Source: Hyphochytrium catenoides
Taxonomy: Eukaryota > Protista > Hyphochytriomycota
Length of the DNA: 64,000 bases
Reading direction: 5' to 3'
Assembly: GCA_900088475.1 (NCBI GenBank)
Contig: FLMG01000265.1
Coordinates: 124,001-188,000, forward strand
Each line of letters opens with the position of its first letter. Within the stretch, counting starts at the first letter, position 1. Below are positions 1-64,000 of the stretch, piece by piece. The translations under genes were made by a program, and so were the position numbers. A model generated the notes under the pieces. That model was given only the letters and a program-made list of their open reading frames with translations. It ran no database searches and was not told the origin of the DNA.

Positions 1-660
1 TGCTAGATTCTGTCAACTGCCATCGATGTTATCGCTGGAGCAATGAAGAGGCGAAGGTTCCAATGTCAGTAAACTCCACCACCTTACTAATTTTATTTTT
101 GTTATAAACGGTCTCAGACAAGGGTGATCAGAAAACGCACTTACATCGCAAGTGGTAATATCAAGCCTGTAACCCTACAGTTAGGCCTACCTGGAACCAA
201 CACCGTAGTAATAAGTGAGAAGGAAACAATGCATCTGGTCAGCTTGAGCTCCACGAGCTCCATTGCCTTTCTCTTCCTCCTCGAAGCATTACACTCGGCC
301 TCCAACCTTGACTTCTTCCTCTTGACATTGAATGACCAATGACCTTGTCACCTGGTGGAAAGTAGGAACCGCAGTCGTTGCCAAGAATCAGTACCAATTC
401 TTCACTCCTTCAACAGGGACTAGCCAGCAGCGAGCACCACGAGTCAGCAAGACGCCGAGGCAGAGGCAGGCTATCTCTTGGGAAAGGCCAGGGCCAATGG
501 AGATGGTGCGATTGCCCTGTGGTTGATTAGTGAGCGTTGCATATAGATCGACAATGGTATTGGTCCTAGTGTTTCGAGCTCTGTCGGAGTTGGAGGAGGA
601 TTGGACTCGTTTGATTTGCACGGTTGCCAGCACCGTCATCGTCCTATACTTTCTTATCAA

Positions 661-2195
661 TATGGAGAAGAAGCAGGACAGCAAGGCGATTTCCATAAAG
701 CTCAAAGACATTGTTGGCCTTGCCGGAGCCGCCGAGTGCGAGACGCAGAGGTCGAAGGAGGGGATACCGTTGGATGCTGCTATCCACCCAGATAGAAAGT
801 TTGAGGACAAACCCACAACTAAAAGCATTGCGGTCGGGGTGTGCTACGTTCTGACAATTATGGCAACCAGCACCGTCCTTTCTGTCACATACCTACTGAC
901 AGCGGCAGTGTTCGTGACTCCATTTTCACGGTAAGGAACCCTTGCCTAACCTTAGACAGCTTCACGTGCTCACTATTTAATTCAAACCAGTCAGTATGCG
1001 GTATTTCTGATGCGGTATGGCATTGGTAAATGGTTCTCTATGACCAGTCTCATGCAGGAGGTGCTATTTGGTGTCCGCGTCAGGATCATAGTAGATAGTG
1101 ACGCTCCAGACATTCGTCTTACGAGAGAGGACGACTCCCTTCTCATCTGCAATCATCGAAGTGAGGTGGACTGGTTCTACTTTTGGTACAGCTTCCATAT
1201 AATGACGATGGGCAAAATGAACAATTTTCGCGCTAATCTCATCCTGCTCTTGTAGGAATCTCGGGGTGCGGTTTAACATGCATTCTGGCATGAGAACGAT
1301 GTTGAAGTCTCAGCTTAGGCTAATACCTGGGCCTGGGTAGGTAGCTTTATGGTCGTGAAGCGTTTTGGGCAGCTGACTCATTCTGTTACCGGTGCCTATT
1401 GTGACAGTTGGGCAATGACGCTGCTGCGATTCCCATTTGTCTCTCGAGCTTGGGAGAAAGATGCTGAAGCACTTCGTGCTACTATTGAGGGTTACAGGCA
1501 TGAAGGTTTACCAATATGCTTGGCAATGTTTCCAGAGGGCACGGCCCTCTATGACAGGGCCCTCATGTCATCTCACAAGTTCTCGGAAAAGAGTGGTTTG
1601 CCCAAGTATGAGTATGTCTTGCAGCCAAGGTTCAAAGGTTTCGAATATGTCGTCCAACACCTCCAGCCATCATATATTGTGGACGCTACCATTGCCTACC
1701 CGGAGCTGATGCAAGGAGTACGACCATCGCCGGTAAGCACTAGTCTCAAGAAACAGTGGTCAGCTGATAAATTGATCTAACTACGTCTTTCTCTTAGCTC
1801 CGCTTTTTGATGGGACTCTTTCCTAGAGATGTTGTTATTCATTATCGAAAGTATCGCCTTCCCGAAGTCACCCAGTTTGGTCAGGACGCTAAGGAATGGT
1901 ACGATGTTGGGAAGGGGTACCCCCTTTTCTATCGCTCACAACCTTGCTGCTTCAACCGTTTAGGCTGCGCAAAAGATTTGAAGCGAAGGAGCAGATGCTC
2001 AAGAACTTCTACACCACCGGGATACTTCCTGGCAAGGAGCTAGTGTTTGAACCGCTTGAAGACCGGTTCATTGCCGACACACTGTTTGTGCTGCTAGTGC
2101 TAGCGCTTTCTCTCTACCTGATGAGCGAGTTCTGGCTCATGCGGCTGTATTTCGTCTGTGGCGCCCTCTATTGTACACTTCGCACCTTGACTTAG
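661..2195 (+). CDS. Lysophospholipid acyltransferase (AGPAT/LCLAT1-like, PlsC family), multi-exon
   Basis: Spliced exons give catalytic motif NHRSEVDW (~1150-1175), MLKSQLRLIPGPGWAM, FPEGT (~1530), YVLQPRFKGF and a C-terminal hydrophobic helix. GT-AG introns, e.g. 931-990. Start ATG 661 is the most plausible but not certain. Confidence 0.85.
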
Positions 2196-2271
2196 AGAGG
2201 CAACAAGACAGGACTTATAGACCCCGATAGATCGACGACCTAACAACATGCCAGCTATAATTTACCATATA

Positions 2272-2277
2272 AATAAA
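2272..2277 (+). promoter_or_regulatory. Candidate AATAAA polyadenylation signal of the acyltransferase gene
   Basis: AATAAA ~75 nt after the stop at 2195. Confidence 0.3.
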
Positions 2278-3095
2278 CTATGGTGGGACTCATGAGCATC
2301 AAGTGTCAGTACAACGATCAAGATTGTGGTTGAGAAGGCACTCCTTAACGGACGCATGTGTCCGAGCTTTGATCGGGATAGAACTACGCAAGCAATATCT
2401 GCTCCGACTACCAATCGCATCCGATCTGGCATCGAGTGACTTGAAAGGTGGCGATTAAGGGAAGTCGGAAGCTCATGTTCACTTGCTCCTCATTTCTTTT
2501 TTCTCTCTTTCGCGCAGACTAATTCCTCCCGTCCCACCGCTTGATGCCGTTTTTATAATTCATTTGCTCTTCTATTTGACTGCTCTGATGGTACTCTGAG
2601 GTAGTTGCACACTTCTATGATGACTGAAAATCAAGGGTTTAGCATGACTGATGACGATCGATGGTTATTATAATAGTGGAAGAAGAAGAAGGGAAATGAT
2701 GTACTGGACTCCGAGTAAGAGCACGATTAGATGACACGAATCCAGACTAGTAAACAATTTAGCAAGCAGTTCAAGCTACAAAACTAGGAAGGTTGTAGTT
2801 GTCGTTCTTGGGAGTCGATGACTTTTAGGCTTGTACTTGTTCAGTGTGATAAGGGCAAAACCGAAAGGCCATCATTTCTAGCATCTTTGTGGAAGATCCA
2901 GACCTTGACCAACAACAGAACTACTTGAGGGCCTCTACTCATAACAGTTCTACGACTCAGTGGCTCATACCACCATTTGCCATACTCCGTCGTCATAATA
3001 GGGCCCACCATCCCTGAAACAAGCTGTTCCGGAGCTGTAGAGCGGCATTCAACGATTGAGATTGTGAAGTGATAACAAGACGTATTCACTAAAGG

Positions 3096-5208
3096 ATGAG
3101 GTTCGTGTGCTGCCGTAGTAGCAGCAAGTACCGGAGGTATTACTCCTTTGAGGAAGCCGTTGTGAAAGGATGGTCAGACGACGGGGGTATGATCCTGCCA
3201 GCTTTGGATGAGGTAAGGAGCTTGCCTACTGCTTCCTAGTAGCCTTTCATGGAGAGCGAATACTAAGAATAATTGGTCAGATACCCTACTTCGACAGCCA
3301 TAAACTGCGCAATTGGGCGGACCTGCCTTATGAAGAACTCTGTTACCAAATACTGTCTCACTTCATCCCAGAAGATGAGATACCTGCTGACGTACTTCGA
3401 TCGCTGCTAGCTAGTGCCTTCGGGTGCTTTGGGAGTCCCGAGGTTAGCTCATTTATTGGCTGTTTTCAGAGAAATTATTCAACAAAAGATCCTCAGGTGG
3501 TCACCGTGAAAGACCTAGGACAAAACTTGCAGGTTGTGGAGCTGTGGCATGGCCCCACCGCTGCTTTTAAGGTATAGTAGTCAAAGGGCTGCTACAATCT
3601 AGATGAGCCCGATGGCTACTGACCTTTGATGTTAGGATCTTGGCATGCAGGTTCTTGCAGAGCTACTTAGCTACTTCATGAAGAAACGAGAGGAGAATCT
3701 CACTCTTCTTGTTGGAACGAGTGGTGATACCGGATCTTCTGCAATACATTCCGTCCTGGGCAAGGAAAATGTTTGTAGCCGTGTAAGCAAAGGCTTTGTT
3801 TATGATGCCTCTGACATCTGTTTGCTTGTAGATGAACCTCGTCGTTCTCTTTCCCAAAGGACGAATATCCGAGGTTCAGGAGCTGCAGATGACATCGGTC
3901 GGATCACAAGCTCCTAACGTCAAAGTTGTGGGTATGTCCTTGTTACAGATTCACCAAACAATGTAGTCTCTCACAAGTGCAAACCGCAAACTAGGAGTGG
4001 AAGGGACATCAGATGATTTGGATGTGCCTATCGAGGCCCTCTTTAGAGATCTGGAGTTCCGACGGCGGAATAATCTAGGCAGCGTCAATTCTGTCAATAT
4101 TTGTCGGCTGTTAGTACAGATAGTACACTACTTCTATGCCTACCTAAGGCACGATCCCACTGCCCAGAGCACCATAAACTTCAGCATTCCTACAGGCGCG
4201 GGAGGCCATGTTACAGCCGGAATATTGGGGCGTCTGATGGGGTTGCCTGTCAACCGTCTTATAGTTGCTACAAACGAGAACGATATATTCTCAAGGGTGA
4301 GCAGACGGCCTTATTACCAGACTTCCCTCGATTTGTCTCAGATCTCTTATCTCCCACTTAGTGGCTGAAAACTGGAACTTTTGCGAGGAAGAACTCTGTC
4401 CAAAGGACCACCTCCCCCTCTATGGACATTCAAGTTCCTTACAACATCGAAAGAGTCCTCTTTTTATTTGCAAATGGCACAGGTCACTTGGTAAGTCATA
4501 GGATTATGGTAGAATAGATGTCCCTCATGACTGCGCCAACTCTAGGTCTCAAAGTGGATGCGAGAGTTTAGAGAAACCGGAAAGCTTGAGTTCTCTTATG
4601 GCGAAATGGAAAGAATCCGCACCTTGTTCTCCCTCCGAGGACACTCAATCACAGACCAGAAAGTCTTAGCCGTAGGTGGAGCCATGATTTTACCTGGCTT
4701 ACAAAAGAAGCTAAGCGGCATTCGCTCACCTCGATAGACCATTTCAGAAGTGCACCGAGAGAAGAATTACCCTCTGGACCCACACACGGCAGTTGGTGTC
4801 GCCGCGGCCCTGGAGGAAGGAACTCAAAAGATGACGGTATGAAATCCTCCTACCTACACAGCTACGGTTCTCATCCTTGTCTCTTTGCCAGATTTGCATG
4901 GGCTGTGCTCACGCGGTGAAGTTTCTGGAGACACTCGGAAAGGCCCTGAACTCTTCTAGAGACGCTGCTGAGCTATTAACCTCAGCCGATAGGAGCCATC
5001 CCCATGTCACCAGGATATTAGGGTACGAAGCTAGCCGTTATTATTGCAAAAGGTGGGCACTGGAGCTAATGAAGCGCTCTTTAGCTTACGGGGCAAGAAC
5101 TTTCCATATGACGTCTTTCCAGCTGGCACCGATTGGAAACTGCAACTCAGGAGCATCGTCACCAACATGAGAGGAAGCATTCCCGCATCCACGAATCAGT
5201 TGGGTTAA
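3096..5208 (+). CDS. THNSL2: Threonine synthase / threonine synthase-like 2 (PLP-dependent), multi-exon
   Basis: N-terminus MRFVCCRS...SFEEAVVKGWSDDGGMILP; PLP-lysine motif ELWHGPTAAFK|DLGMQ; LLVGTSGDTGSSA; NSVNICRLLVQIVHYFYAY; PSMDIQVPYNIER; LDPHTAVG. Last exon ends DWKLQLRSIV...QLG* at 5208. Confidence 0.85.
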
Positions 5209-5624
5209 GTAGAGTAGCAACCCTTCCTATGCCTAGGCAACCGGTCTTGGGAATCAGTGGCGTTGGCAGGCTGTACCAACTTTCGCATCCGTCACCCGGC
5301 CAGGGACTGTTGACTGAGCAGTCAGACGCTTCTGTGACCGCCGATACTAGCTGGGCAATGTAGGAGCCGGTGGAATGGCCGCTGTGTAACAATCATCTCA
5401 TTTGTCTTTGATGGGTTGGGGATTATTTGTACATAGATTCGGTATAAAATAACCGTTGAACTATTTTATTCTAAATTCGTTTGCTACGGGAGGAGTACTG
5501 GGAGAGATGCCGTTTCGTCTTTCTTTCTATCAATTCGTCCGATAAGTGAACAGAGGCTTGCCTGCCTTCGCAGACCAGGCCCTGACTGCAATGTCCCAGG
5601 CAAGCTCCTCAAGCCCCTGAGAAA

Positions 5625-8600
5625 ATGGCGGCGTTATCTGCAGTAGCGCCGCCTGCTCCCCAAGCTGCAAGGCGAAAGATAAAGGCCAGCTCGCAGGGCT
5701 TGAGTTCTAATCCTCCTCTAAAGGAGATGGTCTAAGGATGTTCACCACGAGCAGAACCGTTCGGTTCTGATGCGTCAACTTTTTTGCCAAGGTCTCTATA
5801 TCTCGCCTGCCACAGGGATTAGCGCAGCGGCCGGAGGTTTGACAAGCATGCTAGTCGTGATGAGAGCAGTCTACTTGGCCCTGAGGATCCAAGTAAGGGC
5901 CACACTAGCCTCAGCTCCACAACCAGTCTGTTGAAGGGGAGACAGCGGCTAAAATGCCCGCTATCAAACAAAGAAATGGGTCTCCAGGACAAAGGAGGTG
6001 AGGCCAGACCTAAGTCCTAGCCCTTATCATCGTGTCTTAGAGCTTCCTCAAGGGTTCCACCTCACAAGATAGAGCCTCTGGTCTTCAAGGCTCAGGTGAC
6101 TCCCTATGCAGATGGACACCGTCAGAAGCCTTCGAACAACAATGAAATTATAGAAAATGGGTTAGATCCCATTGTCAAAAGTAGCTCGCTCACCTCTAGT
6201 GAAGCAGATCATGGACGGTTCGTGTTCGTAAAATAGGACAGAAAGCCATTCAGCTTTTGACTGACCTATATCCTCACAGCCTCACGCGGCTGCTGCAGAA
6301 CTGCAAAAAGAACGAGGGTATTGCTTATGAAGAAGTGCCACCGGAGATTTATACCTCTGAGCAGCTGGACTTGAATGTGCGCGTCAATGAAATAGTACAA
6401 GAGATTAACTCTGCTGACTGTCCAATCGCTTTATAGAGCTGGTCGTATCTTATCACCGACAACGTTCTAAGGGCTATCGGTGACCTTAACGCCACGGTAG
6501 CGATTAATCAGCATTTGGAACATGGTCGACGAGGTTAGGCACTGCGACACTGTGGCAATGCTTCTTGAATTCTTAGTGACAGTCATCATCTCCTTGGTCG
6601 GGCAGTCGACGCACACTCCATTTTAGAGGCTTCAAACAAGGCTAGCCTCTCGCGAAAGCTAACAAAGCTCCTTATTCACGATGCACAGAAGGTAGAGGCG
6701 GTGAGCTAGTGGGAAATGAGAGACAATGAAGTGACACGCTTGTTCTTAGGCTACTGACTGGGGATTTACTTATCTTGGGTCTAAAATAAAGTCGTTGGAA
6801 GAGCTTGATATTGGAAAAAATGTTCAGGTGAGTCTTTTCTATGACATAGATCGCTGTCATAGGTTCTGCCACAACTTTTACTGAGTGACACTCCATTAGC
6901 TCACAGATGTGGGCATACGAGCGATTTTGATGAACAATGCGAACCTTGAGATTCTCAATGCCAGCGGCCTTCCGGGGGTGACGTCTACTGGTCTAGCCGT
7001 TATGGGCCAGACCTGTCGGCGGTTAACGCGTAAGACCTCCCAACTCTAAGGGAACTGTCAGCGACTCAGCTTTGCACGTCTCTTTTACAGAGCTTGACTT
7101 GTCAAACAACATTGACACAACTGAATGGATGCTGCACCAGATCTTTGCAGGCTGCACTCTCCTTCGGCACATCAACCTCAGCATGTGCCCCAACGTAACA
7201 GATAACGCACTAAAAGCTCTAGCTAACAATTGCAAGTTTGTGGAGTATCTCAATGTGGGGGCTTGTCGCCAGGTAAGGACTCCTCATGCAAAGCGTGACT
7301 TAAAGGCCATAACTCCTCCAGTTGACTGTAGGTTTCAGATGTGGGCGTATTGGCGGTCACTCAAGGATGCGCTACATTGCGGACTCTCAACCTTCATCGT
7401 AAGGAAATGCCCTACCGGATAACAGATGTCTGTCTGTTGGCACTATCTGAAAAGTGTTCGGTGATTGAGACGTTGGTGCTAGCTGGGTGTGAGATGGTCA
7501 CTGACGTAGGCATCAGCTGGATTAGTAGTCACTGTTCGGGAGTGAAAGAGCTTGACTTGAAGGGCTGCATGAAGATCACCGACGCCTCTATGCGCTGCAT
7601 TAGCGAGGGCTTTGGACAGATTGAGGCCCTAAACCTGGCAGGTGACACAGACTTGTCGATTCTTATGGTTCTGAGAATATACTCACAATGGGAATCTAGG
7701 CTGCAGTCAGGTGACAGACGTTGGCATTCGCTATCTTTCCATGAGGTGTCAGGCTTTGCGGAAGCTCAACCTAAGTGGTCTGCATTTCGTTTCAGATGGG
7801 ATGCAAAGAGATTTCGGTTTGGGTAAGCTTCTTTATCAGAGACTAAACTGAGAGCGCTTTGTATTCCCAACTTAAAACCGCCTTCTCTTCGCTCAGAGGG
7901 CCTACAGGCCCTTGCGAAGAATTGCAACCTGATTACGGAACTTCACCTCAATGGTTGCTTCCGGGTAGCTGAGGTAGCTGGAAAGTCCCTTTTATACGAT
8001 GCTCGTATTGGTCTAAGCTCTATTTCCGCCTTTTGTAGCTTGCTTTAAGAACCATTGCAAAGGGCTGTCAGGTCCTTAAGCACCTCAGTTTGGCCAACTG
8101 TCCCAATGTCACCGTTGACGGGATCGCGAAAATTGCTCAGGTGGGTACCATAGGCAACAACTATTTGGAGCAAAGGCATAGAGAGGAAACTGACCAGATG
8201 AGTGGTCGATGAATCTGACCTCTTACTCCCCGCCAGTACTGCATCTCCCTGCGTTCACTGAACCTTGCGGAATGCCCCAACACTTGTGACAAGATGGTTG
8301 CATATCTCAGCAACTACAGCAGACAGTTGAGGACCTTGAACCTTACTAACAACGACAAAATTACTGACATCAGCCTGAAGTACCTAAGTAAAGGCTGTAA
8401 GAACCTGCAGGTACTGGGAGTGGCAGGTGCGTAGCCCCCACCAAATCTAACTTTTACTCAATGTCGACGCCATTTTGTTCACGACCTACATTCTTTCTTG
8501 ACTCGTTCAATTTATCATAACCTCAAGGGTGCAAGCAAATCACGGACGAGGGTGTCCTCTACCTCACAGAAGCAGACTTTACCCCGGGGCTGGAGGACCT

Positions 8601-11600
8601 CAACCTGAAAGGGTGCCCCTTAGTAACTGAAGCAGCCATTTCATGGCTGTCCGAGCGCTGCAAGACCATTTTGACGTTAAACGTGAAAGTATGTTCACCC
8701 AAGTTCCCTCGTCCACCTCTACCATCGTTCACTCCGTGGTTACCTTTGTCGCAGCCATTCGATCTCTGAAATGTTGACTAACGTTATCAACTTGCTTAAT
8801 CCAGAAATGCTCAGTCACTGTCAGCGGTATCCGAAGCATGAGAGAGGCCTGGAGGTATTCTGACTTTCATGCAGATGAGGACTTTCTTGGCATGAAGCCC
8901 AAAGACAGGGCTAGCGACAGAAGAATGGTGAATAACTATGCAAGGCGATGGCAAGCAGCGGTCAAAATCCAGGTCTCATTATCCACATCCGAAACTGCGC
9001 GTCTTCTCTCTCCTTCTTCTAGTCCTTATACTATAATGCAACGTCCCGTTCTTGGGTGCATGTTGTCCCACTTGATACCATATGGATGTTGACCAGGCTT
9101 GCCACAAATAGGCATTATGTAGGGGCAGAATTTCGCGAAGACGGACTGCTCTCTTACGCCAGGATCGGAGCTTTGTATTGGGCATGATTCAACTGCAGAG
9201 TATTTGGCGGGGATGGAAGGCTCGACTCTATTGTGAGGGCTTGAGGATGAGGAAGATGCTGGAAGCTACGTCCGCCGTTAAAATTCAGGTGTTCATATAC
9301 CCTTACTCCTTATGCGAGAGGAACATCTTTGATCCGTTGTAACGGGGCTTTTCTTAAGGTGTTTTCAAGCTTCACCTTGTCCTGGCCCCACATAGTTTTT
9401 TAAAATAGTTTCAGTGGAGTGAATCAGCTCTAGTCGAAGCAACGCTTAACTCACTCATAGGTTTGCTCCTGCACTCTCTTTGTTCAATACGGCTGTAGAC
9501 TTGTTCCAGAGGTTATCTTGCTAGACGCCTACTTGCTAAACTGCGGCACGAAGACCTGGAACGGCGCAAGGTTCATTGCTGTATCATGGTCCAACGCATG
9601 TGGCGACGGAAGAAGTCAAGAGATATTCTGGAGGCCTATCGCAAGGTATGGGCTGTAACGGTTAGCGGGAGGGTTGCTACTTGCGAATGAAGAAGCTTCG
9701 GCTGGGATGCACCTGTAGGCAAGGCTGGCGAAGGAAAAACGGAGGCATGAGGCAGCGACGACCCTGCAGAGGCTTTGGAGGACGAAGCTAGAGCGCAGAC
9801 GCTTTCTACAACAAAGAGAGGTAAAGCTGCAGCGTCAGCAGCTAGAACACAAGTCGGCCATTAAGATACAATGCCTTGCTCGGTACGTGGACCTAGTTCC
9901 TCTAATGATTTACGATAGATTTGATGCCTGTCTGCAACTCCGGTGCAGGAGATATCTGGCGCGAAAGACTGTTGAAGCAAAACGGAAAGCTCAAGCAGCC
10001 ATGAAAGCTCTGATTGCAAGGATGACAATAAGGGTGAGTCACTAGAGTGCAAACTGCTAGCTACCCAGACAAGGTAGGACATTGCTGACCACCTATTTAT
10101 CCAGATACAGAGCGTAGTACGCATGCTACTGGCGCGAAAGAGACTTCGGAACTGGAAGGAATATCAAAAGCTTAAAGAGGTGGGAGGAGAAAAGGGCTAA
10201 GGATTATCATAAGACTCAGTGTTACCACATCCACCTTCCTTTAGCAAGCGGCCATTCGCATCCAGTGTCTTTGGAGACTAAGAAAGAGCAAGATGACAGC
10301 ACAGATGATCCGCTTTGCCAAACAGGACCAAGAAAGTAAGCCACTTCAGCTTTTGCTTTCCTGCAGTTGATATCGTCTTCGATGTTCTAGTTCTTGATTA
10401 CTGTAAGCCGACACAATTTACATCCTTCCGTCTATAGGAGAGAGAGCAGCAAAAATGCTCCAGGCGGCTTGGCGGAGAAAGCAAGGCTACTTTGCTGCGC
10501 ACCTTCTCCGTCTTGCCAAACAAGACTATCAAAGAAAACTAGAAGTTGCGACCCGAAAAGTCCAAAGACTTTGGAGAGGCCACAGAGGAAGAAAGGAGTT
10601 CAGGGTGGCAAAATCCGCATTGGCAAATGTCAGTTTTACCGATTCTTTTCTGGCGATTACCAGCCTTCTACATATCCTATCGCTCCCGACCCTTCTCGCG
10701 CGTCCTCCTTCAAGTGGGTGGGGTGAAGGGGGTACGCTTTTTGAGCGTACTCTTATCATTCTATCTTCAAACCTTCTTCTAACTTACGAAGCTGCTTCTA
10801 AGATCTATCTTCACCGACCCTCCATCAGCCTTAGGTGACGTCATGAATTTACATGTTACCTAGTGTCTGCCGCAATGCCCTCTATCCTTTTCTTCTACAA
10901 CTGGAAGACTGTCTTTTTTTCCAGCTTTTTTTCCCGCCTATCGGCTTCGGTTCTGTTGTTCAACCTCTCTCCATGCTAATTGAGATTTGAGCCAGCACGT
11001 CGCAAAGAAGCTTGCGCTGGAGAAGTGGGCAGCCACTAAGATTCAAGCACGATATAGAGGTATAAAGGCAAGGAAACTGTTCCAAGTCCTCAAGCTTGAG
11101 AGGAAGAAGCGTTGGAAGGAGATGCTTGACACCGACAAGAACCAGAGATTTTATTACGTGAGTAGAAACGTACCTGGCCTATATTTGCTGAGACTATATC
11201 TTCCCAAGTGCCTCCTTAACTTGTTTATGGCGGCATAGAATCAAGACACAGGAGAGATCCGCTACCGCATTCCCCAGGACCTTCTTGACCTGCTGCCATT
11301 ACCATTGTGTGGGAACTGCGGTAAGACGTTTGCACAGTCGTGCTTGCAAACATTTCCATACTCCAGGCTTCGCCATTTCCTCCCGAGGGTGTCTAAACTT
11401 CTGATGACATGCTGACCTATCCTCAGCACTTAGAGCCTAGAGGCCATTGTTGCTCATGCATCGTCTCCATCGCCGTACTATGTCCTCTTATGTATCGTTT
11501 CTGCAACTATCAACTGGCGCTACAGAGAAGGACAAAGCGACTTGTGAATGCAAGGACTGCGGAGAATATTACTGCAGAGCTGTACGTATTCGTTGAAATG

Positions 11601-13387
11601 CTTGTCCTGTGATGCATGCTCACAATTTTCCCTTCTGGCCACACAGTGCTTTCAACCTGTGCACTCTGGAGGGAAGAGAAAGAGCCACGGCTTCCGTGTC
11701 CTGTTTGACTACTACGGCTATAGGGTAGACTATGGAGACGGGGAGTTTCCATCTAAGTGGCCTACCGAGATTGAGCAGGACGAGATCTCCGGTTGGTATC
11801 TGCGCATTAAGCCCTTCCGGCAACCCGTCCAGGTGGTGGGGGACTGGGAGAAGTATTTGGATAACGACTCCGGGAAGGAATGGTTTTATGACACTGTGAC
11901 GAAGGTCGGGACCTACGATATGCCACCGGAGTTCTTTAATCCAGTCCTAGCTCAAGCCATCAAAAACGCTGCATTCTGGGAGAAGTACTTTGATAGCGGC
12001 ACCAGCCAGGACTTCTACTATAATAGAGAAACAGGTAAGTTCGGAGTAGTAATCCCTTCACTGTGGTTGCCAAATGTTTGGGACGCACCTTGGTCGCATT
12101 TTTCATAGAATCATTTCAAGGGCTAGATTGTCATAACGCTCGTCTCTGCCACTCGTTCTCGTCCAGTTACTAACCATCATTCGAACTATTGATACTAACA
12201 AAGACGTTGTTCAGGGGAGAGCACTTTTATTCGGCCCACAGGCTTCAGTACGCCAAGATCCGCAGATCAAATGTCTCCAGAGATTGTGGCTAAGAGCTGG
12301 ACTATGTATCTTGACAACGCGACAGGAGTTGCCATATACTATAATACATCAACTAAAGAGCGGACATTCCAGAAACCAGCGGAGTACTTGACACCTAGAA
12401 AAGGCGATCCAGTTGCAGAACAAGGAAATCACAGTTGGGCCAAGTACTTTGACGTAGAGTCTCAACGATACTTCTATTACAACTCTGAGACGGGAGAAAG
12501 CACCTTCACGAGGCCTCCGAACTTTAAAACGCCCAGGGCTGGCCAGGATGTACTGGAGACAGGAACGGGAGGCTGGGCCAAATACTTCAACGATGCCACC
12601 AAGAAGCACTTCTACTACAACTCTGTTACGGGTGAAAGCGCCTACGAGAGACCTCTCGACTTCTTCACACCCAGAAGTAGGACGGCCAGAAAACAAAGTC
12701 AGCATTCTGGGTTTGCTTGGACCAAGTATTACGATGCTAGCACCGGCTTAGATTTTTATTATAACAGCGCTACCGGAGAGAGCACCTTTCAGAGGCCCTT
12801 GGATTACGAGGATGGCAAGGGTGAAAATCAAACACGCAGAAGTGCCACGACAGAGCGTGGAGTGGTGACTCCTACCACGACTAGTTCTCAAGGCAATTCT
12901 GCACCTCTAGGTCCAGAGAGTCAACCAGCTGGGAGGCTTCACGAAGACACTTGGGTCAAATACTGGGATGGAGAGAAAAATATCCCCTTCTACTACAACA
13001 GAGAGTCTCAGATGGTGACATATGACAGGTAAACCAAGGTCACCCAATGACACCCATACAAGGAGGCTGACAGAATTGTGATGCTCCCGCAGGCCATTTG
13101 GTATTGTCACCCCAAGGACGGTGCAGAAGCCCGTTGAAAGCTACGGAACCACCAAATGGGCTAAGTACTGGGATGACGTGACTCATCAATACTATTTCTT
13201 CAACACTGGCACCAAGAAGTCATCCTTCGATAAGCCAGCAGAGCTGTTAAGTCCCTCCCTGGAACAAAAACCATTAGTAGTAGGGAAAGGAGGCTGGGCA
13301 AAATACCTGGATGACGAGACGAAGAGCTACTACTATCACAATTCATCACAGCAGATCAGCACCTTCGAAAAGCCCGCCGAATTCTAA
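5625..13387 (+). CDS. Large multidomain protein: cysteine-containing LRRs (FBXL/AMN1-type), ~11 IQ motifs, B-box zinc finger and 10 WW-like repeats
   Basis: LRRs such as LRHINLSMCPNVTDNAL and LDLKGCMKITDASM (~6750-8830). IQ motifs such as AATKIQARYRGIKARK and KVQRLWRGHRGRK (~8950-11080). B-box CGNC..CECKDCGEYYC..C...H......H (~11305-11690). WW-like repeats at ~11110 and 11845-13380. The junctions I checked keep frame; the 5' start is less certain. Confidence 0.8.
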
Positions 13388-13537
13388 ACAGCCAGACTTA
13401 ATTCCGGCCTACCTGACTAGAATAACCGGCGGGTGGCATAGGTCATAAAGGAGGTATAGAACCACTTAGGATCAAGCGAAGTCTGGGCACCCCGGCTGAG
13501 ATGACAGGGCAAAAAGAAATTGGTTGTGTCAGGTTTT

Positions 13538-16500
13538 TTAGTAGCGTTGGGAATGCCTCCTAGTTATTGGACTACGGTTTCGGGACCTTCCTGGGCTCTC
13601 GCCCCTCCACCTACGCCGAGGACTTGGGCTACGGTCGCTAGCCACTGCTCTGCGAGGGCTAGGTAATTGTTCCCTGCTTCTAAAATCCCTTCCTATACTA
13701 TTGCTCCGACTTCGGCTTCTTCCGCGCATTCTACTCGAGCTATTGCTTCTATCCCGGCTCCTACTTCGCCGCCACCTACGAGAATCGGCGCGATCTAGCC
13801 CACCACCTAACGAAGTGGACGCCCGAGATCTGCTGCTACTTCTTGAGCGGCTACGGGGCCGTTGGCGCCCTATGCTTCTACTACGTGAACGGCTCCGGCG
13901 TCGATCTGTAGCAGTACTTTCTCTGACATATTTTAGTAGAACTTCTCGTTGCCACGAAAAGCTCTTGTGAATCACTACATTGATCTTGCTCTCAAAATGA
14001 CCAGGCAAGCGGAGACGTATCCCGCTCTTTGTAGTCATTGCCAAGCCCGCTGGGATAGAAAGGAGAACCGGCACAGGTTAGCGAGACGAGAATTTCGTAC
14101 TTTAAAGTCCCTCATAATGGGTGACAACAACTACATACCCGCTAAGGGATTGTTGTACTCGAGTACCCAATAGACGGTAGAGCCATGCGATCTCTGTTGG
14201 GGAGTTTGCCTGGGAAGAATGCAGCGGGGTGCCTCTTGCTCCAAGGTAAAGAATTTTTGGAGCTCTTCGAACTGCACCGTTTGAGGCACTCCAAAGACTA
14301 CAAGACGCCATTCTCTGTGAATACGATCCTCAGGTCCAGCGGTCAAGGGCAGCGGCACTGGTTGGCTGACAGAACTTTCAGCACCACCTCGTATCCCTAA
14401 AGTGCCATGAGCCTGTAAAGCACTTGATTGTTGACAAGGTTGTGTTCTACCACCCAAAGGATCCTCTGGCACCTCCTCAGCATCGTTTATGCCCCACCAC
14501 GATAAAGAATGCGGAGGCATGTTAGGTTGCCTTTCGTCGGGCAGAATGGGAATCGTAGGCTCGGGGAGTGGTCTGTGGTCATCGCCGTACACATTGAAGT
14601 CCAGGGCCTGACGGGGAGGCTGAAGCTTGACCCAAAATGAGCCTCCCTAAAATATGAGACGTGACCTTAGATAGGGTAGTTATCACAGAACTGACGGACC
14701 GATGAAAGTCACAGCGCGGCTAGTAAGGCCATCGAGTTCCCATGAGTAGTATTAACAAAGTGCAAACCTACCCGCTCAATGCCTCCTTCTGCGAACCCAA
14801 AAGCCGACTCTTCTCTTTGCCTCAAATGTCCAAGTAGTCTGTCAATCTTCTCCCTAAACACCTGTGTCATGTAATCCTGGTAGCTATTGAGAGGGCGGAA
14901 GTTAACAAAGCAAGAAGGAGGAAAGTAGTTTCGTCAGAATCTGAGGAGGATTTCGCATGAATGAGGTTGGCTAAGCAGACACCTTTGGATTTGATGCTGT
15001 AAATGGTGATAGCCATAGGACCACTCATGCGAATGATGATAATGGTGGTGGCCCAACTGGCTCTCTTGGGGCCACATGGGACTGCTTGAAATGTCCTTCG
15101 AAGGCACGTAAGGCGGCTGATCTGAGGGATATAACGGACGGGAGTAACCTGGCAATTGCCATGGTGATTGAGAGCCTTGAGCAGTAGAGGCTGGAGTCGC
15201 AAGGAACGATCCCGGCCGCGAAAAGCTTTGAGTAGGTCCCTGCTGCAGACCAACCATTGCTGCGTGTGTAACAGGAGCGTTATTTCTAAGCTCTCCACCA
15301 GAGCTAAGGTTCCGAACTTCATCTAGAGTACTTGGGTGGACACCAAACGAAGAGGAAGCCGATCCTTCAATGTGTCCATGTCTGTCAGACTCTCTTGAAA
15401 GCTTGCTCTCTGGATAAGTTAGATCTGCCTCTATACCCGCAGCTTGATCTCCTTTATCCGAACTAGGCTGATCCGTTAATATCCTCTTCCTCTTCGACTT
15501 CCCCTCGCTTGACGACGACTTTACCGAGGATTTCTTGGAAGATTTTTTCGAGGGCTCTTTTGAAGAACTTTTAGACTTCTTTTCCTTCTTCTTTTTTTTC
15601 TTTTTCTCTTTCTTAACTCTGTCCGGACCTCTCTCAGGCTCGCCGTTGGTCTCAGCTGACTCTGTCCGAGGCCGTTTTCGGCCTGTTGCTCGTCTTGCTG
15701 GCGACGGCTGTGGTCCCGCGGCATTTGTCCCTCCAATTGCATTCTTGGTAGCCACTTCCGAAGCGACAGTGTTTACACTAGAGGCCTTAGATTGGGCATG
15801 ATCATGCATGGCCGCTTGCAAAAGCGTACGTTTCATTTCTACTTTCATTGTGCTGTCCACTGGGCCTTGATCCGAAGATCCTGATAGCTCCTCATGGTTC
15901 TGCGTCCCTATAGAACTTGAAGGAAGAGCCAGGGGTGGAGAGAGATTGGCTCCACTTTTTAACTCCGTGTCTAACCCGGAATCGTCAGCACGCTTAGTTT
16001 CCCCCTGCATTACGTCGCCAGTAAATTGGGCTTCAGCGAGCTTTCCAGCAGGGGGCTGGACAACTGGTTTTCGCCCTTTCTTCAACCTATCTTCATTTGA
16101 TAGACTCCTTCCGCGAGTCGGCGTACATGAAGTTCGCGATATAGAGGCCTTCCCTTTGGCCCCTGCTTTCCGTCTGCCAACTGCCTTCGCTGTAGCTTTA
16201 GCGCGAGCCTTTGGGGCATTCTCTCTTGGAGGAGCTGACTTCGCCGCGGCTTTGGCGCTTGCTTTCTTTTTCTTCTCGGATTTCAGCCGTGCTTGTTCAG
16301 GAGATACTGTTATCAGCTTTCCGGCACTTTCGACAGAAGCCTGAGTAGCTTTGGCTGATCTCTTTGCGCCACCGGATGCGGGCTTTGCAACCGCTAGGCG
16401 CCGTGACTTGGGCTTGACGGGCGTTGCATCCGGCTCTTTCTTGGATAAGCGCTTGGTTGATGAATTGAGTATTGACTTGGGAGCGGCCTTTCGCAATTTT

Positions 16501-16790
16501 GCGGCTGGTTGTTTCCTACTACGGGAGGCCGCCCTCTTTACCTTGCCTCCTTCCGGACCAGAAGCGGCCTGGGTTTCGGCAACCTCGGCTTCACGGAGAG
16601 GGCTAAGCTTGCCCCTTACGGGGCTGCTGCCAAAGGGATGCAGAGCAGGACTGCTGTTAGCATTGCCTTCCGCGGGCCGATCCTCGTTAGGCTGCGATTC
16701 CCGAAGAGCAACGGAGATTTGTTGTCTAAAGGTCAGACTGTTCCTTCCTTTTATTTCACCAGTGCTCTGGCCATCGGGGGGACGCACCAT
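13538..16790 (-). CDS. Lys/Ser-rich low-complexity protein with a degenerate RRM-like domain and C-terminal RS domain (putative SR-related splicing factor)
   Basis: 618-codon exon with KKEKKKKKKK tract and His-rich patch; intron near 14983. Downstream exons include WRLVVFGVPQTVQFEELQKFF (RNP2-like), then RSRSRS repeats at 13538-13900. Possible extra 5' exons to ~17400 were not resolved. Confidence 0.65.
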
Positions 16791-18471
16791 GGCGCGTAGC
16801 CTTGAACCTTGATTAAAGGAAAATGACTTTGCCAGAGGATTACAGCCGCATCAACCCATGACAGTTTGAGGGCCCACCTGTAGGCGTGGGGATCCACCTA
16901 GGATTTCTTCGACTTGCTCCCTGAATGGCACTTGACTAGCGATCTGCCAGCTCTCTCTTTGGAGTTCCCCTCTCTTTGTCAGCCCGTCTGCCCGGCACGG
17001 CCGTCTCTTTTCGCCTGAGTCTCCAATGTAGCTGAGTTGGTTAGGTTTTGAGTGAGGGGTCAAGCCTGTATGCACACAGACAGCTCTGCTTCGCTTCAGA
17101 GGTGCAGACCTAACACAATTATAATTTTACAGGCAACTTGTCATAGTTCTACTTCCACTTCTTCGTTCTTTGGTCCCTTCCATCGCCCCTTTTGTCCTTC
17201 AAGAGCTCCCCCACGAGTGGGCAAGTGAAGAAAGAATTACGATGAGGACTGGTTATCAATCTCATATCGTTTAAGTTACCATTGAAGGTTCTGGTGCGTA
17301 TTGTCTCTGTCCTGTGCAACGATGCAATGCTGAGGAGATGGTTGTCCGTGGAGCGTGGAGCGCCTCACCCTGTGTGAAGTTGAGTCCGCCCATCCTCTGT
17401 CATTTAGCTGCTGCGGCAGCTTCCAGGAGCTGTTACTGGATGGCTTCCATATTGTAGTGTCGGTGGAAGTGGTTAGTCTATTGTTTTGCTTGTATACTGT
17501 AGTCTCATAGTGCCGCCTCCCATGATTCGAAGTACGTTCCTACATACAGTCCTTTGATTCCAGCTTACCCAGCTCCGCCCGCTTTACTGCCCTACCTACA
17601 TCGTCCAGGAAGGCTCCACCTATCATGACACATTCAAGGGCTCATTCTTTGCTGGCAAAGAAAGAAGAAGATAAAGCAGATATCTCGTGCTTCTTGTGCT
17701 CTCGCTGGCACCGAATCCTTCCTGTAGTTTTTATAACTATTTTATAAACAGAGGTTGGTGCCACTAATTGGTTACCTACTCCTATAGCGTGGATAGTGAG
17801 ATGGAGCTCATCCGCGTGGGGATCCAGTCACGAACACCCTGCCGATAGGTGGATTAGAAGACGTTCTTCCTCTGGAAGCCAAAGATGTTGGGCAGCTTCG
17901 TCTCCGGACGACACTAATTGTAGGATGTAAGATGTCAGCTATATCTATAAAAGAAGAAAGTGATAATAATGTATACCTGAGGAAAAGCCGCACTGCCGGA
18001 TTTATTGCTTGCTGCACGTAGCGGCCAACGAGGATGAACCGGAACTCAAAGTGGTCTCACTTCGAAGTCAGAAGTGCATCAAGAAGGAGAGTGCTCTGAC
18101 CAAATGATAATGTTTGCTGTGCTGTAAACGTGCGTTGTCAGAGCAGCCTCAACTCGTGAATTTGCTGCGCGACTCAAAGCCGATATAAATTAGTTGGTCG
18201 ACTAAATATGCTTCAGCAGTCATTGTATGGCGCATCGTGATGGAACTCTAAGGGGTATGTGTGCAGTCGTACGGTTGTTCGCTAATTGATCTAAGGTCAT
18301 CTCTGTGCTTATGACACTGTGCATTACATAGGTGATATTACCTGCTATAATCGCATACGAGCCTCGTCCCTTCTAAGCCCTGGCATTTGGCATATACAGA
18401 CTACTTAGCTCACCCCGAGACACAAGAACTTGATGGAACCACCCCCCAGCGACGTATATCACCAAATTGGA

Positions 18472-21400
18472 TTAGGTTTGCTGATCTAAGAAGCTAAGGA
18501 GCCTGGAGCACATGACCCGAAGTTCGTGGATATCAGGAATCGCGAGATGATAAATGGATCTGACTAATGAAGGAATTGGGTTCAGCGACGATGTGCTTCG
18601 TTTTTCCAACAATGAAGCTGAGATTTACCTTTGCTGATATCCACATTTAGGAGCAAAATGCTCTCGTGACTATTCCCCTGTTGTAAGTAGATGTGAAGTT
18701 GGGGTGCTGCGTTGATTACGCTATGACCCAAACGGTGCATCAAACGTCGCCGATCCTCTAATGAGAGAAGGTGAACAGCCATCCAAAAGCAGTTGGTTGC
18801 TGGTGCTTGCTTAAGCGTATGCGAGTCATATGCCGCCTTTTCCTGAGGGAAGAGGGGGCATTGATTAGACTCCTTTTCACCTGAAGCAACATCTAAGCCT
18901 ACCATCAGCAGCCGACTGTTAAAAGGTGGCGGACCGCACACAACGTCTCGCAGCTCCACTGCAGAGTAAAGCCGAAGAATATTCTCAGGTATGATACTGG
19001 TTAAACCCTCTCTTATCCACTGGGCCTGCTGCGCACCGTATTCATAGCATCGCCGCTGCATTGCAGCCGCGAGCTCCTTCTTGTTGGCCCAACTAGATGC
19101 ATATACGCAGTCTGAGCAAGTTGTATGAAGGTCGTAATAATGACAAAGCGAGCGCAGAGGAAGCGCCAAATAGGACCGGAAGAGGATTAGAACAGAAAGC
19201 CACCATCATTACCAACATCGAACGAAGTGAGAGCAGATACCAAGAGAGGACCCTCTTACTTGATTCGCGTCCCTTCAGAGTATGCACCTTCCGCCAAGAC
19301 GTTGGGTTTCAGGGGGTCTACCAAGTCTTCGGTTATAAATTCTTCAAAGACATTTGGGCTTATACCCCTACGGTCCACCTCCTCGAGGCCTTTTATTACT
19401 TCATACGCAGTCATGTCCACCTCCTGTAGGTCATTGATTTCGATGCTCTCCTGTGCCTGAGGAAAGCAACGGCAATGAGACTATCAGGACATACAGTCTA
19501 TGTCCTAGACATTGCGAGATGAGGCGCTTACCAGCTGTCTCCAGAAAAGTTTTGGCATATGCAGCGGTAGTAGGACTCTTGTTCGTATAGCCATTCCAAG
19601 AATAAGTCCAAAGGTGTTAAAGAGTTTTCGATGTCTCTGGTTTGACAGTCTCCCATCCAAAGTATGACGTGAAACCTCTGGCGAAAGATCAAGGCCACGC
19701 TGAGCATTTGCAGAAAGAGCGAAAACTGATACCGGGGGCCCGAAGAGGTCTTGAACTGCCAGAACGATGGCTTCCTTATAGGTCTGAATAATGGCGATAC
19801 AATGTTAGGTTAGATAGGAAGAAGTTGATGCCACTGCAGTACAGAACATTCAAGGTAGGACCACCTCACAAATAGCATTAGTGGTGGAAATGGAAGGGCT
19901 GAGGAGTGGTACGGGGAACAAGCGTGAGGGAACAAACTTACCAAGGATTTGTCTTCACTCGGTTCCCTGCTGAAGACGACATCAAACGCTCTCTGTTGAA
20001 TAGAGCTGAATGAAAGACTTTTCCTGGACACAAAATGGCATCGTAGTGCCGCAGGATCCAACCCAGAGATCTGGACTTCAATCTAGATAATAGACTTTGG
20101 TGAGGTCCCCAGAACGCATATTCAGAACCCTGCAGCTAGTGCAGTAATCTCTATTTCATTATACAGACCGTACGTCTAAAGCTCCCATCTACTGTAGTGC
20201 ACCATGTTCAGCTGTGGTACCCTCTACTGGTAATAAGGGAGGCACATCGTACCTGCTCAAAAATGGAGGAGCCGCTAGGTGCAACGTGCTGTTCCTGCGC
20301 CGCGGGGTTAGGTGGTGGCCTTATGATTGAGACTCTCCTAGGCCCGTCCGTCTCCTCGCTGTCCTCATCTATAATCTTCACTGCGGTGGCAGTATGTTCG
20401 ATAACCTCAGCTGGATGGGCCAAGAAAACGTTAGTGAAGCTCGAACTTACTGCATGGCACGACTGCAAATACTCTCCCGACACAGCTAACGTCTTTAATC
20501 CTACGTTGAGAGCCTCTATAACTTATTCACTCCTCGGTCGTGATCCATCTACATGATAGTCTCACACTTGGTGCTGAATCTTTTCACTTATCCTCCACCT
20601 TACCTAATATGGCATCCTTCACTCCCTTATAAAGCAGGTGCTGCACAGAGGAGAGCCAGTTCGTCTCTACTTCTTCCTCCTCCCTACGGCTGGGGGACGC
20701 GGAGAGAATACTGGGGAGACAGCGCTCTACTAGATCATTCACCTTTCTAAACAAGCGAGAAAGGTTGAGAAAGATGTTAGACTCAGTGTAATAGCAGTGG
20801 GCGTTTTATCTACGAGAGCGAGTAGTTGGGTTGCTATCAAACCCTAAACTCCACAAAGATACAATTTCGGAGGCAAAGAAGGCCTTATGGACGATGTGTG
20901 CGGCTCATTGTAAATGTAGTTCTAGAACCCGACAACCACTATTTGATAAGAATAGGAATTTTCGAGATATAATTCTCCAGTCAGTTCTACCTGATGATGG
21001 CCATTCTTGCTTCTAATAGACTCTGGGTCAAGCTCGCGAGGTTGTCATAATCTTGGACAGCTTCCTTTATGTCATTCCAAAGGATTTGAAAAGGAGAGGT
21101 ACCTTTTGCCCCGCTGGATTCGTTTATGATGGACAAAAGAGTGTAGTCGTTGCGTGGCTCCCACACTACAGTTAGGCAGGATGTCAGCTGCTGCAATGTC
21201 TTCCTAACAGGACAACTACGCTATTCTTCGCCCAACAAAGCGTTCCAAAAATACGTATCCGGCATCCTTGCAATTAACCCTTCGGTGGTATTCCTGCCGT
21301 TTTTTAACTTCTGACGCAGAGTACCCCGCCCTCGCCCCCAAATATTCCCTGGAGCTCATAGTTCCCAATATTTGCCATTACATCTTGTCCAGACATGGGT

Positions 21401-24400
21401 GTCGTATCGATCCTTACCACAGACATCCGTTCTGAATGCCTCCCAGGTGGAGTCTGGGAGATCTGTTTGGTAACCTGAGTGAAAGTCCCTGTATGCCTGC
21501 CCTCGATTGATATAAACGTCTTCACTATCACGGGTTGCCTCCACCAATTTGATGCATTGACTGTACGACCACGGCTGCAAAACTGCGACACAAAAATGAT
21601 TAGTGTGATCTGGACCTTAACAGCCATTCTTACAAGGGATTGAGGCTGTAGGCAGGCAAAAGCCTTGAAACATTTAGAACTAGGTAGCTTGTAAGGAGGA
21701 GGGTCAATAAGGCGTTTTGGGGAGAGTAGATTGAAACGACAGGTACGTCCTGTGGAGCCGGAATGGATGGCTACCAGCTCTATCATCGTTCTTCAGTACC
21801 CAAACAGAGCCGTCTGCAACTCCTAATACAACGGCCGTGGAGGATCCGGTGATTATGGTGTCCGAAGGAAAGAGCTGACTCCTACTACAGGCCAAAGGGC
21901 ACGTGGAGACATCCAAGTATTCCCCTATGGAGTACGTCATGTCAGTGAATGTCGCTTTAAACTCCTGTTTGAAGCAATCATGCTTGCCTCCGGAACACAT
22001 TCGGTGTCTGTCTAGATAGCCCTTGCGCCACAGGTTAAACGAGGTAAAAGTGCTCGCAATGAAATCTTGCGGAGGAGGACGTTGAGCCTCGTACTGACGA
22101 GTAAAGCGCCGTAAAAGCGAGAGCTCCCGAATTCTCTGTCCTATATCAAATGCCAGGTTAAAGAGAGGACCTATATATATGGAATTCGACTATGAAGTTG
22201 GAACGGAGACGGCGTGTTTTTGCACGACTGACCACAGTGAATAGGTAGCGCCGCAGAAAGGTGAAAAAGCACAAGTCGAAGGTCAAGGATCAGCCAAAAC
22301 TCAACCAAATGGTAAGTGTAGTACATCCGAGGACCTGCGCTCGCGCTTTCAGCGCAACAGTCTTCCCTAGAACTGCTGCTCGGGTTCAGTGTAAGCTCAT
22401 CATCCTGTGTGTAGCGTGAGATATGCAGGAAAATCCTATACGCAAAAACGTTTCCGTTTCCCACAACCCCTCACCGCCCAGTTCTCTCGCGTACTGTCTG
22501 CCCCTGAAATTCGTAACGTTGCCCGCCAACCCCATGTGTTACCTTGTTATAAATAGAAAATGCTGCATAGAGTGGCCTATCATTAGGCAGATCTTCAACT
22601 GCTACACCTTGATCCACCCCATTTATAAAGAATCGTAGAGTCCCACGTGTCATATCCAGAAGCACCCGAATTCGGTCCCCTTCCTTGAATAGGTCCCCAT
22701 ACGTTCGAAGCTTGAGGGAGAGCAGCAAGCATTGACGTCAGGATGGTCATATAAAGTGCCCAGCAAGAGGTTGATCGTCCTTTATAGCGTGATGCTAAAT
22801 GCCCCAGAGTTACAATTCTGAGCTAACACAATATGGAGTCTCTCGAGCTCGCCTTAGAGAGATTTTGAAAAGTGATAGCCTTGACTAGTATCAAGTGGCC
22901 TTATGCAGGTTGTTGGAAGATCAGGAAGGCTTACCTTGGTCTTATTATGCCAAACTGCTCTGTTAGCCAAAAAGCCCCAGCCATACTGATCGCTCCCAAT
23001 ATAGTTCTCGAGGCTTGCTTCTGCGGTAGCTACTCCTAGAAAGATATTCTTGCTAGCGCATTTCATCACAGAAACCTCCCAAGAATGGGAACCAGATGTG
23101 AAGGGGACCGAAGTGCGTACAGCGTTCCACTTCTTGTTTGCCATGTTTGTGATAGTGAGGGAGTCGTCGGAAAGTAGAAGGTTCGGACCCATATAATCCT
23201 TGTCGAAGATTACTGCGGCCTATTGAAGACATAAGAGTGACGACGGGAGTCCGAACGAGTCAAGGATCTTTGACAAATAATTAGGGACCAAGACGTTGTT
23301 GATAGAAGGGAGCATAGGACCAAACCTCGAACAGTAAACAAGAAGTCTTAGATCTATTTGCGGATTTCGGAAAAAAGAGGCGGTGAACGCAAAGAAAAGG
23401 GTTGTAGCCAAAGCAGCAGTATTATATCAGACGCTCTAGCCTCCGCATATCCAATGTCACCTCTGGCAAGGTACTAAACCGTAATCGCGGTAAGTTTTCG
23501 GGGAACTCTTCTTGGTCCAAGTCCCTGCACCATCATAAAAAATGAGTTTCTATTTGCAGCAGAAGAGGAAATTCAGAATATCCGAAACCCATCGTAGAGA
23601 GGTGTTAAGCCCACACCGCCCTTTCCCTCTTTCCTTAAGTACTGCTGACACTACCCTCACTAACCTCATACCTCGTGGAGGCTGCAAGCTGATAGGTGGT
23701 ATCTGGCTTTAGTTCTGAGAGGTCCAACACCCGGGATTCCGAGAGAGCCTGTCCGACTCTCTGCCACTATTAACGGAAGAAACGATTAGTGTTGACAGAG
23801 TATACAATGGACCGCATAGATGGAAGGGATACGGACAACTTTTATGTCAGGCAGGTCCAGTGTCCTTGAGGAACTCTAAACAAGCAGATACAGAACAATG
23901 GGAGGGCTTGGTCAACTCTTAGCTAGAGGAGTAGAGGAGGAACAAATGCGGGTGAGAGAGGAGCTTTCTGATACCTCAACCTTCTGTTGAACATCCAAGG
24001 AGACAAAGGGTACAGGGCGGAGCCAGAACCGGAGGGACGTATGGTCTTGTTCGCTAGTCTCCCAAGCGATTGAGATCATGGCGCTTTTTGACGTGACATT
24101 AATCAAGGTGAAATGGAAGGCTAAGGGGTCGCGAGGAAGCAAATTAGCACCGACACAAGAGGATAGGAGACAAATCGGCGACTTACGTTGAATTGAAGCA
24201 GGTTCTTGATCCTGTTCCGTCTGAAATATCTGGGATGCTTCATAGCAGCTACAGAGAAGCCTAGCGATGGACTTTGAGGGGGGTCGTTAGGTGTCCACGT
24301 TGTTAGCCTCTCCACTCTTTCGTTCTAAGGGTGTACTTATTATTGACCATAGAACTTTCCGGTTCTGTTGGCTCTACCCTGTTCCTTGGGTGATTTGCGA

Positions 24401-27400
24401 TTTCTTTTGTGAATAATGGAGCCAAAGTACGCTTCCTGCCACGCCCCTTTCATACAAAGTGCTTCCTCAAGTCTACTCTCTCACCTGAAGGTACGGAGAA
24501 TACAAGTATCTCCTGCCTTTCTCAGAATTCATTCTTGCCCGGTAAAGGGATAAGAGGCAAGTAGGATGCACCATTTTCAAATAAGAGAGTACTTGCTTTG
24601 GATCTGCTTTTTTGAAACAGAGATTGACATGGAATAGGACGAGAGTATATGAGAAAAACCTCACAAGAAAGAGGCGCCATACAAGATGACACAAAGCTAG
24701 GCGAGTAATCAAGCGATATGTGGGAACGCCAAGCGAGTTATGCTCCCAAGGTAATCAGAATAGCGACACTACTTTGCTAATAAGTAATAGAGTGATGGTA
24801 TGAGCATATCTCCCGCGTCAAGTGCTGTCTGAACAAAACGCTTACCTCTCGTCCTTGTCACGGAATCAAGCGCTGCACAGAGGATGCGAAGAATAATCGT
24901 CCTTTTAAGGATGTCTTGGATCCGCAGAGCGCGAACTAGAGCTTGGAAAACGGACAACATTGAAGCATGGAAGGAACGTGCCACCTGCTTGCAAGCATCC
25001 CCCTGGTCAATTTTAGCGACTGGAGACTTCCGGTTCCTATCGTCTAGAACTATTTGCAGCTTCTCCAACGCAAACGTTTTAGAGTTCTCGTGGCCGCTTT
25101 CGTCTTTTTCTGCTTGGAGCTGGTCGAGAACCACATAGAGTTCAGCATCCTTGATTAACTGGATGATCCAGGCACAATACTCTAGAAGGGTTCCGTGCGA
25201 CGATTCCATGTTTTCCTTGGCCCCCAAGAGACCCTTCTGGCTATCTCCTGGGGCAAACAGGCTGTACGACATCAGACACTTATGGCTAGGGAAGATTCAG
25301 TGAGGGCTTCGAAAAGTGGATAACACCTTTGACCCTTGGCTGCCCGTATCAAGCAAGGGCCAACCGGGCACAGGGAGTGTCTTGTGTATCACAAAAAGAT
25401 TATGATCCCACCTGGATGTAGCCATTTGCTCTCCTACATTCTCCAGCGCCGCCGAGACGAAGGAGACAGAGTCTTGGTGTACGGAGTGTAGCTCATCATC
25501 TAAAGCTGCTTCTTGTGTCAGGAGCTCTTTTAAAAGTACTTGTAATGACTTTATGTCAGTGTGGCTCTTAGAACTTCTACCGGGAGATAACATGGGATAT
25601 TGTAAATGGGGGAAGTCGTTGTCTTGTAGTACGTGGGATCTCCATATTCCTCGGGCTAATGTCCGGAGGCCGGGGTCCGACTGAGTGACCTCCATACTTA
25701 TGTAAGATAGAATTTGCGCTCTGTGGACAACGTTGATCAGGTTAATGACAGAGGCAAGAAACACTAAACTCGCCGGAAGGTAGGCAATAAGTCCAAAGCC
25801 GCCTTAACAACACAGGATCACGGTACTTTGGATGAGCTGATAGTTTTAGGAGACTGAGAGGGGTCCATGAGAACAAACCTATTTAGCGGTGAAACAAAAA
25901 ACTCTATTGCCTTGTTTCGAACAGGGCATTCCGTCTCCGGATGAGCTTCGTTAGTCTCCGCGTGATAGGAGAGAACATAGAGGAGGGTCCTCGAGTACTT
26001 GACTGATAACGCGGCCTCTACCAGCACCGTAAGAAGCCAAAACTCGTCTCCCTTACTATCAGCTAGGCAGGAGAGGATTGGCTGGAGATATGGGAACGCT
26101 ATCTCTCTAGCGCTCGGGGTCATTTCAGCACCAAGACCCATACTACTGATGGAAATCTCGTCTGTGCAGTCGATAACACGGCGCGTGGTCCTAAAATAGA
26201 ACTCCTTGACCTCTTCCTGTTGAACGAGGAAGTTAGAGCAGAGCAAGGAGAAAAGAAATCTAATACATACCTCTTGGCGTTCGGAATTCCTCGACATGAG
26301 CAGTCCTATGTCAAGTGGGATGAAATGGAAGGAGTTGTAAACATTAGAATCTTATTCACTGAGTCAGGTATAGAGACAACCAGGAGCCTTAGCGAAGTAA
26401 GCATGGTAAACACAAAGAGCTGATCAAGCGGAATTGACACAACCCACCGCAGAATCCACCATGGCCGCTCCTCGAAAGCAAATGGTCATCAGACTCCTCG
26501 CCACCGCTATTTTCAGTCTCAGCTTCCGCACTATAACCCTGTTCCTCCAGAGCGTTCCTCGGCTCGTTCAGCTTCTCAGGGGAGTTTAAAGTGGCGCCGA
26601 GCGGAGACAGTTCGGATGAGGAAATTGTCGGAGGAGTAAGCGAGGGAGGATGTCCATATATTGCTAGTGGAAGGTTTTCCGCAGGGAACGAGGGGCTGGA
26701 GGGGACTGCAGGCTGACAAACAGAGTCATCTCCGTCCTCTCCCTCCGATCTCGTCTGCAGTAAGTTTCCCGAGATGTTTTCTGTAAGGCGCTCTCGGTCC
26801 GTCCTCTTTTCGACTTGGACGCTCTTGTAAATCTCCGGCACCGACACGACGACAGGTGTTTGACTACTACCAATTCTTGAGGCCTCCACGACTCCCACTA
26901 GTTCTCTTTTCTGTGTGGAGGAGAGACACCGAAAAGGCCGTTCGCCTGTATTAAGAATGAGGGCCTGGCCTCGATTCAGTGACAAGGCTGGAAGGAAGCA
27001 AATGGGAGAAGTCGAGGACGGTGGAGATACGATGTATCCCAAGCCCAAATCTTCTCCGTTGATAAGCCACCGAATTTCTAGCATCCTCAAATCCAGCACG
27101 CAGCTGGGAGAATGACGTTAGGGAAGCTGAATTCAAATACACAGGCTAAAGACTGAAATCTTCTCACCCAACTATATCTCCGGTTCTCCATCTTTTCCCA
27201 TAATCCTCACATGTACCTCCGGTCCACTTCTTGGTCCTGAAACCATCAAAAGACCAGCTGTTGGGAGTGTCCCCCACTCCTCGACCGTTAGTGGAGTCTA
27301 CTTCCAGTCCAGCAACAGACCATCCAAGCTGCATTAGCCCATCACTGAGCAGCTCGGCCTCATAATAGTAGCAAGTAGGATTCAGCGCTGCTGATGGAAG

Positions 27401-30400
27401 GTAAGGTCCCAAGCAGAGAAGGGAGGGGAACTCTGACAGCGCCTTGATATGACCATAAGGTGTGACCTACGTGACAATCAAGGCCATGGTGTTGGGATCC
27501 GTAAAATTAGGGTAAGCGTAAAGAAGAGACATTCAGGTAGGAGAGGAATGAGCAAAGCCCCAGCAAGTTAAGAGACCAAAGTACCCTCCAAAGGAGTGTA
27601 GGGTCCGCGGATTAGAGGTAGAGATGGCCGTTAAGGCTAAACGGAAGATAGCACATGATGGGCTAGAAGAGTAAGTAGAGGGACAGAGGCAAGTCGCTGA
27701 CACACTGACATGAAGCTGTCCGGATATGATTCGCACAGAGAGCCTCGAATTGTCTCTTTGGTGTAATCGCAATCTGTCGCCATGGAAGCTTTGACTACGT
27801 CTCCAGAGATCAGATGATAAAATTTCTAACGCCTCAGTTGAGCAATCCGTCAGAAAGAGAGAACAAAGGTTGTTTACGGAAGAGATCCTTGTGAGATAAC
27901 TTAGATCGCCCTTGAAGAGATCTGCAGCCAAAGTTGAAATGTCTAGAGAGAGACGAAGTTATGGCGAATCATAGTTAACGCACTGTCCTCGAGGTTCTCC
28001 CTTCCCACTAGAATAGCAAGTTCATCTGGCAGCCGAAGGGTATTGCTGTACCTCGCTAGGTCCCAACACGCCCCTTCTTTGAGAGGTAATACCTGTAACA
28101 GCAGTCTTGAGCAGGAGAGTCCCATAATCTCTTTCTAGTAGGGACTCTGCGTTCCGAGGGTTGGCGACAAAGAACGCCATTGCTCTCGTGATCCTGCTGC
28201 GGAGTCGCTCATAGATTACATACACTTCGTAAAGGTCTGAGAAGGGAAGGATCATGTTTCAGCGAGAGATGAGAGGCGAGTAGAGTCAGAGCTACTGCAA
28301 AGAGACGAGAATGATACAATTCAAAGATCGTGTGAAGAACGACGGGGAAGACAATAAGCTCAGCATTCCAATCACCCGCATTAAAAGAATAGGTTGGGCG
28401 AAATAAAAGAAATGGAAGGACGAAGGCTCATAATTCTCCAATCTGTCCGCTTTTACCATCGATCTTTTCTACCTCGCTAGGGGCAGAGGGATTATGAAGA
28501 ATTACTTTACGGCCCAACGGGGTCCCAACAAAGGGGGCACCAACAATTCGACTCCAGGCCTCAAGCAAGCTTGGAGGGAGGCTAAGGTGATCACTGTGCA
28601 GAATGTCCTCCTCACTGTTTGGCAGGACGCAGAGTTGTTCTGACTTAAACTCCTTCAGTATTGGCCTATCAACAGAGACCCTTAAGAGATGAGAGGATGC
28701 CACTGAACGATGCGCGCAGGGAAGAGGCGGGAAAGACACGACGTAGCTCTTTGCACCACCCTGTGTGGTGGAAATAGCAGTGACGGTCCCCGACTCTCTC
28801 TCATCTCTGGTAACAACCCTTGTGCCGATGGTCAAGATGGGGTGAGGCCCGGATAAGACATAAAGTGGAAGAATACCGCTACAAACGGCTTTCAAGAAGG
28901 CTTCACTATGTAACTTGTCTGAGTCAAGAGTCTCCGTGCTCAATTTGAGCATAGCAGATGCACAGTCTTCCATTCCGGAAGTGAAGGCCTATGAGAGGTT
29001 TTAGGGTTATTTCTTTTAGAGGCCCTCAGCTCAACTCTTCGGCACAACTACAATAGAAACATTGCCTTCAGGATCAGAAGACAGATGATGATGATGAATA
29101 GTGTTGAAGCTTGTTATACAAGAAAAGAGGACGGAATGGGGTGAGAATCCAGGACGCGCGCGCGATAGAGCCTATGCAGCTTGCCTTCAATACACCAGGT
29201 ATCCACTGCGGTGCTTGAAGCAGAGAACGAAAGAGCGCCAGAATTTCCTTGGCTACGATTTCATCCATCCCTTCTTCATTTCGGCAGTCTTCTTCTTCAA
29301 CAATGCCAGCAACCAGATGGACCTTACCTTCTAGGAGGAAGGCAGAGTTATCACGAAAGCATTAGACCAACTCCATGTACCAAACGTCACCAAACAGCTA
29401 ATGCCTAGGGAACCGGTAGCTTAAATAAGAAGTATGTGCAGGGCGATCAAAGACAAAAACACTTTACTGAAGCCTGACATTGCACCTACCCTCTTGTCCA
29501 CCGCACGTAGAGATGAGGGTCCTGAAAGGAGGAATAGGCTCTAAGCTGGTGGTATTCCTGCCGGGCCACAAAGCGTATGAGGAATTGAATTACGACTAAG
29601 ATGGTCGCGTCTATGACAGGCTATGTAGAAAATAGGGAGCCAAGCTTGCGGGTACGTAGCCAATATGCAGATCTCACCTCGAACTTGGCCGCCAAAGGGA
29701 GAGAAACAAAAACGAAAAAAACTCCATCAGCCCTTGTGCTCCCTTTCGCCCAACGTTAGCCAAAGAGCGGTCCCCTTTAGAGCTAATGGCTTCTTGATTC
29801 CCGGCAAGAGGATGCCGCACGGCGACAAGAGAGTCAGGTATCATCTGCATAAAACGATTTGAGCTCACATTACAGTAGCATATTATATGGTCTGATATAA
29901 GTCATGAAAGGGGGTACCTTCGGCAGAATAATCTTGAACAGCTGGATAATCTTCATTTGAGTACTATAGCAAGAGGCACGTTATTGTGGGAAGATGCAGT
30001 CATGACTAGATCGTGGATAAATGGAGGCGTCGGAAGGATGATAAGAACATGGAATGACGGGAAGCAATTTAAGGGTAGACTTTTGGACCTTGGTTTGCAA
30101 TAGGTGCTAAGATTCATGAGAAGAATGCTCCATTGTGGGGAACAAATGGATCTCCATCCACCCTTTGCTCTTGCAATTGTAAGAAGCATAGCCAGCATTT
30201 CATATAGAAGGATTTCTCCACATTTGAGTTGCCATAAGGACTCTTGAAGCCCACCAAAGGCAGACAATTGTAATACCTATCCCAAAGAGGAGTCGCGAGT
30301 GCATGTTTTATTGACCGTGAGCATTTGAGACGACAATGCTGAAGACGATATGAAAGAACGCAAGGACAATTGTAGACTTTACTGTGTCCTCACCTCAGCT

Positions 30401-33400
30401 TCAGAGAGACATCGTCTAAACAATATGACGTCGTCAATGCTGACAATGCCGCTCCGCGGCTGACTTCCTGCATGCTTTAATAGCGGGTTGGGTCAATCTG
30501 GATTAATGCTACGGGCAGCACCCAAGAGGTAGTCCCGGGTCGACAACTGCTGCTCAGCACAACACAAAGCGACCTCATCGCCAAACTCTCTCTCTTTCTG
30601 AGTGCTTCAAGGGTACTTACTCTTCGTGCTTATCGCTGTTTCCCTCACCAACTCTCAGCCCAAGGACTCATCTGTCTGGAACTTACCGTGTCATCCCCTC
30701 ATCAACTCTCAACCCAAGGCCTCATCTGTATGCGACTTACCGAGCCACCTAAAGTAAATCCGTCACCTGGGATCCCTACACCAGTAACCGTGAACTGTAA
30801 CGGATCCCCTCCTTTACCATCAGAATACAGTCGGGCGGTGCATTTGACACTTCTTTCAGACTCTCCTTCCGACACTAGGGCTGGACGCTCAACTGCACTA
30901 GTAGAAGGGACGGAGAGGGTAACAGCGATAGGAGTCCAGCATCCCACCGGTACCTCTCTGTTGACCCTCATCCGCTGGAAAAGCCGCCAAGCGACCGATA
31001 ACAGAAGAGGTTAATGATGTGCGGAGGCCAGCTTGTCCAAAAAAATAAGTATATCAGGAGAGTTGGCAGAAGGTAGGTCAGAAAAAGTTCACGACGTAGG
31101 ACCGTCAGAGTCAGTGTGATAGTTGGGAAGGCATAAAGACATATATTCGAATAGAACATAGGTTTGAGCGAACCTGTTCACGTTCTCCATCCTCATGAAG
31201 AGCCAAGCAAATTCTTGCCTTTGCGTCCTCCTTGAGTCTAAAGACCGAAAGCCGTAAGCAAAGTGAAGTGCTGATTGGTATCGAAAGTACGGTAACAGGG
31301 GCGCCGTCTTCCTCTTGTTCAGCTAGAGTGGCGGGGTCTGTAAGGCGCAGCCTGAGGTGCATGACCACAGAAAACTCAAATTTTTCTTGGGTCCTGTTCA
31401 AAATGGCAAGCGAAAGCAAGATTAGGAAGTGGTTTATAAATGCCCAAAAGAGTAGTTGTTAGATAATTCCGCGTTAGCGATTTTCAACCAGAACGGCGCA
31501 AGGACTGTCTTAGCTACCATTTTCGCGATTGGAACGTAGTATCGAGTGGTTTGAGGTTCTGATCCCATTCCAGAGTTAGCGGATGGCCTAGCGCTAGCGC
31601 TAAGGCATCGCCGTCAAGAAATCCACGGAGGCCCCCAATTTGACTTGTTATGAGCATCCTTCGCTCCTATAATGAGATTTACAAGAACAATTTTCTAAGT
31701 AACAACTACAGTTTGATAGAGATGATTCCTTTTAGACCACTTCTGTGTAGAAATACAGTGCAGATAATTCGACGTTTTAGGACAAAAGGTTATCTGACAT
31801 AGTCAATGATAGGGTGCTTGAAACTACAATGGTATCCGCTTACCCAGGCCTTGAATAGCTCTTCATAGAGAATACTGACGAACGACGGCGCTACAAAGTC
31901 CATGGCCTGTCAGACACCGCTCTTAGCAAGATAGTCACATAATCTTGCTCAAACGCAGCATAGCAGGACCAAGATACTCTACGATAGAGGATAGTATAAA
32001 GGCCAGTGTGGTTGAAAAACGCCAGCACTAAGCTCGAGGCCAACAGAGAATTGGTACTTTAACTCTATCAGAGTACAAGTCGAGAGCATGTTAACATCCT
32101 CCTGCAATCACCTGAGAAGCAGCAACCTCTTGAAAAGCATTCCCGACTGAAAGATCTTCCACGACAAATATTTGCTTGCAGATCAATCTCAAAATATACC
32201 AAGCACACTGTCGAGCGGGCGAGTTGTGATCTCTGCGTGAAGTCTCCTTGTCTTCCATGTCCAGCTTATTACGCCATTCCTCTTTCTTAAAGTAGAAGGC
32301 AGAGTCCTCTTGGCTAATCATGAGTGAGAGAATATCGAGGATGTTTGAACCGAACAGACCGTATGGGGAGGCTCTCATCTTGTCTTTGCTCACTGTGATA
32401 CCGTTCAGTGCGAAACTGCTGCGTGACGATATCTGCAATCAGCGTATAAAGTGGGCCAGATTGGCGGTTAGCGTCGGATTCCTATGTGATGCTGTATCAC
32501 TAGCAAGGACCACGTTCAGTATGTTATGCTGCTGGCCTAAACGTTAGTTATAATCTCTAGACAGAGCATGATGCGAAAAGGGGCATCCGCAAGGACTTAC
32601 TGACCTTTAATGCCCAAGGCTGCAAGCAAGAAAGTATAAGAGCTAGAGTTTTACTATCTACTCCTCGATTGTCACGCAGAAGAAGACAACATTGTTCCTC
32701 CAATTGCTGGCAAATTGTTGTATAGAGGGTGGCAATACTCAGTGCCAGGGCTTCCCCTATTTCTTCTCCTTCCGCCTGTGGATCTGCTAGACACCACAGA
32801 TATGAAGAGTCAACAAAGTCCAGTTCATGTTCACGGGTATTCTTGTCAGTCCATGACCCTGGAAGATAAGCGAGACGAGGCGATGCTCAGTAGCTGCATA
32901 AGGAAGTGGTTGCAGCTCATAGATCAATTACAGAGACGGAAGAACCAGGGCGACCTTGAACTAATGTTACTATGATACCTGAAGCTCTTAGGATTGGTGC
33001 ATCTAAAGCGTCTCGGAGGGTTTGACTTCCGTTGGACAGCAGCCCTGGTTTTGCCAGGCACTCAGTTAGAGGCAGCGGCCGTAAGGGTACGGATGAGCCC
33101 CTAAGATATGCCCGGGTGGAAAGAGAAAGAATATCACGTCCAAAGTCTCTTCTGGAGATTGCCTCTGGCAATAGGCGAAGAAGCTCTGCTTTCGCCACCG
33201 CACTTCTAATCTTTGTCAATGCAGAACAAAAAAGATTGCTCCCAACCAATCGAATGTGATATCGCTTGTCCCGAAGCCAAACGGCTTCCAACAGCTCATC
33301 GGTAGAGAACATTGAGGAAAACAGCTCCAGGATTTGCACAACAGACAGGTAGGGTGGAGAGCAGCTGCTCGAAGAAGGAGCCCACGACCCCAAGCCCTGT

Positions 33401-36400
33401 GCAGCTGGCAATAGCAGAGGTGGTGAGATTGCATGAGGCCAAAGATGAGAGCCACATGGAGGAATATGGGATAAATGCCCAAGCTCTTAGTCTGAAGCGA
33501 TGAGGCCAGGGCTAGTTGGGACAATTGTAGGTTTCAAGAAGGAAGATCTACAAACCTGGCAGTTTGGCAACCAGGCATCGCAACAGCATCGAGAGATCCT
33601 TCTCTGGTTCTTTAAGTCGGTGGAGATTATCCAGCAGATTCCCAAGGAAAACCCAATCCTGCGAGGTATCTGTTTTGGAAAGCCTGAAGAGCAAGAGCGC
33701 ATACATCCTTATAAAGCAATCCAAAGTTGTCACTAGTATCGGTGATTTATCCAAAGCAAGAAAATGTGTTCAAACTGGAATGAGCTACGAAGACTCTGGT
33801 CAAGGCTGTCAAGGCAACCCATTTTAATAAAATCTCGCACCCCTACCAGGCTGACGTACTTAGTTATTCTCTTTGCCTTGTCATAGTGGTCCTCGATGTC
33901 AGGTATGAGGACCCGACGGGTGCCAGGTATAAAGTGCTGCAGAAAGAAGGTGCCATTGTTCTGTAGCCTCCCCGTTAGCACCTCGACTACATTGCAGAGA
34001 ACAGAAACTAGGGGTTAACTTTTGCCCAGCTCGACAAATATGTTGTACTTCGGGGAGCCGATTAGAATTCAATGTGCGCAGAATAGAGAGTAACGAAATT
34101 TTGGAGAGACTGACCTGTGCACTTCAGCTCATCGTAAAGGTTGTCAATTACCGCTCCTACTTTTGCAGCCACCCTACATACTGCAAGTAGTTTGGGAGGA
34201 GGTTGCCCCTTTTGCTCAATTCCATAAGATCTGTCATCATTTCGGTTCCTAGCAACCATCGAGGTACTCAGTCTTACGGCCTTTCCTTCATTGTCACTCA
34301 GCTTAATGCCATGTGACAGCTTCATTTGTTCACAACAAATTTGATCTACCCAGCTCACTTCATACCGCCATAACCTCCTGTCCACGCACCTTGTGCAGCT
34401 AAAGAGTTCCGCCTCTTGACGATTAATGAAGAGTAAAATCGCGGTTAGGGCTCGCGCAACCTTCCCGCCTGGTTCTTCAAATTGCAACCCCGTAACTTCA
34501 GCCGCATTTAGCATCCATCGAAAGACCTCTTCGGACGCTCCTTTTCCGTGCAGAAGCTCCAAGAGGCAGATCCTACTGTCATAGAGCTGCTGGTTGTCGA
34601 GGCTTGGTGCAATGCAGGAAGCTTGTGGCGGCTCTGGTACTCCCTTACTCAAACTGCGTACACTTTACATAAGGATTGACTCATTAAAAGATAACAGATT
34701 AAGGTGGCTGTGAAAGCGGTAGGAAGCTCTAGGAGCAGGCATCTTTAATGGAACCAGGGGCTGTACAGGTAGCCGCGAGGGCCATGGTCATTGTGCACGC
34801 GGTTAATGTCCACAGTTCTCGAAACAAAATAACAAACAAAGTAGCACCGTTTCATGGACTACATACATGTCTCTTACCGTGAATGAGATATGACACTGTC
34901 ATCTTCTACAGGAACATCTAAGGGAGCTAGCTTCATCGTACTCTTCCTGGACGTGAGAACCGTAGCGACCTTGTCTTTCTCTCTGTTATGAGCTTCTTCC
35001 CTTTGCGAAGGTCCTTCAAGGTCCCAGAGCATCTCAACACTCTGCGCTGGCCATTGGAGGGTCTGGAGCAATGGATAGAGATGAGAGAGCTTCTGCGCAT
35101 CTGGCCAAACTTCCGATTCCTGCTTTCTGTGCTGCGAGAGTAGCCCCCCTTATGTCATTTGCATGTCAGAGGCACATTCGTTCACATGAACAAGTTAGTT
35201 GATATCAATGGAGGGTTTATATGAACTGGAGCGTATAGTGCAGCCTATTTCAACAACAGATCTACACACTCGTACCAATGAGCCCAGAAGCCAGCAGGCT
35301 TTCAACCTCATCGCTCTTTTTTCTGTCCTGTTCTGCCCGTAGTGCAATCTGTGCCCAACAACCCCAAAGTGCAGCTGCTGAAGCTTCCATTCTCTCAAGT
35401 TGCTGTAAGAATTGCATGGACGAGGAGGTATCTGGACCTGGAAGCATAAGCCGCCTAGAGTGATATTGCTCAGAAAATAGTGTTTGTACAAGGGCCCTAG
35501 GGAGAGTAAATTGTTTCTTGGAAGTGGGCAGACGCCCAATTAGATAAATTGAGAAACAAACTCGTTGACTAAATCCATAGACAGAACTAGGCGAGCGATC
35601 TGAGGGACTACTAGAATTCTTACTGAAGTTTTTCTTGCACCGTGAAAACGACCCCATCAATCATAACCAGGTATGATGATAGTCCTGGGAAGAGATCAAC
35701 TAGAAGAGAGAGACTACTCGTGCAGACTGCCAATGACTGAAGAGTGACCGGCAACAAATAGGCGTAGAGATTGTCTGTCCAGCTCTCTTCAACACGCTTC
35801 ATAAACTCCGCAAAGTGAGTGAAGTTGGTGCAACGGTTCATTTCTTTCTTGATTAGGAGGAGGTCCTACGATATTAGGATCTGATGGGTCAGTCGGACCA
35901 TTGTCCCGGTTAAGTGGGCAACACTTTGGAAATAATAACGTCAAAGGTACACGTGGAAATAAAACCTAATGTGAGAGGTCAGAAGGAGCTTCCAGGCAGC
36001 ACCAGGGTTTGAATAAGCACCTTTCGTGGGCATACTGAACCGAAGCTAATATATAGTAATAGTCTCACGCACCTCATTCCCGCTATTTAAGACTTGAGAT
36101 ACTGTCTGCAGAATGATAAGTTCTATTTGACATATGCCAAAGTTACCTCCAACAACGGCATTTTTGTCGGCAAATCTTTCCGCCTGCCGCTTATTCCAGG
36201 CAGCAATTAAACGGGTAACAATTAAGAGCAGATGGTGCAAATAGGCTTTGTGGACGGTCGGCGATATGGATGCAGTAGTGTGATCAGCACTCATTGCTAA
36301 TTTGGAGAGAAAATGCTTCCGACAGGCAGCGACGCGGTCCAGAATACATTCCAAAAGTGGTTCTTGGGGCTAGACGAGGAAGTTGAGTTGGCAAGAATAA

Positions 36401-39400
36401 CAATGAGGAATGTACTTTAAAAGAGTATTCAAAATTGCCCTTCTTGGCCAACATCAGTTGATGAACACACTTACGAAAAGCACAAGTTAGACGAAGGAAC
36501 TGCCATTGAGGTTAGATTTAGAGTTACCCCACCGTCAAGTCCGTCTTTGTTTGCTTCAAAAAGATCTGCCCCAAAACGTCTACCTGTTACATGGTGAGGT
36601 GAAGTTCATTAAATTGGGATAAGTAAAGAAAGAGCAGACAAGCCCTCTAACGTGTAGAGGAAGTTTTGACGATCGCAGCTCAGCGTTACAGGCTTGGCCT
36701 CATAATTTGAGAAAAAATGCGTTGGCACGGACACTTACGGTAAGGACTTTTGCTGTAAGGTGCTGCAAGAGAAGAGGCGGTACGTTATCCGGCTGAGCAA
36801 GAAAAATCATTGCGAGCGAGTATCTATGCGCTGTGGTAGGAAACATAGCCGGGAGCATGACCTGTACACACCATGAGTTATTGCGGTAACCGGAGGGTTT
36901 ACTAGGTAACCGGAGGGTTTACTTGGAAGTATTAGGGGTCCAGGAAGGTGAGGCAAGTGAAATACAGAGATCGGCACCAAGCCACAAAGTCACGGCGGCG
37001 TCCGAATTAACAGAAGAAAGAGGCTCGCTTTTCATTATACATTGATGATCCCATTGGCTTCCTGGAGACAGTTCGGCGAACACAGGTGTGGCATTTTCTC
37101 GGTCAGCAGTATGAGGCGACTGACTGCAGCCCCTACTTCGTTCAGCGCCGCAGCCAATGTCATTAGTCCAGTGTCTGCCCTTCTGGAACCTCCTTGGGTC
37201 TCGTTATGGTCTGCGAGCTCTGGTGGCATTTCGACATCAGGGCCGGGATGATCATCAACTTTGGTTGAGCTGGAGTGAGCGGTTTGGGTAGGCTTGGTGA
37301 CTGCGCAGCAGACAAGGGAAACTGGATAAGGCCCGGGGTTTGTAGTAGCTCGCGAATTGGGGAAGAGGAAAGGCTGACAAGGCACATTGCAGGGCCAGAA
37401 GGCATTAGGCACAAGAGTCCTTACCCATAGGAGTGGCTACCGTTTTAGTCGTAGCGCAGGCTTCAATCAGCTGCGCAATGAAATCTTTCGGAGTTCTTTC
37501 CATAACAAAAGTCACATTTAGCCTGAGAATGGAGAGAAGGAGACAGAGTATGGTATCTTCCACAACTACAGATGGAGTTCCCCTGACTGGGTTTGATCCT
37601 TCCTGGCCCCGCCCTAATAGAAGTTCATCCAAATGCTTGATATTGGTACTTAAAATTGGTGATTCTAGAACGTCCGTCCATTTAAGTAGCTCTTCCTGCA
37701 AAACGGAGAAATCCGCATCCAGTGAGATCAGCAGTTGTGCTTTCTTGTTAGGAGACACCAGCGGAAGGTTTCTGTCTCTAGCCACTCTATCCTTTTCTAT
37801 CGTAGACTCCTGGGTGGGAAGGCGCAGAAAGGACCCCTTCCACAAGCAGTTCATGTCTTCACTCTCCTCCAGTGCCGGCATGATCTTGTGGATCATTCTA
37901 ATTAGCGTGACTAAGGACTGAGCGGACGGTTCGATAGCGTACGGCTTGATTGGGACAGTGACGGGGGCTGGAGCGTCTTGTTAGCAGCAACTTGTAGCAA
38001 TGGTTGAGATGAGCAGAAAATTACTACTGGACTTACCGACGGCGCAGCTTTGAGGGGAAATATCCGCCGGAACTTCGAGATACTGTTTGCCCAATCTCGA
38101 TAGAGTAGCAAGAAGACAGAAGCCTATTGTTTCTTTCCGGATGTTGTCTTCTTCTTCAAACTCAGCATTCAACCGCTGGTTGGGAGTGATCATAGGGTCC
38201 TTTAGGCTTTCATTGTTGCGTTGCATGACTTTGACAACCTGGGAGAAATGAATAAGAGTAAGTCAGTGAAAAGGTCTGCCGAGGACTGAGTCAGCGATTG
38301 AACTGTTGGGAAGGAGCTTTGATCTCCATCAGTGAGTGGGCATGCAAAATAATGGCTGGCTTACCTCTGTCGGTGTCTCTCTCTTTAGCAGGAGCAAAGT
38401 ATATTTATCTCCCACCGCCACACCAAAGACTCGCGCTCCCAAACTCTGGAGACTCTCTACCACGCGAGGTTGAGTCTCGGATCTCTCTTCACCATGACCT
38501 AAGCGACCGCTCTCCCCATTGCCCCATGTGAACAGAAGACCTGAAAAAGGGTCAGATGGACTATAATACAAACTTCGGTTCTTCGCATTGGTCTGATGAC
38601 TTCTTATGATCCAGTCACTCTTTCTTCCGAACTTCCCTGTGTCTTATCCTAGTTCCACCTCTGAAACTGCATAATAGAGCTATCCTGCTAGCATCGATAT
38701 TAGCTCACCTTCATCATTGATAGCGGCTGTATGCTCACAGCCCGCATCGACTTGTACGATGAAATGGCCTACCAAAGATTCAACCCGTGTCGGTGTCTGT
38801 CGGTTATCCTGCACCAGTTTATAAGAGGGACGCGGGCACGCCCACTCACAAGGATTAGCACCAGTCTCCTAAAGCTCATAGAGGTGAAAATGGACAGAGC
38901 ACCCTCTAGATGTTGAGACTATGCTGGTTCGGCAAAATTGCAGTAGGAGTGGTTGGGTTGTGACTTTACCCTCCGTCCCCAAATAAAAATATCATATGAA
39001 ATGAGAGGCATCATACAAGGAACAGGAACCTCCTGGGCAGCTCCAAAGATGGTCGCAACAAAGCTGACTGGCTAAGAAGCCCATAGCGACTAACCTGATC
39101 ACCATGGCCGAGCTTTCCATTGGATCCGGAGCCCCAAGTATAAAGGTGCCCGGTACTGGTCAGAGCCATAGAGTGGTCCCAACCACAGCATATAGCGCAC
39201 ACTGCAAATAGAATATCAACATAAACTGCATGCTAAAGTGGAAGGCACCTCAAGTTCGACAAGTAGGGTGCTAAACGGAACCATGAAAGTTTGTAGCCTT
39301 CACATCACCCTTTTGCAAACAACTCGAAGGGTGGAGTGTAGCGTTTCTGTAAAAGCGGTAATCAAGGCGTACGTACCATCACTTATGCCATAAACCTCAG

Positions 39401-41716
39401 CAGGCACCAGCTCTGCTTGCTCGGAGCCAGATTTTGCGGTGCCCAGGACGGGAGGAGTCTCTCCCTTTCTACTGTCCTTGTAACCACCGCCGGATGCGTA
39501 AACTGTCCCTTCCTCTGTTAAAAAAAGGGAGTGCTCCCATCCACCGGTCGCCTGAAGTACGGCGGCGCCGATCCCAATCACTGGGCGTGGCTTGAGGACG
39601 TCCTCTGTAGTGCCTTGACCACACTGTCCCTGAACGTTACATACATCAGTCTCTGAGTATAGAGAGTTCTAAATTGCGATGAAGAAGTAAGGGATGCAAC
39701 CGCCCATACCTGGTTATTCTTTCCCCATGAAAGAGCGGCTCCGTTCACCGTGACGATGAGGCTGTGAGATGCCCCACAAGCTACACCTGAAACTCCTACA
39801 CCTTGGTCCAGACCTTTAACGAGGCATGGGAGATGCCTGTCCTCCGTGTCTCCAAGTCCTAGCCTTCCATTCGTGCCGTTTCCCCAAGAGTAGACACTGC
39901 CATCCATCAAGGCTACTACGGTGTGTGCTAGGCCACATGCGACATGTACGACAGGAGGCTGCAGCATGACTAGCGTTAAATTGCTTATCTCACCGCTTCT
40001 TCCAGCTTCTCCAGAATTTGCCCCTTGATCCGACCGCAGCATGACTAGCGCTACGATCCTTATCCTACCGCTTCTTTCGACTTCTAGAATCCGCCCCTTG
40101 ACCCTTCTTATTGCTACTTATGAGGCCCCCTCTCCTTTCCCTTCGGCCTCACCTTCCCTACAAAAAACTCCACTCGCCGAGGGCAATGCTCCTTGTTACT
40201 TGTGCCATGGCCCAAACGAAACTTGTCGCCATTACCCCAAGTGTATAAGTGGCCGCTCCTCGTGACAGCACAGCTATGTGTCGAAAGGGAAGCAATCTAG
40301 GACCGCAATTGGTGTATGAGTGATGCAGCTTTTTCTATGGCATAGACAAAGTTCGCTGGTATAAATGTTACCTGGACGGCCTCCAAAGCAGCCATGGCCT
40401 TGACTTCGGTAGGCAGCAGTTTATTTTCAACGCAGTGAGCGTCACTACATACACTCCCGGGCGAGCATCGTCCGTGGCCCAGCTTTCCGTGGTCTCCCTT
40501 GCCGAATGTGTACAGCTCTCCTGATAGCTCTGACGTATCATCAGCCCTCTACGATTAACAACAGATGCTTTAGTGTTTCCCCAAGCTCCCTGTTGCTTCC
40601 GAAATAGCTTACCTCTAAAGTAACTTTGCCTCTTGCGACTTCTTGCACATAGTGCAGAACACCTTTAAGACCCGGCCCTAGAACGAGCCCTTTTCCACGG
40701 CCGTCATGAAGAAGGAACTGTTCTATCACCAGCAGTAGGTTCGAAAGGCAGCCTCTTTTGACCGCAAGCGCTAGAAGAGCTGTTTGAGCTTCAGCCTCTT
40801 GAACATAACTTAACGGCTGACCGGGGCCTACACGCTGCGCTAATAGCTCTAACATGGCACGGAATAATGAGGAAGTTATACCATGGTACGGTTCTGGAAC
40901 AATCGAGCTTCCCGCATTTGCATCGTTACCCAAACCTTGTTGCCCTGACGATCATTTAGTGCTTTCGCTGATATTCTCAGCCACATTCAGAGTTAAGCTT
41001 ACCAGCAAGGGTAAGGTTCTGCCTCTGAACGGGGAGCAATGCAAGTGGAGGTAGCTTCGCGAGAAGAGGGCACAACCTCAATGTCAACTTCTTTAGGCTT
41101 TCCAGGTCCTTTGCCACGACTAGACGATGCAGACCGCGGTAAAAGATTTCGAGGACAACTTTGGCATCTAAACCAAGTGGCAAGCTGTTCGACTTGGAAC
41201 TCCGAGCCAACTGCATGAGCATCAAGTTGGCTGGCAGTACGTGTCCGTCCTAGCCGTCTAAAGGGCAACATACCTGAATTCTCTTATCAAAGAGTGCTTG
41301 TCTGTTTCTGTGGAAGCCCCTATCTTTGTTTGGCTCCAAATTCGAGGAGTCATGGATGAGCAAATGGGCAAATGCAAGGTCATAGCTGATGGTGGATAGA
41401 GCAGGATCCGCTGAGAGGTGAGTCAGAGCCTCCAAAATAGGTTCTAAATGGTGGTCTGAGCTATCTTGGTCGGCCTTGAGGAGAAGCTATTAGCCCTCTT
41501 GCCCCATTTACATGCGACGTGATCGTAAGATAGAGAGCCCAGATTACTTACTTGGAATCTTGGAGCATTTGACGACGACAGTCCCTCGCGGCTAACATTT
41601 ACGTAGCTTCTGAGGTGCTGATGAACCTCTGACCGGATAGCCCCGTCCTGCATTAGCCAGGGCATGGACATAGCATCCTCCAGCAGCTTCCTTCTACGGC
41701 ACGTTGTGGCGCTCAT
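18472..41716 (-). CDS. Giant HERC-like protein: RCC1 repeats, two SPRY domains and a C-terminal divergent HECT domain (~23 kb, dozens of introns)
   Basis: RCC1 repeats (VACGLAHT..YSWGNGTNGRLGLGD, LYTWGSGSNGKLGHGD) at ~38350-40520. SPRY at ~26950-27420 (YYYEAELLSDGLMQLGW...GVGD...WSFDG) and ~22550-23200 (SHSWEV...IFLGVAT...IGSDQYGWGF). HECT-like stretches GLILGMAIRT...FWRQL and IREGLTSIIP...ELRDVVCG at 18500-19800. All fragments are on the minus strand and are treated as one gene; the middle exons were not all verified. Confidence 0.75.
36885..36923. repeat. 20-bp tandem duplication (ggtaaccggagggtttact x2) at an intron donor of the HERC-like gene
   Basis: Identical 19-mers at 36885-36903 and 36905-36923. 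Confidence 0.9.
39961..40103. repeat. Diverged 75-bp tandem duplication inside an intron (39959-40152) of the HERC-like gene
   Basis: gcagcatgactagcg...cttatc..accgcttctt...cttct...gccccttga occurs at 39961 and again at 40036. Confidence 0.85.
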
Positions 41717-43573
41717 ACTCCCAAATGAAGTGGATGCACAGCTTGCCTCGACAGTTATGTTTTTAATTCATGGTCAACGACCTCTGCAGTCAGATCTCAC
41801 CCAATCAAGGTGCTAACTCTCTAAACTGGAGGGTGGCCGAGAATCGGGAGCAATAGTCTCAGGAGTCTCGAAGCTACAGCGCCACACTATTAGCCTCATA
41901 GTCTCAAGCCTGAACTCAAGATACTCTGAAAGCTTCGGAGAGTCTGACTTGGTCCTGGGCCTTATAATCAGTCAGTCCACGCTGTGGCTCGAGCCGGGAC
42001 GGCATGACAACATTGTTCTTGCAAATGCCTTTACATGGACCGGACTGTAAACGGAACCTCAACTACAGCACGAGTGATGTCCTTTCAATACGTGACGTTA
42101 GCAGCTCCATTCCATACTTTCCTAGACTTTGTCACAAGGATTCATCAAGGATAAGCTTCGGTTTGTCTCCTCTCACGTGCTTGCAGCTTTCGTTGCCGCT
42201 CTTTTGAGGTGAAGCGCTGCTGGATAAGGCCCAGTCCTCTGTATTGTTATTTGCTTCGGTGCTATCTTCGCCTTCATTTCCTTTGGCCCTTTCTGGCTGC
42301 GTCTGAGGACCGGAAGTGCCATAAGTATCTGGGGGCTTGCAATGCCCACCTGATCGATTTCCTTACTTTGGTTTGGGAGTCTTTGGTGGACGGTCGGCCA
42401 CTTGGCGGGCCCGTCAATACTATTTGCGCAGCCAAGCCCATCGAACTTTCGCAGTTGAACGCGTTTGATTAGGCAAGTGCCCCTGGCTCTACTCGAGGAG
42501 GCGGCCCGAATGATCGTTTCCCGTTGGCCTCATCTGCGCCCTTTGTTGCTGCTTTACACTCTTCTCCGCTCTCTTCTTCCCCCTCCTCTTTTCTTTCTTC
42601 TCCTCCTTCTCAAGCTACGGCCGTCCCTGCTTCTATAATTTCTCCTGTTGTCATTCGATCGAAGAATCAGGATTTATTTTCTCTCTCGCATTACTGGTGA
42701 GGAAGATGAATTCCTCGCTTCGTCGATGTCCCGGCAGCACCCGCCTCCTGTTGATTCTCCACGACCGCCCTTAGGGGCCGGGTGATTGAGCTCACTGATG
42801 CTTCCTTCTTCTCTTTTTCCTTCTCGCGTATTAGTTTTCTCTCTTTTCCTCTTCTTTTCGTAGCACTCACTTCATATCTTCTTCTTAATGGTTCACAAAC
42901 AGTAGTCTACTAGTAAGGCCTTAGCTAGTCAGTCACTCACCTTCCTTCTTGGGTTCTAAAAGAGAAACTAGAGAATAATACAAGTAGTTGCCATGATCCA
43001 AAAGTCAACCTGTCTACCTCATCATACGGCGGACGTTGTTGCCGTCATGAAACACCTAGAACTAGAACCTTCAGCAGTAGGAAGCGCGCTGTTGTTCAGG
43101 CTCAGAGTCGGTCCTTAAGCCTGCCTTTAGTGTAGAAGACCTTCCGTGGCCCTACTGATGATATCCATCGCAAGAGCTGATAGTGGATTAAGGCGACCTA
43201 CGAGATATGCTGGAAGACAGTTATCTGTTTGCCTTCCCTTTTTGGTCTTGCTCTACCCTCCTGTCTCCATTCACCTTCAAAGCTCTGTTGCTATGGATAG
43301 TGGCGTCCAGAATGCGTTTGCTGAACGGGTTCGGATTGGCAGTTCAGCGCCACAGCCAGGGGCGGTCCACGGGAGAGTCTACATTCGGGATAGGAAAGAC
43401 AGAGTTCGTCTTCTTATGTTCTCCACTCTAACCTCGTACAAAAAGATAACAGTAACATAGTGGCAGGATGATGTACAGCTGTGATGTGATGATGTATTTC
43501 CTTGTGCACTTGTAAGTGGCCAAAGCGGCTTCGTCAAGCTGGAAGTACAGTTGATAGATGCTGCTCGTTTATT

Positions 43574-45563
43574 TTACAATGCTGTCCCGCGTTCCAGGTT
43601 CTGACGAATCTCGACTGTGTATTTGTCGAATGCTCGAGCGATCTTCTTGTTGAAGTGCTTGTTTCGGTCGTTGATATAGTCCACGTCCTTATCTTCATAA
43701 TCCTGTCTTCTACGACTGAACTTCTTTCGCTTTTCCGCTTGTAGCTTCAATTCCTCCACTAGCCTATCCTTCGCATCCTGCATAAAGAATTTTAGCGGTG
43801 CTACGGCACAAATAGGGGATGGGAAGCAATTATAGTCCCCTTACCTCGGGCACAACATCATGTCTACCATAATCCATGTCGTCGGCAGTAGGGTATAAAT
43901 TTGTGCCTTCAGAAGCTTGTTTCGCGGTTTCTGGGTTTGTTGGAAGGTTGCCCAGGCGTTTCTTGTAGCCCTTGTATAATGATTCCTGGTTGAAGACTTC
44001 CCAGCCGAATGCTGCTTTCTTCTTATCCTTCTGCTTCTGCTTGTTTACCTTACGCTCGGAAACCTCCGCTACGGAGCAAAATGTTAGGAAAGGTGTGCCC
44101 TCCTACTTCCCTTGCCAACCGCTTACCAGTCTCCAGCAGATAGGCTTTATCTTCAGTTAGTCCAGTAGTGGTTAGTTCATTCTGCCACTTTGCCTGCAGC
44201 AGGCAGCGATATAAACAACAGCAGAAGCTCAGAAGGGTGACATCAGAGGTATCGGGAACCACCATACCTTCTTTTCTTTCCAATCTTCATGTTTGCCCTT
44301 TCCTCCAGAAGTCAGTCTTTTGTGCTCTTCCTTCACCTCCTGAGAATGCAAGAACGTCAAGACCCTACTACCACGAACACGCAGTAGATATTGGTATACC
44401 TTCATATTTGACTTCCTGGCCTTATTCAGCCGCATTCTTAGCTGGAACAACTTCCTTTGAGTGGGCGTCATGTTGTCGATAGCTTCAGGCGTTGCTTGCT
44501 CGTCTTCCTCTTCTGATTCCGCCTCCTGAACACAGAGCGAATTAGTAGAATTGATAAAATATCATACTGTTTGTCCAGCTGGTGCAAGGCGACTTACTTT
44601 ATTCTTTTTACCAAGTCTTGGGCTCGCCGGCTTCCAGGTCCCATCTCTTTCTTGATCGGGTCCTTGGGCATCTTCAGCCTGCTGGTTCGTCTCACCTTCT
44701 TTGGTGGCGGGTTTGTCCTCCACTTCAACTCCTAGTTGCCCACAATCAGCCACTTTGACTGGCACACGGGGCTGCGTCAAGAAGTTAGCAACTTTGGCTT
44801 GGAAATGAGAAGAGACGCTAGGCTACCTTGTCCTTGCTATCCGTCGAAACGGCTTCCATCATTCGGACCACGTTCATTCCTTCGACAACCCTACCGAAGA
44901 CTACATGCTTTCTTGAAGAAGATTGCGAGCTCAGTTGAGAATCAAGATAGATAAATCGTCAATGTGCCTACCCGTTCAGATGGGCGGCCGGTTTAAATAA
45001 AATGAAAAATTGAGAGGCATTAGTGTTTGGTCCAGCATTTGCCATTGATAAGAGGCCTGGTTCGTTGTGACTCCGAAGAAAGTTCTCATCTACTCGACAT
45101 CAGAATTCAGCAGTCAAGGGGACGTTCACTGGGTCCGGTATGACGGGAACTACCTGCAAAGCGCTCGCCATAAATAGACTCCCCACCAGTCCCATTGTGG
45201 CGAGTGAAGTCTCCTCCTTGCGCCATAAAATTGGGAATAATACGATGGAATGTGGAATCCTGTTGATAGCAGCGTTACCGCTAAGCTCAGTCATGAACAC
45301 AAAGGAGATGGACTCATATGTTGGTGATCACCTTGTAATGTAATTTCGTCCCTGAGAGAGGACTAACTCCTCGTTCGCCGGTACATAATGCTCGAAAGTT
45401 TTCTGCTGTCCTAGGGTTGGTGTCCGTAAAAAGCTCAATAACAATCCTACCGGCTTTGAGAAGAATCTTTAGACTTCAGCTTCGGCACACCTTTCTCATT
45501 TCCTTTACCTAATCGAGAACCGATTTGAATGTCCATGTAGCATCTAGGTAAATCTGTCGACAT
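43574..45563 (-). CDS. SYF2: Cyclophilin-type PPIase fused to SYF2 splicing factor domain
   Basis: N-terminal [90 protein letters not shown]; acidic linker; then SYF2 ([49 protein letters not shown]). Confidence 0.9.
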
Positions 45564-46244
45564 GGTAGCTGGCTCTGTAAGATGCTCTTGTCGCCTCGAT
45601 GTACGAAAGAAACAAGACCCGGACAGTGTCGATCAGCTCCTTTCCAGAGATTGCTTCAAGCGAAAGTCCGCACCGCAGCTATAAGCCGACCAAGATAAAT
45701 CAAATCTTCAGCTCCTTCTTCAAAGCATCGTTAGCAAGGATCCTAGTAGTAAGTGAATCACCTCATGAGTCCTACATAGAGTCTTGAGCCTCTTAGCGCA
45801 GGAAGCTTTGTGTATGGAGTCTGGAGTGATCTCAACTAAAGGGCTTTGTACCTCGTACGCTGGGGCTGCAGTACATAACCTGTAGTTCTGCGTTTCTCCT
45901 GGGGTGGACCTGGCAAACCCTACAATGCTAACTACTTTTTAGAAATGGCTTTGATGAAGTGAGGAGTAGAAAGTAGAGTTCTAGTACGAGTAGTTCCTAG
46001 CGTTGTAGCGGTTGACGAAGTGCACCTCTCAACTTTTACACAGTGAATAAGATCATAAGCTTCAAAAAGAGAGCCGCGAACTACTCTTATTGCCAACAAA
46101 CTAAATGGCGAAGTCAAGGACAAGCAAGACCCTAGTACCAACAGAGGTCTTCACTTCAGATTGAAGGATATACATATGCTAGGTACGATTAGTGAGAACA
46201 GGACTTATGGTCCCCAACACTAGCTCACTCCTCTGCCGCTCCCT

Positions 46245-47091
46245 TTACTGTCCCAAACCCTTTCTAATCTGGCCGGTGACAGAGTCTTTCTTAGTATCAG
46301 CATTCACATCCACAAGCTTTCCTTTCCGCTTGTAATACTGAATGACAGGTTCAGTTTCAGCATGGAAAGCGTTCAGTCTAGTCTTTAAAGTGTTTTCATT
46401 GTCATCCTTTCTCTGGATAAGAGGCTCGCCCGTGATATCATCCCTCATGTCAACCTTGGGTGGATTGAACTTCACATGATAGCTTCGGCCACTTGCAGGA
46501 TGAACACGTCGACCAGCGATACGTTCTACAAGCAGACTATCTGGGATGTTGAAGTTGATAACTGCGTCAATATCCGTTCCCCCGGAGGCAAGCATTTCGT
46601 CCAACTGTATAGAGCAAACTATCAGCATAGGCCTAACCTTAGGGTGGAAGTCCTTTCTCACCTTTTGCGCCTGGACAACTGTTCGCGGAAAGCCGTCCAG
46701 AATGAAGCCCTTTGAGCATTGCGGTTGCTTGATTGCGTCACGGATGATGCCGACAACAATCTCGTCCGAAACTAGCTCCCCTGCCTCCATCTTTGCCTTG
46801 GCTTTCATTCCCATGTCGGTGCCAGCCTTAACAGCTGCTCGCAACATGTCTCCAGTAGCCAGATGACAGAGGCAGTACTCATCTTTGATAATGGGAGCTT
46901 GAGTGCCCTTCCCGCATCCAGGAGGACCTATCAAACAGTTGTCAGCAAGCAAGGAAGGTGGAGGTAATCATCTTTAGTCATCAGCTACCAATGAAAACAG
47001 TCCTCTTCTCGGGTTTGCTGAGGCACTTCAGTCGCCTCTGGATTTCTGTAAGGAGGTCTTCATTGGTGAAGTTTGCCAACGCCTCTGCCAT
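46245..47091 (-). CDS. ADK: Adenylate kinase (AK2/ADK1-type, long LID)
   Basis: First exon [34 protein letters not shown] spliced to P-loop [10 protein letters not shown]; HLATGDMLR; [10 protein letters not shown]; [16 protein letters not shown]; QRKDDN. Confidence 0.95.
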
Positions 47092-48439
47092 TGTGTGGAT
47101 AAAAGCAATCCGTTGCTGGAGGCAGATGTCACCGGATGAGTCAATCTCTGCTCTGAATCGAGAAGCGCATGCGTACTTACAGCCAACTCTCTGCTAATTT
47201 GGAGCTCCGAATCTTGAAGAGTGATTCCTGGTGTGATATTCGCGTTATGATAGCTCTATTCACAAGAGGTCCAGTCAGTTCTTCCACTTCCGTCGTCTTT
47301 CGGAGAAGAAGTGCTTCAAGGATGAACCATGAACGACACCAAGCCGCTTCAAGCCACAAATAACAGCGGTCATGGAATCCCTGGTTATTATTATTGCTAT
47401 TTGTAGAAAGGAGGTGTAGTTCACAAACAACCACTATTTGTTAACCACTGAAACTCAGATAACCTGGCCAACTACTGCTGTTATGCAGTCAAGTATCTTC
47501 TTGGACATTGACGTAGCCTGCAGAGATGCCTTTCAATGCTTTTGATACAAGATACGTAAGCTGCCCTTGCTATGTGGTCCTTGGTCGGGGATAAAAAGGG
47601 GTTTACAGTGAAGCCCTATATAGATCTGGGTGGGTAACTACCGTGTTGGTCAATGGCTGCTTTTATTGGTATTGTTTGCTCGTTCTACTCGTACGTAGCT
47701 GGCTGTTTGTGGTGTGGACGTGTGGACTGGAAGTTACTACTGACCTCCTCCAGGACTCCCGCCGTCCAAGAGTTAACGGAGCTTCTTCTGTAAGAAGATT
47801 TTCACTAGCTGCTGCTGCTGCCCCTCTTGTCATCAAAGGCAAATGATGACGAGTGGCTCTTCCAGGACAAGAGAAGAGATTCCACCTCTCAAGGCCCAAT
47901 TAGATATCCCACAGCTAGACAACATGCAGGAACTAGAATATCTATATCTTGAACTGAGGTCTTGATAGTGCCACCTCAGTAATGCAAAGACGCTTCCTAT
48001 AGATAGACTATTCTCCCCGACTGCGTTAGATCAAAACGACGTAGCTGGAGATGGGTCTTTGATGACGGTCAGTCATCAGCCAGAAGGAGGACGCTTCCAA
48101 AAATTTTGATTGGTGAGGCTATAGCTGGTGAGGATAGGATCACCTACTAGCTGCCGCACTGCCCACTAGGCAATGGCGAATTAGTGTCTACCTACCTAGT
48201 CGAAGAATGTTCCAATGGAGGTGAGAGTCCAAGCCGCAAATACTTCCGTGGCGGCGGCAAGTGGTGTAAGGGATTAAACTTACGAGGATTATTAACATAG
48301 GTGATTGGAGTAGCCTGACAGAAAAGGCAGCGTAGTATGGTGGGAGAGATTCCACAATGGCAGCTCTCTTACAGGGACATATACGGGAAGTGCATAAAGT
48401 GCAGTGAAAGGCGAAGGACAGCTAGGCATCTGCTTGCTG

Positions 48440-51283
48440 CTATAAAAGCAGTAATCTCCTTCCAGATTCATATGGGACCAATGCAGAGGAATGTGCCATT
48501 GCAACCTCTGCATGGTGGGGGCTGTCGTCTGCATTCCTCACCGTTATCTTTGGATCCTGTAGCAATAGGGGCCTACCTTAGTTTTCGCATTTTGTCCTTC
48601 CGTTTACGTTCTTACGTAGGTCGGAACACTTACCATAGATGCACCAAGCCTAATCCGATAGAGCTCTTGGTATAGCGCTTCAACCTCCGATCTTCGCCTC
48701 TTCTCCCAATAGGCGTTAAGAGTATTGAGTGCACGCTCTTTTTCGCTTTCGAGGTTGTTTCGTAGCTGTTCAAGCCGCGCACTGAACTCCTCCGCTTTTC
48801 TACGCGCAAGGATGTTCATGGAGAGTTCGAAGTGCTGCTCAAAATCCTTTTCCAACTTTTGACGTTGCTCTTCATTTGATAACTCGATTCTGAGGGCACA
48901 GCTTGCTTCTGTATCTCTTACCGCTTGCCAAGCCTTGATTGGTTACACAGCAGACACTTAGAACTAATTACCTGATCTTAAGTCTTCCAACAATGATCAA
49001 AAGCTGACCTTTTGCAATTCTTCCCTTTGGTGGCGTAGCTGGGACTCGTTGTGGCTTAGGCAAAGCCTGGCCTGCTCCAGCTCTTTTCGCATGTCATAAG
49101 CTCTCCAACTCACCGCTTGCGTATCTTCGCAAGCCATGAAGTACAGTTCTGAGAGCTGGCGGAGTCTGAGATTTAATGATCTGGTTGCAGGGCATCGTAT
49201 GCTTAGGATTTCACAAATAAAGGAATATGAAGCAGACAAATCCTTCCATACCGCTCGGTCTCGCGATTGCTGTATGCTGTCTGAGGGTCGTCGTTACGGA
49301 GGTCTTGTAGGCGAAGCTGTACGTGTTCCTCTACTTGCTCATGTAGTCTCCATTCGTACGCTTCGATCAGTTGGATGAGTGCCACTTCTTTGTCTTCCGT
49401 AAGAGCACGCGTTCGTTCAGCCAGATAAGACAGCGCTTGGTTAACATATGACTCCAGAAACTTCTGACTGTTACCATCAAACTTAGCCCCCTGAGTTATC
49501 AGAAGCCTTGTGACGGTTGTCACATGATTGCTCAGATCTTTGTCCGTGACTCTGGACCAGCGGACAGTTTCAAGGTCATCTTCAAAAGTAGAATTCCCTT
49601 TTGGTCCCATCGCTTCCTTGCGATCACCCTCTTTAACATTGGTTGTGGCCAGTGCGGGAGGAGAAGGGGCGTGCTTTGATCCCTTCGATATTGACGACGT
49701 GGACCGTTCTGTGACCGCGTAGTTGAGGGCCGTGAGCCATAGAGCGACCTCTCGAAGCTTATTTATATCATCACAGCTCCTTAGAAAAATGGTCAGCGAC
49801 CGCGCTTGTGCTTCGTTGAGAAGGACAACCCTATTGTGGGCGCCATCGTCGTTGTTGTTACCTTCACGTGAGGGTGTTGTCAACGATCTGGCTCGAACAT
49901 CGTGCAGTTGTCGTAGCAGACTCTGGACTCTTTGCTACAAGTGAAAGCTGTTAAGACCACCAAATCCCTCTGCATGCCTCGTGACCGTCCTTACCTCTTG
50001 TTCAGCCACTTCTTCACGTCGAAGCCGTTGGATACGGTCTAGCTCAGCCTGATACTGCGCTATCCTTTGTTCGGCCTCCCTTTTACTCTCAATGCTACCG
50101 TTATCTTCTAGGGCTGAAGCGCGCTTTTGAGTACTGATTACCGGTTCCGACAGTCTGTTTAACCTATCCTCACCTCTTACTTCATCTCTGGCAAGGGCCA
50201 AACAGCTCTGGAGCTTTTCAAACTCAATCTTTCGTAACTCCTGTTCCGCGACAGCATCGTCATAGCCTCTCTTGAGCGTGCCATACAGCTCTTTGATTTC
50301 AGTAAAACGCCTCTCAGCGTCCGCTCTCGCTTTCTGCTCGATAGAAAGCTCCTCCTCCAACGCGCCTCTAGCCTGGCGAAAGATGTCAGCGGAAGTACCA
50401 ATAACAAGTTTAGATGCCTACCTACCTCGGAACACTCCTGAATCTGTTGTCGGAAAATGACCTCTTGAGCTCTATGGCTCAATTCTGCAGATGCTGCTCT
50501 TCTCTCCATCACCGAACGCAGAACTTCCTTCTGTTCTACCAAGAGCTCAAGCTTCTGTACTTTGTGAGCTAACGCTTCAATTCTGTTTCCCATCTTCACT
50601 TTGACATCTTCCATGCGCCGCTGGCAGTCATTTGCTAAGGCCTCTTTCTCTCTGAGCTCCTTTCTCAAAGTGTCTATTTCTGCCCGCGCCCTGGCGAGTT
50701 TCTCCCTTCGAAGAAGTGAAAGAGAAATCGAGGATCGACCCTGACAGTCTGCGACCGCTCTGCTGGAGGCAAGCACGGCTTTTACTTCTTTTAGTGTCGA
50801 AGACGCTTGGACTTCTTTCAGAATCTGCAAAATTGCGGTTTCGAGGAGCTCGGCTTTCTCTTTCCACAGAACAACCTGATTGGTAAGGTCAACCGCTTCT
50901 TGTTGGCGACCATTCGCAAGTTTGTTAAGAGCCTGATTCTTCAATTGCTCGTGTTTGAGGTTCAGGTTGGCTTCGTGAAGCTTCCAGGTCAAAGATGATA
51001 GGGCCTGTTTGAGGGACGATTCGTCATCTTCTGCTTGCCCATAATCGTAGTATAAGTCGCACGCTATGGGTACATCAACAGAGTCGATAGAGGAGGGACC
51101 TTCATCCGCAGTCACGGCTTCAGCTGGCGTGAAGCACCATGGGGACAGATGTTCGTCTCCGGCTACGCCATCTTGTGTACTCAACTGTCGTTTTTGTGTC
51201 TCTTCAGCTCGTAATTGGGATCTAAGTCTAGGAGTGCATGGTGTATCATCCACCAAATCGGGTTCAGCGTTATCAAAGAGCAT
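48440..51283 (-). CDS. Long coiled-coil protein of unknown function, multi-exon
   Basis: Successive minus-strand E/K/R/Q/L-rich heptad ORFs (50177-51508, 49935-50360, 49203-49883, 48604-48855) linked by GT-AG introns. Both the start (ATG 51283) and the 3' end are uncertain. Confidence 0.6.
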
Positions 51284-51868
51284 TCTTTCGTCTGGATAGT
51301 CCTTGCTTGTGGAATCACACGCTGGAATATAGTCGATTAGAAGTCTGCAGCACTTCCAAAAGGAAGGCGGTCCTGGCAGCCAGGCGCTCTGCAAAAATGC
51401 AACAAAGTGTGCCAATTGGACAGCGCAATCAGCGTGTGAACTCTTTCTCAGCGTGGATGGCTTCTCCCAATCCCTGGACCTTTCCGAGCACCAAGGACCA
51501 AGAACCATCTGCAGCGCGTTTGACTTTTAACTGTTCGCGCCAAACAACAGGAAATTTCGGAGGTCAGAGAGCCAAACATTGGAAACTTATCTTGTGAACG
51601 ATCATCACACACTAGATTCTATGGATTCTTAGTTCTGTTTGTGTGGTTGGCGAAGCTTTCCTCTTGTTCTTTTCATATTGTTGCTGGTAGTTTTCAGAAC
51701 CGAATGAGATTAGACGACAGCACTTATACAGCTGCCACCCCATCCATCAAGAGAGACAGTAACAGCAGCAGAGAACTTCAAACGACTTGTGAACCATCAA
51801 CAGACGACAGCTGTACTCTTCTCTACTTCCTGGTCCTCCTGACTTCATGTCACGATCGGCTATGCCCC

Positions 51869-53212
51869 ATGAGCGTTATGGTCCCCAATCGGCTGAGAGA
51901 CCCCTCTTCGTCGCCCTCGTCGCCGTACAGTACCTCACCAACCGTTGAGCTCAAAGCTGTCCACGCGCAAACAGTCCACCAACAAACTGATGCTAAACTT
52001 ACACCTACGAGCGAGGAACTTGCCTTACTGTCCTATGAGTTTCATATCCGGAACGGGAGTGAACTTCTGGCCTCAGCAGAGGCATTCCTCAGCTGCTACG
52101 ATGAAGAAATGCTCCAAGAACATGTGAAGACCATTGATAGCAGAGTCGGAGTTGAATTTAACATCATCAGGGACTATCGAGACCTTGTGACGCTTGGACG
52201 ATTCGCAGACCGGGTGTTAACAGACATTAACTTTCCCAAGCGTTCCTTCAAGAGGATCAGGTCAACTAGCAGGGAGTATAACAAACCAGTTCATGCTCTT
52301 CTAGAGTATCTGAATGCGGCTGCAACTGGACTGATCAGCTTCGTAAAGCTCACTGAGACAAAGGACCGTCTTCTCAACACGAATGAGAGATCCCTGAACG
52401 CTTGGAAGGTAAGATATGAATATTTGCTTCTTCTTCAGCTTGGGCCTGATGCCATTTGAAGGTTATCGCTCGCTTTTTCTACCTTCAGAGCTCTCCATAT
52501 GGGCACAGATGTGCTGCAACACCTGCAAATGAACGAAGGCAGACTGCGAAAAGGCTCAACCAGCACTTCACCAGTCGAGTAGACGCCCAAACTCTATTGC
52601 ACTTCACTTTTTCCGCCTTACCAGCTCCCTTAGACTCATATTGGTTTGTAGAGCCTTCAGCAGGAGAAGGTGACATTTTCTCTCTGCTACCCGCCGAACG
52701 AAGAACAGGCGTGGAGATTGATGAACGACTCCGTGAGGTTGTGCCCCCGACGTTCGGGTATATTTACGGGGACTTTCTGCAGCAAAGTTTAGAGTCTCTG
52801 GGGCTTTCCGACCATAGCCCCGCCAATATTGTCGTTATTGGGAACCCCCCATATAGATTGCCGCATGAAGAGAGAGCGTGTGGGCCTAGAGAGCAAATGG
52901 GCTCATGTCGGGATCTCCCCACAGCTTTCATTATCCACGGTCTCACATTTGCTGATACGGTCTCCTTTCTCTTGCCAATTAGATACAAAAAGCAGGAACT
53001 GCTTGATAGCATTCACGATGAGATCCTTGCCTCCATTCATTTAAAGGTAGAGTTCTCTACTTTAGATATACCGCAGGCTGTTTTTAGCTTTAATGGAAAA
53101 CCGGTGAGGAAGCCCTCAGTGATCCTGATGGTGCGCTTATCCTCACCCCGACCATAGCAGACTATACCATACCTAACTTATGCTGGACCCGTCTTTCCAC
53201 CAGGTCTGTTAA
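51869..53212 (+). CDS. Putative amino (N6-adenine-type) SAM-dependent methyltransferase with an uncharacterised N-terminal domain, 3 exons, ~396 aa
   Basis: Exons 51869-52408, 52489-53130 and 53204-53212 splice in frame. Motifs: X-like QHFT, I FVEPSAGEGDIF (~52645-52680), II GVEID, III GDFL, IV VVIGNPPY (~52831-52854), VI TVSFLLP. Confidence 0.7.
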
Positions 53213-54051
53213 TCAGTTCTCCGGCCCAATGGTCCGTTTACTCGCAGCAATACCTCTTGCCATTACTTCTATCGATGGCGTCTGCGTAAGCATGACGCCC
53301 GATCCTATAGTCTTCACTTACATGCACCAGATCTCTTGTCAATACACTTTTGTGACGCTTGCATAATCGTGAGGCCCCACCCTCTGTTACTACTCTGTAT
53401 ATCAATTAGGGCTGCACAATTTGATTGCTGTTATGAGTATGAAGCAATTGGGATATGCCCAGCCACCTTTGGCGAACGGCGAGGACGCAAGAATCTCAGA
53501 GTGATCATCGGATGTCACAAAAGTTAGTCTGAGCCGCAAAAAAAAAAGCGTGCAGGGATATATGAGGCAGAGGCACCCAATAACCCTAGACTCTCTCTGG
53601 AAAGTGAAAAGACAGTTCCACGTACTGCGTCTAGACTGAGTGTAGGGCCGACTAGTTACATCCATAACTTGGCTTTCTCTACAATCCTTATTATTAGGAA
53701 AGGATAACCACCGAAGAGCAACAAGGAAGAAGAAGCACAGATCGCCTGGTGATGAGCGGCAGAGTTATTCTTGGCTTGTGAAGGTGATGGAGATTTGTGC
53801 GTGCTTCTCTCAACTAAGGAATAAAGAAAGGACAATAGTCCTGTTGAACTATCATGCCTGCAATCCCCTTCCCTCCCTCCTTCTGTCTTCCCTTTGACTG
53901 GTTGAACTCAAAGCGTCAGTCAACTTCACAACCCGCTCATATTACTAGGGTACAGCAATGGACATATCCCGGTAAGCCCCTTGAGACGCTTTAAACTTAT
54001 CACTCATTACTACTTCAGAAAGGTAATGGACTTAAATGTTAACCGTGGGAT

Positions 54052-54087
54052 CTGATTGGCCCACAACGGCAGCTTCCGGCCAATCAG
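54052..54087. promoter_or_regulatory. Inverted pair of CCAAT (NF-Y-type) boxes forming a perfect 10-bp inverted repeat
   Basis: CTGATTGGCC (54052-54061), 16-nt spacer, GGCCAATCAG (54078-54087). Confidence 0.5.
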
Positions 54088-54216
54088 GAGCAATGAAGCA
54101 GGTCTCTATAGATTACATTAGGAGGAGTGGGTGGGCAAGCTTGGACGTGAAGCTTGAGAATGGCTGTTCTGGTGTGGCTCTCCAAGCCTAAGATCGCCTA
54201 AGCGCCGGTTCTAGAA

Positions 54217-54245
54217 GGGGCTGGGCTGGGCTTGGCTGGGCGGGC
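54217..54245 (+). repeat. GGGCT-type G-tract repeat with GC box; potential G-quadruplex
   Basis: GGGGctGGGctGGGcttggctGGGcGGGc has five G3+ tracts with loops of 1-7 nt. Confidence 0.5.
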
Positions 54246-54822
54246 GTGTTGGACCAGCAGCTCTGGAGGTGCAGACAGGCAGTTTATAACCAACCCCACT
54301 CTCCCCTGCATCAGCTACGGCAAGTGCTGACCAAGTCAAATGGAATGACTGCAAACAGAGCCAAGCAGTCTAACGATTCCCGGACAGAGATCATCTCCTC
54401 TTGTCGCGCCATAGCTGGGGTCGATAGAGCTACTTCGGCGACATCGGGAAACCGTCTCCATCTGGGTAACGGCGAATAGAGCATCAGGACCACAGTCCGG
54501 TCGCTGGCTATCACACTAGCGTTAGAACGAATCAAATTAAGGCTTTGTTTCACTTCGTTCCATCTTGCATGTGTTAGCCCCACAAGGAACGCGTGGTTTT
54601 TGTTTCGAGTCTGCTTAGACCACCTGCTTCCTAGTGATTTCTCGCTAGTGGGGCCTACAGTGATACCTCATGCCTGGGTACAGATCGGGTAGCAACCCTT
54701 CCGGTGACTGTTATTGCGTATACGACTACGGTTAGACTTCTATCTGCTGGGTAGCCTTTATTCAACTTGTAGTGGTAACCAGCGCAAGGACGGGACACTC
54801 GACGTCAAGTACGACGCTGATT

Positions 54823-56086
54823 ATGGCATCCACAATCGAATGGCTGGAGGTCATCAAAGAGCTTAATGCTGGTACCATTGCTGGGTACGTCTTCATGAGT
54901 TTTCTCCCCATAAATGGCACATCAAACCTATTCTCAACCCATCCCTCTAGGGTAGCAGGAATTGTGGCGGGGCAACCTTTCGATACCATCAAAGTGCGGC
55001 TTCAGACGCAAGCTGAAGCTCTGCGAAACTATATTAGCCATAGTCATGTGCCCGCCGTATATCGGGGGCCTTTCCACTGCTTTCACGACATCATTCGTTC
55101 TGAAGGAGTTAGGGGCCTCTATAAGGGCATGGTAAGGAACTCTCAGGACTGCCATGGGACCCCGGGCATGCATCTGACGTAATTTGTGCTCAATACACCG
55201 TAACTCTCCAGTTCTCTCCCATCATATCCAATGCGCCGATAAACGCTGTGGTTTTTGGTGTCTATGGACAGATCATCAGGCAGTTCAGCACCACTGACGG
55301 CGCCCCCGAGCCTATTCATCACTTTATTGCGGGCGCTGCAGCAGGCTTTGTGCAGACGATATTCTCCGCCCCTGCCGAACTCATCAAGATCAACCTCCAA
55401 GTTGATCGTTCCACACAGAAACAGAGTGCGGTGCGACGCGGTCAACAGCTGGTAGGTGAACTTGGAGGTCCAAGTGCCTTGTGCCTTGTATGACATCCTT
55501 TCCTCCATAGGTCCGGAAGCATGGCTTTGTAAGGGGCCTCTATCATGGTTGGGGTCTTACTGCTCTTCGCGATGCTGTAAGTAAAACTAGGCTCTTGGAA
55601 GCTGACAGGGCTAAACCTGACATCAGTTGTTCTCTGTCGCCGTAGCCTGCTTTCGGCGTATATTTTTACTCGTATGATTATGGCAAGAGATGGCTGGCAG
55701 AATATAGAGGTGTCCAGGATGACTTCAATGCTTTCGTCTCTGGAGGAATGGCAGGGACCTTATCATGGGCGTTGTTGCATCCCATTGACGTCCTCAAGAG
55801 TCTTTACCAAGTACAATGTGCTTCGAAGCGAACGAAGACCAAGGAGATTGTACAACGAAACTTTAGCGAAGCGGGGCCGCGGTATGTGTTACCATGGTCT
55901 CCCTTGCCAATGTTGTCACTACTAATGCCTCCTCCTCATTCTCCGTCACATCAACGATGCCTTCCGAACCTCCTATTTAGCTTCCTGATGAATGGCTTTG
56001 GTGCTACGTGCCTGCGTGCCTTTCCTGTCAGCGCTGTCACCTTCGTGGTATACGAGAAAATTGTCGCGTATTTGAATAAGAAATAA
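54823..56086 (+). CDS. Mitochondrial carrier (SLC25; carnitine/basic amino acid carrier-like)
   Basis: Three carrier signature repeats: QPFDTIKVRLQ, APAELIKINLQ and HPIDVLKSLYQ; EGVRGLYKGM; LRAFPVSAVTFVVYE. Confidence 0.9.
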
Positions 56087-56118
56087 CTAGACTGACTTAA
56101 ATAAACTGGGTGTTTCTT

Positions 56119-59100
56119 CTATCTCCGCATTCCGTCTCCCCTACCTCCGAACCGGCCGCGTGCTCTTGGGTCATGGATCGGTGAGGGGCCTCGGGGATGG
56201 GGTGGGCCTTGATAGCCAGAACCTCCCATTTGTCCGGGCCCCGCCTCGAATGGTCTTTTCTGTCCTGAACCACCTCCTGCTGCCCATCCCGGACCTCTCT
56301 GTCTATCAAACGAAGGCTGGTTGTAGCCTGCTTGCTGTCCATAGTTGCCTTGCTGGGCATACCCCTGGTTTTGGGCGTAGCTCGGCTGCTGACTGTGGCC
56401 TTGTTGCTGTCCAAACCCAGCCGTGTGATTTTGAGTCTGCCCATATCGAGCTTGTTGGCCCTGGGCTACTGCATAACTTGGCTCTTGATTGGGTTGCTGA
56501 CCGTAGCTTTGTTGCTGTTGGGCAGCCTGGGAGCCGTACTGTGGTTGCTGCGTATAACCTTGTTGACTACCCCGCCGTCCATAAGCACTTTGCGGAGTGT
56601 GGGCCTGTTGTTGACTTTGCTGATGCCCATATACCAGATGTTGCTGCCCCTGTTGCTGCGAGTAGGTTTGCTGCCTCTGCTGACCACTTGCATAAGTGCT
56701 TTGAGATAATTGTGCAGGTGGCTGTATGTAGCTGCCTGCCGTATTTTGGTGCTGTTGAGACCCAGAATAAGTTAAATTGCCCAAAGGCAATGCTACAGGT
56801 TGACTAGAATACTGAGAGGCAGCCTGGACGCCGGCTCCAGTTACTTGCTGCTGCGGCTGGGCCAGCGATGCGGGCGGAGTCGGAAGGGCAGCAAAATTTT
56901 GCTGGCTTCTAAGGTCTGCATCACTCTTTCCTGGTACGAATGGGCCGTTCTGAGGGGCAGGCGCCAATCCTCCCTGGGACGTGGGATTGGGGCATTCTGA
57001 CTTCCAGTGCCCTTTCTGCCCACACCGATGACATACGTAATGAGGCGGAGGTTTATTTGCCTCGGGGCAGTCCTGTATAAAATGCCCGGGAATCCCGCAC
57101 CTCTTGCACACGTAGCCTTCACGGGGCACCTTTCGAAGAGAGTGGTTTCGGTAAGCACATTAGGGGTGTGGTCAAAAGCTCCCAAGAAAAGGATAAAAAC
57201 GAAACATAGCAAGGGTTCAGCTAACCTTTTTCTCTGGTACTGAGGTAGTTTGACTTCCACCTGGACCTGCTTGACTGAAGGTTGAGTTAGGGCATTCCTG
57301 AATCCAGTGACCCTTCTGTCCGCATCGATTGCAAGTATAGCCATCTGGAGGCGGTCTCCTCCCCCCCTAGACGCGTGCTGTGTAAGAAGCCCTCGCGGAG
57401 AAATTACTCTCAGGTCAGAAACGAAAAGGAACATACCTTTGACCCCGATGCACCCGGGGCTAGCGATCCTGACCTGGCATTACTGTTGTCCATCCCACCC
57501 ATACCGGGGATCATAGGGACATTGGAGCCGCCGGCCGCTTTTATGCCTTGCTGAGCCTCAGCAGCTTCAAAAGTCAATCCATGTCCTATAGGATAGAGCA
57601 GATAGAGATGGCGTTAAGTTGGGATGGGAATAGGTTCCATATACCAAGTTCTCCTACCTGCGACGTTGACCCCTGCATCCATTCCAAACATATGATGCTC
57701 TTGCTCAGAAAGGTCTGCGTTATATCTATCTTCAAACGCATCGCCGGGCCGATTCCGGCACCAGAACTTCGTTGTATGGTCATTGCTGCATAAGTGATAT
57801 GGAGTACGCATAGTCATTGGGTTGCGGCATAGATCTACGAGCCAACAGAAGATGACTTTACCTGCCAGTTGCAAGGACGTGGCCCATAGGGTGCCAAGCG
57901 ATGTCCCATATGGCATTGTCGTGAGCGTAGTCAACCCTAGCAAGAGGCTTCTCCTCACTAGTTATGGGAAACATTAGGATGGAGGGGATCTACAAGATGG
58001 TGTTTCTTGCTTCGTACCCGACGTTCCAGAACACTAGAGACCCATCAAAGCCTCCACTCACGAACATCGACTCATGCCAGGGATGCCACGCTATTGCCGT
58101 GACCTCTCTGCTATGCCCTCTCAACGTGGCCATCTCTTTCAGGGTTCGGATGTCGTAGAGCTTGATGAGCTGGTCTCTACTGCCTGTGAGTAGCCAATGA
58201 CCATTCAGGCTCCAAGACACCTTAAGCACCGTATTCTTGTGACCATGGAGCGTATTAAGACTGAGAGCCGGCAAAAGGAGGCAACAGAGAGTGAGAAGGT
58301 ATAGGTGAAAGCAGGCTCTAAAGGAAGCAAGCGACGCAGAATGGAGGACGGATCTCACAATATATGCCAAGTATCGTGTGCCTTTAGTGTAAAGCCAAGC
58401 GTTCAACATACCTCGTGCCCGACCGAGGGTCCCATAACTTTACTAGGTTATCCTTACTTCCTGAAGCTAGGAGTGCCTTGTGGGGATGGTATGCGACACA
58501 CTTCACGTCCCAGCCGTGTCCAGTCAAAGTTCTTTCCTCAGTCCCTATTTTTACACCACATCAGCCTTTTGACAACCCAAAACCACCATGTTGGAGACAA
58601 CCTGATTCGAAGTTCCAGATCTTCACAGTGGCATCGTCTGAGCATGATACGAACTTGGAATCGTTAGGGGAGAAGCTGAGAGAACGAATGGCCTCTCTGC
58701 ATCAACGGCTAATCAGCATAATTGCTAGCGGTCTACATCCATGCAGGTTTGCCTACCCGTGAGCCTGTATCTTCTGCATATTTGTCATACTCGACTGCCA
58801 ATAACGAATGACTCCTCCATGGTCAGCAGTAACAAGCCAACTATCCGAGTGGCTCCATACCATGGCCCGAACAGCGTCATCATGGGCCTGGAAAGGTAAA
58901 GAGTTTTCGACCCCTTAAACATAGCTAAGATTAACTACCAAGCGCAGTAGTAGATTTCTGACCTGAAGAATGGTCTCAAAGTTAAAGGCTAACCCATTCC
59001 ATAAAGTGAACTCGCCACTGCTGTTCCCGGTGATCAACCGTCGACCTTCAGGAGTCCAGACCAGGGCGTTGACAGGACATCGTTGCTTGTTGATGGATGT

Positions 59101-59444
59101 CCTGCAGAAGTGTGTCGTAACGCTGTTAATTGGATCTGCTGGGTATGTCATTGGTGGTACCAAAAACCAGCTATAAGTGCTATGAGGTATGAGAACTGGC
59201 GCGTTATGGGCATCATGATGTCTCAGACGATTCATAGCGTATCTGTACACAAGGCAGGATTAGAGAGGGCCACTGCGGACGGAGTGAACGGGAATCAATA
59301 GAAGAACCTGATGATTGTTGGGCCCGGATCTATAGACTTTCGAACTATCCGCTTTCGCATGCGCTTTCCATCATATACGATGCGCTCACGCATTTGGAAT
59401 GGCATGCCGTCATCGGCATCCCCATGTGTGAGGTAGTCCGCCAT
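56119..59444 (-). CDS. WDR33: Polyadenylation factor WDR33/Pfs2/FY (WD40) with C-terminal zinc knuckles and Q/G-rich RGG tail
   Basis: [16 protein letters not shown]; [45 protein letters not shown]|AHD; [17 protein letters not shown]; [17 protein letters not shown]; [14 protein letters not shown]. Followed by three CCHC knuckles. Confidence 0.92.
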
Positions 59445-60293
59445 TTCAATATGAGTATCTGGACCCAGGTCAAGCAGAAGGATAGCCAACTTGCTATCAG
59501 AACCAGTGCAAAAGCGGTACTTGTACTCAAGGGCTATAGGCACGTAGCTTGTACCTTTCGAACTTCCTTATACGCTGAGTGCTGACAGACCTCAGGTCGA
59601 AGTATAAAGCAGACGAAGAATCTGTCCATAGGATGCAGAACTATTGCGGCTCCAAAAATCACCTCTGCAGTTCGGGAAGGATTGCAGTGATGGAGCTGCA
59701 ACCCTGCAACAGCGTCACTGCCGAAAGTAAGTTCCTATGATACGAAAGTAATTCAACAGTAAGAGTCCCATTAGGGACGGTAACGGCCTTCAGGCTTAGC
59801 CAACCTAGGTCAGTTCTTGAACAACAACGATGGTGGCTTTCTGTAATGTGAATTTGTGTGTGTGTAACGCCCTTGCCATGATTGCCGATATGTTGCGAAA
59901 AAATATTGTGGCATCAGAACATGGCCGTGAGAATTCCTAATAGTCTAAGGGGTGTTAGCCTGATCGCTGCCGGACTGTTGCAGAGAGAGCTTCATCCGCA
60001 CATTCTTCCGGTCTGGTTGACGGCATGGTCGTGATGATACCAGCCAGGCAGAGAGGGAATAGGGCTTCCCAAAGGGCACATCGCTGATTCTATACGGGAT
60101 CCGCGGTAGCAGCCAGAAGCGGAAGAGTGGGGCCAAGAGTGGCCTGACAGAAGTTCGGGAGCACGAAGTGCATGCCTTACAGGATTCTCTGGACCTTTCT
60201 GTTGAGTTCCTAGCTTCTAGGCTTGGTATTGTCGACACAGGTTGTTTAAGCTGTACAATTTTAAGTTGAGACAAGCTCAGCGAAGGGCAGACC

Positions 60294-62575
60294 ATGTCGT
60301 TCATGACTCCGGCTGAGGATTATGTTGGGGAGGATGAAGAGCATATGCTTGTCTCCAAGCCGGCGGTGTCCTCAAGCCTAAAAACCACTTTATCAGGCTT
60401 CATGGCAGATGTAAGACCCATCAAACTGATTCTCAAGAAGCTAACCTAGGTACCCACTTCTAACCCTCCGCTACTTATCAGAATTTCCCAAAACAGAGCC
60501 TCCCGAAACTTCAGAAAATTATGAAGGGTAGAAGCAGAAGCGACCTATCGCTTCGTCGTCCTAGGCAGGAGGAATTGGCTGACCAGAACTGTGGGAGTGA
60601 TGCCGAACCGCTTATAAAGGTCCATTCAATGAAGAAATTTCTAGAGGGCAAAGTTGGCGCAATAAGTGGAACTTGGGTAGCCCAGGCGCCGGTCGCCGAT
60701 GGTGGTGGCGACATACATGTTGGTCGGCGATGGGTGCCAAGAGTGAGTCAGGAACGAAGTGAATCTCCTGATCGCTTGGGACAGTACCAATCTCAAGACA
60801 AAGTCATTGATGTCCAAGCAAGGGGGGCATGCCCTTATCTTCTAGAGAAACAGCCCGGCAACGTGAGCTTCTTGGTTGTCGGCTACACCGAAGGTCCATT
60901 AATAGGGATACCACAGTAAGGCCCCTTGCTCGTTTTACTCGTTAAGTTGTGGCTGACCTTAACTCTGTCAAGGGTCAAGGTGGGGGACTTGTTAGTCTGC
61001 ATCAATGGGGAGACATGTGACGGTCTCTCACAAAGCGAGGTAAGGCAGTCGTTTATCAGCACACTATTCAGCTCTAAGGTCAAAACTGCCTGCACTTACT
61101 TCGATAGATGGATGCCAAATTGAAGGCATTAGCCAACGATTCTAGGCAGGCATATTACTTAACCTTCAAAAGGCACTCCAACAGTGGCTCCCTTGGTGAG
61201 AGAGTTGGTGAGGCGCTTGACTTCATTCAGCTCAATAAGGAGCGTTTTTTTCGCCCAATCAGTCGATCTGAGGGGCTGACTTTGGTAGGTGTGGGCTAAC
61301 GCCGATCCTGGGATAGAGTAACATATGCCTAACTCTTTTGACTGTATCCTTTAATAGGGCTATGTAGAGCGCCTGAGGGGCGACAAAGTAACAGCCTTTC
61401 ATCTGCATAGACAAGATACTGGAGAGGTACGGCTGTTGATCTTTACTGGAGTGTCGCAGATCGATGACCTTATGCTCCTGTACGGAAGTTTATCTTGGCG
61501 TGCAGTTGTAAAGCCGACATGACGGGACCTTTCATTTTCCACACATCGCAGAATAGTCATCTCCGCACCATGAAGGAATTGCTGCAACTTCCTGGCAGGT
61601 GTGACACATTAACAATCTTGGCTCGCTAGCACTTTGCAACTCACATCACTATGAAAGTGCCACGTACCTAGGCTCCATGTCTGAAAACTTTTTGGGTACG
61701 GAATTTGCCATTCAGGATCACAGGTCGGGCTATAACCCAAAGACAGAGGAGGTAAGATGAGCGAGAGCAACGTAAATGACTGTGTGGCACTAAAGGAGAC
61801 CGAACATAGCGCACGGATATCGCTGTCATTATTTATCAGAGAAATGTGTTGGGCCGCTGCCCAAATGCACTCAAGGTATGATCCGGGACTAACATAGCCA
61901 GGCTCTGGGTTGGAGCTCACCCTCTTACTGCTCTCCGGTAGCTTATACTCCCGCGAGAGAGTGATCAGGCGAAGCGCAGGGTCTATGTGCCAGCGAGGCT
62001 TAGAGACGAGCGTCGTAGAAGGACGACTAGTCATGTTCTTAGGAAGTTCAGGTCATTGACCCTGAATGATATGCGGACATTCGCCAAAGCCGTTACGAGC
62101 AGCAGCAGGTGAGCTTTACCATTCAGCTAGACGGGATGTAGAGCGGCCTAAAATCATCTTTATGAGCAGAGACTTCGCCGTTACCACCGGAAGCGAGGCT
62201 TCATCTTCCACCTTCGACGATGTTTTAAAGAGTACAGCAGCGGATTGCATCAAGCACTATGACGCAGTCGTTCAGAACGAATCTGAAGAGCTATTTATAT
62301 TTCAGACACGAAAGCCAACCTGGAATAGTGATCTTCGAGCTTGGACCTTGAACTTCGGCGGTCGTGTAAAGCAAGCGTCCAAGAAGAATTTTTTGATTAG
62401 CGGTGAAGAAGGAAACAGCAGGATGGAGGAAGAATTTGGGACCGACGACATCGTCTTCCGCTTTGGCAAGGTGAATAAGAATAAGTTTTCCTGTGACTTC
62501 AGCTATCCGTTCTCTCCTGTCGTCGCGTTAGGTACGGCAGTAACGTCTTTTGCCGACAAGCTAATAGTAACATAA
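60294..62575 (+). CDS. PDZ-like domain plus Tubby C-terminal domain protein
   Basis: PDZ-like VKVGDLLVCINGETCDGLS (~60975-61040). Tubby motifs FHLHRQDTGEFILA, YLGSMSENFLGTEF, KPTWNSDLRAWTLNFGGRVKQASKKNF and FRFGKV....FSCDFSYPFSPVVAL..A..SF..KL. Confidence 0.82.
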
Positions 62576-62602
62576 TCCTTAATACAATCTTTCAATCTTT
62601 CA

Positions 62603-63819
62603 TCAGTCTTTTTTAGCAACGTCAATCCCTAAGCTGTACCTTTCCACTATGTCAAGAAAGGCTAAAAGCTCCCCTGATCTTATGCATGATGCGGTGCCTT
62701 CAATATACTGAACTGCTTCATGCTTGTCGGGCTGGGGGTTTACAACCCCTTCTACAACTCCGATAGCACCACTGTCCCTGATGATTGGACCTCCGCACAT
62801 CCCCCAGCCCATAGGTTTATCTGTTCTAATAAATAGCTGGTGGTCCGTAAAAGCTGCTATCTGCCCCGACATTTCTTTAGGAATCTGGGCCAAAGGACGA
62901 GAAGGATCTAGATCAGAAAGGGTCTGGGGAGGGGGAAAAACGAGACAGCTGGGCTACCTGAACTCTTGTGTCCTGTTGACTCTCTGGGACACTACCGCTT
63001 TCTGAGATCTCATGTCCTACACATTGAACGATCTAGGACGATATGACATTAAGCAGCGCCCCATTGAGTATGACTTGAGGGGTGCCCTCACCTCCTCGTG
63101 CTTCACTGGCAACAGGTCTAGGGTAAGAGGCTGAAGAGGACTTCCAGAGGCAGACAGCTGCCTGTTTAGCTCCACCTAATACCAGTCACGGTAAGGTTGA
63201 GAATGTTAAGGTCTCTTCTGCACTACACGGCGTTTCCTACCTCGTCCTCGAAATGAACCACCGCAAGGTCACGAGAAGGATGAGTAAAGACCTTCCTTGT
63301 TAGCGGCACCTCAAGGAGAATTTGACCAGTCTCTACCTACAGGGGCGGAGCGCTTCAGTAAATAGATCCAATAAGATACGAGAACCGCAAATCTCGTGGA
63401 GCTAGCACCTCACGGAACTCCACAGTCATCCGAGTGTGGGACTCATTGACATGCTGGAGCCAAGACCAGACATCTTTGAAATATCGCTCATAGAGCCATG
63501 GAGATGTCACATGCGCTGACGTGATCAGGTGCAATCGCTTCGGAAACACCTCGCGATTGCGGCTTACACAAAACGCTGATGCCCTACACGTCATACCAGT
63601 TGGCAAGATAGTACCTTGGAGAAGAAAACACACCAGCCTAGATACAGCTCTTTAGATAAGTACCTGGATAGAATCTCAAAGTCCTGCATGCCAAAAGCCG
63701 GCTGTTTGAACCTTGATAACGGTGCATCAGAAGCCAGGACATTTAGTCAGGGCCATGAGTCCTTACCATGTAGATATTGAAACGACATGCCTCAGAAGGC
63801 CTTTCCTACTAATCTCCAT
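62603..63819 (-). CDS. Trypsin/chymotrypsin-fold (PA clan) peptidase with Cys at the nucleophile position, 7 exons, ~270 aa
   Basis: Spliced product MEISRKG..FEILSRASAFCV..LITSAHV (His 63511-63513)..FTHPSRDLAVVHF (Asp 63268-63270)..GWGMCGGPII (Cys 62795-62797)..AIGVVEG. All six introns are GT-AG and preserve frame. Confidence 0.8.
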
Positions 63820-64000
63820 GGCACCAGGAGTAGACTTGAAGCCTGTTGCACCCTCAACAGATCACGGAAACTCGACCCTGGGCTACACAGACGTGAACGA
63901 TTCCTCTGAAACCTATCAATAAAGTAAGGCCAGACAACAAGCAAGCTCCGGACAGCTCTCCGGACTATTCGCCTTCGTTTCGAAGCTTTCAGAGCTTACT

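What the first reader, a model, noticed from the sequence alone, without database searches (positions are those of the whole stretch)
62603..63819. Cellular trypsin-fold protease with a His-Asp-Cys triad (3C-like nucleophile)
Seen: a 7-exon gene whose spliced product has the three trypsin-like catalytic motifs in order: LITSAHV, HPSRDLAVV and GMCGGP (codon TGC at 62795-62797), where cellular family members have G-x-S-G-G-P. Established: chymotrypsin-fold cysteine proteases are typical of RNA viruses (picornaviral 3C, G-x-C-G-G), while cellular PA-clan enzymes are almost all Ser proteases. Inference: intact His and Asp plus a clean intron structure suggest an active host-encoded 3C-like cysteine protease, a poorly described enzyme class. 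There is no obvious signal peptide, so it is probably intracellular.
Basis: partly seen in the sequence, partly recalled or inferred. Interest (0 to 1): 0.78.

Follow-up and report, generated by a model that had tools for sequence, protein, structure and literature searches.

The report
Cellular trypsin-fold protein with cysteine nucleophile
This is a real, spliced protist gene for an HtrA/Deg-like trypsin-fold protein in which cysteine replaces the usual active-site serine; the swap is fixed across a family found in stramenopiles and trypanosomes, whose Trypanosoma brucei member is listed as respiratory complex I subunit NDUTB9.

Summary
A seven-exon gene on the minus strand at 62603-63819 encodes about 270 residues, with His58 (LITSAHV), Asp115 (HPSRDLAVV) and Cys207 (GMCGGP). 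The Cys codon is TGC at 62797-62795.

- **Not a sequencing error.** TGC is unchanged in contigs of three DNA runs of the same organism. Those contigs differ from the window elsewhere.
- **The Cys is a family trait.** More than 150 relatives carry [GST][ML]CGGP together with the His and Asp. Only Strigomonas culicis has Ser.
- **The fold is HtrA/Deg-like, not 3C-like.** Models of two relatives match Deg2, DegS and HTRA1 best (Z 20-21). A 3C protease appears only at rank 48 of one search.
- **Homology fixed two splice sites.** Intron 2 is 80 nt and intron 6 is most likely 73 nt.
- **There is a link to complex I.** A profile comparison joins the stramenopile-type family to a kinetoplastid clade (E 6e-30). 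Its T. brucei member, XP_829447.1, is catalogued as complex I subunit NDUTB9.

I read it as an intracellular, probably mitochondrial, thiol endopeptidase. Activity, location and the complex I link in this organism are all inferred. No RNA data exist. The scan noted this same stretch twice (s1-345847, s1-371213), but not on other DNA.

The parts
62603..63819 (-). Whole coding span of the gene (ATG to stop): 7 exons, 270 codons
   Evidence: Open spliced frame. Exons match the family profile in colinear order. Single copy in the genome.
63767..63819 (-). Exon 1: start codon and a short basic N-terminus ending in the family's VSISTW(F) strand
   Evidence: The ...RHVVSISTW|F motif fits the family N-terminus [KR]..[LV]S[IL]S[ST]WF. 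Donor GTAAGG.
63664..63711 (-). Exon 2: FKQPAFGMQDFEILS
   Evidence: Matches family profile positions 18-32.
63409..63583 (-). Exon 3: first barrel strands and the catalytic His58 (codon 63513-63511) in LITSAHV
   Evidence: Profile positions 34-90, E 2e-22. The acceptor at 63584 restores the family's EILSR|ASAF junction. Also matches the kinetoplastid NDUTB9 profile, 15.9 bits.
63241..63336 (-). Exon 4: His111 and catalytic Asp115 (codon 63270-63268) in HPSRDLAVV
   Evidence: Profile positions 91-121, E 2e-10. The Asp column is invariant in A1, A2, A3 and A4.
63092..63175 (-). Exon 5: variable linker between the two barrels
   Evidence: Supported by frame continuity. Only a weak match to the Blastocystis relative (PL.L...PV motif, E 0.04). 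One allelic Asn/Thr difference.
62958..63032 (-). Exon 6: IVQCVGHEIS..., start of the second barrel
   Evidence: Profile positions 149-172. The GH motif is nearly invariant in A2.
62603..62884 (-). Exon 7 (preferred acceptor) with GMCGGP, Cys207 codon TGC 62797-62795, and stop 62605-62603
   Evidence: Starts exactly at profile position 174, following exon 6, E 1e-21. TGC is unchanged in three DNA runs. Language-model features match trypsin-like peptidases.
62885..62923 (-). Stretch that is intron in the preferred model (73-nt intron 6). It would be coding (13 extra residues) if the acceptor at 62924 were used (34-nt intron).
   Evidence: Both joins keep the frame open. The extra residues have no counterpart in the family profile, and the stretch carries an allelic change at 62901. 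RNA is needed to settle this.

Best explanation
The gene encodes a single-domain, roughly 30-kDa intracellular endopeptidase with the HtrA/Deg-type trypsin (PA-clan) double beta-barrel and no PDZ domain. The nucleophile is Cys207 in place of Ser. By analogy with every PA-clan enzyme, His58 would deprotonate the Cys, Asp115 would orient the His, and the backbone NH groups of the G-M-C-G-G turn would form the oxyanion hole, so catalysis would run through a thioester acyl-enzyme.

The gene belongs to an old eukaryotic family (stramenopiles, kinetoplastids and many unnamed environmental eukaryotes) in which this Cys is fixed. The T. brucei member is catalogued as complex I subunit NDUTB9. The most likely place of action is therefore the mitochondrion, on or beside NADH:ubiquinone oxidoreductase, for example in processing, assembly or quality control.

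Shown here: the gene, the motifs, the Cys codon, family-wide conservation, the fold of two relatives, and homology to NDUTB9. Inferred: catalytic activity, mitochondrial location and the complex I link in this organism (I put the last at about 0.4). The substrate is unknown.
For: - **Gene and triad.**
- **TGC is genuine.** It is kept in three DNA runs that differ from the window elsewhere. There are 9 differences in 813 coding nt (4 synonymous; the non-synonymous ones lie only in the C-terminal tail and variable loops) against 11 plus one indel in 404 intron nt.
- **Exhaustive search.** HMMER search of 1.84 billion representatives with exon 7 gave 45 hits; 43 carry G[MLS]CG and none carries Ser.
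- **Profile searches.** The first gave 88 proteins; all 73 with a G-x-[SCTA]-G motif at the aligned nucleophile position have Cys there. The second gave 51 proteins, including kinetoplastids with [ST]MCGGP.
- **Invariant columns.** His, Asp and Cys are invariant in A1, A2, A3 and A4.
- **Selection for Cys.** Both TGC and TGT occur at the site among homologous genes, with synonymous drift in the neighbouring Gly and Pro codons.
- **Ser/Cys exchange.** Strigomonas culicis has Ser at that position in all three of its gene models. Nucleophiles exchange in this way.
- **Fold.** AF2 model of Mallomonas P0041: pLDDT 90.5, pTM 0.89. The Foldseek top 50 are all HTRA1, DegS, Deg1, Deg2 or DegP, E about 5e-11. 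VIA gives Deg2 Z 20.4 and DegS Z 20.0. The T. brucei model has pLDDT 80.8 and Deg2 Z 21.0.
- **Position of the Cys.** In the PDB profile search the Cys aligns with residue 328 of HTRA1 S328A, the catalytic serine position. Pfam Trypsin_2 matches 41 of 56 members.
- **Eukaryotic hosts.** Homologues lie among eukaryotic genes such as kinesin, SNF2 and FUN14.
- **Link to NDUTB9.** hhalign of A2 against A4 gives probability 99.8 and E 6e-30 over 207 columns, including the family-specific N-terminal strand. The window's exons match the kinetoplastid profile colinearly. P0229 is XP_829447.1, listed as NDUTB9 in PMC12699882 Table 1. One T. cruzi copy is annotated as a complex I alpha-subcomplex subunit and the Leptomonas copy as 'putative mitochondrial'.
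Against: - No enzymatic, expression or localisation data exist for this gene or for any stramenopile member, and no RNA run was found.
- Triad geometry could not be measured, because the tools return no coordinates. The window's own spliced protein was not folded.
- Engineered Ser-to-Cys swaps usually cripple hydrolases (PMC6642262 abstract), so Cys at the site does not guarantee activity.
- Most members, including this one, have only a short basic N-terminus and no long presequence, so mitochondrial import is not evident from the sequence.
- The NDUTB9 assignment rests on affinity-purification proteomics that I could not read. No solved structure contains the protein. Diplonema and Euglena are reported to lack it.
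Confidence: 0.6

Rival explanations
1. Pseudo-protease. The protein is a structural accessory subunit or assembly factor of complex I that keeps the trypsin fold but no longer cleaves peptide bonds. The conserved His, Asp and Cys would serve binding, redox sensing or stability.
For: Complex I is known (general knowledge) to have recruited enzyme-fold subunits with little or no catalysis, such as the SDR-like NDUFA9 and gamma-carbonic anhydrases. The T. brucei member is listed as a subunit, not as a protease. Inactive trypsin-fold proteins such as haptoglobin and the scabies mite SMIPPs are among the structural neighbours.
Against: Known pseudo-proteases lose triad residues. Here all three, plus the Gly-rich oxyanion turn, are invariant over more than 150 sequences at 25-45% identity. 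The one substitution seen at the site is Ser, the other competent nucleophile.
Confidence: 0.2
2. An active cysteine protease working elsewhere in the cell (cytosol or nucleus). The complex I link in trypanosomes would then be a co-purification artefact or a lineage-specific recruitment.
For: The N-terminus is short with no clear presequence or signal peptide. Other PDZ-less intracellular Trypsin_2-type proteases exist, for example FAM111A (structural neighbour; PMC9798293). Diplonemids and Euglena are reported to lack NDUTB9.
Against: There are independent mitochondrial or complex I annotations in T. brucei, T. cruzi and Leptomonas. The family is retained in Blastocystis and Phytomonas, which by general knowledge keep complex I while having lost other respiratory complexes.
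Confidence: 0.18
3. A domesticated viral 3C or 3C-like protease gene, that is, an endogenous viral element.
For: The G-x-C-G-G motif is shared with picornaviral 3C. According to PMC6524800, all nine PA-clan cysteine families in MEROPS come from positive-strand RNA viruses. A virus-type methyltransferase was noted 10 kb away by another reader (I did not test it).
Against: Peptidase_C3 matches 0 of 56 members, against 41 of 56 for Trypsin_2. The PDB profile hits are HtrA/DegP only. No 3C is in the top 50 structural matches for P0041, and FMDV 3C ranks 48 for the T. brucei model. The best matches in the viral structure library are giant-virus Do-like and sobemo/barna-type serine proteases. The gene has six introns, and homologues lie in unrelated eukaryotic neighbourhoods.
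Confidence: 0.02
4. A sequencing or assembly error, or a decaying pseudogene.
For: None beyond the lack of RNA evidence.
Against: TGC is present in three runs from two samples. The frame is open, substitutions are depleted in exons relative to introns, and the exons match the family profile strongly.
Confidence: 0.01

Closest known systems
HtrA/Deg/DegS serine proteases (MEROPS S1C; Pfam Trypsin_2 PF13365)
   Same: - Best structural matches: Deg2 Z 20.4-21.0, DegS Z 20.0, HTRA1 Foldseek E 5e-11.
- Best PDB profile matches.
- Similar motifs: ..T.AHV, D[LIV]A.L and G..GGP.
- Same His, Asp, nucleophile order.
   Different: - The nucleophile is Cys, not Ser.
- There is no PDZ domain.
- A family-specific N-terminal strand (S[ST][WY]F) and an insert after the His (PW..P.YY..WL) are present.
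- Sequence similarity is marginal (E about 2e-3 against the PDB profile).
- Oligomeric state is unknown.
[quoted passage not shown]
   Same: Trypsin-type fold with a His-Asp/Glu-Cys triad and a G-x-C-G-G turn, so the same chemistry is expected.
   Different: - This is a cellular, intron-bearing nuclear gene and not part of a polyprotein.
- No Pfam C3 match.
- 3C structures rank far below HtrA/Deg.
- The Cys is most simply read as an independent Ser-to-Cys switch within an HtrA-like lineage.
NDUTB9, a trypanosomatid complex I subunit (T. brucei XP_829447.1 / Q382E6)
   Same: Homologous over the full length, including the N-terminal strand, His, Asp and Cys (hhalign E 6e-30). Similar size (265-303 aa against 270). 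Same HtrA/Deg-like predicted fold.
   Different: - About 25% identity.
- The kinetoplastid motif is [ST]MCGGP, and the His four residues before the Asp is absent.
- NDUTB9 is described as euglenozoan-specific, whereas this gene is from a soil protist with stramenopile-type relatives.
- Association with complex I is untested outside trypanosomes.
FAM111A/B and other intracellular PDZ-less Trypsin_2-type proteases
   Same: Intracellular trypsin-fold enzymes without a signal peptide. FAM111A appears among the structural neighbours.
   Different: FAM111 proteins use Ser, are larger multi-domain proteins, and show no specific sequence relationship to this family.

Membership tests
PA clan (chymotrypsin/trypsin double beta-barrel fold) | Two six-stranded beta-barrels with the active site between them | tested here: met
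   Tested on relatives, not on the window's own spliced protein. P0041 model: pLDDT 90.5, Z 20.4 to Deg2, 127 PDB representatives at Z of 8 or more. T. brucei P0229 model: Z 21.0. The window's exons align colinearly with both family profiles.
PA clan | Catalytic residues in the order His, Asp, nucleophile, with a G-x-Nuc-G-G oxyanion turn | tested here: met
   His58, Asp115 and Cys207 in GMCGGP. These columns are invariant in A1-A4.
PA clan | Triad side chains within hydrogen-bonding geometry | not testable with these tools
   The structure tools return no coordinates. This is only implied by full-domain superpositions on HtrA/Deg at rmsd 2.4-3.3 A.
Serine peptidase family S1, subfamily S1C (HtrA/DegP) | Serine nucleophile | tested here: not met
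   Cys (TGC) in the window and in nearly all relatives.
Serine peptidase family S1, subfamily S1C (HtrA/DegP) | One or more C-terminal PDZ domains | tested here: not met
   The protein ends about 60 residues after the Cys. Across the 56 members of A2, Pfam finds only Trypsin_2 recurrently and no PDZ.
Pfam Trypsin_2 (PF13365) | Score above the gathering threshold (27.6 bits) | tested here: inconclusive
   Single exons of the window give no Trypsin_2 hit, and the joined model was not scanned. Among relatives, 41 of 56 match at E of 0.1 or better, and a few pass the threshold (P0041 32.2, P0016 29.7, P0023 29.6 bits).
Viral 3C / 3C-like cysteine proteases (MEROPS C3 and allies) | Cys nucleophile in a trypsin fold | tested here: met
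Viral 3C / 3C-like cysteine proteases (MEROPS C3 and allies) | Encoded in a viral polyprotein, with sequence or structure nearest to 3C | tested here: not met
   Spliced nuclear gene. Peptidase_C3 matches 0 of 56. 3C is absent from the top 50 or ranks 48.
NDUTB9 family (trypanosomatid complex I subunit) | Full-length homology to T. brucei XP_829447.1 | tested here: met
   hhalign of A2 against A4: probability 99.8, E 6e-30. Window exons 3 and 7 score 15.9 and 14.5 bits against the kinetoplastid profile, in colinear order.
NDUTB9 family (trypanosomatid complex I subunit) | Physical association with mitochondrial complex I | not testable with these tools
   Known only from the literature listing for T. 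brucei. The primary proteomics papers are not held, and no solved structure contains it.

The most novel reading that the evidence does not exclude
This would be the first cellular (non-viral) cysteine-nucleophile family of the PA clan. It would be an ancient eukaryotic thiol protease that arose from an HtrA/Deg-like serine protease independently of viral 3C, and that works on or in respiratory complex I in both stramenopiles and kinetoplastids. In that case the 'trypanosome-specific' subunit NDUTB9 is neither lineage-specific nor merely structural.
Probability: 0.3. Interest if true: 0.82.

Novelty: new variant of a known kind. Interest (0 to 1): 0.7.

Why it matters
Reviews of the PA clan state that its cysteine members all come from positive-strand RNA viruses (PMC6524800). 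Engineered Ser-to-Cys swaps usually wreck hydrolases (PMC6642262). A cellular lineage that has kept a His-Asp-Cys triad across two distant eukaryotic supergroups would therefore be informative in three ways.

- It would be a natural experiment on how a trypsin fold is retuned for thiol chemistry.
- It would show that the viral 3C solution was reached independently in cells.
- It would attach a testable enzymatic activity to an unexplained complex I subunit of trypanosomatids, which include human and animal parasites where genetic tools and tagging resources already exist.

It also corrects the view that NDUTB9 is confined to Euglenozoa.

Tried and rejected
- **Family scans of single exons.** Pfam and NCBIfam gave only a sub-threshold SpoIVB/S55 hit at the Cys motif.
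- **Word-index protein search with exon 7.** It found nothing, because its length window excludes full-length relatives.
- **Second genomic hit, C3853.** It is a PdxT-like glutaminase exon and a chance match.
- **Top hit of the big search, P0001, and P0017.** These are artefacts of repeated PAS-like and coiled-coil units. They have no catalytic motif.
- **Short-intron variants.** The 26-nt intron 2 and 34-nt intron 6 were rejected on homology.
- **The search for related loci in bacterial/archaeal and viral collections.** It failed because the alignment is too diverse to give a search pattern. Absence from prokaryotes and viruses was therefore not tested directly.
- **Reads.** All runs that hold the stretch are DNA contigs without joints, so there is no transcript evidence. 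A short contig carrying a homologue showed no poly(A) tail.
- **Literature.** Searches for the motif, for cellular PA-clan cysteine proteases and for HtrA with Cys found nothing relevant.
- **NDUTB9 sources.** Acestor 2011 and Valach 2018 are not held. The supplements of PMC7307792 do not mention NDUTB9. No PDB chain matches T. brucei NDUTB9.
- **Joined spliced protein.** It was assembled only inside local scripts, for translation and for classifying variants. The two folds are of relatives.
- **Long N-terminal extensions in some metagenomic homologues.** They looked like presequences, but most have an internal Met at the family's usual start, so they are probably ORF-calling artefacts.

Full report
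**Observation.** On the minus strand of 62603-63819 the sequence reads an ATG at 63819, six GT..AG introns and a stop at 62605-62603.
- LITSAHV, with the His codon at 63513-63511
- HPSRDLAVV, with the Asp codon at 63270-63268
- GMCGGP, with the Cys codon TGC at 62797-62795

Pfam and NCBIfam scans of single exons gave nothing significant. Protein language-model features of exon 7 pointed to trypsin-like peptidases.

**Gene model.** I did not send a joined protein to any search or fold tool. Each exon was scored on its own against a profile built locally from 70 relatives. The exons fall in colinear order:

| Exon | Profile positions | E-value |
|---|---|---|
| 2 | 18-32 | 1.6e-05 |
| 3 | 34-90 | 2e-22 |
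| 4 | 91-121 | 2e-10 |
| 6 | 149-172 | 9e-04 |
| 7 (starting at 62884) | 174-260 | 1e-21 |

The two split codons fill positions 17 and 33.

This corrected two junctions that the raw sequence leaves open. Intron 2 is 63663-63584 (80 nt), which restores the family's EILSR|ASAF junction. A 26-nt intron would add 18 unmatched residues. Intron 6 is most likely 62957-62885 (73 nt). The in-frame alternative ending at 62924 (34 nt) adds 13 residues with no counterpart in the family.

The preferred model has exons 63819-63767, 63711-63664, 63583-63409, 63336-63241, 63175-63092, 63032-62958 and 62884-62603. The introns are 55, 80, 72, 65, 59 and 73 nt, and the product has 270 residues. Exon 5 covers a variable linker. 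It is supported only by frame continuity and a weak match to the Blastocystis relative.

**Is the Cys codon real?** The only runs holding this stretch are DNA. Contigs of three runs of the same organism, from two samples, cover the codon without change. They differ from the window at 23 single-base places and a few indels.

Classified on the model, the differences are as follows:
- 9 lie in 813 coding nt. Four are synonymous. The non-synonymous ones fall only in the C-terminal tail and two variable loops.
- 11, plus one indel, lie in 404 intron nt.

This is the pattern of an expressed gene under purifying selection, and it rules out a sequencing error. There is no RNA evidence.

**Relatives.** The word-index search with exon 7 found nothing, because of its length window. 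The exhaustive HMMER search over 1.84 billion representatives returned 45 hits, the best at 53 bits. Of these, 43 carry G[MLS]CG at the aligned site. The other two, P0001 and P0017, are repeat artefacts.

Named members include two Blastocystis hypothetical proteins, Mallomonas annulata and an uncultured chrysophyte. The rest come from metagenomes and run assemblies. A profile search added 88 proteins, and all 73 with a G-x-[SCTA]-G motif at the aligned nucleophile position have Cys there.

Homologues lie on contigs with plainly eukaryotic neighbours such as kinesin, SNF2, FUN14 and protein kinases. At the DNA level the site is TGC or TGT in different species, with synonymous drift in the flanking Gly and Pro codons. 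The gene is single-copy in its own 61-Mb genome.

**Fold.** An AlphaFold2 model of the Mallomonas relative, built with a 56-sequence alignment, is confident (pLDDT 90.5, pTM 0.89).
- The Foldseek top 50 PDB matches are all HTRA1, DegS, Deg1, Deg2 or DegP, with E about 5e-11.
- The Foldseek-independent search gives Deg2 Z 20.4, DegS Z 20.0 and V8 protease Z 18.9. No 3C protease is in the top 50.
- In the viral structure library the best matches are giant-virus Do-like and sobemo/barna-type serine proteases.
- A sequence profile against the PDB finds only HtrA/DegP (best E 2e-3). It aligns the Cys with residue 328 of the HTRA1 S328A mutants, which is the catalytic serine position.
- Pfam Trypsin_2 matches 41 of 56 members. 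Peptidase_C3 matches none.

The family is therefore an offshoot of cellular HtrA/Deg-like proteases that lacks PDZ domains. The resemblance to 3C is limited to the nucleophile.

**The trypanosome link.** A second profile search, seeded with the more divergent members, reached a kinetoplastid clade. It includes Trypanosoma brucei, T. cruzi, T. vivax and T. congolense, Leishmania species, Leptomonas, Phytomonas and Bodo saltans. These proteins have 265-303 residues and carry [ST]MCGGP. The His, Asp and Cys are invariant in a 20-sequence alignment.

Only Strigomonas culicis differs. It has Ser at that position in all three of its gene models. That is the exchange expected of a nucleophile.

Profile-profile comparison of the stramenopile-type alignment with the kinetoplastid alignment gives probability 99.8 and E 6e-30 over 207 columns. 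The aligned region includes the family-specific N-terminal strand. The window's exons 3 and 7 also match the kinetoplastid profile in colinear order.

The T. brucei protein is XP_829447.1 / Q382E6. PMC12699882 lists it in Table 1 as complex I subunit NDUTB9, among 'euglenozoan-specific' subunits, with no homologue retrieved in diplonemids or Euglena. One T. cruzi copy is annotated as a complex I alpha-subcomplex subunit, and the Leptomonas copy as 'putative mitochondrial'.

A model of the T. brucei protein (pLDDT 80.8) is again Deg/HtrA-like: Deg2 Z 21.0, with FMDV 3C at rank 48. No solved structure contains this protein. I could not read the primary proteomics papers.

**Mechanism.** I read the protein as a thiol endopeptidase using His58, Asp115 and Cys207 in the standard PA-clan arrangement. 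This rests on four observations:
- the triad and the Gly-rich oxyanion turn are invariant over more than 150 sequences at 25-45% identity;
- both Cys codons are in use at the site;
- a single Ser reversal is seen;
- the fold is canonical.

Family members, this one included, start with a short basic N-terminus that leads straight into a conserved beta-strand. There is no signal peptide, so the protein is intracellular. The trypanosome data make the mitochondrion and complex I the best guess for where it acts. That step is inference, at about 0.4. Substrate and specificity are unknown.

**Rivals.**
- *A non-catalytic complex I subunit with a fossil triad.* This is the serious alternative. It fits how complex I recruits enzyme folds, but it does not fit the complete conservation of the catalytic residues.
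- *A protease acting outside the mitochondrion.* This remains possible.
- *A captured viral 3C gene.* This is disfavoured by the sequence, the structure, the introns and the genomic contexts of homologues.
- *A sequencing error or pseudogene.* This is excluded.

**Novelty.** In the accessible literature the PA-clan cysteine families are all described as viral (PMC6524800). My searches found no paper on a cellular family of this kind or on the GMCGGP motif. NDUTB9 appears in one held paper, as a name only. Database names such as 'trypsin-like peptidase domain containing protein' show that the fold has been detected automatically.

The new points are the fixed Cys nucleophile in a cellular lineage, the range of the family beyond Euglenozoa, and the link between the two. 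I class it as a new variant of a known kind.

**Limits.**
- There are no transcript data.
- No fold or search was run on the window's own joined protein.
- The tools return no coordinates, so triad geometry was not measured.
- Prokaryotic and viral collections were not scanned, because the alignment was too diverse for that tool.
- The source organism is coded. Identical short contigs in a rhizosphere metagenome suggest a soil protist. Other readers' untested notes point to kinship with oomycetes.

Noticed in passing
window 62066-62575 (+): The last exon of a convergent neighbour encodes a Tubby C-terminal domain (Pfam Tub, E 1.3e-26). Its stop lies only 28 nt from the protease gene's stop, so the two 3' ends must overlap or abut.
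   Followed up: partly
L012 (G000:C3555) 5025-5153 (-): An intron-less 34-residue look-alike of the family's N-terminal motif (SLSSFF...GMGDF..LSRASASLV; 19.8 bits locally, genome-wide E 0.13). No remainder of the gene lies on the 6.6-kb contig. It may be a relic or retro-copied fragment, or it may be chance.
   Followed up: partly
P0015, P0022, P0032, P0037, P0040, P0043 (one search hits; L005 8001-9545): A sister subfamily in environmental eukaryotes carries P[ED]GLCG[GA]P plus a long charged C-terminal extension (the MLEQ..P... region). P0015 also has a large insert before the His. This genome has no copy of it.
   Followed up: no
P0215, P0245, P0246 (Strigomonas culicis): These are the only family members seen with Ser at the nucleophile position (PLSLSGGPV). 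They also lack the second, kinetoplastid-conserved Cys (GKVVG in place of GKCVG).
   Followed up: partly
window 63135-63263 and elsewhere in 62400-64000: Runs X2 and X3 each contain two contig versions of 63135-63263, one identical to the window and one with 5 differences plus an indel. Together with about 1.5% divergence elsewhere, this suggests two haplotypes, that is, a heterozygous diploid or mixed strains.
   Followed up: no
window 63442-63592 and 63825-63974: A 2025 rhizosphere metagenome (X4) holds two 151-base contigs that match these stretches: one is identical and the other has one base change and one indel. Several soil and rhizosphere metagenomes hold small shares of the stretch's words. 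The organism, or a very close relative, lives in soil.
   Followed up: no
P0001 (top hit): A bacterial protein of 1827 residues with PAS and GGDEF domains topped the exhaustive search only because a beta-hairpin-like segment (F[IV]R[ST]D..GW...G..[IV]RD..G.[IV]..V.G) recurs about eight times. It has no catalytic motif. This is a caution for short-exon queries.
   Followed up: yes
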